The position numbers were made by a program, and so were the translations under genes. From an uncultured Holophaga sp. (GTDB lineage Bacteria > Acidobacteriota > Holophagae > Holophagales > Holophagaceae), in assembly GCA_963664825.1 (NCBI GenBank), contig OY761614.1, positions 3,040,001 to 3,104,000 on the forward strand: a stretch of DNA of 64,000 nt, written 5' to 3'. This document shows, piece by piece, positions 1 through 64,000 of this stretch (positions are counted from its first letter, which is position 1; every line of letters starts with the position of its first letter). Below the pieces are notes generated by a model, which saw nothing but the letters and a program-made list of their open reading frames with translations, searched no databases and was not told where the DNA came from.

Positions 1-89
1 CGTCAAGGCGTAAGAATCCAGCTTGATGGAAAGGTGTTCTTTGGGGTCGCATCGTCTGCTCAGCATTCCACTCCCCTCCATTTTCGTCT

Positions 90-240
90 TGGCGGCCAGT
101 TCGACGACTTGGCGCTCCACGCCGTGGGTGTCGGTATAGCTGCGGGTGCGCTTCTCTCCGTGGATTAGGACGGCCTAGCCCTTGGCCAGGAGCTTCCCAG
201 CGTGGGTCGCGAGGGTGCCCCAGGGGTATCGCACGGGCCA
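90..240 (-). pseudogene. ssb: Single-stranded DNA-binding protein (SSB) remnant with in-frame stop
   Basis: Manual translation WPVRYPWGTLATHAGKLLAKG*AVLIHGEKRTRSYTDTHGVERQVVELAA resembles the SSB OB-fold C-terminal half (W...WGKLAE...L.KG..V...G..RTRS.TD..GVER...E..A); TAG at 177-175. Confidence 0.7.
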
Positions 241-441
241 CGGATCAGCAGGTGCGGAAGTTGTGCGCAGCACAGGCGGACTCGGGCGGATCCTTGCGAG
301 GCGGACTGAGAGGACATCGGGCGGCGCTGGCCCACCTCCTCAGTAACGCGTGGGGAGCAGGCCAACCGCTTGGCCAGTAGGCCGGGCATCAGGGCCTTTG
401 GGGGGACCTTGAGATCTAGAGTCACGCTAGAGTCATGACGC

Positions 442-468
442 AAAAACGGCCACCTCGTAGGTGGCCGT
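442..468 (-). terminator. Intrinsic terminator-like hairpin beyond the distal att copy
   Basis: acggccacct-cgt-aggtggccgt stem followed by a T-run on the minus strand. Confidence 0.6.
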
Positions 469-481
469 AAGTGTTGTGTTT

Positions 482-532
482 ATTGGTGGTCCCGGGGCGA
501 TTCGAACGCCCGACCCTCAGATTCGTAGTCTG
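482..532 (-). repeat. att direct repeat: copy of the tRNA-Arg 3' part
   Basis: 51 bp matching 10339-10389 with one mismatch (496 G vs 10353 A). Confidence 0.95.
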
Positions 533-697
533 TAGCAGGCCTTCGGACTCGAAACCATCTCAACACTCAAAGCCTTGTTTTTCAGGCATGTATCAAAGAT
601 CGTTGTTTGGGGAAGGGCGGTAGAGCATTAGAATATTCCCCGTTGCTTTGTAGCTTCAAGCGTATCTCTCTATCGTGCCTTTGCAAGGGGAATCCTC

Positions 698-1894
698 ATG
701 GCTGCCGTCAAGCTCAACACCCGCGTCATTACAGAGCTTGAGCCGAAGGAAAAGACCTATGCCGTGTTCGACACGGAGATCCGGGGCTTCGGGGTCCGGG
801 TCTGGCCCAGTGGCGTGAAGGTCTTCGTGTTCAAGTACGAGCGGCAGGCCAAACAGCATTGGCTGACCCTTGGCCGCTTCGGGGAGCTCACCTTCGAGCA
901 GGCCAAGAAGCGCGCCCTCAAGCATCGACTGGAAATCACGGATGGGCAGAACCCCGGCGCCGTCATTCGGGCCAAAAGGGAAGCCCCGAGCGTGGCCGAT
1001 CTGGCAGATCGATTCCTTCGGGACCATGCCGACCTGAAGACCAAACCCCGGACGGCGGCAGAGTATCGCCGCATGGTGGAACTCTTCATCAAACCGAAAC
1101 TTGGAAGGCTCAAGGTGGCGGACGTACTGCCCGCTGATGCCTATGAATTTCACACCAGCCTCGCCAAGACTCCGCGTCAGGCGAACCATACCTTGGCGGT
1201 GCTCTCCAAGATGTTCAGCCTCGCGGAACTCTGGGGATGGCGAACCCAAAACACGAATCCCTGCTTCATCGTGGAACGCCTCCCGGAGCGGCGGCGGGAC
1301 CGTTTCTTGACAGAGAAGGAATTGGAACGATTGGGGCAAGTGATACAGGAAATGGAAGACGCCATCACGGATTCCATCTACGTCTTTGCCGCTCTTCGGA
1401 TGCTCATCTTCACGGGCGCCCGCCTCAGTGAAATCCTCACCCTTACCTGGGCCATGGTGGATCTGGAAAACGGAATGCTTCGCCTTCCGGATTCGAAAAC
1501 CGGGGCCAAGGTGATCTTTTTGAATCCCCCGGCTATTCGCCTTCTCAAAGTTCTTCCTGAGATCCAGGACAACCCTTATGTTTTCCCCGGCGACCGGGAA
1601 AACGACCGCCTGGTGAACCTCGAAAAGCCCTGGCGGAAGATCCGCGACAAAGCCGGGTTGCCCAATGTCCGAATCCACGATTTGAGGCACACCTTCGCGA
1701 GCATGGCGGCCCAGTCAGGATTGAGTCTTCAGGTGGTGGGCGCCCTCCTCGGGCACACCCATCCGAGCACCACTAAGCGGTATTCGCATTTCGGCACACA
1801 GCCCCTTCTGGACAGCAGCAAACAGGTTGGGGCGAAGCTGGCCAAGGCCCTCGAACAGCCTGTCAAGAAACCCAGTAAGAAACAGGGTTCGTGA
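698..1894 (+). CDS. int: Tyrosine recombinase/integrase with N-terminal arm-binding domain
   Basis: Catalytic motifs TGARLSEI, SKTG, HDLRH, LLGH, RY; N-terminus like Arm-DNA-bind_3/DUF4102; adjacent to att. Confidence 0.95.
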   Translation: MAAVKLNTRVITELEPKEKTYAVFDTEIRGFGVRVWPSGVKVFVFKYERQAKQHWLTLGRFGELTFEQAKKRALKHRLEITDGQNPGAVIRAKREAPSVADLADRFLRDHADLKTKPRTAAEYRRMVELFIKPKLGRLKVADVLPADAYEFHTSLAKTPRQANHTLAVLSKMFSLAELWGWRTQNTNPCFIVERLPERRRDRFLTEKELERLGQVIQEMEDAITDSIYVFAALRMLIFTGARLSEILTLTWAMVDLENGMLRLPDSKTGAKVIFLNPPAIRLLKVLPEIQDNPYVFPGDRENDRLVNLEKPWRKIRDKAGLPNVRIHDLRHTFASMAAQSGLSLQVVGALLGHTHPSTTKRYSHFGTQPLLDSSKQVGAKLAKALEQPVKKPSKKQGS

Positions 1895-2046
1895 AGGGAT
1901 TGGGAGGGGTGGCCGGCTCGCCCTCGCCAGGGTCACGCCAGGGGAAAAAGCGCCCCTGTCATGCCCCCGGCGGTGAGGGCGCCCGTGTCGCTGTTCAACC
2001 CACACCAGCGCTTATTGAAGTGGTCCCAACGCGGCGTGTCGCTCCG

Positions 2047-2401
2047 GTCACCCATCGGACCCCGACCCTCGCGGGGGGTCCGATGGGTGACGGCAGCAGG
2101 CGGATATCAGGAGGGGGGCAAGCCCCCCCTGAAGAACTGCAATAGAGGGGAGAGCCCTCGGGATCCGGCAGCAGAGGTTCCGGGCCTTTGGCCCTCGAAA
2201 ATCCATGCTGATGTCTCGTCGAAAAGGTCCGGTTGTGGGAAACGCGAAGCGTTTTCCAGCCACGGGCCGAGGGGGTGGGAACCCTGGGGAAGGTCCCCTC
2301 GGGACCGCTTGCCTGTGGACCCGAAGGGCGGATGAAATCCGTTCCGCGAAGCGGAATCCATCGGGCAATCCACAGGGTTTCCATGCCCGAGCAACCGGAC
2401 C
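2047..2401 (+). other. Highly structured non-coding region, candidate single-strand origin
   Basis: 17-bp perfect inverted repeat 2047-2091; outer stem 2226-2235/2392-2401 enclosing several GAA-triloop hairpins. Confidence 0.55.
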
Positions 2402-2652
2402 GGGAATGGAGCTTGGATCGCGCTGGAACACCTCAAAGATGGGGAAGTGCGCCGAGGTTGGCCGGGACCTGGGGGCACCGCTTGCGGCGGTGGCAAGTTG
2501 AGTCCTCTGGAACATTGTACAGAAGCGACAGTATAAGATGCATAAATACAAATACATACATAACTAGAAATGATACTAGAAGAGTATTGTGGAATTTGTC
2601 CGCTTCTAGCTATATGCTCAAGGTGTCAGTATTCGTTGGAGATTTTCACAAC

Positions 2653-3216
2653 ATGGCTAAAGAAGCGGATGTTAAGACGCGTAGAAACAGTAATAAGGCG
2701 CGATCTAGCAAAACCCAATTCAACATGCCCTTGAGCGTGGAAGAGGCCCGGCAATTTGACATGATCCAAGCCGCCTGGAGCCTTCCGTCCAAGGCGGAAA
2801 CGTTCCGATGGATGCTCAAGGATTGCCATGAGCGGACCACGACCAAGGAGCACGAAACGATCCTCGGAATGTTTGGTCAGGTCCGGGGAGCGTTGGAGTC
2901 CCTCTTGGTGGAGCAGTCCCAATTCAGAACCGATTTGACCCGCGATGTCATGCGCCTGGTTGAGCGCGCCGGAAATGCCGCTGATCGAATCACGCTTGTC
3001 TCGGAAGCGGCTACCGAGAAGATCGGAAGCCGGGTCGAAAACTCGATCGCAATCACCCGGCAAATGGAACTCGACCTCAAGGAACAACTCGCCGCCGCCA
3101 ACAAGATGCTCTTCTCGGCTTTGGTCCGAATGAAGGTCGAACAGGCCTACCTGCCCGATCATGTGAAGGCGGCCATCAAGGAAGGGCTCAATCGATCCGG
3201 CCTCGCGGGCGTGTGA
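2653..3216 (+). CDS. Hypothetical protein, ribbon-helix-helix-like N-terminus plus coiled coil
   Basis: In-frame ATG at 2653 within ORF 2233..3216; TQFNMPLSVEEARQFD...SKAETFRWML resembles RHH/CopG; helical C-terminus. Confidence 0.6.
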   Translation: MAKEADVKTRRNSNKARSSKTQFNMPLSVEEARQFDMIQAAWSLPSKAETFRWMLKDCHERTTTKEHETILGMFGQVRGALESLLVEQSQFRTDLTRDVMRLVERAGNAADRITLVSEAATEKIGSRVENSIAITRQMELDLKEQLAAANKMLFSALVRMKVEQAYLPDHVKAAIKEGLNRSGLAGV

Positions 3217-3596
3217 CTCATGGCGGGTGCAGATTCGAGGTTTGGATGGGGCGATTGGGAGCCTAGAATCAAATCCATGTTCTTCACGATTCGGGATTGC
3301 ATCGCTCCACGGTCTCCCTTTGTTGGGAGAGGGCGGGCCAATGGGGATTCGTTTCCCATCCGGCTTAGTGAAGTTCAAGACCATCCCACTTCGTGGTTTA
3401 AGAGACAGGATTGCACTTCCAGTCTTGAGGTTGATACCCGGCGATTTGGTCTGGATAGGTCCCACTTTAAAAGGACCGTTGATCTGATCTTGGGCGTTTT
3501 TTTCGTCCAGGAATTCTGTCGCGCAATCGCTACTCTCGCCATAGCCTTTGGGCAAAAATGCGTACAGTGGCAATTCTGTGCTGATCGAGAACAATA

Positions 3597-4574
3597 ATGA
3601 ATGCAGACCTACTTCGTCGCCTAATGAGAGCCATCGCTGAAGGTGGCTCTGGTGAATTGGAACAACTAGGGCATACGATTATCGAAAGTGAGCGGCGCCT
3701 TGGTCATACGAAGCTGTCGTCAGAATTGCTTTCAATTTTAATAAAAAAATCTAAAAATCGTAACCAAGGCGAATCAAGCCTAAAAGGTGATCAATCCCTT
3801 AAAGAATTGCCATCGAGCAAGAGGCGGGGGGATCTATTAGCAACCTTTATTGAGCATGATTCTTTGGAACACACGATGATTCTCCCTCCTGAGACGGAGA
3901 TGAGATTCGCAAGAATTGAGTCTGAGTTTTCCGCAAGAGAACGGCTTGGTCTGCATGGACTTACCTATAGGCGATCAATCCTTCTTCATGGGCCTCCTGG
4001 TTGTGGGAAATCGCTTGGTGCAAAAAGGCTTGCATGGAATACAGGATTGCCACTTATGAAAGTAAGATTTGATGCATTGATATCTTCATTTTTTGGAGAA
4101 TCTGCATCAAATCTTCGTACTGTTTTTGATGCAGCTAACGAAAAGCCGTGTGTTCTTTTGTTTGATGAATGTGATTTTCTTGCCAGATCGAGAATTAATT
4201 CAAAAGATATTGGAGAGGCATCTAGGATTGTCAATACTCTACTGCAGCTAATGGAGGAATTTGAGGCGCCTGGGCTGCTTGTTGCTACTACAAACATTGA
4301 ATCAGCATTGGATCCTGCAATATTTCGTAGATTTGATGATGTCTTTGAGGTCCCGCCGCCTGGTCCTCAAGAAATTGTTAAGTTGATGCAATTGACGCTG
4401 GCTTCGATTAAATATGATGGCAATATTGGTTGGGATAAAATTACATCAAAGCTCGGTAAGGCTTCGGCAGCAATGGCTGTTAAAGCAGCGCAGAATGCCG
4501 CAAAGGCTGCAGTCCTTTCCGGTCGTTTGGTTGTTTCCGAACAACACCTTGTTAAAGCTATAGCTGAATTGTAA
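3597..4574 (+). CDS. ietA: AAA+ ATPase, IetA-like
   Basis: Walker A GPPGCGKS, Walker B LLFDE, LDPAIFRRFD; directly upstream of an S8 protease; AT-rich. Confidence 0.88.
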   Translation: MNADLLRRLMRAIAEGGSGELEQLGHTIIESERRLGHTKLSSELLSILIKKSKNRNQGESSLKGDQSLKELPSSKRRGDLLATFIEHDSLEHTMILPPETEMRFARIESEFSARERLGLHGLTYRRSILLHGPPGCGKSLGAKRLAWNTGLPLMKVRFDALISSFFGESASNLRTVFDAANEKPCVLLFDECDFLARSRINSKDIGEASRIVNTLLQLMEEFEAPGLLVATTNIESALDPAIFRRFDDVFEVPPPGPQEIVKLMQLTLASIKYDGNIGWDKITSKLGKASAAMAVKAAQNAAKAAVLSGRLVVSEQHLVKAIAEL

Positions 4575-4607
4575 GGCCTTGATTGACCAAGGAATTTCAC
4601 ATGGGGT

Positions 4608-7211
4608 ATGTTTATGCCAAACGAACATAATTTCGAGCATCTTCGTTTGATATTTGCAAAACAAGGAATAGCTCGCTTGCATGGGGGTGGGGAATCCAAT
4701 CCGATTACTGTTCAGAATAAGGACAATCGAGCTGGGCATTGCGACACCCTCATGAAGTCCGCCTGTTCGATCTCCGGCGCTTGGGGGGAGCGATTCGCAA
4801 GCCGTGCTCGGGAAAATCTCCCAGATCTTAGGGCAGGTATTCCGCTTTTGTTAAAAATCGACGAATCGATGGATGTCGATAGTTTGAGACATTTTTTGGG
4901 GTTTGAGATTATATCTGAAGAGGATAATGGTTTTGTTATCGTTGCTTCTGAGGACTTAAATCTTGGTCACTTGATTTCAAAAATAAATGATTTCAATAAT
5001 AGTGTCACAGGCTCTGCTGCTGTTGCTCAGATTCATGAATTGATTGAAGAGTCCGAAGAAGAGAATCGCTTATCAAGGATTTTGTCAGATGAGCTGAAAA
5101 ATGAATGGGCATCAATTGGGGATACGGATGACTACGTTGTAGATGTTTCTATCTCATGCTCCGGGAATTGGGTCATCCCAAAAAAACCTAAAAAAGGACG
5201 TCTAAAGCCTGAGACATGGGAGCGGAAGCTTCGTGAATGGAACGAAAATTACGAAACATCCTATATAAAATGGGACAATTTGCGCGAAGAGCGCAAGGAT
5301 GCCATTGGTAACATTATAAATTATTATGGGTCAGAGATAGTTGATGAATATGAGCAAAGTGATGGCGAAACCATTCCGGATAACTTCACTCTTCGCATCA
5401 AATTAACGGGCAAGGCTCTTCGTGATTTTGCCTCGAATTATCCTTATATTTTTGAAATTGGAGAGCCTGAAGATATTGAAACTCCACAAGGTGTGAGGAG
5501 GCAAGATTCGTTAGCTGTCCCTGATGTATCTATTTTGGCGGCACCGGCATCTGCTCCGACGGTTTGCGTCATCGATAGCGGCATTCAGGAGAATCATATT
5601 TGGATCAACCCTGCAATCGATACCGCTAACTCGTTCTGTTTTGTCCCGTATGAATCGCCCACCGACACGGCTGATTACGTGAGCAATGGGGGGCATGGAA
5701 CTCGCGTGGCCGGAGCTATTCTGTATGGTGAGGCTGTCCCGACAGGTGGCACCGTTCAATTAAATGCATGGATTCAAAATGCTCGGGCGCTTGATAAAAA
5801 CTGTGCTTTATCTAGAAGCGTGTTGCCAGAGAAATTAATCAGCCAGGTTGTCGCAAAATACCACAATGGTGATAGGCCGACCAAAATATTTAATCATTCG
5901 ATTAATTCAATAGTGCCGCACAGAAGTAGGCATATGTCTTCGTGGGCATTTGAGATGGATAAATTGTCATATCGGCATGATATATTAATTATTCAAAGCG
6001 CTGGCAATATTCAGCGGTCTGGACCGCCAAATAATCCTGGTGTTGAAGAATTGATTGCATCGGGACATGATTATCCTGAATATTTGACGCGTCGGTCGTG
6101 TAGGATTGCCAATCCGGGGCAGAGCCTTCAGGTGCTGACTGTCGGTTCTATTTCGTATGATCAATTCAGTGATGGTCATTGGGCAAGCTTCTCTGACCAA
6201 TATTCAAAACCTTCTGCTTTCAGTCGGGCTGGATTTGGGATCTGGGATTCAATAAAGCCTGAAGTTGTTGAATTTGGAGGAGATTACTTGCATAGCGGCA
6301 GGCAATCAACGTCTGTGGCTATTCCGGCAACTGGGTCAGCATGCTATCCCGAATTAATTAGATCAACATTGCACGGTGGTCCCGCATTCAGTAAAGATAT
6401 CGTCGGAACCTCGTTTTCGACCCCAAAAGTTTCAAAGCTCGCGGCAAGTATCCAGGCTGTATTACCCGAAGAGTCCTGCCTTATATATAGGGCTCTTATT
6501 GTTCAGTCTGCGCGTTGGCCGAATTGGGCTGAATCACTTACTCGAGACGAGAAGGTGCCGGTTTTGCAGCAAATCGGTTATGGTGTTCCTGATCTAAATC
6601 GAGCAACTACGAATACTCCCTATAGGACGACTTTTATAACGTCGAATGAATACGAATTAAAAGCTGGGGAATGTCATATTTTCCAAATCCCGATTCCTGA
6701 TCGACTTCGCTCCCCAGGTACCGAATATCAAATTCGGCTAGATATAACTCTTTCTTATTCTGCAGAGCCAAAGAGAACCAGGAAAGGGCGGCGAGGCTAC
6801 CTTTCTACATGGTTGGATTGGGAGACAAGTCGGAAAGGTGAGTCGATTGAAGCTTTTACGAATAGGGCGGTAAGGGAAGCTGCAAAAACTTCAACCGAGG
6901 GTCAATCCATTAATTGGACACTCGGCACTCAGGGTAATCATGGCATAATCCCTATTGCAAATCGAAATAATGGAACCGTCCAGAAAGATTGGGCTCAAAT
7001 TAGTTCAAATGAACTCCCTGAATTCTTTTGCATCGCTGTTCGCGGCCACCAGGGATGGAACAAAGATCCAGAGGCCTCTGCAAAATATGTTTTGGCTGTT
7101 TCAATAGAAAATATTGGAAGTGAAATTGAAATATATGAAGACCTTCGAGCCGCTGTCCAGGAACTTCAGTCTGAAACAGAGGTCGAGATGGAGCTGGAGG
7201 TAGATGTTTAG
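4608..7211 (+). CDS. ietS: S8 subtilisin-like serine protease, IetS-like
   Basis: Catalytic triad motifs VCVIDSG, GHGTRVAG, GTSFSTP; oxyanion SAGN; no signal peptide. Confidence 0.9.
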   Translation: MFMPNEHNFEHLRLIFAKQGIARLHGGGESNPITVQNKDNRAGHCDTLMKSACSISGAWGERFASRARENLPDLRAGIPLLLKIDESMDVDSLRHFLGFEIISEEDNGFVIVASEDLNLGHLISKINDFNNSVTGSAAVAQIHELIEESEEENRLSRILSDELKNEWASIGDTDDYVVDVSISCSGNWVIPKKPKKGRLKPETWERKLREWNENYETSYIKWDNLREERKDAIGNIINYYGSEIVDEYEQSDGETIPDNFTLRIKLTGKALRDFASNYPYIFEIGEPEDIETPQGVRRQDSLAVPDVSILAAPASAPTVCVIDSGIQENHIWINPAIDTANSFCFVPYESPTDTADYVSNGGHGTRVAGAILYGEAVPTGGTVQLNAWIQNARALDKNCALSRSVLPEKLISQVVAKYHNGDRPTKIFNHSINSIVPHRSRHMSSWAFEMDKLSYRHDILIIQSAGNIQRSGPPNNPGVEELIASGHDYPEYLTRRSCRIANPGQSLQVLTVGSISYDQFSDGHWASFSDQYSKPSAFSRAGFGIWDSIKPEVVEFGGDYLHSGRQSTSVAIPATGSACYPELIRSTLHGGPAFSKDIVGTSFSTPKVSKLAASIQAVLPEESCLIYRALIVQSARWPNWAESLTRDEKVPVLQQIGYGVPDLNRATTNTPYRTTFITSNEYELKAGECHIFQIPIPDRLRSPGTEYQIRLDITLSYSAEPKRTRKGRRGYLSTWLDWETSRKGESIEAFTNRAVREAAKTSTEGQSINWTLGTQGNHGIIPIANRNNGTVQKDWAQISSNELPEFFCIAVRGHQGWNKDPEASAKYVLAVSIENIGSEIEIYEDLRAAVQELQSETEVEMELEVDV

Positions 7212-7264
7212 TGTGGTGACATTGGTAACAACTGAAGAATCGAAACAGCTAGCCGTTCCTCGCT

Positions 7265-7579
7265 TCAGTTCTCGATGAACCGCTCTGGTTCGAAATCCTG
7301 CTCCATCCTCATCACGCCGATAACCCACAGCTCCTTCCCGGCGATCCGGTAGATCACCCGGAAGGGGCGTACGCTGAGGAGTTCCCGGTAAGTCTGTCCC
7401 AGCTCCGGGATGAAGCGGGCCATCTCAGGGAAAGCGGCTGCATGTTCGACAGCTTCCATGACTCGGGCGAAGAGGTTTTGGGCGGCCTCGGGGTTCTCAA
7501 AGGCGATGTATGACAGCAGGGCGTCAAGGTCCCGTTCGGCGGGATCCGACCAACGAACGCTGAGGGGTTTCAGGCCCAT
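7265..7579 (-). CDS. RelE/ParE family toxin
   Basis: VRWSDPAERDL...YIA.ENP.AA...FRVIYRI pattern; overlaps the antitoxin stop. Confidence 0.88.
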   Translation of the reverse strand: MGLKPLSVRWSDPAERDLDALLSYIAFENPEAAQNLFARVMEAVEHAAAFPEMARFIPELGQTYRELLSVRPFRVIYRIAGKELWVIGVMRMEQDFEPERFIEN

Positions 7580-7833
7580 CGCTTCGCCATCCGGGCCTTC
7601 ACGTCTGCGTGAGAGCTTGCCCGCCCTTCCGTGAAGGCCTGTTCGCCCTTGGCGATGACCTCCAGCAGTTCGAGGCGATGAAGCATGCCCTTGTAGGTCG
7701 CCACATCCAGCATGACGGCAGCCTCCTTGCCGTGCTCTGTGATGAGCACCGGCACACGATCAGCGCGGAGCTGGTCGATGATCTCGGTTGCGTGGCGCTT
7801 GATTTCGGTGACGGGCTTCAGGGCGGGCAACAT
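7570..7833 (-). CDS. Phd/YefM family antitoxin
   Basis: Start refined to ATG 7833 after GGAGG; VTEIKRHATEIID...PVLITEHGKEAAVML. Confidence 0.88.
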   Translation of the reverse strand: MLPALKPVTEIKRHATEIIDQLRADRVPVLITEHGKEAAVMLDVATYKGMLHRLELLEVIAKGEQAFTEGRASSHADVKARMAKRWA

Positions 7834-7976
7834 GGCGGGCCTCCAGAACCAAGAATGATACTTTAGTGCCACTTCGGCAAGGGCCTCATGGTTGAACCTG
7901 ATTACTGGCTCCGCGATCTGGGCGTACCGCTTCGTGCCCCATTCGGGACTGGATGCGCTGTCAGGCTTGAGTTGTG

Positions 7977-9509
7977 TCATGTCATCTCTCCTATCGGGGG
8001 CGGCCCCGTCATGGTTGGAACCCAGTACCCCTTGGCCTTGAGTCCCGCTTCGAGGTGTTCCAAGGCTGAAAACGCCCGCCGAGACGCGATTTGCAACCAT
8101 GTGTGAAGGTCCAAGGTGGCCATGAGCCCGCGAAGGGTTTCTCGACGCCGGGTCTCATCCTTGGATGGTTCCTTTACTGGAGCGCCGTCAGATATTGCAG
8201 GGGTATCAAGCGAACAGGAAGCACCCGCTTCGCGGGCCGCAGCGCCCCTCAGATCGGCCAGAAGCTCCGGTGAAAGGCCGTCCCTGGCCTCGCACCACTC
8301 AGGGGCCTTCCAACGGCTTCTGGCAGCCCCCACGCATTCGAAGACGCGAGGGCTTCGATTCCAGATGCCATCGCGCAGGTAGTCACCTGGAAGGCCTGAC
8401 ACGATCCACTCGCCTGGATGCTCCGGATCGGGAACGTAGCAGGCGATGTCATCGGCCTTGGTGCAGTATTTCAGGGTTTCCTGGATGGCGTCTTCCAAGG
8501 ACATGGCGTTATCGCCCCGGCGTGTCCTGCGGTTGACGGCTTGAACGTGGATGCAGGCGGTGATGGCTTTGGCGCGGTTTTCCATCTGGGGATAGAGGTC
8601 TTCCAGCTCGAACCCGTAGACACGACGCGTAGCCGTTCGCAGGCAGGCCCACCACGCCGCCGCCAAATCGGCTTGGGACACGTACCGCGCCCAGGCCAGC
8701 AAATGGAAATGCGGGTGATGCAATACAACCCCATCCCAGAACGATTTGCGGGTGACCTCAAAGCCACGGAAAGCAGCGAAGACCGTGGCTTTGAAGATGT
8801 CCAATTTGCGAAAGAGGGACCAGGCCAAGAACATGCGTTCCTCTTCCCGCACCTCGCAAACGCTCGACACGATGGAGGGATCTAGCGTTGGTGTGGTGAG
8901 TGTCCAGGCGACAGGCAACACTTTTCCCGCCTCTTTCGTGTCGTACGCCACAGCCCAGAGGCGGCGCCGAACGTGCCGGATTGCCTCGCGAGCCTTTTTC
9001 CTGGAACGCACACTCAGGCGCCGTTGGTAGGCGGGTGCATAACGCATGGAAGCGCCGAAGCCAGATCCGCCCATGCCGAAAAGCCGATCTCCATGGCGGC
9101 CCACCACGCCGTACGGAGTTTGAGCTTCGAGCAGCAGGAGCGCCGCGGAACGCAAGGCCAAGCCTTCCCCTGGTTTGGCCATGATCTCAAGCCCATCGGC
9201 ATCCAGGAGGATCACTTCTCCGGTGTCATCCCGGCTCAAGCGCACCTTTCCGCCCGCGAGGGATTCCGCCAGTGCAGAGGCATAGCGGGATGCTGAGCAG
9301 GCGCGGTACTGAGCTGTGCGAATCGATTCCGTCAATGAGCCGAGGACCTCTCCTGAAGTGGGATCGACCACGAGCGGGCCTTCTGACGTGTCGAGAACGG
9401 CCAGGCCTTCCCATGTCGCAGGACATGGCGAAGCCGGGGTGTCCCGAGCGCCCTTGTGCGGGGAGCCCGAGCCACCTTCCATCGTAAATGTGTGCAAGAT
9501 TGCAGCCAC
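7977..9509 (-). CDS. rep: HUH rolling-circle replication initiator (Rep_1/pC194-like)
   Basis: Motif I WTLTTP, motif II HPHFHLL preceded by FEVT, motif III ETLKYCTK; exact start uncertain. Confidence 0.82.
   Translation of the reverse strand: MAAILHTFTMEGGSGSPHKGARDTPASPCPATWEGLAVLDTSEGPLVVDPTSGEVLGSLTESIRTAQYRACSASRYASALAESLAGGKVRLSRDDTGEVILLDADGLEIMAKPGEGLALRSAALLLLEAQTPYGVVGRHGDRLFGMGGSGFGASMRYAPAYQRRLSVRSRKKAREAIRHVRRRLWAVAYDTKEAGKVLPVAWTLTTPTLDPSIVSSVCEVREEERMFLAWSLFRKLDIFKATVFAAFRGFEVTRKSFWDGVVLHHPHFHLLAWARYVSQADLAAAWWACLRTATRRVYGFELEDLYPQMENRAKAITACIHVQAVNRRTRRGDNAMSLEDAIQETLKYCTKADDIACYVPDPEHPGEWIVSGLPGDYLRDGIWNRSPRVFECVGAARSRWKAPEWCEARDGLSPELLADLRGAAAREAGASCSLDTPAISDGAPVKEPSKDETRRRETLRGLMATLDLHTWLQIASRRAFSALEHLEAGLKAKGYWVPTMTGPPPIGEMT
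8204..8220 (-). other. Candidate double-strand origin nick site TTCCTGTTCGCTTG/ATA
   Basis: CTTGATA core as in pC194/phiX174 origins, preceded by a pyrimidine-rich tract. Confidence 0.5.
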
Positions 9510-9576
9510 GCTTGCGCGAAGACACGCCCCAGGCGAAGCCAGGGCTCAAAGGCCTGAAAGGCGCGTCAGCGTTTGA

Positions 9577-9822
9577 TTAGCGGCGCTGGTAGTAGGGGCC
9601 GGGATCCACCGTGGACCGGCGCCGCTGAGCTTCCAGCCAGCGCGTGATGTCGTCCATGGTGTAGAGCACCCGGCGAGGGCTGATGCGCAGATACTCCGGG
9701 CCTTCGCCCGTCATGCGTAGGCGCTGGAGATAGGCCTTCTTCATGCCCAGGTATTCAGCGGCTTGTTGGGTCGTGAGGAAGGGAGTCTTCACGGGCTCTG
9801 GGGTTTCCTTGCGGGTAGCCAT
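9577..9822 (-). CDS. HTH_17/excisionase-like DNA-binding protein
   Basis: Start refined to 9822 after GGAGG; FLTTQQAAEYLG...GEGPEY...RVLY...I..WL. Confidence 0.85.
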   Translation of the reverse strand: MATRKETPEPVKTPFLTTQQAAEYLGMKKAYLQRLRMTGEGPEYLRISPRRVLYTMDDITRWLEAQRRRSTVDPGPYYQRR

Positions 9823-10299
9823 TGCGGCCTCCAAAGCGCCGGGGTGCGTTGCAGGAACCCCAGCGATTTCACCCTTCCGTCTTGCGAACCGCGCATCCCA
9901 ACCGCACAATAGTTGGACGACGCTGCCGCAAGGCAACGCAAGTGCCGCCCCTCCCCATGGCTGTTTTCGAGGCAGAACCATGTGGAGGGGTTCGTGTATG
10001 TACTCCCAGCGGCGCTGGAAGGTCTTGATGATGTCGGAAGTATCGTTTCGTGGATTTTGGGTGTCAAGCCGTAAGAATAGATATAACTTGACTTGGCTAG
10101 GCTATAGCCTAGCCTGCGATCTGCCTAAATCCTTTGCTTGCCTCCTTTCTCGGCCCGAGCGTGGACCTTTTTGGGGAGGCAGTTCTTTTGCGAGGAGACG
10201 CCGCAGAAGATGACAGGGGGCCCGTTTGGGCTCACCAGGTGGTACGCACCCGTGAAATGAGTCGAAGGGCGGCCCTGTATCTTCGCCGTAGCTGAACGC

Positions 10300-10325
10300 A
10301 AAAGAGCCGCCTTGTGGGCGGCTCT
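10300..10325 (-). terminator. Element-supplied terminator for the tRNA
   Basis: agagccgcc-ttgtg-ggcggctct stem plus T-run on the minus strand just downstream of the tRNA CCA. Confidence 0.65.
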
Positions 10326-10340
10326 AAGTGTTGTATTGAT

Positions 10341-10417
10341 TGGTGGTCCCGGAGCGATTCGAACGCCCGACCCTCAGATTCGTAGTCTGATGCTCTATCC
10401 AGCTGAGCTACGGGACC
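10341..10417 (-). tRNA. tRNA-Arg (anticodon ACG), CCA encoded
   Basis: Reverse complement GGTCCCGTAGCTCAGCTGGATAGAGCATCAGACTACGAATCTGAGGGTCGGGCGTTCGAATCGCTCCGGGACCACCA folds as a cloverleaf. Confidence 0.97.
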
Positions 10418-10794
10418 AAACTCTCTGCCATCGTGTGTCCTTGTGTTCGGCTTGCGTCAAACGCGGATGGGATGGCGACTTCCATGGTGCACCCGTGCAG
10501 CAGGCCGCGCGGGTCCTTCAGTCTATCGGATTCCTTCCCGTTGTCCATCCCCCATCGACAGGGAAGTGATCCGGGGTGCGGGGGAAAAAACCAAATGAGT
10601 GACGTTTTTCTCCTGGCTCTTCCCAGCAAGGGGCTTGACCCAGGTCCTCCTCGGGATCCCTTGTCCACCATGGCAGTCCAAGGCAACTTTGGCGATGCGC
10701 TTGGATAAATCATGTTGATGGGGCTGCGGAGCCAGGGGTACACTCAGATCCAAGAAAAAATGCTGTTGCCTGCCCGCGATCCAAAGGAAGCTCC

Positions 10795-13137
10795 ATGAGC
10801 GAACTGACACGCAAGGAAGTGGTTTTCATCCTCAAGTCGGGGAAAGACTTCCATCGCACCGACTTGAGTGGTCTGGACCTCCGGGGCTTCGATCTGTCCG
10901 AGGCCAACCTTTCCGAGGCCAATCTGGCCGGCGCGGTCCTCAATCAGGCCTCCCTGCGGGGCGCCAATCTCGCGGGCGCGGATCTGCGTTTGGCGAATCT
11001 GGATGAAGCCGATCTCGAGGGCGCCAACCTGAGTCGGGCCAAGCTCGCCGGGGCCAATCTGGCGGGCGTGAACCTCGCCAAGGCCGACCTGAGTCATTTC
11101 GATATCCAGCAGTACGAACCGGCCACCATCCCCAATCTGCGCGGAGCCGTGCTGAGCGGGGCGCTGCTGAGCGGCGTGAACCTGGGCGGCCTGGATTTGA
11201 GCGGGAAGGATCTGCGGGGCGCCAATCTGAGCGGCGCCGATCTGCGTCAGGCCGTGCTTGAGGGGGCCAATCTGGAAGGCGCCAGCCTCTCCCAGGCGAG
11301 CCTTTTGGGGGCGGCCCTGGGCCACGCCAACCTCCTGGGCGCGAACCTGTCTGGGGCCGTGCTAGGGGGCGCCGCACTCAACCGGGCCGATCTCTCCGGG
11401 GCCAATCTCTCGGATGCCGATCTCCATTGGGCCAGCCTTGCGGAGGCCAATCTCGAAGGGGCCAATCTCAGTCGCGCCAATCTGAAGGGCGCTAATTTGA
11501 GCGGCGCCAATCTGGTGGGCGCCGATCTGCGCTACCTGGACATCCTCCAGTACGACAAGAACGATATCCCCAACCTGGCGGGAGCCAATCTCTCCGGCAC
11601 CAATCTCTCTGGCACCAATCTGCGGGGGATCGACCTCAGTCGCTCCAATCTGAGCAAGGCCGATCTCAGCACGGCGGTGCTGCGGCACGCCAGCCTCGAG
11701 GGCGCCAATCTTTCCGAGGCCAATCTCAAGGGGGCCGATCTCACGGGCACCAATCTCAGTGGCGCGGTGCTCTCGGGCGCCAATCTGAGCGGTGCGCTCC
11801 TGAGCGGCGCCGTGCTGAGTGCTGCGGATTTGCGCGGTGCCGATCTCACAGGCGCCGATCTCAGTGAGATCAATCTCAGCGGCGCCAATCTCTCCGACGC
11901 AATTCTCTCCGGAGCCAGTCTTTCCGGCGCGCTCCTGGATGGCGCCGTGCTGGCGGGAGCGGTGCTGGTGGGCGCCAACCTCAAGCGGGTAGATTTCTCC
12001 GAGAAGAATCTGCGGGGGGCGAACCTGGGGAATGCCGATCTCTCCCAGGCCAACCTGGATGGTGCCGATCTGGCCAGCGCGGTCTTCTGCGGGGCCAATC
12101 TCTCCGAGACCCATCTCGGCGGAGCCAACCTCCACCTCTCCCGGCTCACGGGCAATGATCTCCGCAGCGCGAATCTCTGCGGGGCCAATCTCAGTGAGGC
12201 CGATCTCAGCAGCGCGAACCTCGAAGGCGTCATCCTCAGCGCCAACTTGCAGGGCGCCAACCTCACAGGGGCCAGCCTCCGCGGGGCCAGTCTGGACCGG
12301 GCCATGCTCGCTGGCGTCAACCTCAGCGGCACGGACCTCACGGGCTTCATCCTCGAGGGCATGGACCTCAATCATGCGGTGCTCGACGGGGCCAATCTGA
12401 ACGGGGCCAATCTGCGCAGCGCCATTCTCCGGGAGGCCCGGGCCGTGGGCGCCGATCTCAGCCTCTGCAACCTCTCCTCGGCCGATCTCAGTGGCAGCGA
12501 GTTGCGTGGTTCGAATCTCTTCAGCGCCAATCTCGAGGGCGCCAACCTGAGAGGGGCCAAGCTGGCCTCCCTGCCCACGGAATCCTGGGGCGAGTATCGC
12601 ACCAATCTCAGCAAGGCCAATCTCCGCGGCGCCGATCTCACAGGAGCCGATCTCTACCAGGCCAACCTGAACGAGGCGAATTTCGTCAATGCCGATCTCA
12701 GCAACGCCAACATGGTGTGGGCGGATCTGCGGGGCGTCGATCTCCGCCAGACCAATCTCACCGAGACGAACCTCAAGGAGGCCAATCTCGATGGGGCCAA
12801 TCTCTGCGGCGCCGATCTCCGGGAGACCATCCTGCGGGACGCCTACCTGGATGGCGCCAATCTCTCCGGGGCCAATCTCAGCGGCACGAACCTGTCCGGC
12901 GCCGATCTGCGGCACACAAACCTCATCGATGCGGCCATGGATGGTGCGAACCTCTCGGATGCCAATCTGAGCGGCGCGAACCTGGTGTGGACCAACCTCT
13001 CAGGGGCCAATCTCAATCGCGCGAACATGAGCCATGCCAAGCTCAGTGGCGCCAATTTGGGAGGGGCCGATCTCCGGGAGGCCAATCTCACGGACGCCAA
13101 TCTGGATAGCACCAATCTCGCGGGCGCCAAGCGCTAA
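10795..13137 (+). CDS. Very long pentapeptide-repeat protein
   Basis: 780 aa almost entirely A(N/D)LSG-type repeats. Confidence 0.93.
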
Positions 13138-13148
13138 AGGGATCCCAG

Positions 13149-13184
13149 AACGACGAAGCCCCCGGTGCCGGGGGCTTCGTCGTT
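13149..13184. terminator. Hairpin terminator between convergent genes
   Basis: Perfect inverted repeat aacgacgaagcccccgg-tg-ccgggggcttcgtcgtt. Confidence 0.8.
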
Positions 13185-13206
13185 TATAGCTTAGTTCCCC
13201 GTTCGT

Positions 13207-13746
13207 TCAGGGTTTCTTGTCGAAGGGCTTGGCGTAGGGGAATTCACTGCCCGAGGGCATGTTGTTGACGGGCGCAAGCCCTGGCCGCTCGAGGGGGCGA
13301 TGCTCGTCGAGTTTGCCCTTGCCCGCGGTGGTAGTGGGACTGGGGGCAGGGAGGGTCTCCTTGGTGGCCCCGCGGCGGGTGCAGGTGCCCAGCAGGGTGC
13401 CGCCTTCGTCGACCACGAGGGCGCCGACTTCGACTTCGCCTTCCACCCAGCCCGTGCCGTGGATTTCCAGGCACTCCTCGATCTTGAAGATACCTTCCAC
13501 GCGTCCTGTGACGATCAAGTGCTTGGCGTGAATGGTGCCGTTGATGACGCCCGAAGGGGCGACGGTCACTTCACCCTCGCAGTGCACGGTGCCTTCGATG
13601 GTCCCCTCCACCCTCAGGCTATTGGGGCCGGTGTGGATCTCGCCCTTCCAGAGCGTGCCCTTGCCCAGGAGCGTGTGAATGGCCTGGGCCGAGGCCGGGA
13701 TCTTCTTGGTCCCATTTGCATTCGCACTTGGGTTGAATACCGACAT
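13207..13746 (-). CDS. Bactofilin (polymer-forming cytoskeletal protein)
   Basis: TLLGKGT.WKGEI...LRVEGTIEGTV...TVAPSGVING.I...V.G.VEG; start refined to 13746. Confidence 0.9.
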   Translation of the reverse strand: MSVFNPSANANGTKKIPASAQAIHTLLGKGTLWKGEIHTGPNSLRVEGTIEGTVHCEGEVTVAPSGVINGTIHAKHLIVTGRVEGIFKIEECLEIHGTGWVEGEVEVGALVVDEGGTLLGTCTRRGATKETLPAPSPTTTAGKGKLDEHRPLERPGLAPVNNMPSGSEFPYAKPFDKKP

Positions 13747-13760
13747 GGGGATACCTCGTT

Positions 13761-14714
13761 TCACCTGATGGAGGACAGCCACTCCCGCTGGAGGTGCAAG
13801 TAGGGCTGGGGGTTCACGGGGCGACCATTGCGGCGCACTTCGTAATGAAGGTGCACGCCGGTGGCGTTTCCAGAACGTCCCATGGCTCCCAGGATATCGC
13901 CTCGCTGCACCTTCTGTCCCGGCTTTACCTCCACGCGCGACATGTGGGCATAGAGGGTCTCCACTTCGGGCGAGTGGCGGACGATGACTCCCCAGCCATA
14001 GCGATCCATCCATCCGGCGGATTCGACGACGCCATCGGCCGTGGTCTGGATGGGTGTGCCCAGGGCGTTGGTGATATCAAATCCGCTGTGGTAGCCCAGG
14101 AGGCCGTCTCCCGCCTCATTGGCCCGGGAAAAGGGGCTGATCCGGACCCCGAAGCCGGAACTGAGATAGCCCGCCGTCGGGGGGATGGAGGGCGTATGGT
14201 TCCAGCGGAGCACCAACGGTTCCATGCGGGCGCGGATCACCTGGGCCATGGCACTGGAATGTTCGAGATCTGCCCGCAGACGGCTCAGCTTGGCGCCGTC
14301 CGTGGGGGGCAGGGCCATGCCTTCTTTGGTGGGGGGCGGGATGAGATTGGGACCGGGGGTCTTGGCGTTGATCAGCGAGAAGAGATCGAGGACCTGTTTG
14401 CGGAGGGTGACGATCTCGCCCTCCAGGCCCTGGGCCTGATTGAGGCTTTCCCGGAGTTGCCGCTCCTGCTCGGTGGTCTCCCGTTGGAGATGGGAGAAGT
14501 TCATGATTTTTTTCGTGGCCCAGAATCCGTAGGCCGACCCGATCATAGCCACGGTCCAGACGCCCAGCACGATGCAGGCCGTCCGCACCAGCATCTTGCG
14601 GGCCATGGTCCAGCGGAAGGTACGGTGACTGAAGACGACCATCACCGTGAAGAACTGCTCCTGGTCCGGTCGGCTGAGTCGAAGGCCTCTGCGCGGGGGC
14701 GGTGGACTGGTCAT
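13761..14714 (-). CDS. M23 family peptidase with TM helix and coiled coil
   Basis: HSGFD, YAHMS, TGVHLHYEVR, VNP motifs. Confidence 0.92.
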   Translation of the reverse strand: MTSPPPPRRGLRLSRPDQEQFFTVMVVFSHRTFRWTMARKMLVRTACIVLGVWTVAMIGSAYGFWATKKIMNFSHLQRETTEQERQLRESLNQAQGLEGEIVTLRKQVLDLFSLINAKTPGPNLIPPPTKEGMALPPTDGAKLSRLRADLEHSSAMAQVIRARMEPLVLRWNHTPSIPPTAGYLSSGFGVRISPFSRANEAGDGLLGYHSGFDITNALGTPIQTTADGVVESAGWMDRYGWGVIVRHSPEVETLYAHMSRVEVKPGQKVQRGDILGAMGRSGNATGVHLHYEVRRNGRPVNPQPYLHLQREWLSSIR

Positions 14715-14765
14715 GACTCCAAACTACGTGGGATGGAGCCCCCTGTCGACGCCGATTTTTTCATG

Positions 14766-15668
14766 TTACGTGAGACGGCGCGCCAGGAGCCATTCCGCCA
14801 GATGCCCTAGGAAAAAGATCGGACCCACCAGGCTGTTCAATGTGAAGAAGGCGTGATCGATGCGATCCAGGTTGCCTCCCCGGAGGACCCCGTGCTCCCG
14901 GACCAGGATGAGGGCTACCCCCAGCCAGGCCACCCAGGGCAGGAGATGGCAGCCCAACAGGAGGTTGAAGACCGCCCAGGAAGCCAGGGCGACCAGATGG
15001 AAGGCCCTCGACACCCAGAGGGCCCTGGCCGTGCCCAGTCGCGCCGGGATGGAGCACAATTCATGGGCCCGATCGAAACCCTCGTCCTGGAGGGCGTAGA
15101 GCACATCGAAGCCCGCCGTCCAGGTCAGGACGCCCAGGGCCAGGTACCAGGCCGGGGGATCCAGCTGTCCGGCCACGGCGATCCAGCCTCCCAGGGGGGC
15201 TCCCGCCAGGGCCAAGCCCAGTACCGCGTGGGAGAGGCTCGTGAAACGCTTGCAGAGGGAGTAGCCCAGGATGATCAGGAGGGCCAGGGGCGCCAGCTCC
15301 CAGGGCAGGGGGCCCAGCATGCCCGCCGCGAAGCCGAAGAGGGCGACGGAGGCCCCCAGCAGCAGCATGGCTCCGGTGCGGCTCACCCGAGCCGCGGGCA
15401 ACGCGCGGTCGCAGGTCCTGGGGTTGGCGGCATCCAGATCGGCGTCCACGAGGCGGTTGAAGGTCATCGCAGCGGTGCGTGCGCCCACCATGGCGGCCAG
15501 CACCCAGCCCAGGGTGCGCCATCCGGGGGGCACCGGGGAGGCTGATATCACCCCCAGGAACGCGAAGGGCAGCGCGAACACCGTGTGCTCGAACTTGATC
15601 ATGTCGAGGAGTTCGCGGGTTTGTTTGAAATAACTCAAGGCACGCACCTGTCCCGGATGGGTGAACAA
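14766..15668 (-). CDS. UbiA-family prenyltransferase
   Basis: KFEHTVFALPF, NRLVDADLDAANPRT, FDVLYALQD; multiple TM helices. Confidence 0.9.
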   Translation of the reverse strand: MFTHPGQVRALSYFKQTRELLDMIKFEHTVFALPFAFLGVISASPVPPGWRTLGWVLAAMVGARTAAMTFNRLVDADLDAANPRTCDRALPAARVSRTGAMLLLGASVALFGFAAGMLGPLPWELAPLALLIILGYSLCKRFTSLSHAVLGLALAGAPLGGWIAVAGQLDPPAWYLALGVLTWTAGFDVLYALQDEGFDRAHELCSIPARLGTARALWVSRAFHLVALASWAVFNLLLGCHLLPWVAWLGVALILVREHGVLRGGNLDRIDHAFFTLNSLVGPIFFLGHLAEWLLARRLT

Positions 15669-15829
15669 GCCTCAGGGCCTTGGCCGCTCCTGGGGGCGGC
15701 TTTCAATGTACCGCAGGTCCTCCGCTTATCCAGCATGGACATGCTCTGGGCGAGGGGGATGCCCGGCGGGAATGAAACTCTGCCCAGACGCCATTGGGCT
15801 CACGCTGAAATCAGGAACCAGCCCGAGGC

Positions 15830-16210
15830 CTAGAATAAATCCCCCAGGCAGGCGGCGATCTTGGCGGCCAGATCGTCGGGGGAGAAGGGCTTCACGAGGT
15901 AGTTGGCGGCCCCGCCGTGGATGAAGTCCAGGATGCGGGTGCGCTCGGATTCCGTGGTCAGCATCATCACGGGGATGGACTGGAAACGGGGGTCCTCCTT
16001 GATGGCCCGCAGGGTTTCGGCGCCGTCCATCTCGGGCATGTTCACATCCAGCACGACCAGGGCGATTTCGGAATACTGCTGCTCCAGCACGGCCAGGGCC
16101 TCCACCCCGTTGGAGGCCTCTGCGGTCTCCATGCCGAGGGTCGTGGCCACGCGCCCCACAATGCGCCTCATGGTGGCCGAATCATCCACGGATAGGATCT
16201 TGGTGGCCAT
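15830..16210 (-). CDS. cheY: CheY-like single-domain response regulator
   Basis: ILSVDDS, LDVNMPEMDG, LTT, YLVKPF; start refined to 16210. Confidence 0.88.
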   Translation of the reverse strand: MATKILSVDDSATMRRIVGRVATTLGMETAEASNGVEALAVLEQQYSEIALVVLDVNMPEMDGAETLRAIKEDPRFQSIPVMMLTTESERTRILDFIHGGAANYLVKPFSPDDLAAKIAACLGDLF

Positions 16211-16218
16211 GGGTCCTC

Positions 16219-17067
16219 CTAGCCGATCCGGCTGCGATAGTAGGTGCCAGCGCCATGGGAGCGGGGTTCGAAGAGATCTGGGGAATTCTGGAGATTCTCC
16301 ACTGCGCTCGTGAAGAAGTAGCCCCCCTGGCTCGTCAGCTTGGCGATTCCCTCGAAGATCTTGCGTCTGAAGGCATCCGAGAAGTAGATCGTCACGTACC
16401 TGCAGAAGACGATATCGAAGTGCCCCAGGGGTTCCAGCGGATCCTGCAGATTGAACTTGTGCAGGGTGACCATCTTCTTCACCGCATCCTCCAGCACCCA
16501 GACCTGGCCTTCCTGCCTGAAGTAGCGGGTTCGGAGCGCGTCGGGCATGCCTCGCCCCAGGGCGGCGGCATCGTAGCGGGCCGCGCGGGCCAGGAAGAGG
16601 GCGGAAGGGGAAATGTCCGAGGCCATGATTTCGAATTGATCGGGCCGCAGACCGGGATGCTCCCGGCATAATTCCTGGATGGTGATGGCGATGGAGTAGG
16701 GCTCCTGCCCCGTGGAACTGGCCGCCGACCAGATGCGGATGCGGAAGCGCTGGCCCGCCAGGAGGCAGGCGGCGAATTCCGGCAACAGGACCTCCCGCAG
16801 GATCTGGAAGGGGTGGCCGTCGCGGAACCAGAGGGTCTCGTTGGTGGTCATGGCATCCACAATCTTGTCCCGCAGGGCCGTGCCCGTCTCGCTGGCGGCC
16901 ATGCGGTAGAAGGCGCCGTAGTCCGCGGAGCCCGTCTCCGCCAGCAATCCCGCCAGGCGCGTCTCGATGAGGTAGGCCTTCTCCTCCCCCAGCAGGATGC
17001 CGCAGGACTTCTCGATGTAGTCCCGCATGAACCGGAATTCGGTGGGCTGAATGGTCTCCGTCCCCAT
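16219..17067 (-). CDS. cheR: Chemotaxis methyltransferase CheR
   Basis: TTNETLWFRD, IWSAASSTGQEPYS, FDIVFCRYV. Confidence 0.95.
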   Translation of the reverse strand: MGTETIQPTEFRFMRDYIEKSCGILLGEEKAYLIETRLAGLLAETGSADYGAFYRMAASETGTALRDKIVDAMTTNETLWFRDGHPFQILREVLLPEFAACLLAGQRFRIRIWSAASSTGQEPYSIAITIQELCREHPGLRPDQFEIMASDISPSALFLARAARYDAAALGRGMPDALRTRYFRQEGQVWVLEDAVKKMVTLHKFNLQDPLEPLGHFDIVFCRYVTIYFSDAFRRKIFEGIAKLTSQGGYFFTSAVENLQNSPDLFEPRSHGAGTYYRSRIG

Positions 17068-17068
17068 G

Positions 17069-18193
17069 TCACCTTCCTCTCCAGGCCAGTTGGTTCACGC
17101 GGAACGCGAGCTGCGCCAGGGGCACGCGCTCGTCGGAGAGGCCCGCCTCGTCCACCGCCAGCGGCATGCCGTAGACCACGCAGCTCTCCGCGCTCTGGGT
17201 GAGGCAATGGCATCCTCGGCGCTTCATGGCGCGCACTCCCTCGCATCCATCGTTGCCCATCCCCGTCATGACCAGCGACAGGATGCCTCCCTGGTACTGG
17301 GCGGCGATGGAGCGGAAGAGGACATCCACCGAAGGACGGCAGCTGTTTTCCGGCGGGTTTTCGTTGAGCCCCACGATCATGGCCTCGGCATCGTCGGCGG
17401 CGCCGGGGCGCCTGCGGACGACCATGTGCCTGCCCCCGGGAGCGATGTAGATCCGACCGGGTTGGATGGCCTCGCCTTCCACGGCCTCGCAGACCCGCAG
17501 CTTGGAGCGCTTATCCAGATGCTCGGCCAGGGAGGCCGTGAAGCCCGGCGGCATGTGCTGGACCAGGAGCACGGGCATGGGGAAGTCCGCGGGCAGTTCC
17601 GGAATGAAATCGCCCAGCGCATTGGGGCCGCCAGTGGAAACCCCCACCCCTAGGACCTCGAAGCGCGCCGGATGAGGCGTCGGGCGGGGGGGCGGGAGGA
17701 CGGGAGGCGGAGCCTGGCTGGGCAGCGAGGCGGCCCTGGCGTTGGCATCCGGAGGCGCCAGGGGCTCCGAGCGGAGATTGCGTCGGGTGCGCACATGGCG
17801 AAACAGGGGCTTCAGGGCTTCCTTGAGTTCCTGGCTGCTGGATTCCGGATCATGGCCTTCGGGCTTCCGGATGAAATCCAGGGCGCCGTCGGCCAGGGCC
17901 CTGATGGTGGCATCGGCGGCCCGGGCGCTCTGGCCGCTGATCATCACGACCGAGACCTCCGGGTGCCGTTGACGGATGTGCTTGAGGGTTTCCAGGCCAT
18001 CCATCTCGGGCATCTCGAGATCCAGCAGCACCAGGTCCATGGGGCCCTGTTCCAGGCGGGCCAGGGCCAGCCGCCCATGGGGAGCCGTGGCCACCACCTC
18101 CGCGTCGCCGATGCTCTCGATGACATCCGAGAGAATGCGGCGATAGGTCACGGTGTCATCGACGACCATCACGCGAAGGGGGGCCAGGCTCAT
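17069..18193 (-). CDS. cheB: Chemotaxis methylesterase CheB (REC + esterase)
   Basis: STGGPNAL, VQHMP, RPSVDVLF, MTGMGNDG, VYGMP. Confidence 0.95.
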   Translation of the reverse strand: MSLAPLRVMVVDDTVTYRRILSDVIESIGDAEVVATAPHGRLALARLEQGPMDLVLLDLEMPEMDGLETLKHIRQRHPEVSVVMISGQSARAADATIRALADGALDFIRKPEGHDPESSSQELKEALKPLFRHVRTRRNLRSEPLAPPDANARAASLPSQAPPPVLPPPRPTPHPARFEVLGVGVSTGGPNALGDFIPELPADFPMPVLLVQHMPPGFTASLAEHLDKRSKLRVCEAVEGEAIQPGRIYIAPGGRHMVVRRRPGAADDAEAMIVGLNENPPENSCRPSVDVLFRSIAAQYQGGILSLVMTGMGNDGCEGVRAMKRRGCHCLTQSAESCVVYGMPLAVDEAGLSDERVPLAQLAFRVNQLAWRGR

Positions 18194-18202
18194 GGGTTCG
18201 GC

Positions 18203-20506
18203 CTAGAGCTTGAAGCGGGCGACGTTTTGCTGGAGCTTCTCGGCCAGACGGGCCAGCTCCTTGGAGGCGTTATTGGTGTCTCCGGCGCCGCGAGTCGTAT
18301 CCCGGGCCGCGGTATTGACCAGGGCCACGTTGCGAGCCACATCGTTCATGCCCTTGGAGGCTTCTCCGGCATTCTTCGCCACGTCTCCGGCCCCGGTGGC
18401 CAGCTGGTTGATGTTGCGCGAAATATCGGTCACCCCCTTCACGGCCTCCTGCACGTTGCGGGAGACTTCGTTGGTGCCTGCGGCGGCCTGCTGGACGTTG
18501 CGGGCCACCTCGGCGGCTCCCCGAGCGGCATAGCCGACATTCTTGGAGATCTCGTTGGTGGTGGCGGTCTGTTCCTCCACGGCCGCGGCGATGGTCCCGG
18601 AAATATTATTGATCTCGTTGATGATGGTCACGATCTCGTCGATGGCCTTCACGGCCTGCTGGGTGTTGCCCTGCATGCCTTCCACCTGGGCCCGGATTTC
18701 TTCGGTGGCGCTGGCGGTCTGTTTGGCCAGTTCCTTCACTTCGTTGGCCACCACCGCGAACCCCTTGCCGGCCTCCCCGGCGCTGGCGGCCTCGATGGTC
18801 GCGTTCAGGGCGAGCAGATTGGTTTGGGCCGCAATGCCCTTGATCATGTCGACCACCTTGCCGATCTCCTGGGCGCTCTTGCCCAGCATATTGACGGTCT
18901 GGGCGGTGTTTCCAGCGTTCATGGCGGCGCGGCTGGCCACCGTGGCGGCCTGGCCTGAATTCTTGGAGACCTCGTTGAGGCTCACGCTCATCTCCTCGAT
19001 GGCGGTGGCCACGGTGTTGACGGAGCTGGTCATCTGCTCGGTAGAGGCCGCGATGGTCTTCATGTTCGAAGACATCTGCTCCACCGCCGCGCCCACGGTG
19101 CGCAGGTTCGCCGTCACCTCTTCGGAGGCCGCCGCTACGGTGTTGGCGTTGGCGCTCATCTCCTCTACGCCTGCGGCCATGTTCTTCACATTGGCCGAGG
19201 CCTGTTCGGTTCCCGCAGCCGCCGTATTGGCCTGCTGGGTCATCTGCTCGGCGCTTCCGGCCATGGTTGCGGAGGTCGCCGTCAGTTCGTCGGCGGAACT
19301 GGCCAGCGTGTTGGACGCCCCGCTGATCTCGGTAAGCGTCTGGGCCAGTTTTGTCGCGCTGTTATTCACCGCGTTGCGCAGCACCTGGAGATCGCCTCGG
19401 TATTCGGTTGTGATCCGAGCCGTGAGATCCCCCTGCTCGATGGCCCCCATGATCCGCTGCACTTCATTGATGGGATTGATGACGCCATCCAGGGTGTCAT
19501 TCACGCCCTGCACGATGCGACGGAAATCTCCCTGATGCTGGGTGGCGTCGGCTCGGGTGGCGAGCTTGCCCTCGATGGCCGCCTTGCTCAGCATGGTCGC
19601 CTCGGACACCAGCGCGAGTAGATTGGTGCGGACCATCTTCAGGGCCGGCGCGATCTCGTCCTGGGCGTCGGCCGCCATCCATTCCCGGTTGAGGTCGCCC
19701 TTGGCGATCTCCTGGAGCCCGTTGACCATGTTCTGCAAAATATTCGTGAAGCCATCCATGGCCCCAGCCAGTTCGCCGATCTCGTCCTTGCGCTCCAGCT
19801 TCAGGCGAATACTGAGATGGCCCTTGGCCATCTCGTTCATCATGTCCACGCCCTGCTTCAGGGGTGTGGCGATGGACCGGGCGATGATGACCCCCAGGCC
19901 CGCGGCGAGGGCCGCAGCCACCAGCATCATGAGGTACATGGCGTTCTTGGATGCATGATAGTTGGCGGTGTTTTCGTCGGCGATTTTTTTCGCCAGTTTC
20001 GTCTTGGCTTCCTGCATTTCGTCGAAGATCTTGTTCTGCTCCTGCTGCAGCCTGTCCTGCTCCCCGTACATCAGGCCCTCGGCTTCGCCCTTCTTGCCGG
20101 TCCGCATTAAATCCAAGATCTTTTTGTTGATATCAATGATCCCAGCCTGAGTTTCCTTGTAGCGCCTCCAGAGGACCTTCCCTTCATCGGTCACGAGGGT
20201 TTTTTCGAAGGACTCCTCCGCCTTGGTCCTTTCGGCGATGCGATCGGTGATGCGCTTGTTGTAGGTCTCGAAATCCTTGCCTAGCAGGATGTCCCGCATA
20301 TTGGCCCGGATGCGCAAGGTGGCCGCGCTGATATCCACCCAGTCGCTGAGTGGGACCGCGCCCTTTTCGAAGAGCATGGTGTCGGCATCATCGGCCGCCT
20401 GCATCTTGGAGATGGCGAAGAATCCGACGATGACGGCCAGGGAGGCCGTGATCAGGAAGGATGCGATGAGTTTGGGACCCATCTTGATGTTGTCGAGGAA
20501 TTGCAT
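18203..20506 (-). CDS. Methyl-accepting chemotaxis protein (4HB sensor, HAMP domains, long signalling domain)
   Basis: Two TM helices; [34 protein letters not shown]. Confidence 0.95.
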
Positions 20507-20587
20507 GGGATGCTCCTGGTCTTGGGTTGTCGCGGATGGAGGAAGGCGTCTGGAGGAAAGGGAAGGGGCGCTCAGGGTTTTTGCGAC

Positions 20588-21037
20588 CTAGCCGCTGGAT
20601 AACAGTTCCTGGAGGTTCAGCAGCACCAGGAGGCCCGCATCGGTCTTGAGGACGCCGGAGAGGAAGTGCTCCTCGGCATCCGTGAGATTGGCCGGGGGCG
20701 CCTCGGCCAGGGCGGCTTCGGCCTCCACCACGTCCCCGATGGCGTCCACTAGCAGGCCCATGAGGTCCTGGGTGTGCCCGTTGGATTGGGCGGCGTTGGC
20801 GCCCTGTTTGAGGATCACGATGTGGCTGGAGTCCTTCACCGGCAGGGGCTCATGCCCCAACCGTACGGACAGGTCCAGGATGGTCACGATCTGGCCCCGG
20901 AGATTGATGAGGCCCCGGATATGGGCTTCGGCCCGGGGTACGGGTGTGATGGTGAAGACTCGGATGATCTCCCGGACCCCGAGGATATCGAGCCCGTAGA
21001 GGCGATCCCCCACGCGAAAGGTCGCGAATTGGCTCAT
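20588..21037 (-). CDS. cheW: CheW
   Basis: VREII...ITPVPRA...GLINLRGQIV, GLLVDAIGDV. Confidence 0.95.
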   Translation of the reverse strand: MSQFATFRVGDRLYGLDILGVREIIRVFTITPVPRAEAHIRGLINLRGQIVTILDLSVRLGHEPLPVKDSSHIVILKQGANAAQSNGHTQDLMGLLVDAIGDVVEAEAALAEAPPANLTDAEEHFLSGVLKTDAGLLVLLNLQELLSSG

Positions 21038-23751
21038 GCGGCATCTCCTCCCAGGAGGCCCGCCGCCTTCAGGAGACTGACGGGATCGATGAAGAGTGTC
21101 AGGTGCCCCTGCACTACGGCCGAACCCAAGAGGCCGGGCCCCTTGAAGGCCACGGCCTTCAGCTCCACTTCCACATCGAGGGCGTCCAGGATCTCCGAGA
21201 TGAGGATGCCCGCCGAAGGGCGTACCGTGGAGCTCTGACCGGGGATCTTGGGGATCACCAGGAAGAGTTCCTCCAGGTCATCTCGCAGGGGCCGCACTTC
21301 CATGTGCTGATCCAGGCGCACCAAGGGCAGCCCCTCGCCGCGGTATTCGATGTACTCCCGGTCTCCGATGAGTTCGATCTTGCTCTTCAGGATGCGCTCC
21401 AGGCGCAGGACATGATCCTGGGGCACGGTGAAACGCTCTCCGGTGGCGGCCTCGAACAGGATCACGGAGCGGCGTCTGGAAGCCTTGAGGGCGGCATTGA
21501 GTTTCTCCTCTTCGGCTCTGCGCAATTCCTCGGCCTGGAGATCGGTGAAATGGAGATTGGCCACGGTGGCAAGACCTCCTCCGTCCAGGATCATGATCAC
21601 CCGGCCATCACCCAGGATCGTGGCGCCGCTGAAGCACTTGGTGCCCTGGATGAAACCCGAGAGGGGTTTCACGACGATCTCCTCGATATCGAAGAGCTCG
21701 TCGACGATGACGCCATAGTGGTTCTTGCCCACCCGCAGCACGATGATGTTGTGATCGGTGCGCCAATCGGTACGGCGATCCTCGCTCCTGCCCGAGACTT
21801 CTTGCAGGGCCTTGTCCTCTTCCGTGCGGCGATCGGCCAGGGACTGTCGACGATCCGGGACCGCCAGGCCCGTCTCGGGATCATGGAAGATGCGCTGGAT
21901 CTCCAGCACATCGGCCAGGCGCACCAGGGGCAGGAGCTTGTCGCGCAGGCGTAGCACAAGGGCGCCCTGCACATGCTCGATGCGCTGAGCGACCTCGGAG
22001 GCCTTCACCCACACGAATTCGACGACATTCACCTGGGGGATGGCGAAGCGATGATCGGCGACCCCCACGATCATGGAGGGGATGATCGCCAGGGTGAGCG
22101 GCAGGCGCAGGCGCACGGTGGTGCCCATGCCCACCTCGGTCTCCATCTCCACATGGCCGCCCAGCTTTTCCACATTGGTGCGCACCACGTCCATGCCCAC
22201 GCCCCGGCCCGAGATTTCGGAGACCTGTTCGGCCATGGAGAAGCCGGGGGCAAAGACCAGATGGATGATCTCCCGGTCGGTCATCTCCGCGGCCTGGGCC
22301 TTGGTGACGAGCCCCTTGGCGAGGGCCTTGGCCAAGACCTTCTTGGCATCGATGCCCCGGCCATCGTCGTGGATGGCGATATTGATTTGGCCCCCTTCGT
22401 GGAAGGCATGGAGGTGGATGGTCCCTGTGGGATTCTTCCGGGCCTTTTTGCGCTCGGCGGGACTCTCGATGGCGTGATCGGCGCAGTTGCGGATGATGTG
22501 GGTGAGGGGGTCCACCAGCATTTCCACGATGGACTTGTCCAGTTCGACCTCGGCGCCCTCGATCTTGACTTCGATCTGCTTGTCGAGCTGGCGGCTCATA
22601 TCCCGGATGATGCGGGGGAAGCGGCTGAAGACCGTCCCGATGGGCTGCATGCGGGTCTGCATGATCCCCTCCTGCATCTCCGTCGTGACCTGGTTGACGT
22701 TTTGCAGGATGGCTCCCAGGCCCGGAATTTCGTGCCGATAGTCCGTGACGGCCCGCACCAGCTGGTTGCGTCCGAGGACAAGTTCCCCGGCGAGGTTCAT
22801 GAGGTTGGTGAGCAAGTCCACCCGCACGCGAAGGGTCTCGTTGCCGCCCTCTTTGGCCTTGTCCCGAGGGGCTTTGTCATCGATCAGGACCCCGGCTTCG
22901 ACTTCGGTTTCGGGGGGCAGGATCTCGGGCACTTCGGGGATCAGGAGGGTTTCGGCTTTGGCTTTGGCCTTGGCCTTGGCCTTGACTTCCTCTCGCAGGG
23001 CCTCCAGTTCCAGCACCTTGATTTGTGTTTCGGGCAGCTTGAGTCCCAGGGCCGCAAGGTCTGGTTCCAGCACGGTGGCGAAGAGCAGCGTCACGGGCAG
23101 GTCCTGTTCCAGGCAGTGTTCCAGATCGGCGATGGCCTCGATATCGATGAAGGCATCCAGGCAGGTGCCCACGGAGAGGGCGTTATTGAGGAAGGCCAGG
23201 GGGGTGAGCCCCTTGTCCTTGATATCGCGATGGAGGAAGGCGATGGCCCGGAAGATATTCATGCCTCGGCGCAGGGCCGAACGCACGCTCTCGGCATCGA
23301 GATCGAAGTCCCGCTGGGTGCCCTTCTCCCGGCCCTTCACCCTTTCGCCGAGGACCAGTCCCTGACCGCTCAGGATGGCTTCCAGGGAGGCCAGTTCCTG
23401 GGCGAAGGGCACGCTATCGCTGGCTTCGATATCGTCGAGCATGGCCTTGAGGCAATCCAGGCTGGCAAAGACCACATCCATGAGTTCAGCTGAGACCTGG
23501 AGTTTGCCGTCCCTCACCTGCATGAGCACGCCTTCCATGGCGTGGCTCAGCTTCTTGAGGGCCTCAAAGGCGAAGAAACCGGCGCCCCCCTTGATGGAAT
23601 GGATGGCACGGAAGACCCGGTTGATGACTTCGGCGCTGACCTTCGCCCCCTCTTGTTCCATGAGGAGCAGGTCGGGTTCGATGGTCGCCAGATGTTCGCG
23701 GCTTTCGGCCACGAAATCCGAGATGATGCTTTCGTCGGCGAAGCTACTCAT
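21034..23751 (-). CDS. cheA: CheA histidine kinase with two CheW-like domains
   Basis: HPt FRAIHSIKG, DPLTHIIRN, SGRGVGMDVV, LPLTLAII. Confidence 0.95.
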   Translation of the reverse strand: MSSFADESIISDFVAESREHLATIEPDLLLMEQEGAKVSAEVINRVFRAIHSIKGGAGFFAFEALKKLSHAMEGVLMQVRDGKLQVSAELMDVVFASLDCLKAMLDDIEASDSVPFAQELASLEAILSGQGLVLGERVKGREKGTQRDFDLDAESVRSALRRGMNIFRAIAFLHRDIKDKGLTPLAFLNNALSVGTCLDAFIDIEAIADLEHCLEQDLPVTLLFATVLEPDLAALGLKLPETQIKVLELEALREEVKAKAKAKAKAETLLIPEVPEILPPETEVEAGVLIDDKAPRDKAKEGGNETLRVRVDLLTNLMNLAGELVLGRNQLVRAVTDYRHEIPGLGAILQNVNQVTTEMQEGIMQTRMQPIGTVFSRFPRIIRDMSRQLDKQIEVKIEGAEVELDKSIVEMLVDPLTHIIRNCADHAIESPAERKKARKNPTGTIHLHAFHEGGQINIAIHDDGRGIDAKKVLAKALAKGLVTKAQAAEMTDREIIHLVFAPGFSMAEQVSEISGRGVGMDVVRTNVEKLGGHVEMETEVGMGTTVRLRLPLTLAIIPSMIVGVADHRFAIPQVNVVEFVWVKASEVAQRIEHVQGALVLRLRDKLLPLVRLADVLEIQRIFHDPETGLAVPDRRQSLADRRTEEDKALQEVSGRSEDRRTDWRTDHNIIVLRVGKNHYGVIVDELFDIEEIVVKPLSGFIQGTKCFSGATILGDGRVIMILDGGGLATVANLHFTDLQAEELRRAEEEKLNAALKASRRRSVILFEAATGERFTVPQDHVLRLERILKSKIELIGDREYIEYRGEGLPLVRLDQHMEVRPLRDDLEELFLVIPKIPGQSSTVRPSAGILISEILDALDVEVELKAVAFKGPGLLGSAVVQGHLTLFIDPVSLLKAAGLLGGDAA

Positions 23752-24076
23752 GGGTGGCCTCCACGACGGGGAAGAACTTCGTCAGGTTGAAGAGTTTGAA
23801 GACCCGCATCAGATCGGCATTGGTCCCCTCGATGGAAAATGCGAGTTCCTTCTTCTGACAGCTCTTGAAGAGCCCCAACACCAGCGTGATGCCCAGGGAA
23901 TCGATCTGCTTGGAAGAGGATAGATCCAACACCACCGCCTCTTTGGCGGCATCCATGGCCTTGAGCATGGCGCTGCGCAGGAGCTCGACGGTGCTGGCCA
24001 CCAGATCCCCATTGGGATTGAGGCGCACCGTTCCATCGGTCTTCTGGGTCTTCATGGGGGATTTCCCTGCGGCCAT
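23744..24076 (-). CDS. STAS-domain anti-sigma factor antagonist
   Basis: VVLDLS...IDSLGI (conserved phospho-Ser), RVFKLFNL. Confidence 0.88.
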   Translation of the reverse strand: MAAGKSPMKTQKTDGTVRLNPNGDLVASTVELLRSAMLKAMDAAKEAVVLDLSSSKQIDSLGITLVLGLFKSCQKKELAFSIEGTNADLMRVFKLFNLTKFFPVVEATHE

Positions 24077-24077
24077 G

Positions 24078-27000
24078 TCATGCCTCCCAGCTAAAGGTGA
24101 TGCTCAGTTCGCCGCCCACCATCGCCACCCTGCTGGCGCAGCTGCGGAGATAGGGAATGCCCCGTCCTCGTTCGGAGAGAGGGTCCGTGGGGGATTGCAG
24201 GGCCTGGAGATCGAAGCCCAGGCCCTCGTCCACCACCCGGAGGGTGAAGGTGGGAGGGGATTCCTCCCACCGGGCGCAGAGATCGATCCGACCGTCGGCT
24301 CGCCACTCATTGCCATGGATCATGGCGTTGGTGAGGGCCTCCCTGGCCGCGGTGAGGATATCGAAGGTGCGGGAATGGGTGAGGGGAATGGATCGGGGGG
24401 CCTTGGCCAGGTAGGTCCTCAACTGGAGGATCGTCTCGTCGATGGCCGCGGCATCGGAGGGGAAGCGCATCCTCAGGCCCTCGGCCTCCAGGGGGGGCTG
24501 TTCAAACCCAACGGCCAGCAGATCATCCTGCAATCCCTGATCGGCAAGGGTCTGGGCGCTCCCGGCCAAGATGGAGACGGCCTCCTGGATGGGCACCTCG
24601 TGTAGCTCGCACCAGAGGTCCAGGGCGATATCGTCCATGAGTTCGCCGTCCCGGCTGCAGATATCGAAGAAACCGTCGCTGGCGAAGAGCACCCGTTCCC
24701 CCGCTTCGAGCATCAGCACCTTCTCATCGACCATCGGTTCGTCGAAGACACCCAGGGGCGTTCCGTTGATGGCGATGCGCAGGCGCCGGTTGGGGCCGCC
24801 GCAGAGGCCGTGGGGTAGGCCCGCATTCAGCACATGCAATCGGCCGCTGAGGGGTGACCAGTGGCCCAGCAGGACGCAGACCGGCACTTCCGAGAAGGGG
24901 CCCTCCTGGATGCCGTGATTTAGGCGCAGGGCCAGGGTGGAGATGTTCGTGTTCTGGGGCACCAGACTCGAGAGGAGGCCGAGGAGGGCCGCCACGGCGT
25001 AGGAGCTGATCACGGAATGGCCCGCCACGTCCGCCAGGATGAAGAGGATGGACCCATCGGGCTGCTTGAAACAACGAAACACATCGCCCCCGGCGTCCGT
25101 GAGGGACTGGTGCACCAGGTAGAGCGGGAGGTCCTTTTCGGGCACCGCGACCAGCGCCTGCTGGGCCATGCGGACGGCCTGGGCCGTTTCCGCGGAACGC
25201 TGCCGGACATTCACCCCCGAGATCATCCGTTCCACGCAGGAAATGAGCGCGGTGGAATCGAAGGGCTTGCTCAGGAATTCGCTCACCTGGAGATGCAGGG
25301 CCGACTTCATGGCCTCCATGTCCTCGGAAGATGAAAGCAGCGCCACCGGGATATCCGGATCGATCTCGCGGATGCGCTCCACGAGATGGATGCCATCCAT
25401 GCGCGGCATGACGATATCCGAGAGCACCATGGCGAAGGAGGCCGCTCCCTCCTCGGTGTAGATCTCCCAGGCCTCCTGGCCATCCCGGGCCTCCCTCACC
25501 CGGTACCCGGCCTTCACCAGCCAGGTGCGCAGGAGACTGAGGGTCACAGGGCTATCTTCGGCCAGCAGGATTTCTCCGGTGCGGGCCCGCTCCGGGGTGG
25601 GCGCGGCGCTGACCTCCACGCGAGCGGCGCATTTGCGCGCGTCCAGCACCCTGCGCAGGGCGTGTCCCAGATCGCGGATGGAGACGGGCTTGGTGAGCAC
25701 TTCGTCGAAGGGCGTCTCGAAACTGGGCTTCACGAGATTGCCCGAAGCCAGGATGACCGCGATATTCGGACGCAGTTTCCGGACCCGTCGGGCGAAGTCC
25801 TCCGCCGAAATGGCCCCCTTGGAATACTCCAACAGCACCACGTCGAAGATGGCGGGGTGTTCCTTGAAGGCGTCCAGGGCCGCATAGAGGTCGGATTTGG
25901 CGGTGACATGGTAGCCCAGGTGTTGGAGCGACTCCTTGGTGAGGGCCACCCGCACTTCCTCCATATCCACCACGAGGAGATGTTCGGTACCGCGTAATGC
26001 CTCCTGGGGAGTCTCATCCAACGTGGAAATTACGATGGTGGCCGAGGGGAGATGCACCTCCACGAGGGTGCCCCTGCCGGGTTCGGAGCTGATGGAGATG
26101 GTCCCGCCATGCTGGGTGACCACGCCATGGACGATGGAAAGCCCCAGGCCCGTGCCTCCCCCGGAACCCTTGGTGGTGTAGAAGGGTTCGAAGACATGCT
26201 TGAGGGTCTCTGCATCCATTCCGTACCCGCTATCGCGCACCGTGAGCCGGGCGGCCTTGGCTCCGGCGAGCATGGAACCGGGCTCGATATCGCCTTCCGT
26301 CAGCTCCAGTTCCAGCCACCCTTTGCCATCCAGGGCCTGAAGGGCGTTCACGGCCAGGTTCATCACCACCTGGTGGATCTGGGCGGGATCCCCAAGGGTC
26401 CACACCGAGGGGCTCACGTCGCTGCGGATCTGCACATCCTTGGAGACCGTCGATTTGAGCAGATGGACGCATTCCCGGACCACGGCGCTCAGATCGAAGG
26501 GGATGCGCCGCTCCTCGGTGGGGCGGCTGAAGGTGAGGATCCGCCGGTTCAGGTCCTTGGCCCGGTTGGCGGCCTGCATGATGACCTTGAGCTTGGAGCG
26601 GGCGGGGCTGTCCTCGGGGAGTTGCCATTCCATGAGTTCGGCCGAACTCATGATGGCGGTCAGGACATTATTGAAATCGTGGGCGACGCCGCTGGCCAGG
26701 GCTCCCAGGGCCTCCATCTTTTCCACCTGCCGGAGGTGCCGTTCCATCTCCAGTTCGGCGGTGATCTCCCGGAACACGCAGGTGATGAAGGCGTCGTGCC
26801 CTTCCGGGTGCAGCATGGAGACCGTGCCCGACAGGGTGCACAGGGCGCCGTCCACCCGCTGGACTCGCAGTTTCCCCTGCCAGGGCCGCCCCTCCATCAG
26901 GGCCTTCAGGATGGTTCTCACCAGGGCATGGCGCCCCTCTCGAGGCAGCAGGCCCAGGACTCTGCGACCCGTCCAGGCGGCGGTCTCGAATCCGGTGATG

Positions 27001-28643
27001 GCCGCAATGGCCTGGTTCACGTAGATCGTCCGCCCATGGAGATCGGCGATGAGCATCAATTCCACCGCGTGGTCCACCGCGGCGGCTAGGCGCGCCTGGG
27101 ATTCCTGGAGGGCCCGGTGGGCGGTGATGTCCTCCTTCACCCCCAGGAAATGGGTGATCCGGCCTTCGCTGAGGATGGGGGAGATGGTGACACTCTCCCA
27201 GTAGGCCTCCCCGCTCTTCTTCCGGTTGCAGAATTGACCCTTCCAGGTCTGGCCGCTTTGAATCGTCCGCCAGAGCTCGGCATAGACTTCCGGCCCCTGC
27301 AGGCCGGACTTGAGAATGCGGGGGGTGTTCCCCCGGGCTTCCTCCGGGGTATAGCCCGTGAGGGTGGAGAATTTGGGATTCACGTATTCGATGACCCCGG
27401 CATCATCGGTGATGACGATGGAGGCCGGGCTCTGCTCCATGGCCGCCAGCATCAGGGCCGTCTGGGCTTCCTGTTTCTTGAGCTCCGAGATATCGAGAAA
27501 GATCACGGAGAAGAGGCCCTTCCGGGGGCACTGGGCGAGGAGGCTGAAATGCTTGTCGAGTTCGCTGGAGTACTGATCGAATCGCTGGGACTCGCCCGTG
27601 AGGGCCACGCGCCCGTAGGCCTCGATCCAGTGAGCCTCGATGGCCGGGATGGCCTGCCGCACCGTGCGTCCGACGACTTCGGCGCTCTTTAGCCCCGTGG
27701 CGCGCTCCCAGGCTGGATTCACCTCCAGGAAGCGGTAGTCCACGGGCCTGCCCGCCTCGTCACAGATGATTTCATGCAGGGCGTAGCCCTCGCTCATTTC
27801 TTCGAAGAGGCGTCGGTAGCGGTTCTCGGTCTCCTGCAAACGGCCCTCGGTCTGGCGGTGTTCGCTGAGGTCCTGCACCAGCACGATGAGCTGGTCCACC
27901 TGGCCATCGGGCCGAAAGATCGGACTGATATCGATCATGGCCGGGAGGATCCGTCCATCCGGACGACAGAAGCAGGTCTCCTGGGGTTCGGAAACCCATT
28001 CATGGCCCAGGTGGCCGTGCCCCAAGAGGGCCAGATCGACCAGGTTCTGATCCGGGACGAAATCGCCCCAGGTCATCTTCAGGAAAGCCTCCTGGGGGAG
28101 ACCCGCCAGGAGGCAGAGGGCCTCGTTGACGGCTAGTATCTGGCCCTCCCTTCCCAAGATGCCCATTCCCACCAGCGACATCCGGAAGATGTGGCGCCAC
28201 CAGCGCTCGCTCTTCTGGATGACCTGTTGGGCCTGTCGAAGGACCCGGAGATCCCGGGCGGCGAGGGCCCCGTAAACGGTGCTGCCCTGCCGGAAGGTGT
28301 GCCCGCTCAAGCCCAGCAGAAGAACCTCGCCCTGTCGGTTCTGGCCTTCCACTTCCCGGGACCAGGACCCTGAGGTTTCCCGGAATCGTTCCAGGATCTC
28401 TCCCGCCGGGAGGAGTCCCTCCAGGCTGCGTCCGGCCAGTTCTGCGGGATCGCCGAACCCGAAGAGGCGGGCATAGGCGGGATTGCAGTGGATATGCCGT
28501 CCCTCCCGGAGCACGGCGACGGCTTCGGGAAGATGCTCGACCATGGCCTCGAAAAAACCCTGGCCCCGAGTCTTCTCGGCGCCGGGGGAAGACTCGGCCT
28601 CGGGTCGCTCCGGGAGTGGTGTTTTCGGGAACGGGTTGGCCAT
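24078..28643 (-). CDS. Multi-PAS hybrid histidine kinase fused to REC-REC-SpoIIE(PP2C)-RsbW-like ATPase
   Basis: Several PAS domains; GVAHDFNN; FYTTK.GGGTGLGL; two REC domains; GGD/ADVAGH/SDG/DD PP2C motifs; EALTNAMIHGN/DEGLGF/GRGI; start uncertain (28643 or 28712). Confidence 0.9.
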   Translation of the reverse strand: MANPFPKTPLPERPEAESSPGAEKTRGQGFFEAMVEHLPEAVAVLREGRHIHCNPAYARLFGFGDPAELAGRSLEGLLPAGEILERFRETSGSWSREVEGQNRQGEVLLLGLSGHTFRQGSTVYGALAARDLRVLRQAQQVIQKSERWWRHIFRMSLVGMGILGREGQILAVNEALCLLAGLPQEAFLKMTWGDFVPDQNLVDLALLGHGHLGHEWVSEPQETCFCRPDGRILPAMIDISPIFRPDGQVDQLIVLVQDLSEHRQTEGRLQETENRYRRLFEEMSEGYALHEIICDEAGRPVDYRFLEVNPAWERATGLKSAEVVGRTVRQAIPAIEAHWIEAYGRVALTGESQRFDQYSSELDKHFSLLAQCPRKGLFSVIFLDISELKKQEAQTALMLAAMEQSPASIVITDDAGVIEYVNPKFSTLTGYTPEEARGNTPRILKSGLQGPEVYAELWRTIQSGQTWKGQFCNRKKSGEAYWESVTISPILSEGRITHFLGVKEDITAHRALQESQARLAAAVDHAVELMLIADLHGRTIYVNQAIAAITGFETAAWTGRRVLGLLPREGRHALVRTILKALMEGRPWQGKLRVQRVDGALCTLSGTVSMLHPEGHDAFITCVFREITAELEMERHLRQVEKMEALGALASGVAHDFNNVLTAIMSSAELMEWQLPEDSPARSKLKVIMQAANRAKDLNRRILTFSRPTEERRIPFDLSAVVRECVHLLKSTVSKDVQIRSDVSPSVWTLGDPAQIHQVVMNLAVNALQALDGKGWLELELTEGDIEPGSMLAGAKAARLTVRDSGYGMDAETLKHVFEPFYTTKGSGGGTGLGLSIVHGVVTQHGGTISISSEPGRGTLVEVHLPSATIVISTLDETPQEALRGTEHLLVVDMEEVRVALTKESLQHLGYHVTAKSDLYAALDAFKEHPAIFDVVLLEYSKGAISAEDFARRVRKLRPNIAVILASGNLVKPSFETPFDEVLTKPVSIRDLGHALRRVLDARKCAARVEVSAAPTPERARTGEILLAEDSPVTLSLLRTWLVKAGYRVREARDGQEAWEIYTEEGAASFAMVLSDIVMPRMDGIHLVERIREIDPDIPVALLSSSEDMEAMKSALHLQVSEFLSKPFDSTALISCVERMISGVNVRQRSAETAQAVRMAQQALVAVPEKDLPLYLVHQSLTDAGGDVFRCFKQPDGSILFILADVAGHSVISSYAVAALLGLLSSLVPQNTNISTLALRLNHGIQEGPFSEVPVCVLLGHWSPLSGRLHVLNAGLPHGLCGGPNRRLRIAINGTPLGVFDEPMVDEKVLMLEAGERVLFASDGFFDICSRDGELMDDIALDLWCELHEVPIQEAVSILAGSAQTLADQGLQDDLLAVGFEQPPLEAEGLRMRFPSDAAAIDETILQLRTYLAKAPRSIPLTHSRTFDILTAAREALTNAMIHGNEWRADGRIDLCARWEESPPTFTLRVVDEGLGFDLQALQSPTDPLSERGRGIPYLRSCASRVAMVGGELSITFSWEA

Positions 28644-28949
28644 GGCGCTCAGAGCCTCGGAGGGTCGCCCTGTCGGCAATGGCGGGGAAACCCTGGAAAA
28701 AAGAAGGCGCAATCAATTGGGTCCGCCCGAACCCGATTGATTGCGCCTTCGACTTGCAGACCTAGAGACTGCCCATCAAGGCGTTCCGCTCCCAAAAAAA
28801 AGCGGAACTTATACGAGGTAATTCTCGACAGAGGAGGTCCGAAACTTGAATTTTGTCCTCCAAGATGGATTCACGCGAGTTGGGCAAGGGAGGGGATACC
28901 CTGGAGGGCGTCGGCCGAGAGGCTGAGGTCTGGTTCAGAAAGGATCGCC

Positions 28950-30800
28950 ATGGCAACCCGCAAGCCTCTGCCAATCTTCCGCTCGAATCTCCTGAGGTTC
29001 GGGGCGAGGGTCGCAATCGCCCTTCTGACCGCCAACATGCTGGTCCTCCAAGGGCAGCAGGACAGGGAAAAGGAAAAGGGAAAGGACAAGGACAGGAAGT
29101 CCGAGCCTGCCCGACCCGAATCCAAGCCGGAGCCGAAGCGGGAAGCCCCCCAGGCGGCGCCTCGCCCCCAGTCCCAGCCTGCCCGGCCCGAACCCAGGCA
29201 GGAACCGAGACGGGAAACCCAGCCGTCTCGGCAGGCCCCGGGAACCCCCGGGGGTCGCCCCGAGGTCACACGCCCCGGCACACCGAGTGGTCGACCCGAG
29301 GTGATGCGCCCCGGCACATCGAACGGTCGCCCCGAGATCACGCGCCCTGGCACACCGAGTGGTCGACCCGAGGTGATGCGCCCCGGCACACCGAGTGGTC
29401 GACCCGAGGTCACGCGTCCCGGCACACCGAACGGTCGACCCGAGGCGACGCGCCCTGGGGCCGCTGGAAGCCCCTGGGGTCGCCCCGAGCCTTCCCGGCC
29501 TGCCGGGGGACCTCCTGACCGGCGGGGCTCCGAGCGCCAGATTATTCCTACCCGCAATGGGGGAGAGATCCACCGCACCCAGAGCGGATCCATTCGCGAA
29601 GTCCACACGCCTAGCGGGGCCGTGATCCGCCATGCCCCGAGCGGGGCCAGGCATGTGGAGCTGGTCCGTCCGGGCGGAAGGGTCATCGTGGCCAACGCCA
29701 CGGGCCGCAGTGGCTACATCCAGAGGCCCCTGCAGTCCCATGGCCATGCCTTCATCCAGCGCACCTATATCTTCAACGGCGTCTCTCGCGCCCAGATCTA
29801 CCGGCCCTGGTCCCATGGGGGCCGGGAATACAACATCTACACCCCCAGTCACTTCTATCGTCCCAGCTTCTACACCTGGGCCTACACCCCCTGGTCCCGT
29901 CCCGTCCACTACCGCTGGGGCTGGAATTCCCGCCCCTGGTACGGCTACTATGGCGGGTATTTCACGCCCTATCCGACCTATGTGAGCCCCTCCTTCTGGC
30001 TGGCGGATTTCATCATCGCGGCCACCCTGGAGACGGCCTACCTCGCGCAAAATGCCTCCGTCGGGGCGCCGCCGGTCATCTACAACTCGACCACCTGCAT
30101 GACCCCGGAGGTGAAGGAGGCCATCACCGAGGAGGTCCGGCGGCAGATGGATCAGGCCCAGGCAGACCAGGCTGCCCAGGTTTCGGCCCCGCCCCCGCTC
30201 TTCTCGAGCCGAGGGCCCAGGGTCTTCCTGGTTTCGGATAGCCTGATGGGCTACTCCGGGAACCGGGAATGTCCGCTGGCGGAAGGGGATGTCCTTCAAC
30301 TGGTCGAAACCCCTGCCCTGGGGGCGGAATGGGCCGAAGTCAGGGTGCTGTCCAGCCGTGGCTCCAATTGCCCCAAGGGTAGCTACCTTTCCGTCCGAAC
30401 CATGGATCTTCAGGAGATGCAGAACCACATGCAGGCCACCGTCGATCTGGGCATGGCCAAGCTTCAGACGAGCCAGGGCAGGGACGGTATCCCGAAGCTC
30501 CCGGCCCAGGCCCTGGGCACCGTCAATGCGTCCTACACCGCAGATATCCAGCCCGACCCGGAGGCCCAGAGCGAGCTGGCCCTGGCCGCCAAGGAGGCCA
30601 ACCAGTCCGAGCAGGAAATCATCAGGGAAGGCGGGGAGGAACCCGCCGGATCGACCATCGCTTTGGGGATGAGCATCTCGGCTGTGGAAGGCGCCCTGGG
30701 CCGCCCCATCAACACGGTGGACCTCGGAGCCAAGAAGATCTATGTCTACAAGAATCTCAAGATCACCTTCCTCAAGGGGCGGGTGAGCGACGTCCAGTAG
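28950..30800 (+). CDS. Exported proline-rich hypothetical protein with tandem repeats and an aromatic-rich (Y/W/P) region
   Basis: Signal-like N-terminus from ATG 28950; continuous GC3-rich frame; short globular C-terminal domain. Confidence 0.75.
   Translation: MATRKPLPIFRSNLLRFGARVAIALLTANMLVLQGQQDREKEKGKDKDRKSEPARPESKPEPKREAPQAAPRPQSQPARPEPRQEPRRETQPSRQAPGTPGGRPEVTRPGTPSGRPEVMRPGTSNGRPEITRPGTPSGRPEVMRPGTPSGRPEVTRPGTPNGRPEATRPGAAGSPWGRPEPSRPAGGPPDRRGSERQIIPTRNGGEIHRTQSGSIREVHTPSGAVIRHAPSGARHVELVRPGGRVIVANATGRSGYIQRPLQSHGHAFIQRTYIFNGVSRAQIYRPWSHGGREYNIYTPSHFYRPSFYTWAYTPWSRPVHYRWGWNSRPWYGYYGGYFTPYPTYVSPSFWLADFIIAATLETAYLAQNASVGAPPVIYNSTTCMTPEVKEAITEEVRRQMDQAQADQAAQVSAPPPLFSSRGPRVFLVSDSLMGYSGNRECPLAEGDVLQLVETPALGAEWAEVRVLSSRGSNCPKGSYLSVRTMDLQEMQNHMQATVDLGMAKLQTSQGRDGIPKLPAQALGTVNASYTADIQPDPEAQSELALAAKEANQSEQEIIREGGEEPAGSTIALGMSISAVEGALGRPINTVDLGAKKIYVYKNLKITFLKGRVSDVQ
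29238..29453 (+). repeat. Six 36-bp tandem repeats encoding PGTPSGRPEV(T/M)R
   Basis: Units read directly from the sequence. Confidence 0.92.
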
Positions 30801-30806
30801 CAACTG

Positions 30807-30853
30807 ACAGATCCGGCCTGTGCGTCCCCAGTGGATGCCCAGGCCGGACCTGT
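30807..30853. terminator. Hairpin between convergent genes
   Basis: acagatccggcctg...caggccggacctgt imperfect inverted repeat. Confidence 0.55.
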
Positions 30854-30930
30854 ATTCATCCGAAATTTTGCGTTCTGGTTCAGCCGATGCGTCTTCAGGG
30901 AGCGGCGCATTTCGGCATTTTGAGCCGAGA

Positions 30931-31677
30931 TCAGACCCTCAGTAGCTGCTCCAGCCGCTCGCGAAGCTGGCCGAGTTCCTTGGATTTGAAGGCGCTCCGT
31001 GTGCGTTCCAGCACCTCGATGCCCTCCTGCACGACCCGCTGATACTCGTTGAGGCGAGGGCAGGTATGGATGGTGCAGCGCTCAGGGGCCGTTGCGGATT
31101 CCAGGGTCATTTCGAAGAGGGCTTTCATGTCCAGGAGGACCCCGGCGATATTGCCCAGGGCCAGCCCCAGGACCTCCCGGGAGGCCTGGTGGTCCAGGGC
31201 CTGAGGGGCGCTGTGCACGGCCTCCTGGATTCGCCCCAGATCCTCCAGCCAGCTCGTCAATCGCTCCTTGGAGCGGCCCATGGCGCGCTGGGAGCGGACG
31301 CTGGCCACGGCCCGCCGGATATGGCCCAGGAATTCTTCGAAGACGATGGGCTTGGTGAGATAGGCCGCCACCGGCAGATGGATGGATTGCACCGCCGTGC
31401 CCACGGAGGGGTAGCCGGTCACCAGGATCACTTGCAGATCCGGGCTCAGTTCCGAGGCCAAGCGGATGAAGTCCAGATCCTGGTTTCCGGGCATGAGGAT
31501 ATCGGAGATCAGGAGATCGTAGGTGTTCTCCCGCAGGAATTCAGCTGCCTCGAAGCCGTCCCGGGCCGTGTCCACCAGGAGTCCCTCCAGCCGCAGGAGA
31601 TCGGCCGTGGCGAGGAGGAATATCTCCTCGTCGTCGGCCATCAGGATCCGGGCGGGAGCTTGGGCATGGACGTTCAT
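30931..31677 (-). CDS. Response regulator, REC plus non-HTH helical C-terminus
   Basis: ILMADDE, SDILMPG, VTGY, YLTKP. Confidence 0.88.
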   Translation of the reverse strand: MNVHAQAPARILMADDEEIFLLATADLLRLEGLLVDTARDGFEAAEFLRENTYDLLISDILMPGNQDLDFIRLASELSPDLQVILVTGYPSVGTAVQSIHLPVAAYLTKPIVFEEFLGHIRRAVASVRSQRAMGRSKERLTSWLEDLGRIQEAVHSAPQALDHQASREVLGLALGNIAGVLLDMKALFEMTLESATAPERCTIHTCPRLNEYQRVVQEGIEVLERTRSAFKSKELGQLRERLEQLLRV

Positions 31678-31705
31678 GGCGGAAGGCCTCGGAGGGGAGA
31701 CCAGT

Positions 31706-33262
31706 CTATGCGGAGTCCCAGGCCAGGGGAATCTTTACGGTGAAGATGCATCCGCCCTGGGGCGGGTTCTCGAAGTCGATGGAACCGTGAAGGGTTTCCA
31801 GCAGGCGGCGGCAGGTGGAGAGGCCCAGGCCCATGCCTCCCTGCAGCGAGTCCTGTTTGGTGGTGAAGCCCTCTTCCCAGATCCGCTTGGCCAGTCGCCC
31901 CGGGATGCCGGGGCCCGTATCGCAGACCTGGATCTCGAGATTCTCCCCCACCCGGCGGGCGCGGCAGCTCACGGTCCCCTCGGGAGGCGTGGCCTCGATG
32001 GCGTTCTGGAGGAGGTTGAAGAACACCTGGCGCAGCAGATTGGCCCGCAGGGAGCCCCGCAGGCCGGGCTCCCCGGGATCCAGCTGGAGGCTGATCCGCT
32101 GGCTTTGGAGCCGGGGCGCCAGCAGGGTGGCGATGTCCTGCAGGAGGGTGGCCACGGCCACATGCTGGGTGGGGGATTCCTCGGGGCGGTGGAGTTCGTA
32201 CATCATCCGCACGATGGTCGAAATGTGATCGATCTCCCGCTCCACGAGCTCCACATAGGGGTAGTACGTGTGCTGGGGAGGAATGGCGGTCTTCAGGAGG
32301 CCAAAGGCGCTCTTGATGCCCGCCATGGGACCGTTGATCTCGTGGGCCACGTAGGCCGCCATCCGGGCCTTGGCCGCCAGGCCCTCGCCCTCCCGGTCCA
32401 GGAGCTCCTGGTGCTTGCGGGGCGTGATGTCCTGGAAGAAGGCCACGAAGTACCCTGGTTCGGGACTGTGAGCCGATATCGCAAGCCAGAGCCCCAGGGT
32501 ATCGAGCCTGATCTCCAGGCGATCCGGCACGCCCCTGCTCGCCACCCGACCCAAGAACGCTAAGAATTCGGGGTTGGATTCCTGGATGCCCGGGATCACC
32601 TCGCTGGCCTTCCGTCCCATGACATCCTGCCAGCCCGTCAGGGTCTCGAAGGCCGCGTTCACATCCAGGAACATGAAGTCCCTGGCCTCTTCCCCCTGGA
32701 AGAGCACCAGGCCATAGAGGGAGCCCTCCAGCAGGTTCTGGAAGAGGGCTCGATAGCGGTGTTCGGCGGCGCGCCGCAGGACCTCCGCCCGGCTAAGCTC
32801 GGTGCTATCCGTGAACGAGACCAAGACGCGTCCCAGGCTGACCTCGAAGCCTTCGGCCACGGTCAGATAGAGTTGCATGGAGCGCAGCTCTCCCTTGGGG
32901 TCCCGGATGGGCATCTCCCAGCGGAACGTGAGGGCTCCGTTGGCCAGGGCGATCAGCCCCTCGCGCAGGATGGGGATGGATTGCGGGGATAGGTAGGAGG
33001 AGAAATCCCCCGGCGGGTGGCTCGCGCCGAAAAAGGCCCTGGCGGCCTGGTTGATCTCCAGGAAGCGAATATCCGAGGCGCAGGACAGGATCTGTTCCGG
33101 ATGCGCCGCGAAATGAGCCCTGAAATTCTGGACGCCCGCGGAACGCAATCCCTCGATATGGCCCTGGACGCTCGCGCAGTCCAGGGCCCAGGTCGGGATG
33201 GGCACATGCTCGAAGAGGGAACGGCCATTTCCCTGCCTGGAACCGGCATCAACCTGATCCAT
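31706..33262 (-). CDS. PAS-domain sensor histidine kinase
   Basis: VAHEINGP, NLLQNAIEA, DTGPGI, GMGLGL. Confidence 0.9.
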   Translation of the reverse strand: MDQVDAGSRQGNGRSLFEHVPIPTWALDCASVQGHIEGLRSAGVQNFRAHFAAHPEQILSCASDIRFLEINQAARAFFGASHPPGDFSSYLSPQSIPILREGLIALANGALTFRWEMPIRDPKGELRSMQLYLTVAEGFEVSLGRVLVSFTDSTELSRAEVLRRAAEHRYRALFQNLLEGSLYGLVLFQGEEARDFMFLDVNAAFETLTGWQDVMGRKASEVIPGIQESNPEFLAFLGRVASRGVPDRLEIRLDTLGLWLAISAHSPEPGYFVAFFQDITPRKHQELLDREGEGLAAKARMAAYVAHEINGPMAGIKSAFGLLKTAIPPQHTYYPYVELVEREIDHISTIVRMMYELHRPEESPTQHVAVATLLQDIATLLAPRLQSQRISLQLDPGEPGLRGSLRANLLRQVFFNLLQNAIEATPPEGTVSCRARRVGENLEIQVCDTGPGIPGRLAKRIWEEGFTTKQDSLQGGMGLGLSTCRRLLETLHGSIDFENPPQGGCIFTVKIPLAWDSA

Positions 33263-33295
33263 CTGGGAGCCTCCTGGAGCCGTGGAAGGGGCTTT

Positions 33296-35155
33296 TCAGG
33301 GTAGCGGGGGGAGGATTGCGTTCTTGGTGGTGGTCCCGCTGCTGGTGTAGAGCTTTTCGATTACATCGGCATAGGTCTCGGCCACGACCCGGCGTTTCAC
33401 CTTCTGGGAAGGCGTCAGGAGGCCATTCTCCTGGGTCATTTCCTTTTCGAGGATGGCGATCTTGCGCACCTTCTCGTAGTTGGAGAGGTGCGCATTCACG
33501 CGGTTCACATGCTTCATCAGCTTGGCGTAGACCTTGGGGTGGGCCACCAGTTCGGTGCGGGATTCGAAGTGGAGATGCTTGCGGGCGCACCAGTCCCGCA
33601 GGACGGGGAAGTTGGGCACGATGAGGGCCGTGATGTGGTTGCGGTGGTCTCCGATGAGCACGGCCTGTTCGATGTAGGGATCGTCCAGGAGGAGGTTCTC
33701 CACGGGCTGCGGGGCCACGTTCTTGCCGCCATTGGTGACGATGATCTCCTTCTTGCGGTCGGTGATCTTCACTCGGCCCTGGGGATCGAATTCGCCCACA
33801 TCCCCCGTGCGGAAGTAGCCCTCCTCATTGAAGGCCTCCCGGCTGGCCTCTTCGTCCTTCCAATACCCCGCCATGACATTGGGACCGTAGGCCAGGATCT
33901 CCCCGTCCGGGGCGAGTTTGAGGAAGGGCTTGTCGTTCCAGGTCCGCAGGAGGGGAGGGCCTACATAGCCCGGCCGCACCCGGCCCTGGCGATTGAGGGC
34001 CAGGATGGGGCTGGTCTCGCTGAGTCCGTAGCCCTCATAGATGGGAATGCCCATGGCCCAGAAGAATTCCATCACTCCTGGATTTAGGGCCGCGCCGCCG
34101 GAGATGCAGAAACGCAGGCGTCCGCCGGTCTTCTCCCGCACCTTGGAGAGCAGGAGCCGGTCCGCGATGCGCCAGGGCAGCCGCAGGAAGAGGGGGGGGC
34201 GCCGGTCCAGGTAGAGGTGGCGCACCACCCGGTGGCAGATGCCCACGGCCCAGCCGAAGACCATCCGCTTGGGGAAGCTCCCCCCGGTAGCCGCGTCCCG
34301 CACCTTGCCGTAGACCTTGTCGAAGATGCGGGGCACGGCCATCAGGACCGTGGGGCGCACCTCTACGAGGTTCTGGGGCATGGAGATGAGGCTCTCGCAG
34401 TAGAAGATCGCCACGCCCAGGTAGAACATGGCGTAATGGCCGCCCAGGCGCTCGAAGATGTGGGAGAGGGGCAGGACGCTCAGGCAGCGGTCTCCCCGCT
34501 CGGGGCGCAGGGCGGGCAGGGCGACCTCCACCGCGTGGGTGATATTGCTGGCCAGGTTGCCGTGACTCAGCATGACGCCCTTGGGATCCCCCGTTGTGCC
34601 CGAGGTATAGATGAGGGTCAGCAGATCCTCGGGCTTGCGCTCCGAGGCCCAGCGCCGGACCTCCGGGCGCTGCCCGTCCAAGGCCGTGCCCTCTTCCATG
34701 AGCTCGGTCCAGCGCAGCACGGGGCCATCGAAATCGGCGGGCACTTCGCCATCCAGGAGGATCACGGTCTCGAGCTCGGGCAGTTCGTGCTGGAAGGCCT
34801 TGAGCTTGTTGAGCTGGGCCGGGGAGGAGCAGAGCACCCATCGGGCGCCGCTGTTGCGGACGATCCAGGCGGTCTGTTCGGCGTTGAGGGTGTGGTAGAT
34901 GGGCACCGACACCAGGCCCGAGAGGGCGCAGGCGAAATCCGTGATGGCCCATTCGGGGCGGTTCTCGCAGAGCAGGGCCAGGCGGTCCCCCACCTGGAGG
35001 CCCCGGGCATGGAGGGCCAGGGCTAGGCGGTCTACGCGCAGATGCAGCTCCCGATGGGAGATGGGCCTGAAGGCTCCCTCCGATTTGGCCGCGAAGGCCT
35101 CGGGAAGATCCAGCCGCAAGGCTTCGTAGAAAATATCAGAAATGGTTTGGGCCAA
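33296..35155 (-). CDS. Long-chain fatty acid-CoA ligase (AMP-binding)
   Basis: IYTSGTTGDPKGV, EGYGLSET, FRTGD, GGKNVAP. Confidence 0.93.
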   Translation of the reverse strand: MAQTISDIFYEALRLDLPEAFAAKSEGAFRPISHRELHLRVDRLALALHARGLQVGDRLALLCENRPEWAITDFACALSGLVSVPIYHTLNAEQTAWIVRNSGARWVLCSSPAQLNKLKAFQHELPELETVILLDGEVPADFDGPVLRWTELMEEGTALDGQRPEVRRWASERKPEDLLTLIYTSGTTGDPKGVMLSHGNLASNITHAVEVALPALRPERGDRCLSVLPLSHIFERLGGHYAMFYLGVAIFYCESLISMPQNLVEVRPTVLMAVPRIFDKVYGKVRDAATGGSFPKRMVFGWAVGICHRVVRHLYLDRRPPLFLRLPWRIADRLLLSKVREKTGGRLRFCISGGAALNPGVMEFFWAMGIPIYEGYGLSETSPILALNRQGRVRPGYVGPPLLRTWNDKPFLKLAPDGEILAYGPNVMAGYWKDEEASREAFNEEGYFRTGDVGEFDPQGRVKITDRKKEIIVTNGGKNVAPQPVENLLLDDPYIEQAVLIGDHRNHITALIVPNFPVLRDWCARKHLHFESRTELVAHPKVYAKLMKHVNRVNAHLSNYEKVRKIAILEKEMTQENGLLTPSQKVKRRVVAETYADVIEKLYTSSGTTTKNAILPPLP

Positions 35156-35198
35156 GAGGGCGGCTCCGTAGGAAGGGGAATGGTGGCATGTTATCAGG

Positions 35199-36116
35199 AT
35201 GCAATCCAGGCAAGGACTTGCTCCTCTGATTCAGGCCTTCCATCTCGAACAGCTCGCCCGGGGCGTTTCGCCCCACACGGCCCGCGCCCAGAAGGGCGAC
35301 TTGGGAAAACTGCTCGCTCACGCCGTCGCCGAAAAATGGGATTCCTGGGAGGTGGCCCCGAGAATCCTGCGCCGCTTTGCCCTCGAACTGGGAGAGCGGG
35401 GCCTGGATCCCGCCAGTCAGGCGAGAATCCTCAGCACGGCGCGGGCCTTCTTCCGCTGGCTCTTCGAGACCCACCGAATCCCCATCAACCCCGCGACCGG
35501 TCTGCGGAACCCCAAGCAGGCCCAGAAGCTGCCGGCCTTTCTCACCGAGGAGGAGAGCCATGCGCTGTTGGAACTGCCTCCGATGGTGGATTTCCTCAGC
35601 GCCCGCCTGCGCTGCCTGCTGGAATTCCTGTACGCCTCGGGCCTGCGCGTCTCCGAACTGACGGGGCTGGATCTCCAGGATGTGCTGCGGGCGGAGCGCA
35701 CCCTGCAGGTGCTGGGCAAGGGCCATAAGGAGCGCCTCGTGCCCTTCCATGAGGCCGCAGGGGCGATCCTAGACGCCTACCTGGTCCACCGTGGGGCCTT
35801 CCTGGCCGAACACGCCCTGCCGCCCACGGCGGCGCTCTTCCTCAACCAGCGCGGCGGGCGCCTCACGCCCACGAGCGTGAGGACCTTCCTGGGCAGGGTC
35901 ATGGAGGATGTCGCCTTCCGGGCCCGCATCAGTCCCCATGCCCTGCGGCATAGTTTCGCGACCCATCTGCTGAACCGGGGCATGGATCTGCGCGCCATCC
36001 AGGAGCTGCTGGGCCATGCCAGCCTCAGCACCACCCAGCGCTACACCCACCTGGACCTGGAGCAGCTGGCCAAGACCTACGAGAAGGCGCACCCCAGGGC
36101 CCGAAAGAGCGATTAG
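35199..36116 (+). CDS. xerC: Xer-type tyrosine recombinase (XerC-like)
   Basis: LYASGLRVSEL, GKGHKERLVP, SPHALRHSFATHLL, LLGHASLSTTQRYTH. Confidence 0.85.
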   Translation: MQSRQGLAPLIQAFHLEQLARGVSPHTARAQKGDLGKLLAHAVAEKWDSWEVAPRILRRFALELGERGLDPASQARILSTARAFFRWLFETHRIPINPATGLRNPKQAQKLPAFLTEEESHALLELPPMVDFLSARLRCLLEFLYASGLRVSELTGLDLQDVLRAERTLQVLGKGHKERLVPFHEAAGAILDAYLVHRGAFLAEHALPPTAALFLNQRGGRLTPTSVRTFLGRVMEDVAFRARISPHALRHSFATHLLNRGMDLRAIQELLGHASLSTTQRYTHLDLEQLAKTYEKAHPRARKSD

Positions 36117-36122
36117 GGGCCG

Positions 36123-36794
36123 TTACTTCAGCTTATCGAGCACCGAATCGATCTGCTCGGAGACCTGGATGATATTGGCGTTCACGCCATCGATCTCCTG
36201 GGTGAGCTTGCGCACGGTCTCCACGGACTTGCCCATATGATCGGCCACCACAGCGAAGCCGCGCCCGTGAACACCGGCCTTGGCGGCCTCGATGCTGGCA
36301 TTGAGGGCCAGCATCTGCATGCTGGTCATGATGGAATTGATGCGGCCCACCAGATTCCGGCTGCCCTCCAGGCTATCGGCGAGTTCCTCCTTGATGGTCC
36401 CTACGATGGTCGCGACATCCTCTCCGACCCGGGTGCTGTTCTCCTCCAGCACGCGCACCATCATGCGGCTCGTAATGGGCGTGATGAGCCGGGTCTCCGT
36501 GTCGCGGATGAGGGCCCGCATCTGGATATCCAGGGCCTCGTCTCCGGTGGTATCGAAGATGAATTCGGGACGCTCCGCCCGGATGGCCTCCAGCGCATTG
36601 GCGCTGGTTCGGATCCCCAGCTGTTGCGCCGCGAGGATGCCCGGGGCGTTGGTGTCCCCGTCCACCACGAAAATCACCCGGACCGCCTGGCTGCGGCTGA
36701 AGAACTGGATCAGGCCGCTGCCGCCCCGTCCACCGCCGATGATCCCGATGGTGAAAACATGATCTCCGTACCACTCGCTCACAGCAGACTCCAA
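36123..36794 (-). CDS. Small soluble chemoreceptor-like protein: Rossmann-like domain plus truncated MCP signalling tip
   Basis: IGIIGGGRGG at the N-terminus; LALNASIEAAKAGVHGRGFAVVA. Confidence 0.8.
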   Translation of the reverse strand: MESAVSEWYGDHVFTIGIIGGGRGGSGLIQFFSRSQAVRVIFVVDGDTNAPGILAAQQLGIRTSANALEAIRAERPEFIFDTTGDEALDIQMRALIRDTETRLITPITSRMMVRVLEENSTRVGEDVATIVGTIKEELADSLEGSRNLVGRINSIMTSMQMLALNASIEAAKAGVHGRGFAVVADHMGKSVETVRKLTQEIDGVNANIIQVSEQIDSVLDKLK

Positions 36795-36925
36795 GGATTA
36801 ATCGATACTACTTCAGATTGGCTCTCCCAGGCACTAAGGGGACCCTGGCCCTCAAGGCCTGAGCGCAGGATCAGGGGCTGAGGTAAGATGGCCCTTCACC
36901 CGCGGGTGGAACGAAAGGAAGTGTC

Positions 36926-39294
<2,369 letters not shown>

Positions 39295-39298
<4 letters not shown>

Positions 39299-39903
39299 AA
39301 TGGAGTGGCGCCGCCTGGGCGAGCGCCCTCCTGCTGGGCACGGCCTGCCATTGGCCCGGGCTGCCCTCCCGGGAGAAGGTCTACGGGCCCCACGAGGCGG
39401 GGCTCACCCTGCTCTATGAGAACCCCCTGCTGGCGCCGGAGGCGCGGGCCAACGAGCGCCTCCAGGTGCGGGTGGTCTCCTCCAAGGATATCGCTGGGGG
39501 CAGGGTCGTGCGCCTCACCTACACCTCCCTGCGGGGCGAGCTTTCGGCCCTCTACTTCCAGAAGGGCGGGGGCATCACCCTCAATCCGGACGACAAGACC
39601 GCCGGAGTGACGTTTTTCCCGGTCGGTTTTCCCGACCGCACCCCTCAATGGGAGGTGCGCGGCACCAAGTTCCGTGTCCTGGGCCGGGCCGTGGCCGATC
39701 TGCATGGCCTGAAGCTGCCCGATACCGCCGATCGGGTGGGGGTGTGGGTGGAATCCGAATCGCCCCAGGGTCCGCGCCTGCGCACCTACTTCCTCCCGGA
39801 TATCGGCGAGGTGGAGACCCTGGTCTGGCGCCAGGGAGCCTGGCTCAGTGCCAATCGACTGGTCTCTCGGGGGTTCACGGACGCCCCTGTCTCCCACGAA
39901 TGA
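39295..39903 (+). CDS. Hypothetical lipoprotein
   Basis: Signal peptide with LLLGTAC lipobox-like motif; ATGA overlap with tex. Confidence 0.7.
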
Positions 39904-39922
39904 TTCCCACGCTGGAGCCACG

Positions 39923-40825
39923 ATGAGCGATGACAAGAACGCAGCGGCACTGCCCCCCGGCGCGGCCAAGGGCGGCATCCGGGACAATCTCGAGGTGGTC
40001 TGCTTCGCGGTGCTGCTGATCCTCTTCTTCAAGACCTTCGTGGGCCAGCAGTTCACCATTCCCTCGGCCTCCATGCGCAATACGCTGATGATCGGGGACC
40101 ACCTGCTGGTCAATAAGTTCCTCTTCGCCAAGCCCCAATGGGCCTGGGAAGAGAAGCTCTTCCCCATGCGCCATGTGCAGCGGGGCGATATCATCGTCTT
40201 CCGCTATCCCATGAACCGGGAACAGGACTTCGTCAAGCGCTGCGTGGCGCTCCCCGGCGATCTCGTGGAGATCCGGAACAAGCGCCTCTATGTGAACGGC
40301 CAGCAGGTCACCGGCGAATTCGAACACCATGTGGCCAAGCCCGGCGAACAGCCCGAAGCCGGCCCCTGGCCGTTGAACCGGGACGCGGGACGGACCCAGG
40401 TCGAGCAGGCCCGGGAGCTGGCGAACACCGAGGGCAATCTGCCCACCCAGAGCGGTGTCTGGCCCTTCGTGGATCCCGAATCCCTCAAGATGAACCGCCA
40501 GGGCCAGACGCCTCTCGGCCGGGAAGGGCTCCCCTTCCTGTTCCGGGACGATCTGGGGCCCTTCACCGTGCCCCAGGGCCAGATCATGGCCATGGGCGAT
40601 AACCGGGACAATAGCGAGGACAGCCGCTACTGGGGCTTCGTGCCCATGGACCATCTGCGGGGACGTCCCTTCCTGGTGTGGTGGAGCTTCCGGGAGGGCG
40701 GCAACAACGATACCAATGCCGCCGTGCCCGAGGGGCCCGGGGATGTCGCCAAGAACTTCTTCGATGGCGCCCGCCATTTCTTCGTCTGGACCCGCTGGGA
40801 GCGCACGGGGACCATCCCCAGATAG
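39923..40825 (+). CDS. lepB: Signal peptidase I
   Basis: IPSASM..TL.IGD, DFVKRCVALPGD, GDNRDNSEDSRYWG. Confidence 0.95.
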   Translation: MSDDKNAAALPPGAAKGGIRDNLEVVCFAVLLILFFKTFVGQQFTIPSASMRNTLMIGDHLLVNKFLFAKPQWAWEEKLFPMRHVQRGDIIVFRYPMNREQDFVKRCVALPGDLVEIRNKRLYVNGQQVTGEFEHHVAKPGEQPEAGPWPLNRDAGRTQVEQARELANTEGNLPTQSGVWPFVDPESLKMNRQGQTPLGREGLPFLFRDDLGPFTVPQGQIMAMGDNRDNSEDSRYWGFVPMDHLRGRPFLVWWSFREGGNNDTNAAVPEGPGDVAKNFFDGARHFFVWTRWERTGTIPR

Positions 40826-40915
40826 GCAACCCAGGGCCCGGTGGGTCGGCACGTTTCGATCGTGAAGACAGGATTGAGGGGCCCCGGTGGGCCCCTCCCT
40901 ATATCGGATGAACAC

Positions 40916-41743
40916 ATGCGAAAAGTCCTTCTCATCCCGGCCCTGCTGCTCCTCGCGGCCTCGCCCCTGGCGGCTTGGGGGCGCGTGGGCCATATCCTGG
41001 TCTCCCAGGTGGCCCTGAAGGATCTGCCGCCGGGAGTCGCGGTCTGGTTCCAGGGGCAGGAGGCCACCTTCCAGGAACACAGTTCGGATCCGGATCACTG
41101 GAAGAACGACCGCAAGGAGGGGCCGCGCCACTTCATCGATAGCGAGTTGTATGGCGGGCCCGAGGCCGTGCCCTACGAGGTCCAGGGGGCGCTCACCCAG
41201 GTGGGGGCTGCGGCCTTCGCCAAGGGGGGGCAGGTGCCCTGGATCATCCAGGACCGCCTGCGGGATCTGATCGACGCCTTCAAGAAGGGCGACCGGGCCC
41301 AGGTCGTCTTTCTCGCCACCGTGCTCGGGCATTACATCGCGGATCTCCACGTGCCCCTTCATACCTCCAATAACCATGACGGCCAGAACAGCGGCCAGAA
41401 GGGGGTTCACTCCCGCTGGGAGACGGGGCTGGTGGAACGCTACGCCAGTCTGGAGTCTCTCGAGATCCAGCAGGCCAAGCTGGAGCCTGATCTCTTTCAC
41501 GCTCCCTGGAGATGGATGCAGGCTGCCCACGCCCTCGTCCCCAAACTCCTGGAAGATGATCGCACGGCTGATCGCACCAGCCCCGTGGGGGCGCGGGGCA
41601 AGGTGCGGGGCGAGGCCTACTGGATGATCTTCGAGGCCCAGCAGGGTGGGGTGGTCAAGCAACAGCTTGCCCTGGCGGGCAGGCATCTGGCGCAGATGAT
41701 CCTCTATGCCTGGGCCCTGGCGGGGAAGCCTAGCAGAGCTTGA
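40916..41743 (+). CDS. Exported S1/P1 nuclease / zinc-dependent phospholipase C family protein
   Basis: Signal peptide then [27 protein letters not shown]. Confidence 0.85.
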
Positions 41744-43328
41744 ACCTCGTGATGAGCTGGCGCAGTTCCACGGCCAGGGCGGCCAGATCATCCACGGTGC
41801 GGGTGGTCTCGGCCAGGGAGGCCGCGAGCTGGGTGGTGGCCGAGGCGTTGCGCTCGGTGTAGTGGAGGGTGGTGCCCATGGCATCGACCACCTCCTCGCT
41901 CACCTTGGCCTGCTCCTGGAGGGCTGCTGCGGCCCGGCGCGAGATGTCGGCCTGACTGCGGATATCGGCCTCGATGGTGGCGAGGCTCGCGCTCACGGTG
42001 GCCACGGCCTTGGATCCGATCTGGACCCGCTGGCCGCTCTCTTCGATGAGGGCGGCGATCTCCTTGGCGGCGGCCCCGCTGCGCTCGGCGAGCTTGCGGA
42101 TCTCTTCGGCCACCACCGCGAAGCCCTTGCCCTGGGCTCCGGCCTTGGCGGCTTCGATGGCGGCATTGAGGGAGAGCAGATTCGTCTGGCGGGCGATATC
42201 GGCGATGACGGTGGTGATGCGCCCCACCTTCTGGGAACTATCGAGGATGGCCTCCATGGCCTGGGTGCTGGCCTGGACATTGAGGACACCCTCGGCGCTG
42301 GCCTGCAAGGAATGGTCCGCGATCTGGACGCCCTGGGAGGAGCCGTGATGGATCTCGGCGATGGCCGAGGAGAGCATATTGAGGGAGCCCGTGGACTGTT
42401 CCACGGCGAGTCGCTGCTGTTCGGCCCCGCCGCTGATCTCGGAGGTGGCCGAGGTGAGCTGGTCGGCCGTGGCGGAGAGCTCGGTGGCGCCCGAGGCCGT
42501 GCGCTCCGAGATCTGGGCGATGGCCTGGATATCCTCTCCCAGTTTCTGCACGGTCTGATTGAGGCTCGAGGAGATGTGGCCGAGTTCGTCCCGGCTCTCG
42601 ATGGGGCAGGTGGCCGTGAGATCCCCGTGATTGACGGCGCTCATGGTGGTCTCGATGGCCTGGATGGCTCTGGAAATCTGCCTGGAGATGAACCGGGTGA
42701 GGAGGGCACCGAGGCCCAGGGCGAGGATGGAGGCCCCCAGGATCCAGGCCCGGCGGCGGTCCCCAACAGTCAGGTCCTGCTGGATGACCCTGGAAGTGGA
42801 TTGTTCGAGGGATTGCTGGAGTTTTTCAAAGGCTGCCCGGCCATCCCGGGTCAGGCCGACATTGGCCTCCATGAGTTCGCCGGAGGCTTCCAGTCCCTTG
42901 AGGCCCTTGGCCTGCTCCAGGGTCGCTGCAAAGCCCGCCACATAGGCCTTGAAGGCCGTCGTGCCCTTGTCCACCAGGGGCCTTTCCTCCGGTGTCCAGG
43001 GCAGGGCTTCCATTTTTTCGAAGGCCTCCTTCAACTGGTCTTCGATGGTCGCCAAGCGGGCTTTGCGTTTGGCGAGATAGGCCTCGTTCTTGGCCGCGGC
43101 GATCATGGAGATATGGACGCCTCGCAGGACATTGGTGGCGTTCAACACCCTCGAGATCTCCTGGGCCTTCGCGAGATCGCCTCCCAGCAAGCGCGTGCCC
43201 TCCTGGGAACTCTGGATGCCGTACCAGCCCAGGAATCCCACGAGCGCCAGGAAGAGGGCCTGCAGCAGGAGGATCACGGAAAATTTCCTGCCAATGGGAA
43301 AATCAGCGAGGAGGTGGGCTGGACTCAT
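41730..43328 (-). CDS. Methyl-accepting chemotaxis protein
   Basis: Two TM helices, [24 protein letters not shown]. Confidence 0.93.
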
Positions 43329-43418
43329 GGGGCTCTCCGATGTCTTGGGGTGCCTTCATCCTTTCGGTCGCCTGAGGCCAGCCATTAGTTTGGAAGGCGC
43401 GGTTCGGTAGAATGCACC

Positions 43419-44828
43419 ATGGATCGTCTTGCGTCAGCAAATTCCTCCGGAGCCGCCCCCCTGAAACGTCTCCTGGAGGTGTTGGGGCCCGCCTCGGAGC
43501 TGGTGCTGGTGGGGGGAGCCGTGCGGGATCGGCTGATGGGGCGGCCCGCAGGGGACTGGGATCTGGCCACGGCCCTGCTGCCTGAGGAGGTCATGGCCCG
43601 GGCCCGCAGGGCGGGCCTCAGGGTCATTCCCACCGGCCTCCAGCACGGCACCGTCACCGTGATGCTCGAGGGGCGTCCCGTGGAGATCACCACCTTTCGG
43701 GGAGATGACGCCTACCTGGACGGGCGTCGGCCGGTTTCCGTGCGCCTAGGGGTCGCCCTGGAGGAGGATCTGGCCCGGCGGGACTTCACCGTCAACGCCG
43801 TGGCCCTGCCCATCGAGGCGCTGGACGCGCCCGACTGGCGGGAGCGCGTGGTGGATCCATTCAATGGCCGAGGAGACCTGGAGGCCCGCCTCCTGCGGGC
43901 GGTGGGCGATCCTCTGGAGCGTTTCCAGGAGGATGGTCTGCGCCCCTTGAGGGCCTGTCGCTTCGCGGCCCAGCTGGGCTTCGAACTGGAAGCGGCCACC
44001 CTGGCCGCCATCCCCCAGCGTCTGGAGGTGGCCCAAAAGGTTTCGGTGGAGCGCGTCTTCCAGGAGCTGCAGAAGCTCCTCTGCGGACAGGATCCGGCTA
44101 AGGGGCTGCGGCTCCTGGAGGGCTCCGGTCTGCTGGATCTGTGGCTTCCCGAACTGCGGTCCCTGGTGGGTTGCACCCAGAACCAGCACCACGACCTGGA
44201 CGCCTGGGAACACACACTTGCCGTGGTGGCGGCCATTCCCGCCGAACCGGAATTCCGGTGGGCGGCCCTGCTGCACGATCTGGGCAAGCCCGCCTCCCGC
44301 ACGCAAGGGCCTGAGGAGGCCGTTCACTTCTACGGCCACGAGGTCCTCTCCTGTCGCCTAGCGGAGGCCCTGCTGGGCCGCCTAAAGGCCAGCCGCGCCC
44401 TCACAGAGGCCGTGGTGGCCCTGGTGCGCCACCACGGCCAGCGGCCATCCTCTGAATGGGGGGATGCCGCCTGCCGTCGCCTGCTGGCGCGCCTGGGGGC
44501 CGATAGGCTCCCCGTGAGCGCCTGGGCCGCCCTCCGGAAGGCCGATCTCCGGGGCCGACGGCACCCCTCCGAACCCCTCCTCCAAGAATTTGATCTCACC
44601 CTTGAGCGCCTGCGGCGCCTGGCGGAGGCTCGTCCTCCCCTTTCATCCCGGGAGCTGGCCCTCCATGGCCAGGATCTGATGGCCTGTCTCGGACGCCCCG
44701 GCGGCCCCTGGCTGGGGCGCTTGCAGGCCCATCTCCTGGATCAGGTGCTGGAGGACCCCGGGCTCAATACGGCAGAGGCCCTGCTGCCCCTGGCCAAGGC
44801 CTGGGCCCAGGAGGAGGCTATCCGCTGA
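43419..44828 (+). CDS. cca: CCA tRNA nucleotidyltransferase with HD domain
   Basis: VGGAVRD, DWDLAT, DLARRDFTVNA, EDGLRPLR, LLHDLGK. Confidence 0.9.
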   Translation: MDRLASANSSGAAPLKRLLEVLGPASELVLVGGAVRDRLMGRPAGDWDLATALLPEEVMARARRAGLRVIPTGLQHGTVTVMLEGRPVEITTFRGDDAYLDGRRPVSVRLGVALEEDLARRDFTVNAVALPIEALDAPDWRERVVDPFNGRGDLEARLLRAVGDPLERFQEDGLRPLRACRFAAQLGFELEAATLAAIPQRLEVAQKVSVERVFQELQKLLCGQDPAKGLRLLEGSGLLDLWLPELRSLVGCTQNQHHDLDAWEHTLAVVAAIPAEPEFRWAALLHDLGKPASRTQGPEEAVHFYGHEVLSCRLAEALLGRLKASRALTEAVVALVRHHGQRPSSEWGDAACRRLLARLGADRLPVSAWAALRKADLRGRRHPSEPLLQEFDLTLERLRRLAEARPPLSSRELALHGQDLMACLGRPGGPWLGRLQAHLLDQVLEDPGLNTAEALLPLAKAWAQEEAIR

Positions 44829-44829
44829 G

Positions 44830-45315
44830 TTAGGCCGATTCGATGAGCACCACGGCCTGGGCCGCCAGGCCTTCGCCTCGGCCGGTGAAGCCCAGCTTTT
44901 CGGTGGTGGTGGCCTTCACGTTGAGGCATTCGGGTTCGATTCCCAGCAGGGGCGCGATGCGTTCCCTCATGGCCTCCCGGTGGGGGCCCAGCTTGGGGCG
45001 CTCGCCGATGAGCAGGACGTCGGCATTGGCCACGCGCCATCCCCTTTCCCGGAGGCTCTCCATGACGCGCTGGAGGAGGGCCGCGGAATCAGCCCCCTTG
45101 TAGGCGGCGTCCGTATCGGGAAAGTGCTGGCCGATATCCCCCAGCCCCGCGGCTCCCAGTAGCGCGTCCATGAGGGCGTGGAGCATCACGTCGGCGTCGC
45201 TGTGTCCGGCGAGGCCGCGATCGTGGGGGACGGCGATCCCCATGAGCATGCAGGGGCGTCCTTCCCCGGGGCTCGCGAAGCGGTGGACATCGAAGCCCTG
45301 GCCCACGCGGATCAT
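44830..45315 (-). CDS. ispF: 2-C-methyl-D-erythritol 2,4-cyclodiphosphate synthase
   Basis: [40 protein letters not shown]. Confidence 0.97.
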
Positions 45316-46823
45316 CAGAGGCCTCCCAGGGTGCGCTGGCGGTCGGTGGTGTCTTCCTGGAGGGCCCCGTTTTCGGGAATCCAGAGGGTTACGCTGGTGC
45401 CCTCCCCCTCCTCGCTGGCGACCTCCAGGGAACCGCCGTGCTCCTCGACGATCTTCTTGACGGTGGCCATGCCCAGGCCCGTGCCCTTGGTTTTCCCATG
45501 GCTGAAGAAGGGCTCGAAGATGTGCTTCTGGATCTTGCGAGGGATGCCCTTGCCGTTGTCCTGCACCGTGATGCGGAGATCTCCCTGGCTGGATGACCAG
45601 GAGACCAACACCTTGCCGTTTGCGCGCTCAGTCAGGGCGTCCAGGCTATTGGCCAGCAGGTTTTCCAGGACCCGGGCAAAGCGGTAACGGTCGAGGTTCG
45701 CCTTGCAGGCAGGGCCTTCGCAGCGGATGGACGCGCCGATCTCGCTGGCCCGGGATTTCAGGGAATCGGCCATTTCGTTCAAGTAGTCGCAGAGATCCAC
45801 CTCCTCGCGGTGGGGCTCCCGCACCTTCGAATAATCCACCACATCGCCGCTGAGCTGCGTCAGCCGCTCCACGGCCGCTAGTATCTGGGAGGCATGGTGC
45901 AGCAGCTTCTCGTCCTGAGTGAGGGATTGGATCATCTGGGCGTGGCCTGAAACCACGAAGAGGGCGTTCTTGAAATCGTGGACGATGGAACTGGCCACTT
46001 GACCCACGGTGGCCAGTACCTGGTTGTGCAGATTGTTCTCGGCCAGCCGGGTGCGCTCGATGGCGATGGCGCAGAGCGAAACGATGGCCTCGAAGGTGGC
46101 GCGGTCCACGGGTTCCGTCACGATGCGGCGGCTATCCATATAGGCCACGCCGATGCAGGTGGCCTGGACCACCAGAGGGAGGCAGAGGATGGTCTTGAGC
46201 TCGAGGTCCAGGATGGATTGCTGCGCCATCAGTTTTTCGTCGGAAGCCACGTTGTGGATCCAGATGGGCTCGCCCTTCTCGAAGACGCGGCGGACGCTGG
46301 ACATGGAGAGGTGGATATCCCGCTCCACCTGAGGGCTCAGGTTGCGCGCCACCTTGACCACCAGATCCCCCTCCTCGGGCAGCATGATGAACCCGCGGTC
46401 GGTATTGGAGAGGTTGAGGAGGCGGTCCAGGGTCTGCTCCAGCAGATCGTCGAGTTCCACCTGGCCCGTGAGCAGATGGGCAGTCTGCAGGATGGCCTGG
46501 AGATTCACTTCCGGCGCCATGGCCGTTTCGGAGCGCAGGGTCAGATAGTATGCCCCATCCGCTAGGCGTATCGTGGAGCCCGGTTCCCATTTGATGCGGG
46601 TGAGCCGCTCATCCTTGAAATAGCTGCCATGGGAGGAGCCCAGATCCTCCACCCACCACTCGTCGTCGATCTGTTCGATGCGGAGATGGTTGCGACTGAC
46701 CATGCTATCCGAGAGGATGATCTCGCACTGGCTCTGGCGGCCCAACGTTACCGAACGGCTGATGGGGACGGTCCGCTCGAAGCCGTGGCGGTCGCGAATG
46801 GAGATGGCGTGTCGCTCAGCCAC
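45315..46823 (-). CDS. FHA-GAF-histidine kinase
   Basis: FHA motifs LGR, VSRNH, DLGSSHG; GAF domain; VHDFKN; GTGLGM. Confidence 0.9.
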
Positions 46824-46966
46824 GGTGGACTCCCTGGGCGCATACTCGTATTTGATCAGTCTGGACGGACATGTTATTCAAGGCCCGACTACCAAGGTAG
46901 CGTGTCCGGGGCTGGACACAAGGCCGTCCTCTGTGCGGCAATGAAGTCGGAGCAAGGCTGAACGGC

Positions 46967-47986
46967 ATGGAATTCCAACGCAACCCCGATCTGGATCCCT
47001 CTGAACGCGAGGAGACTTTCGAATACTCGCTGCGTCCGCAGCGCCTGGGCGAATACATCGGCCAGGAGAAGGTGAAGGCGCGCCTCGAGATCGCCCTGAA
47101 GGCCGCGATCAAGCGTGGCGAGGTGCTGGATCACGTGCTGCTCTTCGGACCTCCGGGCCTGGGCAAGACGACCCTGGCCCATGTGCTGGCCAATGAGATG
47201 GGCGCGCCCTGCAAGGTGATTCAGGCCCCGGCCCTGGACAAGAAAGGTGACCTGGCGGCCATCCTGACGAATCTGGACGAGGGTGAATTCCTGTTCCTCG
47301 ATGAGATCCATCGCCTGGCTCCGGCCATCGAGGAGATGCTCTACTCGGCCATGGAGGATCGGAAGCTGGATATCCTCATCGGCCAGGGCCCCAGCGCCCA
47401 GACCCTGAAGGTGGATCTGCGGCCCTTCACCCTGGTGGGTGCCACCACGCGCGCCGGCCTCATCACCAAGCCCCTGCATGACCGCTTCGGCATGGTGCAT
47501 CGCCTGGACTACTACACCCGGGCCGAACTCAGCATCATCGCCAATCGGAGCGCCCGGGTGCTGGGTGTGGAGATGGCACCTGAAGCAGCGGAGGCCATCG
47601 CGCGGCGCTCACGCGGCACGCCGCGCATCGTGAACCGCCTACTGAGGCGCTGCCGCGACTACGCCGAGGTGAAGGGGCAGGGTGTCATCACCCTGGACAT
47701 CGCGGAGGCCTGTCTGCGTCTCCATGAAGTGGATGACCTGGGTCTGGATGGGCTCGACCGGGCCTATTTGGAGGCTCTCTGCGATAAATTCAAGGGGGGC
47801 CCCGTGGGCGTGCGCACCCTGGCTGCGGCCCTGGGTGAAGTGGAGGGGGACGCCCTGGAGGATCTGGTGGAGCCCTACCTCATGCAGATCGGCTTCCTGG
47901 ATCGCACGCCCCAGGGCCGTAGGGCGACCCTCGCGGCCTACGACTACCTGGGCGTGAAACCCAGCGCGGGGCCGCTCTTCGCCTGA
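46967..47986 (+). CDS. ruvB: Holliday junction branch migration helicase RuvB
   Basis: LRPQRL.EYIGQ, GPPGLGKTT, DEIHRL, GATTRAG, RGTPRI. Confidence 0.97.
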   Translation: MEFQRNPDLDPSEREETFEYSLRPQRLGEYIGQEKVKARLEIALKAAIKRGEVLDHVLLFGPPGLGKTTLAHVLANEMGAPCKVIQAPALDKKGDLAAILTNLDEGEFLFLDEIHRLAPAIEEMLYSAMEDRKLDILIGQGPSAQTLKVDLRPFTLVGATTRAGLITKPLHDRFGMVHRLDYYTRAELSIIANRSARVLGVEMAPEAAEAIARRSRGTPRIVNRLLRRCRDYAEVKGQGVITLDIAEACLRLHEVDDLGLDGLDRAYLEALCDKFKGGPVGVRTLAAALGEVEGDALEDLVEPYLMQIGFLDRTPQGRRATLAAYDYLGVKPSAGPLFA

Positions 47987-48156
47987 GCTGGGGCGTGCTC
48001 CGCTCCCGTCTATCGGACGACGCACGGCGTCGTCCTCCCGCTCGCCCGCTCCGCGGGCTCTCGGAGACGGGTCCCTCCACCAGGGCCGTAGGGCGACCCT
48101 CGCGGCCTACGATTACCTGGGCGTGAAACCCAGCGCGGGGCCTCTCTTCGCCTGAG
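47911..48156 (+). repeat. 77-bp direct duplication of the ruvB 3' end (47911-47987 / 48080-48156) flanking a structured ~90-bp insert
   Basis: Direct alignment, two mismatches. Confidence 0.92.
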
Positions 48157-48660
48157 TTGGGCGCTGGATCAGACCTTCGGCAGCGACAGAATCAGCAGTC
48201 CGAGGAGTGTGACCGCCACGGTGAATCCGTAGGCGCAGGAGACCATGGCGACCTTGAGGAGGCTCTTGGCCCAGCCCTGGCCGTGAATTCTCCGGAGGGA
48301 GGCGGCCAGATGCAGGGGCGGTAGCATGAAGAGGGCGAGGCCCGGGAGCGTGCCCCAGCAGGGCAAGGATCACGAGAAAGGAGAGGACGTGGTGGTGGAG
48401 GGAAAGGACTAGGTGATCCACGAAGAACGGTCTGCGGCGGATGTACAGGAGTTGGAGCATCGCTGCGAAGAGGGGCATGAGGAGGAAGAGGGCCTTGGAG
48501 AGATTGGATAGGAAGGCGTGCTGGAAGGCGCCGGGATCCTTGACGGCGGCCTGGATGCGGGCGTTGAGGTTCCTCGTCCAGGTCGGCTGGCCTGACATGT
48601 TCAGTTCGGGAGCGTCCATCTTCAGCGTCACTTGAGGGGCTGGTTCGGCGGTCTTTTTTT

Positions 48661-49990
48661 GGTTCTTCGCGGATTTGCGTGAAGTAGGTCGGCAGTGGCG
48701 GATTTCAGGCATCTTGGGTTTGTCGAGAACTCGAGATGAAGGAGGCCGCCACTGCCTACCAAAGAGCTTATGTCCCGCTTGGGCGGGTGGAAAGGGCAAC
48801 GCGTCGGAATCGTGGAGCGCTTCGAAGCCGGGGTGAAGGGGCCGCGGGCCGAGGTGTGGATCGAGTTGCTTGGGTTCGGCGATCATCCCCGGAAGTGCAG
48901 CGGTTGTGGGCATTTCGTGCGGAGCGTCCACAACTGGTCAGAGCGGGAGATCCGCGACCTTCCGCTGTTCGACGCCGACACAGTCCTAGTGGTGTGGCGG
49001 GCTCGAGTAGCCTGCCCCCGGTGCGGCCCGAAGCTGGAAGCCCTGGACTGGTTGGAGCCCCATGCCCGGATCACGAACCGGCTTGCCGCGAGCGTGGCGC
49101 GGCTTTGCAAGGTCATGCCCATCAAACAGGTCGCGGAGCACTATGACCTGCACTGGGGCACGGTGAAGGCGATCGACAAGGCTTACCTGGACCGAGAACT
49201 TGGGCCCGTGAAGCTGAGCAAGGCGAGGCTTCTTCTGATGGACGAATTCGCCATCCACAAGGGACAGAGCTATGCCACGGTCATCACGGATGCGGAAACG
49301 CGTCGCGTGCTCTGGGTCGGGAAAGGGCGTGGCCGCGAGGACATCCGCCCGTTCTTCGATCTGATCGGGAAGAAGGGCTGCAAACGGATCCAGGCCGTGG
49401 GCATAGACATGTCGGCGGCCTTCGAAGGCGAAGTCCGGGCGCGCTGTCCCAACGCCGAGATCGTCTACGACCAGTTTCATGTCGTGGCAAAGTACGGCCA
49501 TGACGTCATCGACCGGATCCGGGTGGATGAGGCCAATCGATACCGGCACGACAAGGCCTCGCGGGAGCTCGTCAAGGGCGCGAAGTGGCTCCTGCTGGGC
49601 AATTGGGAGAACCTGCCGAATCGGGATGCCAAAGTCCGCCTCAACGAGTTATTGGACGCGAACCAGCCTCTGATGACCGCCTACGTGCTGAAAGACGCCC
49701 TGAAGGCACTGTGGCGCTACACGCGGGAGGGCTGGGCTCTGAAGGCCTGGGAGAACTGGATGGAACTCGCCACCTCAAGTGGACTCCAGCCCCTCGTGAA
49801 GTTCGCCAAGAATCTCGCCCAGCGGATCGACGGAATCCTCTCCCATTGCCGCTGGCCGCTCAATACCAGCGTCCAGGAAGGGATCAACAACAAGATCAAA
49901 GTCCTCAAGCGCATCGCCTACGGCTACCGGGATGAGGGCTACTTCTTCCTTAAGATCCGTGCGGCCTTCCCCGGAAAAACGTGAAGAACC
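48661..49990 (+). mobile_element. ISL3-family insertion sequence, 1330 bp
   Basis: Imperfect terminal IRs GGTTCTTC...; 8-bp target duplication CTTTTTTT at 48653-48660 and 49991-49998. Confidence 0.95.
48770..49984 (+). CDS. ISL3 family transposase
   Basis: Zinc finger CSGC/CPRC, MDEF, IDMS.AF, YDQFHV, EGINNKIKVLKR.AYGYR. Confidence 0.95.
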   Translation: MSRLGGWKGQRVGIVERFEAGVKGPRAEVWIELLGFGDHPRKCSGCGHFVRSVHNWSEREIRDLPLFDADTVLVVWRARVACPRCGPKLEALDWLEPHARITNRLAASVARLCKVMPIKQVAEHYDLHWGTVKAIDKAYLDRELGPVKLSKARLLLMDEFAIHKGQSYATVITDAETRRVLWVGKGRGREDIRPFFDLIGKKGCKRIQAVGIDMSAAFEGEVRARCPNAEIVYDQFHVVAKYGHDVIDRIRVDEANRYRHDKASRELVKGAKWLLLGNWENLPNRDAKVRLNELLDANQPLMTAYVLKDALKALWRYTREGWALKAWENWMELATSSGLQPLVKFAKNLAQRIDGILSHCRWPLNTSVQEGINNKIKVLKRIAYGYRDEGYFFLKIRAAFPGKT

Positions 49991-50372
49991 CTTTTTTTCG
50001 CCTCCGGTATGGATCATCGCGAAGGCAGAAAAGAGCAGGAAGCTCGTGAAGATGTATAGGCGGAAGGGGGGGACGTAGCGGTTGCGCCGCCCGTCCAGGT
50101 AGGCGAGGGTGAGCAGTCCTGGCTTGAACACCAGGAGGCGCAGGGTCTCGAACACCTTGTGGTCGAAGTGCCAGATATCGTGGAGCACATCGTGGAATAG
50201 GGCCTTCATCGGAAGGCGGCGAGGCTGGTCCCTCTGTCCGCAATGGTGGCAGAAGGCCCCCTGCAATTCCGTGGCGCAGTTGAGGCAGGGTCGCGGAGGC
50301 GCGGCGTCCGTCATCAGATCTCCTGGAGATGTGTCCTCATGGGTATGCCGTCTTGACCAGGGTGTGGCCGCC

Positions 50373-51743
50373 TCAGTGCGCGGTCTGCCCCGCTCTCGCG
50401 TGCCAGAGGCGGGTCATGATGAAGGCGCCGATGAAACAGAAGGGGATGATGCAGCCCACCCAGACCCAGGCATTGCCAGGAATGTGTCCGCGGGTGGCGA
50501 TGCCATCCCATCCATAGTTCCGGAGAATCCAGCCCAGGCCGAAGCCCGTGAGGCCGCTGCCCACGTACTGGATGCCATCCAGGGCGCCGGCCACGGTGGC
50601 CGCGGCTTTGCGCCCGCCGAAGTCCATGCTGGCCGTGCCACTGAGCATGCCGTGGACGCCGAAGATGAACATGGCCGTCAGACCCAGCAGACAGACAGCC
50701 CAGATCTGGCCGCCGAGGGTACCGCGTCCGAAGGAGAAGCCCAGCAGGGTTAGCATGACGATCTGGAAGAGGTAGAATACGAAGGCCACGGGGGGGCGTC
50801 GGGACTGGAAGAGCCTGTCGCTCATCCAGCCGCAGAGGAGGCCGCCCAGGATGCCTCCCACCATGAAAACCACGCCCGTGGCCCAGAAGAGGGCTGGCTG
50901 CCAGCCCAGGATATGGAGTTTGGGGAAGACCTTGGTGATTCCGTAGACCTCGCCCAGGTATTCGGTGAAGTAGAGCATCACGCCCTGGCGCACGAAGCCC
51001 GTGCAGAATTCCGCGCAAATGAGGGCCACGACGATGGGGTTCTGGAAGACCCTTCGCATCAGGTCGCCCCAGGGCAGGGGCTTGTCTTCGGCCAGGTGGG
51101 CATTGCTGCCATCGCCGGTGTCGAAATCCGGGAATCCCGCGTGGCTGGGGCGGTTGCGCACCATCAGGTAGTCCACCAGGCACATCACGGCCATGGCGGC
51201 GGCGGGGATGATCCAGATCATCGTCCAGTGGAAGCGCGACAGGATCCAGGCGCCCACGGTGGTGGCCAGGAAGTACCCGCTGGAGATCATGATGCCGAAG
51301 ATGCCCCCGAAGATTCCGCGCTCATGCACATGGAACCAAGTGCTGTTCACCTTCACCACGGAGAGGGCGCCGAAGCTCTGAAAGTACATATTCACGCTCC
51401 AGAGCAGGCTCATGGAGATCAGCAGCTTGGTGGTGTGGCCATTGAGGAACATCAGGCCGATGAGCAGGTTCATGAGCGCGCCGCCCGCCGCGCCCACGAG
51501 GATGGCCTTCCTCCCCCCGAAGCGGTCGGCCAGGGGGCCGTTCAGCGCCACGGCCAGACCGTAGGTCCAAAAGCCTGCCGTGGCGATCCAGCCCATCTGC
51601 AGCTTGTCCAGGTGGTACCAGGCTCCGATATCGTTCTTCACGACATTGAAGTTATAGCGGCCCATATAGAGGGTCGCGTAGGTCATACCCAGGGGAAACC
51701 AGTTCAAAAATCGACGAAAACGAAAGGCATTGCTATGGTTCAC
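50373..51743 (-). CDS. MFS transporter, organophosphate:Pi antiporter-like (GlpT/UhpC family)
   Basis: YMGRYNF, GPLADRFG, WFHVHERG, GWMSDRLF; multiple TM helices. Confidence 0.85.
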   Translation of the reverse strand: MNHSNAFRFRRFLNWFPLGMTYATLYMGRYNFNVVKNDIGAWYHLDKLQMGWIATAGFWTYGLAVALNGPLADRFGGRKAILVGAAGGALMNLLIGLMFLNGHTTKLLISMSLLWSVNMYFQSFGALSVVKVNSTWFHVHERGIFGGIFGIMISSGYFLATTVGAWILSRFHWTMIWIIPAAAMAVMCLVDYLMVRNRPSHAGFPDFDTGDGSNAHLAEDKPLPWGDLMRRVFQNPIVVALICAEFCTGFVRQGVMLYFTEYLGEVYGITKVFPKLHILGWQPALFWATGVVFMVGGILGGLLCGWMSDRLFQSRRPPVAFVFYLFQIVMLTLLGFSFGRGTLGGQIWAVCLLGLTAMFIFGVHGMLSGTASMDFGGRKAAATVAGALDGIQYVGSGLTGFGLGWILRNYGWDGIATRGHIPGNAWVWVGCIIPFCFIGAFIMTRLWHARAGQTAH

Positions 51744-52019
51744 GGCGACTCCAAGGGGCGCTGTTCTATCGACTAGCCTAGAACAGGACCCAGTGACACT
51801 CCAGTGACGAGCACGTGACAGCCTGCCGGTGTGATGCGGAGCACCGCCTGTCTTATCTCGTCGGTATGTTCTTCACTAGGCCATTCAGGTCATCGACCCG
51901 CCATCAGGATGGCAGCCAATCTCGCGGTTTCCAGCCTAAGGATTTGCAAGGATTCAGTCTTGACAAAAATTTATGGGGGGGGAAACTCGCACATCATTGT
52001 GGAATATTTATGAGTTTGC

Positions 52020-53204
52020 ATGTCTTGCGATCCCGCTTCATGGGCTGTTATGGAGATTGAGTCCCCGCGTCTTCGCCTGCTTTACACGCTTTGCCTCGCC
52101 ACACTATTCCAGGTGAGTCTTGGCGCCCAGGTCCTCCTGTCCAATGAGCCAGGTCAATGGGTCCAGGGGCAATTTGCCCACCATGAATTCGACGCAAACG
52201 TGGTGACCGTCCTGGATGAGGAAAACAGGGTCGTGAAGGAGATCAAGCTTCCCTCTTGGGGAAACATGAAAGTTATATCAGAGGGCGGCACCCCCCTCCC
52301 TGCCTCTGGGCCCAGGTTCGGAAGCCCGTATTCATGGGAAGACTCCTGGCACATCGTGCGTTATTGCAGGAATCCCCAAGATCCGAAGCGAGTGCAGGTC
52401 GAGCTCCTGGCACAACAGCAGGGCGAGTGGCATCCAGAGGCGACCGTGACTCTCTCCGGGGGGGCTGAGGTGTTCCCCTTCGGTGCGACGCGCTATCTGC
52501 TCATTACCCGGACGCCGCTACCCCAAGGGGTCTCTGCCAAGTGGTCGCCCTTCCAGGTATTCCGGCGCAACGCTAAGGATCAGTTGGAATTCGATAGTGT
52601 ATTGGATCCTGAGATCCCGGGTACCCGCGAACAGGAACTGCGAATGGAATCCATCGCCTTCGTCCCCGTCCTGACCGATTCCCACTTGATCGTGATTTCG
52701 CCGCATCGGGGTCGGCTCTGGGCCTTCAATCTCGCCAAGGGCCGCCTGGAGCGAACCCGGGATCTCTTCACCCTGCCGCCCATCCGTGTTCGCAACGCCT
52801 TCGGTCCCTTGCCCACCTATCCCATCGTGCTCAACGCATTTCCCAATGCCGATGGTACGCTCACCCTGATGGGCCGGAGCGAACGTGCGGTTGAAGAGAC
52901 CGCAGCTGAAACGGAACGTCTCTTGTTCCAGGGACACATGACCTTCGAGGCGACAGCCAAGGATCAAAAGGCCTTGGCACATGCCCGATTCCAGCAGGAA
53001 GAGGATCGTGTCTTCGGCAACAATCCCATCCTGCAGTGGTGGACATTCGATCCCACTACCGGGCAGCTGAAACGCCTGGAGAGCGCCCCTGTGGGAGGCG
53101 TGGACATGCTGCACACCCAGAAGGAGATGGAGGCCTTTCGGGTCCGCCCCCTTCCTAACGGGGATCTGGTGCCCCTCCGACCGATGCTGGATGCAAAGCC
53201 CTGA
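52020..53204 (+). CDS. Exported hypothetical protein
   Basis: Long ORF with signal-like N-terminus; start may be 52050. Confidence 0.7.
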   Translation: MSCDPASWAVMEIESPRLRLLYTLCLATLFQVSLGAQVLLSNEPGQWVQGQFAHHEFDANVVTVLDEENRVVKEIKLPSWGNMKVISEGGTPLPASGPRFGSPYSWEDSWHIVRYCRNPQDPKRVQVELLAQQQGEWHPEATVTLSGGAEVFPFGATRYLLITRTPLPQGVSAKWSPFQVFRRNAKDQLEFDSVLDPEIPGTREQELRMESIAFVPVLTDSHLIVISPHRGRLWAFNLAKGRLERTRDLFTLPPIRVRNAFGPLPTYPIVLNAFPNADGTLTLMGRSERAVEETAAETERLLFQGHMTFEATAKDQKALAHARFQQEEDRVFGNNPILQWWTFDPTTGQLKRLESAPVGGVDMLHTQKEMEAFRVRPLPNGDLVPLRPMLDAKP

Positions 53205-53284
53205 AGTTTGTGGCTAAGGCTGTGTTTGGAGAATGGCACCTAAGCCGTTAGCCTGAGAACCTCTCATATCGTTCGGAGGAAGCA

Positions 53285-54310
53285 ATGCCTGTCGTCAACC
53301 CCGCCCAGTACGTCAAGATGTTGGAGAAGGCCAAACAGGAGAAGTTCGCCTACCCCGCCTTCAATGTCACCTCCACCGAGACCGCCAATGCCGTGCTGCT
53401 GGGCCTCAAGACCGCGGGCAGCGATGGCATCGTCCAGATCAGCACCGGCGGCGCCGAGTTCATGAGCGGCCTGGGGGTGAAGGACATGGCCAAGGGCGCC
53501 ATCGCCCTGGCCGACTACGTGCGCTACATGTCCCAGTACTACGATGTGAACGTGGCTCTCCATACGGACCACTGCCATCCCAAGTACCTCGAGGGCTTCG
53601 TGCTGCCCATCATTGCCGAGACCGAGCGCCGCCGCGCCGCGGGGCAACCCAATGTCTTCAACGCCCACATGTTCGATGGCTCCGAGTTGGCCCTGGCCGA
53701 AAATATCACCCGGTCCTCGGAACTGCTCCGGCGCTGCGCCGCCAGCGAGATCATCCTGGAAGTGGAAATCGGCGTCGTGGGTGGCGAAGAGGACGGTCAC
53801 GACACCAGCCATGTGGGCAAGGAAAAGCTCTACACCACCCCTGAGGACATGGTGGCCGTGCATAAGACCCTCGGTCCCCTGGGCCGCTACATGCTGGCGG
53901 CCACCTTCGGTAACGTCCATGGGGTCTACAAGCCGGGCAACGTGGTGCTCAAACCCACCATCCTGCGGGATGGCCAGGCCGCCATCGCCAAGGCCTGCGG
54001 CGGCGCCCAGTCCCTGCTGGTCTTCCACGGCGGTTCGGGCTCCAGCCTTGAGGAGATCCACGAGACTCTGGACTACGGCGTGGTGAAGATGAATATCGAC
54101 ACCGACACCCAGTATGCCTTCACCCGCGCCATCGCCGACCACATGTTCAAGAACTACGATGGTGTGCTCAAGGTGGATGGCGAAGTGGGCAACAAGAAGG
54201 TCTTCGACCCCCGCCCCTACATGAAGAAGGCCGAGCAGAGCATGGCCGATCGTGTCGTCCGCGCCTGCCAGGATCTGCGCTGCGCCGGCAAGGCCATGGG
54301 CAGGATCTGA
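53285..54310 (+). CDS. fbaA: Class II fructose-bisphosphate aldolase
   Basis: LHTDHC, HMFDGS, GGEEDG, FGNVHGVYKPG, VFHGGSG, KMNIDTD. Confidence 0.96.
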   Translation: MPVVNPAQYVKMLEKAKQEKFAYPAFNVTSTETANAVLLGLKTAGSDGIVQISTGGAEFMSGLGVKDMAKGAIALADYVRYMSQYYDVNVALHTDHCHPKYLEGFVLPIIAETERRRAAGQPNVFNAHMFDGSELALAENITRSSELLRRCAASEIILEVEIGVVGGEEDGHDTSHVGKEKLYTTPEDMVAVHKTLGPLGRYMLAATFGNVHGVYKPGNVVLKPTILRDGQAAIAKACGGAQSLLVFHGGSGSSLEEIHETLDYGVVKMNIDTDTQYAFTRAIADHMFKNYDGVLKVDGEVGNKKVFDPRPYMKKAEQSMADRVVRACQDLRCAGKAMGRI

Positions 54311-54330
54311 CAGGATCTGTCCTAGATGAA

Positions 54331-54391
54331 ATGCACCAGGAGAGTCGGGGCGCTTTGTGGCGCCCTTACTCTCCTGGTGCATCTGCTTTTT
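54331..54391 (+). terminator. Long hairpin terminator after fbaA
   Basis: atgcaccaggagagt...actctcctggtgcat followed by a T-rich tail. Confidence 0.7.
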
Positions 54392-54415
54392 GAATTCGAA
54401 ACCGCTTCAGCTATT

Positions 54416-54823
54416 TCAACGCTCCAGGAGGATGCCGGGCTCCGGGGACTCGGGCTTGTAGTAGGCCAAGTGGCCCGGAATGCAGGATAGGATCGCTCCA
54501 TATTCGTGCATGCAGATTAGGTTGAGGGCCTCCCGCAGGGGCAGTTCCCGGCCATCAGCCTTCAGGCCGTCCACCATCACGTGGCAGGTGGGACCGGCCC
54601 CCTTGGTCCTGAGGAGCTTCTCCAATTCGTCGGGGAAATCCTGATCACCGGGTATTTCCAGGGCGAATTCAGGCATGTAGGGCAGCGTCTGGCTCATGCG
54701 CTCGAGCTGCTCTTTACGCTTCCTGGGGGCGGTGAGGGCTTGGATGAACCTCGCCCGTTTCTCGGAGAGGATGAAGGCCTTGGTGAACGCTGCTTCGTGA
54801 TCCATGAGGGGAGGTGACTCCAA
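54416..54823 (-). CDS. Hypothetical protein
   Basis: Plausible globular ORF directly downstream of the kinase. Confidence 0.65.
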   Translation of the reverse strand: MESPPLMDHEAAFTKAFILSEKRARFIQALTAPRKRKEQLERMSQTLPYMPEFALEIPGDQDFPDELEKLLRTKGAGPTCHVMVDGLKADGRELPLREALNLICMHEYGAILSCIPGHLAYYKPESPEPGILLER

Positions 54824-54855
54824 AGGGCCACCGGGGGAGTGGAACCAGATGCAGT

Positions 54856-57531
54856 CTAACCGGCGCTGGCTTTCGAAAGCACGGCGGTGATCACGGCGCG
54901 CAGTTCCTTGAGGGAGTAGGGTTTCTGGATGAAGCCCGCCAGGCCCTGGCCCAGGAAACCCTGGGCGGATTCCTGTTCGTTGTAGCCGCTGGAGAGGATC
55001 ACGGGCAGATCCGGGCGGATCTGTCGCAGGGCCTGGAAGGTTTCCCGGCCGTCCATGCGGGGCATGGTCAGGTCCAGGAGCACGAGGCGGATCTCACTGC
55101 TGTGTGCCCGGAAGATTTCCAGCCCCTCCACGCCATCCCGGGCAGAGAGGACGGTGAAACCCATGTGCCTCAGGGCCGCGGCTGCGGTCTCCAGGATGAC
55201 GGGTTCGTCATCAACCACCAGGACCAGCCCCTGGAGGAGGGTCTCCCGCTCCGGTTGGGGGCCCGCGTCCTGGGCAAGGGGCGTTTCGGAGGCGGGGAAG
55301 AAGAGCTGGAAGGTGGTCCCCCGCCCAGGTTCGCTGTAGATCTTGATGCCTGCGTGATGACCCCTCAGAATGCCGAGCATGGCCGAGAGTCCGAGGCCGC
55401 GGCCGACGGCCTTCGTGGAAAAAAAGGGATCGAAGATGCGGCCCTGGATCTCCGGGCTCATGCCACAGCCGCTATCGCTCACCTCCAGGAAGACATAGGG
55501 GCCCGGATTCAGGGTCTGGTTGGGGAAGGTGGAAGCGATGTAGGCCTCGTCGAGTCGCAGGAAGCCGGTGCGGATGCCAATGCTGCCATCGGTATCCCCG
55601 ATGGCATCGGAGGCATTGGTCACCAGGTTCATGACCACCTGCTGGATCTGGGCGGCGTCGGCCTCCAGGGCCGGGAGCATGGGCTCCAGTTCGTAGCGCA
55701 GGGTGATGCGCTTGGAGATGCTCACCTGCAGGAGATGGGTCATCCCCTGCACCAGATGGTTCAGGTCGTGAAGCTTGACCACGAAGCGCCCCTTGCCGGA
55801 ATAGGCCAGCATCTGCTTGGTCAGTTCCGAGGCCTTGAGGACGGTCTTCTCCATGTTCGCAAGGTAGGGCTGGGCCGGAGATTCGGGGCTGAGCTGCATC
55901 TGTGCCAGGTTGACATTGCCGAGGACGGCGGTGAGCAGGTTATTGAAGTCGTGGGCGATGCCTCCCGCCAGGACCCCCAGGCTCTCCAACTTCTGGGCCT
56001 GGAGCAGGGCTTCCTCTGCATTCTTCTTCTGGGTGATATCCCGGGAGAAACCCACCAGGCGGCACATCTTCCCGCCTGCATCCCGTAGGGGCACCAGGAG
56101 GGTTTGGAACCAGCGGGGCGGGCCCCCCATTGGATAGCTCTCTTCATAGGAGATGGAACGACCCTGACCCAGGCATCCCCGGTATCTGGTCGACAAGGTT
56201 TCCGCCAGATCGGGGGGAAGGATGTCCTCGAGGCGCCGACCCGCCAGGGCGGAGGCTGCGATGCCCAGGAGGGCCACTTGGGCCGGGTTCGCCGATTCCA
56301 GAATGAATCCGCCGTCCTTCTCCTGACGGACCCAAAAGACACTGTCGGGCGTGTTGAGGAAGAGTTCCTGGTAGCGCCGCTCGCTTTCCCGGATGCGGTC
56401 TTCGCTGCGTTTCCGCTTCGAGATATCCGTGATGAAGCCCTCCAGGGCTTCCAATTCTCCCGACGGGGAGAAGATGCCGCAGCCCTGCTCCCACACCCAT
56501 TTCACTTTCCCTGAGGCGGTGATGATGGGGTACTCCATCTGCACTGACTTGTGCATGGCGAGGCGGCTCTGCCAGGTCTTCCACACCCGTCCCCTGTGGG
56601 CGGGATCGATGAGCTCGGCGAAGGTGATGCGGCGATTCTTCAGGAGATCCTCTGGAACATAGCCCGTGAGCTCCAGGCAACCCTCGCTGACGAATTCCAT
56701 GGTCCAGTCCCGGTCGCTCCGACAGCGGTACGCCATGCCCGGCAGATTGCCCATGAGGGTGGAGAGCCGACGTTCGCTCTCCTGCAGTTCCTGCTCCGCC
56801 CGCTTCCGCTGGGTGATGTCCCTCACAACGGTGAAGCTGGTCTCCGAGGGGCCCGGCGCGATGCGGGCTTCGAAACAGTGGGATCCATCAGCCAGGGGCA
56901 GCTCGTATTCGAGGTATTGGAGTTCGCCGGTGGCAAAGGTCTTTTCCGTGGTCTGGGTGACACTCGTAGCCAGGACGGGAGGGAGGACTTCTTCCCACTT
57001 CTTACCCAGGAGGGCCTCCGGGGGCAGGAGGAGCTGGGCCGGATCCCCCGCATGGCAGGCCAGGTACGTTCCATCCCGGGCATTCTGGAAGAGAATATCG
57101 GGGATGGCTGATATCAGCGCCACGTGGCGGGCGTCGCTCGCCCGCATGGCCCGTTCCCTTTGTCGGCGCGCGGTGATGTCGTGGAAGAAGCTCAGGTAGC
57201 GCCCATCGGGGAGGCGCATGGACTTCATTTCGAGGGGCAAGCGCGAGCCGTCCCGGCGCAGGAATTCCCGTTCCCGGGAGATGACCTGGCCCTGGTCCAG
57301 CAGATCGAAGCGGGTGGGCTCGCGGGTCAGGACCTCGGAGGAGAAAATGTTGAGACCGGAGCGGCCGAGGAGTTCCTCCCGGGTGTAACCCGTGAATTCG
57401 CAGGCCCGGCTATTGGCCTCCAGAATCCGTCTATCAGGGCCCAACAGGAGGATTCCATCCGGGCAATATTCCAGGAGAAAATAATAGTCCTCAGGGGCCG
57501 GGCGAGCAGATTGGGGCTTCGATTCCGCCAT
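54856..57531 (-). CDS. Multi-PAS hybrid histidine kinase (PAS x4-HisKA-HATPase-REC)
   Basis: GGIAHDFNN, FFSTK..GRGLGL, C-terminal REC; start refined to MAESKPQ at 57531. Confidence 0.9.
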   Translation of the reverse strand: MAESKPQSARPAPEDYYFLLEYCPDGILLLGPDRRILEANSRACEFTGYTREELLGRSGLNIFSSEVLTREPTRFDLLDQGQVISREREFLRRDGSRLPLEMKSMRLPDGRYLSFFHDITARRQRERAMRASDARHVALISAIPDILFQNARDGTYLACHAGDPAQLLLPPEALLGKKWEEVLPPVLATSVTQTTEKTFATGELQYLEYELPLADGSHCFEARIAPGPSETSFTVVRDITQRKRAEQELQESERRLSTLMGNLPGMAYRCRSDRDWTMEFVSEGCLELTGYVPEDLLKNRRITFAELIDPAHRGRVWKTWQSRLAMHKSVQMEYPIITASGKVKWVWEQGCGIFSPSGELEALEGFITDISKRKRSEDRIRESERRYQELFLNTPDSVFWVRQEKDGGFILESANPAQVALLGIAASALAGRRLEDILPPDLAETLSTRYRGCLGQGRSISYEESYPMGGPPRWFQTLLVPLRDAGGKMCRLVGFSRDITQKKNAEEALLQAQKLESLGVLAGGIAHDFNNLLTAVLGNVNLAQMQLSPESPAQPYLANMEKTVLKASELTKQMLAYSGKGRFVVKLHDLNHLVQGMTHLLQVSISKRITLRYELEPMLPALEADAAQIQQVVMNLVTNASDAIGDTDGSIGIRTGFLRLDEAYIASTFPNQTLNPGPYVFLEVSDSGCGMSPEIQGRIFDPFFSTKAVGRGLGLSAMLGILRGHHAGIKIYSEPGRGTTFQLFFPASETPLAQDAGPQPERETLLQGLVLVVDDEPVILETAAAALRHMGFTVLSARDGVEGLEIFRAHSSEIRLVLLDLTMPRMDGRETFQALRQIRPDLPVILSSGYNEQESAQGFLGQGLAGFIQKPYSLKELRAVITAVLSKASAG

Positions 57532-57631
57532 GGATGGGACTCCGGGGAAAGAGAAAAGGCCTCTTGATAAATCCTTTCGGCTTTTCCCCGTCTGGAGAAT
57601 AGTCCTGAGTTTAAAATTTTTGACCGCCGAT

Positions 57632-58435
57632 TCAACCCTTGGGTACGACGATGACGCGAAGGCCGAGGCTATCCCCCACCCGGGATTCCGTGCGGAAAGG
57701 CATCCGGGCGGCGGAGCGGGCATCGGAAGCTCCGAAGGCCCATGAACCGCTGCGGATGACCCGCTGGGCCCCGTCCCCTCCCGCGGTCCAGGCATGACCA
57801 TCGGTTGGGGCGCCCTGGTAGGTGTCATGCCAGGTGTCCTCGCACCATTCCCAGACATTGCCGTGCATATCGAACAAGCCCCAGGCGTTGGCCTGTTTCT
57901 TCCCCACGGCCTGGGGGGCGCCGCCGGCGTTGGCATCGAACCAGGCCGCATCCCCCAGATGGGATTCGTCATCCCCGAAAGCGTTCCCGGCGCGGCAGGC
58001 ATATTCCCACTCGGCTTCGCTGGGCAGGCGGTATTCGTTGAGGCCCTGTTCCAGTTCATTGAGACGGGCCACGAAGGCCTTGGCCTCCGTCCAGTTGACG
58101 AATTCGACCGGGTGATCGTCCCCGGGGAACTTGGAGGGATTCCTGCCCATGGCCGCCTTCCATTGGGCCTGGGTGACTTCATGGATGCCCATGAAGAAGG
58201 GCTTGCCGATCGTCACCTTGTGGACGGGGCGTTCGGAGGCCTCCCCCTTGGGTTCCGGCGTGCCCATCTGGAAACTGCCCGCCGGGATGCGCGCGAAGCT
58301 CATGCCGAGGCTATTGACGAAGGCAGGCGCCCCGAGATCGGCTCTCGGGGCGGGCTTGCTCGGTGTCTGGGCCATTAGGATGGGGGCCATCAAGACCGGG
58401 GTCATGAGAGCGGGGAACATCCGATGGAAGCGCAT
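57632..58435 (-). CDS. Formylglycine-generating enzyme (SUMF1/FGE-sulfatase) family protein
   Basis: RLPSEAEWEYACRAG, NAWGLFDMHGNVWEWC; signal peptide. Confidence 0.92.
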   Translation of the reverse strand: MRFHRMFPALMTPVLMAPILMAQTPSKPAPRADLGAPAFVNSLGMSFARIPAGSFQMGTPEPKGEASERPVHKVTIGKPFFMGIHEVTQAQWKAAMGRNPSKFPGDDHPVEFVNWTEAKAFVARLNELEQGLNEYRLPSEAEWEYACRAGNAFGDDESHLGDAAWFDANAGGAPQAVGKKQANAWGLFDMHGNVWEWCEDTWHDTYQGAPTDGHAWTAGGDGAQRVIRSGSWAFGASDARSAARMPFRTESRVGDSLGLRVIVVPKG

Positions 58436-58576
58436 GGCTCCTCCTGAAGAAATACGGCCTGCAAGTGTGCATCAAGGATCCAGGTATGCAGAGGAGAGAA
58501 TCATGACTACACTACGATGAGTTATGGTTCTTCACCAGATTTCAAGTTCTTTCTCTTTTTTTCGATACAGGATTCA

Positions 58577-59533
58577 ATGGAGGTCCCCTTGCGACGCATT
58601 GCCCTTTGTCTGACCCTTGGCCTCGCTGGCCTTCAATCGGCGGTCCTGCCGCTCGCAGCCCAAATGGCCCCCCAGACCGACGGCTACGTTGCGGTGGGTT
58701 CTCTGAACATGGAATCCACCTTCCTGCTTTGGGTGGATGCCTACAAGGCCAAGCGCCCCTCCTTCCGGATCGAGCTGCAGCCTGCGGTGGCCTCGATCGT
58801 GGTGAAGAGCCTGCTGGAGGGCAAGGCCCATCTGGCGCCCATGAACCGTGAAATGAATGCCGAGGAAGTGGCTGCCTGCACGGCCAAATGGGGCTACGCC
58901 CCCACCCGCATCGCGGTGGCCATGGATGCCCTCGTGGTGATCGTCAATAAGAGCAACCCCCTCAAGGAGATCAAGATCGAGCAGCTGGACGCGATGTACA
59001 GCAGCACGCGCCTCCAGGGTTGGCCCAAGAATATCGCCACCTGGGGAGACCTGGGTATCAGCGGCGGAAATTGGGCCGCCCGTCCCATCCTGCGCCTCGG
59101 GCGCCCCGATGGCTCTGGCCTCAGGGCCTTCTTCCGGGAGTCCGTCGAAATGGGGGGCAAGGCCAAGGAGGACAATAAACGCGGCGTCGACGCTATGTCG
59201 ATGGTGGAGGAAATCATCTCCAACCAGGCCGCCATCGGCTATGGAGGGCTGGGGGAAGTGTTCGCCAGCACTCGGGCCGTTTCCATCATCCCCAAGGGCG
59301 GCAAGACGGCCGTAGAACCCACACCTGCCGCCGTGGTGGATGGCTCCTATCCCCTCTCGATGGTCCTCTACATCTATGTGAACAAGGCTCCCGGCAAGAA
59401 CCTGGACCCGGGTTTGGCGGATTTCCTGCGCTTCATCCTTTCCAAGGACGGCCAGAAACAGGTGAAGGCCAATGGGCTGGTGCCCCTGCCGGATGACCTC
59501 ATCGCCATGAATTTGCGGCGCATCGGGAAGTAG
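58577..59533 (+). CDS. PstS-family phosphate-binding periplasmic protein
   Basis: VAMDALVVIVNKSNP, TWGDLG, GR..GSG, YPLS..LYIYVNK, LSKDGQ. Confidence 0.85.
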   Translation: MEVPLRRIALCLTLGLAGLQSAVLPLAAQMAPQTDGYVAVGSLNMESTFLLWVDAYKAKRPSFRIELQPAVASIVVKSLLEGKAHLAPMNREMNAEEVAACTAKWGYAPTRIAVAMDALVVIVNKSNPLKEIKIEQLDAMYSSTRLQGWPKNIATWGDLGISGGNWAARPILRLGRPDGSGLRAFFRESVEMGGKAKEDNKRGVDAMSMVEEIISNQAAIGYGGLGEVFASTRAVSIIPKGGKTAVEPTPAAVVDGSYPLSMVLYIYVNKAPGKNLDPGLADFLRFILSKDGQKQVKANGLVPLPDDLIAMNLRRIGK

Positions 59534-59682
59534 CCTCTTCCATGCTTTTCGCCCCCGGATGCTTCTGGAAGCCCAGAGCATCGGGGGTGAATTTGCATAG
59601 GGCACGCTTCTCAGGCCGCGCCGGTGTGATCGACGGCGCCAATTTCCTGCCGCCGGAGGCCTGTAGCCGTTAGCCTAGGGGC

Positions 59683-60546
59683 ATGGCCTTGCGAAACTGG
59701 AAGTTTCTCGTGGAAGTCCCGGACGCGCCCCTGCGCCTGGATCAGCTCGTCTCCCAGCGGACGGGCCTCAGTCGCCGCGGGGCCCGAGAGGCGTTGAAGT
59801 TGGGCGGTGTCCAGGTGGATCATAAGCGCGTGCGGGTCGCCAGTCGCATGGTGCCCGTGGGCGCGGAGATCCGCGTGGCCGTGGACGATTCCCTGGGCCA
59901 GCCTCCCGAATTGGAACTGGCTGTCGTCTTCGAGGACGAATGGCTGCTGGTCATCAATAAGCCCGCGGGCATCCCCACCCAGGGCACCCAGGCTTCCGAC
60001 AAGCACGATCTGATGGCGCTCCTGGCCCGCCAGCGGCCCGACCAGAAGCTGATCCTCTGCCATCGCCTGGACCAGGGCACCAGCGGCGTATTGGTGCTGG
60101 CCAAGGCCAAGGCCGCCGATCTGGGACGGACCTTCCAGGAACGCAGCCTGCGGAAGCTCTACCTGGCGCGGGTTTCGAAGCCCATCGAGGCCTGTGAGGT
60201 GGACCGCCCCATTGGGCGCCTGCGTTTGGCGAGCCCGGCTCGCTTCGCTTGCGAAGGGGATCTGCTGGAGCCCAAGGCATCCCAGACCCGCTTCCGGCCC
60301 GCCACGGCCGAGGAATGCGAGGGCCTCGCGCCGGGTCACTGGGTGGTCTGCGAGCCCCGCACGGGCCGAACGCACCAGATCCGTGTCCATCTGGCCTTCC
60401 TCGGCGCCCCGGTGATGGGGGACGGCCTCTATGGGGGCGAGGCGGATAGCCAGCTCTGGCTCCACGCCTGGAAGCTCTTCTTGACGCACCCCGTCACGGG
60501 AGCCGCACTGGAACTGGTGGCGGATCCCGCGCGCTTCAGGGGTTGA
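59683..60546 (+). CDS. RluA-family pseudouridine synthase with S4 domain
   Basis: INKPAG, HRLDQGTSG, TGRTHQIRVH, GDGLYG, LHA. Confidence 0.93.
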   Translation: MALRNWKFLVEVPDAPLRLDQLVSQRTGLSRRGAREALKLGGVQVDHKRVRVASRMVPVGAEIRVAVDDSLGQPPELELAVVFEDEWLLVINKPAGIPTQGTQASDKHDLMALLARQRPDQKLILCHRLDQGTSGVLVLAKAKAADLGRTFQERSLRKLYLARVSKPIEACEVDRPIGRLRLASPARFACEGDLLEPKASQTRFRPATAEECEGLAPGHWVVCEPRTGRTHQIRVHLAFLGAPVMGDGLYGGEADSQLWLHAWKLFLTHPVTGAALELVADPARFRG

Positions 60547-60604
60547 GCTCCTGCCGAGGAACCTCTGGGACTCCGCTGTCATGTGAAGTTCAAGGAGCTC
60601 TTAA

Positions 60605-62710
60605 ATGAAACATCTCGTTGTCCTGGGCCTGGCCCTGACCACGCTGGCGGCCCAGGGCCCCGATCCCGCCAAACCGCGGCCCGCAGAGAGTTTCCGGGCC
60701 CATCGGGTCCAGGGTTCGGTGTCTCCGGCCCTGGAAGGCATGCGCCTCTCTTTCACGAAGCAGGTGCAGGACGACGACGCCGATATCCGCGTGGACGTGG
60801 ATCGGGGCCGCTTCAGCGCGGTTCTCCCGCCGGGCGCCTATTCCGTGCGAGCCCTTGCGAAAGACCGCGCCTTTCCAGGAATCCCCCTGACCGTCCACAA
60901 GGACATGTCGGACGTCGCGCTGGAGTTCAGGCCCGATGTCTCCGCGGCCCCAGGCGAAGTCCAGGATTGGATCAGGAGCCACGCCATCCCCCTCCGTTCG
61001 GTGGTGGCGGGTAGCGGCTTCACGGATCTCCAGCCCCTCAAGGCGTTGGTGGGGAATGCCACGGTGGTGGGGCTTGGGGAAGCCACCCACGGCACGAAGG
61101 AATTCTTCCAGCTCAAACACCGCATGCTGGAATTCCTCGTGGAGGAGATGGGCTTTCGCGTATTCGCCATCGAGGCCAGCCTGCCCGAGGCCCACGCCGT
61201 GGACGAATACATTCGCACCGGCCAGGGCGACCCCGCCAAGACCCTCAAGGGCCTCTACTTCTGGACCTGGAACACGCGGGAAGTCCTCGACCAGATCCTG
61301 TGGATGCGGAAGTACAACGCTGACCCTGGGCACCCGAAGAAGCTGCGCTTCTACGGGGTGGACATGCAGGAACATCGGGTGGCCCTGGCCCAGGCCAAGG
61401 CCTGGCTGGAGAAGGAGGACTCGGAGGAGGCGCGTCAACTGGATGCGATCGGGAAGCGCATCGTCATGCGGATGGAGAAGGGCGAGAGCCGATCCTTCTC
61501 GAAGAGCCTCAGACAGGGGATCACAGTGGCGGCAGGCTTCAGCGTGCCCGTGAGCGCGGACTGGGAGGGCATCATCCGGGATCTCGAAGCGCTCGCGCTG
61601 CGTCTGGACGCGCGAAAAGCCATCCTGGCTGCGGGTGATCAGGCCCCCATCTTTGAACGACAGCGCCAGAACCTGCGGATACTGGCCCAGTGCGCGCGGA
61701 TGGAGGCCGACCCTCAGCATTCCTTCACTGTCCGGGACGAAGCCATGGCCGCCAATCTCTGTTGGATCCAGGCGCAGGAGCCGGGGGAGAAAATCGTCCT
61801 CTGGGCCCACAATGGCCATATCGGTGCCGACTCGCGGCTCCGCACCATGGGGTGGCACCTGCGCCAGGCATTGAAGGACGCCTATCTCCCCATCGGTTTT
61901 GCCTTTCGTGAAGGTGGCTTCCAGGCCCAGAACACCGATCCTATGCAGGCCGGCCTGAAAGTGTTCAACGTGACGCCTTCCGCGGAGGCCAGTCTGGATG
62001 CGGCCTTGGCTTCCTCGGGTCATCCCGTGATGGCCTTGGATCTGCGGAATCTGCCCACGGGGCCCGTGCGGGAATGGTTCGAGGCACCTCAAGGAGTGCT
62101 GGAGTGTGGTGCCGTGTTCCATGTGCCTGTCGACCCCCATATGTACGTTCCCAGGCTCTCCGTTGCCTCGCGCTTCGGGGCGCTCCTCTTCGTCAACCGC
62201 ACCACGACTGCGATGCCCGTGCCCGAGACGATTCCCACCCAGCCGCCCACCAACCTCGGGTTCGAGGAAGGCGACGTGGGCAAGGCGCCTCAAGGGTGGT
62301 CCTTGGGAGGTGGCCAGGGATTCGTGGCTCAGATCGTGAAGGAAGGCGCCAAGGAGGGGACGCGCTGCCTCCGTGTAGCCTTCCAGGGCGACCCCAAGGC
62401 CTTCATTCCCTACAGTGCGATGCAGCACCTGGACGCCAAGCCCTACCGGGGCAGGAGGCTCCGCATCACGGCCTGGATCCGCGCCGAGGGTGAAAAGAAC
62501 TTCCGCGCCAGCCTCAGTGTGCAGGTGAACCGTGACAGGGGGCGGGGTTTCCGCGACGACATACGCGGGCGCCAGAAGATCGGCAAGGCCTGGGCGCAGG
62601 CTACGACCGAATTCCTCGTAGCCGAGGATGCCACGGCGCTCACCGTTTCCTGCTTCGTCCTCGGGGCGGGCATGGCCTGGTTCGATGACATCCAGATCGA
62701 GGCGCTCTGA
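60605..62710 (+). CDS. Exported erythromycin-esterase-family protein with C-terminal beta-sandwich domain
   Basis: GLGEATHG, FAIE, RD.AMA.N, WAHNGH; C-terminal NLGFE...WFDDI. Confidence 0.88.
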   Translation: MKHLVVLGLALTTLAAQGPDPAKPRPAESFRAHRVQGSVSPALEGMRLSFTKQVQDDDADIRVDVDRGRFSAVLPPGAYSVRALAKDRAFPGIPLTVHKDMSDVALEFRPDVSAAPGEVQDWIRSHAIPLRSVVAGSGFTDLQPLKALVGNATVVGLGEATHGTKEFFQLKHRMLEFLVEEMGFRVFAIEASLPEAHAVDEYIRTGQGDPAKTLKGLYFWTWNTREVLDQILWMRKYNADPGHPKKLRFYGVDMQEHRVALAQAKAWLEKEDSEEARQLDAIGKRIVMRMEKGESRSFSKSLRQGITVAAGFSVPVSADWEGIIRDLEALALRLDARKAILAAGDQAPIFERQRQNLRILAQCARMEADPQHSFTVRDEAMAANLCWIQAQEPGEKIVLWAHNGHIGADSRLRTMGWHLRQALKDAYLPIGFAFREGGFQAQNTDPMQAGLKVFNVTPSAEASLDAALASSGHPVMALDLRNLPTGPVREWFEAPQGVLECGAVFHVPVDPHMYVPRLSVASRFGALLFVNRTTTAMPVPETIPTQPPTNLGFEEGDVGKAPQGWSLGGGQGFVAQIVKEGAKEGTRCLRVAFQGDPKAFIPYSAMQHLDAKPYRGRRLRITAWIRAEGEKNFRASLSVQVNRDRGRGFRDDIRGRQKIGKAWAQATTEFLVAEDATALTVSCFVLGAGMAWFDDIQIEAL

Positions 62711-62735
62711 GCTGTCCTCCGCTTACACTGTTGGG

Positions 62736-63680
62736 ATGAAGCTCCCCCTCGTCTTCAATCCCAGATCCGGCGCCCGCGGCAAGGACCCCGAGGCCCTGAT
62801 GGCGCGCCTGCCGGTGGAACTGCGTGCTCGCCTCGAACCCACACCCCTGGGCCCTCCCTGGGACTACGCGCCACTGATCGAGCGGGCCGTGGCGGCAGGT
62901 GGTCCCCTGCTGGTCTGGGGCGGAGACGGCACGCTCCACTACGCGGGCCGGGCGCTGGTGGAGGCTGGATGTCCCGTGGCGCTGGCGGCCATTCCCGGGG
63001 GATCCGGCAACGGCCTCGCGCGGGGGCTCCGCACGCCCCTGAATCCGGCGGGGGCCGTGGCGAACCTCCTGACGGGTCGTGAACTCCAGATGGACCTCCC
63101 CCGCCTGGATGGCGTGCCCTTCTTCAATGTCTGCGGCACGGGCTTCGAGGCCGCCATCGCCCACGCCTTCGACGCCCCCCATGGGCGGGGCATCCTGAAT
63201 TATGTGAGGCTCTGCCTGGGGCTCTGGCGACATCATCCGGAGATGCAGGTCCGCTGGGACGCCCTTCGCCCCGAGACCCTGGCACCGGTGACGGCGATGG
63301 AGAAATTGCGCGCCGCCTGGCAGGGCGCCGAGCCGGCGCTACCGGAAGAGGCCTGGAGCCTCTGTTTCGCCAACCTTCCCCAGTACGGCAGCGGCCTCTG
63401 GATCGCGCCCAATGCCGATCCCACCGATGGCATCCTCCAGTGGGTGCACCTCAAACGCCCTAGGCTCCTCGAGCTTCTCGCCGAAGTCCCCCAGCTCTTC
63501 CGGGAGGGAGGCCGCACCCACCTCCGGCAGGAGGGCAGGGTGCTCCGTGCCATCGTGCATCTGGACCGGGCCATGCCTTGGCATCTGGACGGCGAACCCT
63601 CCCCGGCGCGGGACCGGGCCGAATTGACCATCGAGAAGGGCGCCTTCCGGATGCAGGTGACCTCGAACTGCCCCTGGTGA
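62736..63680 (+). CDS. Diacylglycerol/lipid kinase family protein
   Basis: FNPRSG, GGDGT, IPGGSGNGLAR, DGE; start refined to 62736. Confidence 0.9.
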   Translation: MKLPLVFNPRSGARGKDPEALMARLPVELRARLEPTPLGPPWDYAPLIERAVAAGGPLLVWGGDGTLHYAGRALVEAGCPVALAAIPGGSGNGLARGLRTPLNPAGAVANLLTGRELQMDLPRLDGVPFFNVCGTGFEAAIAHAFDAPHGRGILNYVRLCLGLWRHHPEMQVRWDALRPETLAPVTAMEKLRAAWQGAEPALPEEAWSLCFANLPQYGSGLWIAPNADPTDGILQWVHLKRPRLLELLAEVPQLFREGGRTHLRQEGRVLRAIVHLDRAMPWHLDGEPSPARDRAELTIEKGAFRMQVTSNCPW

Positions 63681-63785
63681 GGTGAGGGCCTGTTTGCCTC
63701 GCCATGTCACGATTTGCCACAAAGCTGCCAGGCAGGACCACCCTGTGCAATACTATATTCAGCGTTTGCGCATGCCGAGGACCTC

Positions 63786-64000
63786 ATGGTTGCAGCTTCA
63801 GGGAAGCCCCCCAAAAAGGAGAAGGCAAAGCATCAAACTCCAGAACAACGTCTGGCGGCTATGAAGTATAACCATATGATGTATGGACCTACGGCCGGTG
63901 AATTGAGGCCAGTCTCGAAAAGAATAGATTTTGGTGCGGCTTACATTAAACATCCGAAATTTCAGAGTCTGATGACTGCGTTCAAAGGCGGCACCGAATT
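63786..64000 (+). CDS. Hypothetical protein, truncated by the window end
   Basis: GAGGA RBS, ATG 63786, open to the end (MVAASGKPPKKEKAKHQTPEQRLAAMKYN...); AT-richer than upstream genes. Confidence 0.6.
   Translation, partial: MVAASGKPPKKEKAKHQTPEQRLAAMKYNHMMYGPTAGELRPVSKRIDFGAAYIKHPKFQSLMTAFKGGTE

Follow-up and report, generated by a model that had tools for sequence, protein, structure and literature searches.

A candidate relaxase-less integrative mobilisable element with a predicted rolling-circle replicon in the chromosome of a Holophagaceae bacterium

Introduction

How could a small chromosomal island that appears to carry no transfer genes be replicated and passed on? This question is raised by an att-bounded island of 9857 bp (~9.9 kb) in the tRNA-Arg(ACG) gene of a Holophagaceae bacterium, which lies in the window analysed here (the whole stretch of 64,000 nucleotides, to whose numbering all coordinates refer). 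We consider it probable that the island is a relaxase-less integrative mobilisable element, of the type called iOriT, that contains a rolling-circle replicon and is mobilised in trans by a borrowed relaxase and pore. Our searches turned up no such element for the phylum Acidobacteriota. As the case illustrates, a mobilisation module missed by standard profiles can be concealed in an island said to have "no transfer genes". It also names a specific candidate helper on the same chromosome. For Acidobacteriota it supplies exact coordinates, open to testing, of where replication is predicted to start, of a possible lagging-strand origin, and of an oriT family that is new; vectors for Holophagaceae could be built on the small att-Int-Rep-oriT cassette.

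Results and Discussion

Boundaries and excision of the island

The island is delimited by a pair of direct repeats (443-532 and 10300-10389) spaced exactly 9857 bp apart. The repeat measures 90 bp at 88% identity, with 50 of 51 positions matching in the 482-532 portion and an identical core of 36 bp; it begins before position 482, where the initial annotation placed its start, because it takes in the terminator-like hairpin of the tRNA. By repeat analysis, copy 1 (443..532, minus strand) consists of the displaced 3' half of tRNA-Arg and this hairpin (446-468), and tRNA and repeat scans place copy 2 together with the intact tRNA-Arg(ACG) gene (10341-10417) at 10300..10417 on the minus strand. 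Copy 1 is 93.7% identical to the DNA downstream of the tRNA in congeners G111 and G108, compared to 77 to 78% for the block at the other copy, and judged by its sequence it is likely to be the original host DNA. Excision in silico restores a tRNA-Arg. The att repeats and the 9857-bp unit originally proposed are confirmed. The island likely cuts itself out, and Int and Xis would form a circle from it.

All eight island genes are open, and those for Int, Rep, IetA, and IetS retain their catalytic motifs. The tyrosine integrase (398 aa; 698..1894, plus strand) is full length, as first described, with matches to PF00589 (4.9e-24) and to the Arm DNA-binding domain PF13356 (Arm-DNA-bind_3, 1.4e-14) and with the catalytic motifs RLSE, HDLR, LGH, and KRY. 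The HTH gene upstream of rep (9577..9822, minus strand; 81 aa from an ATG at 9822) is excisionase-like, matching HTH_17 (PF12728, 9.5e-11) and phrog_66; its product is 98.8% identical over 81 aa in a relative, G053.

Rep and its predicted origin

Rolling-circle replication from an origin within rep is likely. Profile, motifs, and alignment mark the product of 7977..9509 (minus strand, 501 to 510 aa) as a probable, divergent Rep_1-type HUH rolling-circle initiator. An HMM search with Rep_1 (PF01446), which the initial annotation had proposed as a check, matched at E 1.8e-6, but the score of 28 bits is below the curated cut-off of 33.2; G030, which belongs to the same group at a greater distance, passes at 37.2. 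The HUH motifs I to III that had been noted are present as WTLTTP, HPHFH, and ETLKYCTK, and HxH and E..KY..K are invariant across 30 homologues. The spacing of E335 and Y339 (501-aa numbering) is that described for Glu210 and Tyr214 of pC194 (PMC5703833). HUH proteins are among the top structural matches of the predicted model (pLDDT 75.6; Z 5.2 to 6.7), the best of them at Z 6.7 (rmsd 4.2, 112 aligned), under 8, and Foldseek against the PDB gave no match at E<=1e-3. All 12 matches of Rep in a viral library at E<=1e-3 are unnamed, the first named match being a microvirus replication initiator at 1.0e-3; PLSDB gave no match for Rep or for the hairpins described below.

The predicted double-strand origin (dso; 8190..8222, minus strand) lies in the 3' part of rep, not upstream of it, and contains CTTGATA at 8204-8210. 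Its GC3 is the lowest of 415 ten-codon windows (0.23 versus a mean of 0.70, sd 0.075), its third-position identity across six close homologues is the highest, with CTTGATA kept at the DNA level through synonymous sites, and it encodes a low-confidence linker in the Rep model. CTTGAT is described as the nick site of the pC194 family (PMC2440964). We predict that CTTGATA is a nick motif of the pC194 type, in an origin buried in rep, where Rep would nick the coding strand at CTTG/ATA.

Three hairpin regions lie between the integrase gene and the oriT-like site. Covariation and folding mark a conserved imperfect hairpin at 1911..1987 (minus strand) as a candidate single-strand origin or initiation signal: among 15 copies, 93.7% of cells are paired, with 26 two-sided changes compared to 7.8+-2.3 in shuffled data. 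The minus strand has 27 G.T pairs versus 3 on the plus strand and folds better in 15 of 15 copies. Three close relatives by Rep, G041, L050, and L051, gave no match to this hairpin, and it is also present in islands without this Rep. It may be a single-strand origin, at which the displaced strand would be converted. A second long hairpin with 23-nt arms (2041..2097) is common to other islands, with matches in G005, G097, G058, and G065. A multi-hairpin module (2234..2403), present in four copies each in G113 and G122, was rejected as a single-strand origin because it is multicopy and IS-like; it is probably the remnant of an IS end.

An oriT-like site and a candidate accessory gene

The statement that the island has no transfer genes holds in part. 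In the ORFs scanned, 12 of them against Pfam and 6 against PHROGs, no family of coupling proteins, T4SS components, capsids, or terminases turned up, nor a Tra or MOB relaxase, and a six-frame profile search of the island for the local relaxase family found no remnant. What had been overlooked is an oriT-like motif and a relaxosome-accessory-like gene at 2477-3216.

The predicted oriT (2477..2500) comprises a 5-bp hairpin followed by GGCAAGTTG, a motif shared with relaxase loci. Of 25 Holophagaceae relaxase loci, 21 have it upstream in a fixed position, at -573 to -597 from the relaxase start and in one case at -786. In a genome-wide scan the island site ranks 8th by sequence alone; only two high-scoring sites in the genome have the hairpin as well, and both are upstream of accessory-type genes. 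As a candidate for the nicked strand, the minus strand reads ..ACTTG/C (CATCTTG/C in G041) and resembles the MOBP consensus (C/T)ATCCTG(C/T).

The gene at 2653..3216 (plus strand) encodes a protein of 187 aa with a long helical tail, predicted from profile homology to be a ribbon-helix-helix relaxosome accessory protein. In a search covering 14,047 sequences, a profile of 23 proteins whose genes directly precede those of relaxases matched it at E 3.8e-4 and its 11 relatives at 8e-6 to 2.4e-3, with the next match at 0.24; in two pairwise comparisons of profiles, significance was not reached (E 0.09 and 0.21). The protein has no Pfam match and weak RHH leads only, has no PDB sequence match and no Foldseek match at E<=1e-3, and 132 further genomes of the family yielded no copy of it. 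We predict a distant and weak homology to the small protein encoded ahead of the relaxases in Holophagaceae.

A candidate helper on the same chromosome

A 25-kb island at tRNA-Met in the same genome has the same oriT motif and encodes both a relaxase and a coupling protein. Both ORFs, the relaxase one at G000:C1:2963555-2965105 in genome coordinates, are open, and their products share 30% and 50% identity with those of G041; PF02534 matches over its cut-off, the ESM Atlas gives PF03432 at 0.93, and the relaxase has the invariant Tyr and three His. This island has a 47-bp att repeat, and its Int and Xis are 42% and 43% identical to those of the 9.9-kb island. The oriT-like sites of the two islands share a 12-nt identity, and the DNA past GGCAAGTTG differs; their similarity is one of sequence.

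The 9.9-kb island shows features of an iOriT: an integrase and att bounds, no relaxase or pore genes of its own, and an oriT-like site resembling that of its presumptive helper. Its oriT-like site, together with the accessory gene it retains from a conjugative mobilisation operon, leads us to place it among integrative mobilisable elements, likely as a variant of an already known class and not, as had been suggested, as an undescribed one. Excision, replication, and transfer are inferred. The island's accessory protein would bind beside oriT and recruit the relaxase and coupling protein of the tRNA-Met island, and a third, conjugative element would supply the pore. Such an arrangement, with another hitcher's relaxase and a third element's pore, is described for one third of iOriTs (bioRxiv 10.64898/2026.01.13.699239).

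Tentatively, and with more doubt than confidence, the island could be a founding member of a lineage of Acidobacteriota integrative rolling-circle replicons that have their origin in rep and swap mobilisation modules (an unclassified MOBP-like relaxase with coupling protein, MOBF, MOBP, MOBQ, or oriT and accessory gene only). It would then be an active second-order hitchhiker that redirects a neighbour's relaxase through its own accessory protein. Because such relaxase islands were counted in 19 and VirB10 in only 4 of 133 Holophagaceae genomes, this network may use an unrecognised transfer channel.

Cargo

Gene content supports the earlier description of a compact att-bounded rolling-circle-Rep element that carries defence and toxin-antitoxin cargo and needs a helper. 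The AAA/S8 pair noted there consists of adjacent genes for an IetA-like AAA ATPase (3597..4574, plus strand; GC about 0.41-0.46) and an IetS-like S8 protease with D/H/S motifs (4608..7211, plus strand; PF00082). Both match PADLOC family profiles (IetA 6.8e-66, IetS 4.2e-63), and NCBIfam IteA/IteS match below their cut-offs. The toxin-antitoxin pair is of type II, with a ParE-family toxin (7265..7579, minus strand; PF05016, 2.3e-14) and a Phd/YefM antitoxin (7570..7833, minus strand; PF02604, 2.6e-13), both over cut-off. Anti-phage and addiction roles both have precedent for IetAS/SgiAT. Both ParE/Phd and IetAS would guard the excised circle against loss, and they may block phages as well.

Alternative readings

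Relatives of the Rep bear on whether the island is a stranded deletion derivative, in which IetAS replaced relaxase and coupling protein, so that it may excise and replicate without transfer and is kept by two addiction modules. We regard this as unlikely. IetAS does occupy the slot after the accessory gene where the family operon has relaxase and coupling protein. The close Rep clade has 8 rows (support 100/99), and mobilisation genes were found in 4 of the 5 members with enough context: relaxase and coupling protein in G041, coupling protein in L051, TrwC in L050, and a NikA-like protein with a MOBP relaxase in G058. A more distant Rep, in G005, is accompanied by MobA and a ParE/Phd pair. 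Since most close relatives have relaxase or coupling-protein genes, relaxase loss is plausible, and one refuting condition of the initial annotation, that homologues always lie in larger ICEs or prophages, is borne out in part; these relatives are, however, small-to-medium mobilisable islands and not full ICEs or prophages. Decay is common, given that Reps are damaged in three relatives (G053, G087, G100), and broken relatives sit at tRNA-Arg and tRNA-Lys. Pore genes were also not found in the host: no VirB4, VirB10, TraG-type ATPase, or VirB6 turned up in its genome (96.6% complete), and this result, like the frequent decay, also counts against the mobilisable reading. Against deletion stand the open genes and intact catalytic motifs, the lack of a relaxase remnant in six frames, an island on the same chromosome that shares the 12-nt site and could donate a relaxase, and G100, a member of the same inner clade that is likewise att-bounded and relaxase-free.

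It is improbable that Rep doubles as relaxase, with transfer starting from the dso through the helper's coupling protein. Rep_1 initiators of pC194-type plasmids are described as acting in mobilisation by ICEBs1 (PMC5704250, PMC5714925, PMC5357655), and the dso and the oriT-like site have CTTG in common on the same strand; however, in the cases known the coupling proteins are TcpA from Firmicutes, the island retains a separate oriT-like motif and accessory gene, and dedicated relaxases adjoin the same Rep in close relatives.

Least probable is the alternative first suggested, a satellite of an ssDNA phage, or of another phage, by which the Rep-generated strand is packaged. In its favour are the minimal Int-Xis-Rep plan with defence cargo, the many hairpins that could be packaging signals, and more distant Rep_1 relatives, which lie in provirus-like clusters with transglutaminase genes, in some cases at the same tRNA-Arg (G030, G040, G011). 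These points are outweighed by the lack of Rep relatives in IMG/VR and INPHARED phages, of Zot in the host, of any host match for the provirus-like proteins tested, of more than 2 PHROG matches (both weak) among 24 proteins of those clusters, and of phage-type packaging or morphogenesis genes or a helper phage in searches of PHROGs, IMG/VR, INPHARED, and host Zot, and by an oriT module that needs no phage. PICMI and other minimalist phage satellites have a very small backbone plus cargo and no packaging genes, and are primase-based and phage-mobilised; no phage link was found for the island.

Comparison with known systems

Read as a relaxase-less mobilisable element, the island resembles iOriT elements as described (bioRxiv 10.64898/2026.01.13.699239; PMC11389934) in its att bounds, integrase, oriT-like site, defence genes, and lack of relaxase and pore. 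Those are reported from six nosocomial species, whereas the island belongs to Acidobacteriota, encodes a rolling-circle Rep, and has an accessory gene of its own. SGI1 of Salmonella likewise has Int and a putative replication initiator and is mobilised in trans, and its AAA-ATPase/subtilisin toxin-antitoxin pair SgiAT, related to IetAS, is reported to stabilise excised SGI1 (PMC5006074, PMC5704250); SGI1 is, however, ~42 kb with a Rep_3 theta initiator and pore subunits, compared to an HUH Rep and no pore subunits here. The pSAM2/pMEA-type AICEs share tRNA integration, Int, Xis, and the CTTGAT nick site of pC194 type, and pMEA elements also have their origin at the 3' end of rep (PMC2440964). 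AICEs, as described there, move double-stranded DNA with an FtsK-type transfer protein (FtsK/SpoIIIE), and the island is not an AICE because its ORFs include no FtsK-type Tra, a difference already noted in the initial annotation. Plasmids of the pCERC7 type and those mobilised by pWBG749 combine oriT with a ribbon-helix-helix accessory gene and receive relaxase in trans, and the accessory protein, described as SmpO in PMC8136818, sets specificity; these are free plasmids with sequences unrelated to the island. Streptococcal IMEs are similarly small and integrase-bearing, encode an RCR initiator, and in many cases lack a coupling protein, but are described with Rep_trans, Rep_2, PHA00330, or Viral_Rep relaxases and TcpA (PMC5357655), whereas the island's Rep is Rep_1-like.

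Occurrence in sequencing runs and minor observations

The island is present in 9 sequencing runs from 6 studies, none of them RNA among the runs listed. All four runs examined consist of contigs, broken at the att cores. Runs X1 and X3, which come from two studies and one of which may represent the source sample, each contain one 9852-nt contig piece that has zero differences and ends at the att cores. In X1 the contig depth, which is no copy number, is 27 compared to 15-16 on the left and ~35 on the right of the island. An Rfam scan gave tRNA matches and one chance-level match, and promoter and terminator scans were near chance level. A broad alignment yielded no pattern fit for scanning the collections. 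A MOBQ-like word, AAGTGCGCC, spotted by eye near 2445, found no further support and was set aside. Copies of the 2234-2403 module in relatives adjoin ORFs that, judged by eye, look like transposase genes. An alternative left flank of the island is present as a loose end in the run contigs.

An att-bounded island with an oriT-like site

The element is real. We found a 90-bp direct repeat (copies at 443-532 and 10300-10389, 88% identity, spacing 9857 bp) overlapping the 3' half of tRNA-Arg(ACG), where the initial annotation had placed the att sites. Within the repeat, 36 bp form an identical core, and an in-silico join of the outer arms regenerates a tRNA-Arg. Between the repeats lie all the genes previously called there (an integrase, an HTH_17 gene, Rep, a ParE/Phd pair, and an AAA ATPase with an S8 protease), together with an unknown gene of 187 aa (2653-3216, plus strand). 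The host assembly is one contig of 3.47 Mb; the available sequencing runs consist of contigs, and these end at the att cores.

Homologues of the relaxase of a related element, G041, occupy 25 loci spread over 19 of the 133 family genomes, typically preceded by a protein of 120 to 155 aa; these loci are kin rather than independent samples. Upstream of 21 of the 25, a short hairpin precedes GGCAAG(T/A); the position is -573 to -597 in 20 loci and -786 in one. Among the other four, a contig end interrupts one, another matches the relaxase over its C-terminus only, and the motif is missing from two. The element repeats this arrangement at 2477-2500, in the orientation of the 187-aa gene and some 150 nt upstream of it. 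With a matrix of 23 sites from 20 loci (own genome excluded, three off-position matches included), this site ranks 8th in the genome on sequence score alone; the hairpin is present at 4 of the top 120 sites, the two best of which are 2477-2500 and a site in a second island, at tRNA-Met.

A profile of 23 pre-relaxase proteins detects the 187-aa protein at E 3.8e-4 among 14,047 sequences, along with all 11 of its relatives; the next match is at E 0.24. Two single-sequence comparisons were not significant. Among 13 family members tested, one scores above the cut-off for Pfam RHH_1, and several show weak matches to RHH families. The G041-type relaxase resembles PF03432, under the cut-off in all four cases. 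The earlier statement that the element has no transfer genes stands for the relaxase, of which no remnant was found after the accessory gene in the window, but it overlooked the oriT-like motif and the accessory-type gene. The AAA/S8 pair sits where a relaxase would follow.

At the sequence level, the element has the features of a relaxase-less integrative mobilizable element, and it would work like one. It is not an actinomycete integrative conjugative element. The proposed phage satellite is unlikely, as we found no link to phages, and Rep was not found in IMG/VR or INPHARED.

A candidate helper

The tRNA-Met island (G000:C1:2962591-2987607) is 25 kb long, lies about 75 kb from the element and has a 47-bp att repeat. 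Its integrase and Xis are related to those of the element, its oriT motif shares 12 identical nt with the element's site, and it also has an accessory gene, a relaxase and a coupling protein. These features make it a candidate helper. By eye, it also carries a phage-like replication pair and a 2828-aa repeat protein. Two more MOBP-like relaxase genes lie elsewhere in the host genome, in which VirB4, VirB10, TraG-type ATPase and VirB6 were all not found; therefore, the mating pore would have to come from a third element. The accessible part of bioRxiv 10.64898/2026.01.13.699239 describes such three-party dependence for a third of relaxase-less elements of this kind (iOriTs).

Rep and its predicted origins

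The HUH motifs of Rep held up, with motif I, HxH and E..KY..K invariant or nearly so across 15 close and 30 broader homologues. The suggested Rep_1 search gave a match with a score under the Pfam cut-off. A Rep profile retrieved 153 proteins at E<=1e-3, 10 of them at <=1e-30. The predicted model (pLDDT 75.6) has many HUH enzymes among its structural matches, at modest Z scores (best 6.7).

Near the Rep C-terminus, a short LDT-P-I motif is conserved, though it lies in a low-confidence linker of the model. Its DNA, TGTTC-CTTGATAC-CAATA, falls in the predicted double-strand origin (8190-8222, minus strand). Across six close homologues, this site has the lowest GC3 among 415 windows (0.23 vs 0.70+-0.075) and the peak of third-position identity. 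Of 132 columns with an invariant residue, just two also keep one codon throughout and end it in A/T; both fall at this site, and CTTGATA is exact in five of the six. The nick site of the pC194 family is CTTGAT (PMC2440964, available text), and we infer that Rep would nick at CTTGATA. Because such origins are commonly upstream of rep (PMC5703833, in the part available), a position inside rep would be a variant, for which the pMEA elements are a partial precedent in the accessible portion of PMC2440964.

A hairpin at 1911-1987 covaries over 15 copies, which were picked by similarity to the window and supplied the consensus structure (26 two-sided changes, reached in 0 of 500 shuffles). Read on the minus strand, its mismatches turn into G.T pairs (27, against 3 on the plus strand), and in all 15 copies this strand gives the better fold. 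The minus strand is here the rep coding strand, which would be the strand displaced in rolling-circle replication. The hairpin is a candidate lagging-strand origin, with a role as an RNA as a possible alternative. Among 27 loci searched, the candidate origin has the same orientation to rep in G043 (E 5e-18), G058 (1e-4) and G100 (0.016), and was not seen in G041, L050 or L051. Copies also adjoin genes for a primase, a helicase and a relaxase on unrelated islands, which marks the hairpin as a shared signal.

Relatives and cargo

Named records with the closest Reps are Holophagaceae. A single query finds Rep in 9 of 133 family genomes and a profile finds it in 19; it also occurs in 6 of 401 sampled phylum genomes, where the G386 locus shares ORFs with that of G030 and may not be independent; PLSDB, like the two phage collections, returned none. 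In a tree of 18 Reps, excluding the truncated Reps of G053 and G087, the element's Rep falls within an eight-row clade (support 100/99). Four of the other seven members have mobilization genes: relaxase and coupling protein (G041), coupling protein (L051), TrwC (L050), and NikA-like plus MOBP (G058). Two are short fragments (L048, L049), and G100, 5.6 kb at tRNA-Lys, has no mobilization genes, and its rep has lost the end bearing the origin. Among the more distant islands with a Rep_1 gene are two att-bounded ones with no mobilization genes seen (G043, 6.9 kb; G018, 12 kb), the MOBQ element G005, which has a ParE/Phd pair, and provirus-like clusters carrying a transglutaminase gene.

Cargo varies from relative to relative, with Fic in G100, a DNA methylase in L050, AAA_21 plus DUF4276 in L051 and an Mrr-type nuclease in G043. 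The element's AAA/S8 pair has low GC and matches IetA/IetS. Given its PADLOC and NCBIfam names, IetAS may defend against phages; by analogy with its relative SgiAT, the addiction module of SGI1 in the available text of PMC5006074 and PMC5704250, it may also act as an addiction module.

The novelty lies in how the parts combine: an Acidobacteriota Rep_1-like lineage, a predicted intragenic origin, interchangeable mobilization modules and a newly traced oriT family. The literature searched, with most subscription papers outside its reach, showed no such element from Holophagae.

Additional observations

Just outside the left att (window 1-180, G000:C1:3038668-3040241) are an AbiEii toxin gene (Pfam), a weak AbiEi match and, by eye, an ssb-like remnant containing stop codons, probably a relic of an older island at the same tRNA-Arg. 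Congeners have unrelated islands there, one of 7.3 kb with a 52-bp att repeat (L166, G109:C31) and one of about 25 kb, a size inferred from two tRNA matches (G104:C20); the site is therefore a hotspot. A 780-aa pentapeptide-repeat protein (10795-13137) lies upstream of the tRNA, in congeners too. A GAA-loop hairpin module (2234-2403), with no Rfam match, is multicopy in relatives, where it often lies at the end of a contig next to ORFs that look like transposases.

The provirus-like clusters (L019, L076, L077, L084, L085, L020), several of them at tRNA-Arg(ACG), combine a Rep_1 gene and a transglutaminase-like gene with numerous unknown ORFs; with 2 weak PHROG matches out of 24 proteins, they are possibly undescribed tailless proviruses. 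L086 (G453:C462), a 3022-bp contig with a 141-nt terminal repeat, encodes a Rep_1 protein and two unknown ORFs and is likely circular. Tandem repeats of 133 bp adjoin the att site of the G058 element (L016:8347-8694). Many related islands have very large proteins that by eye resemble RHS/YD-repeat toxins, with small genes downstream (L078, L079, L080, L087, L118, L124). VirB10 was found in only 4 of 133 Holophagaceae genomes; in 19 of 133, L139-L163 hold a widespread relaxase family that scores under the Pfam and NCBIfam cut-offs and is accompanied by a conserved oriT-like motif.
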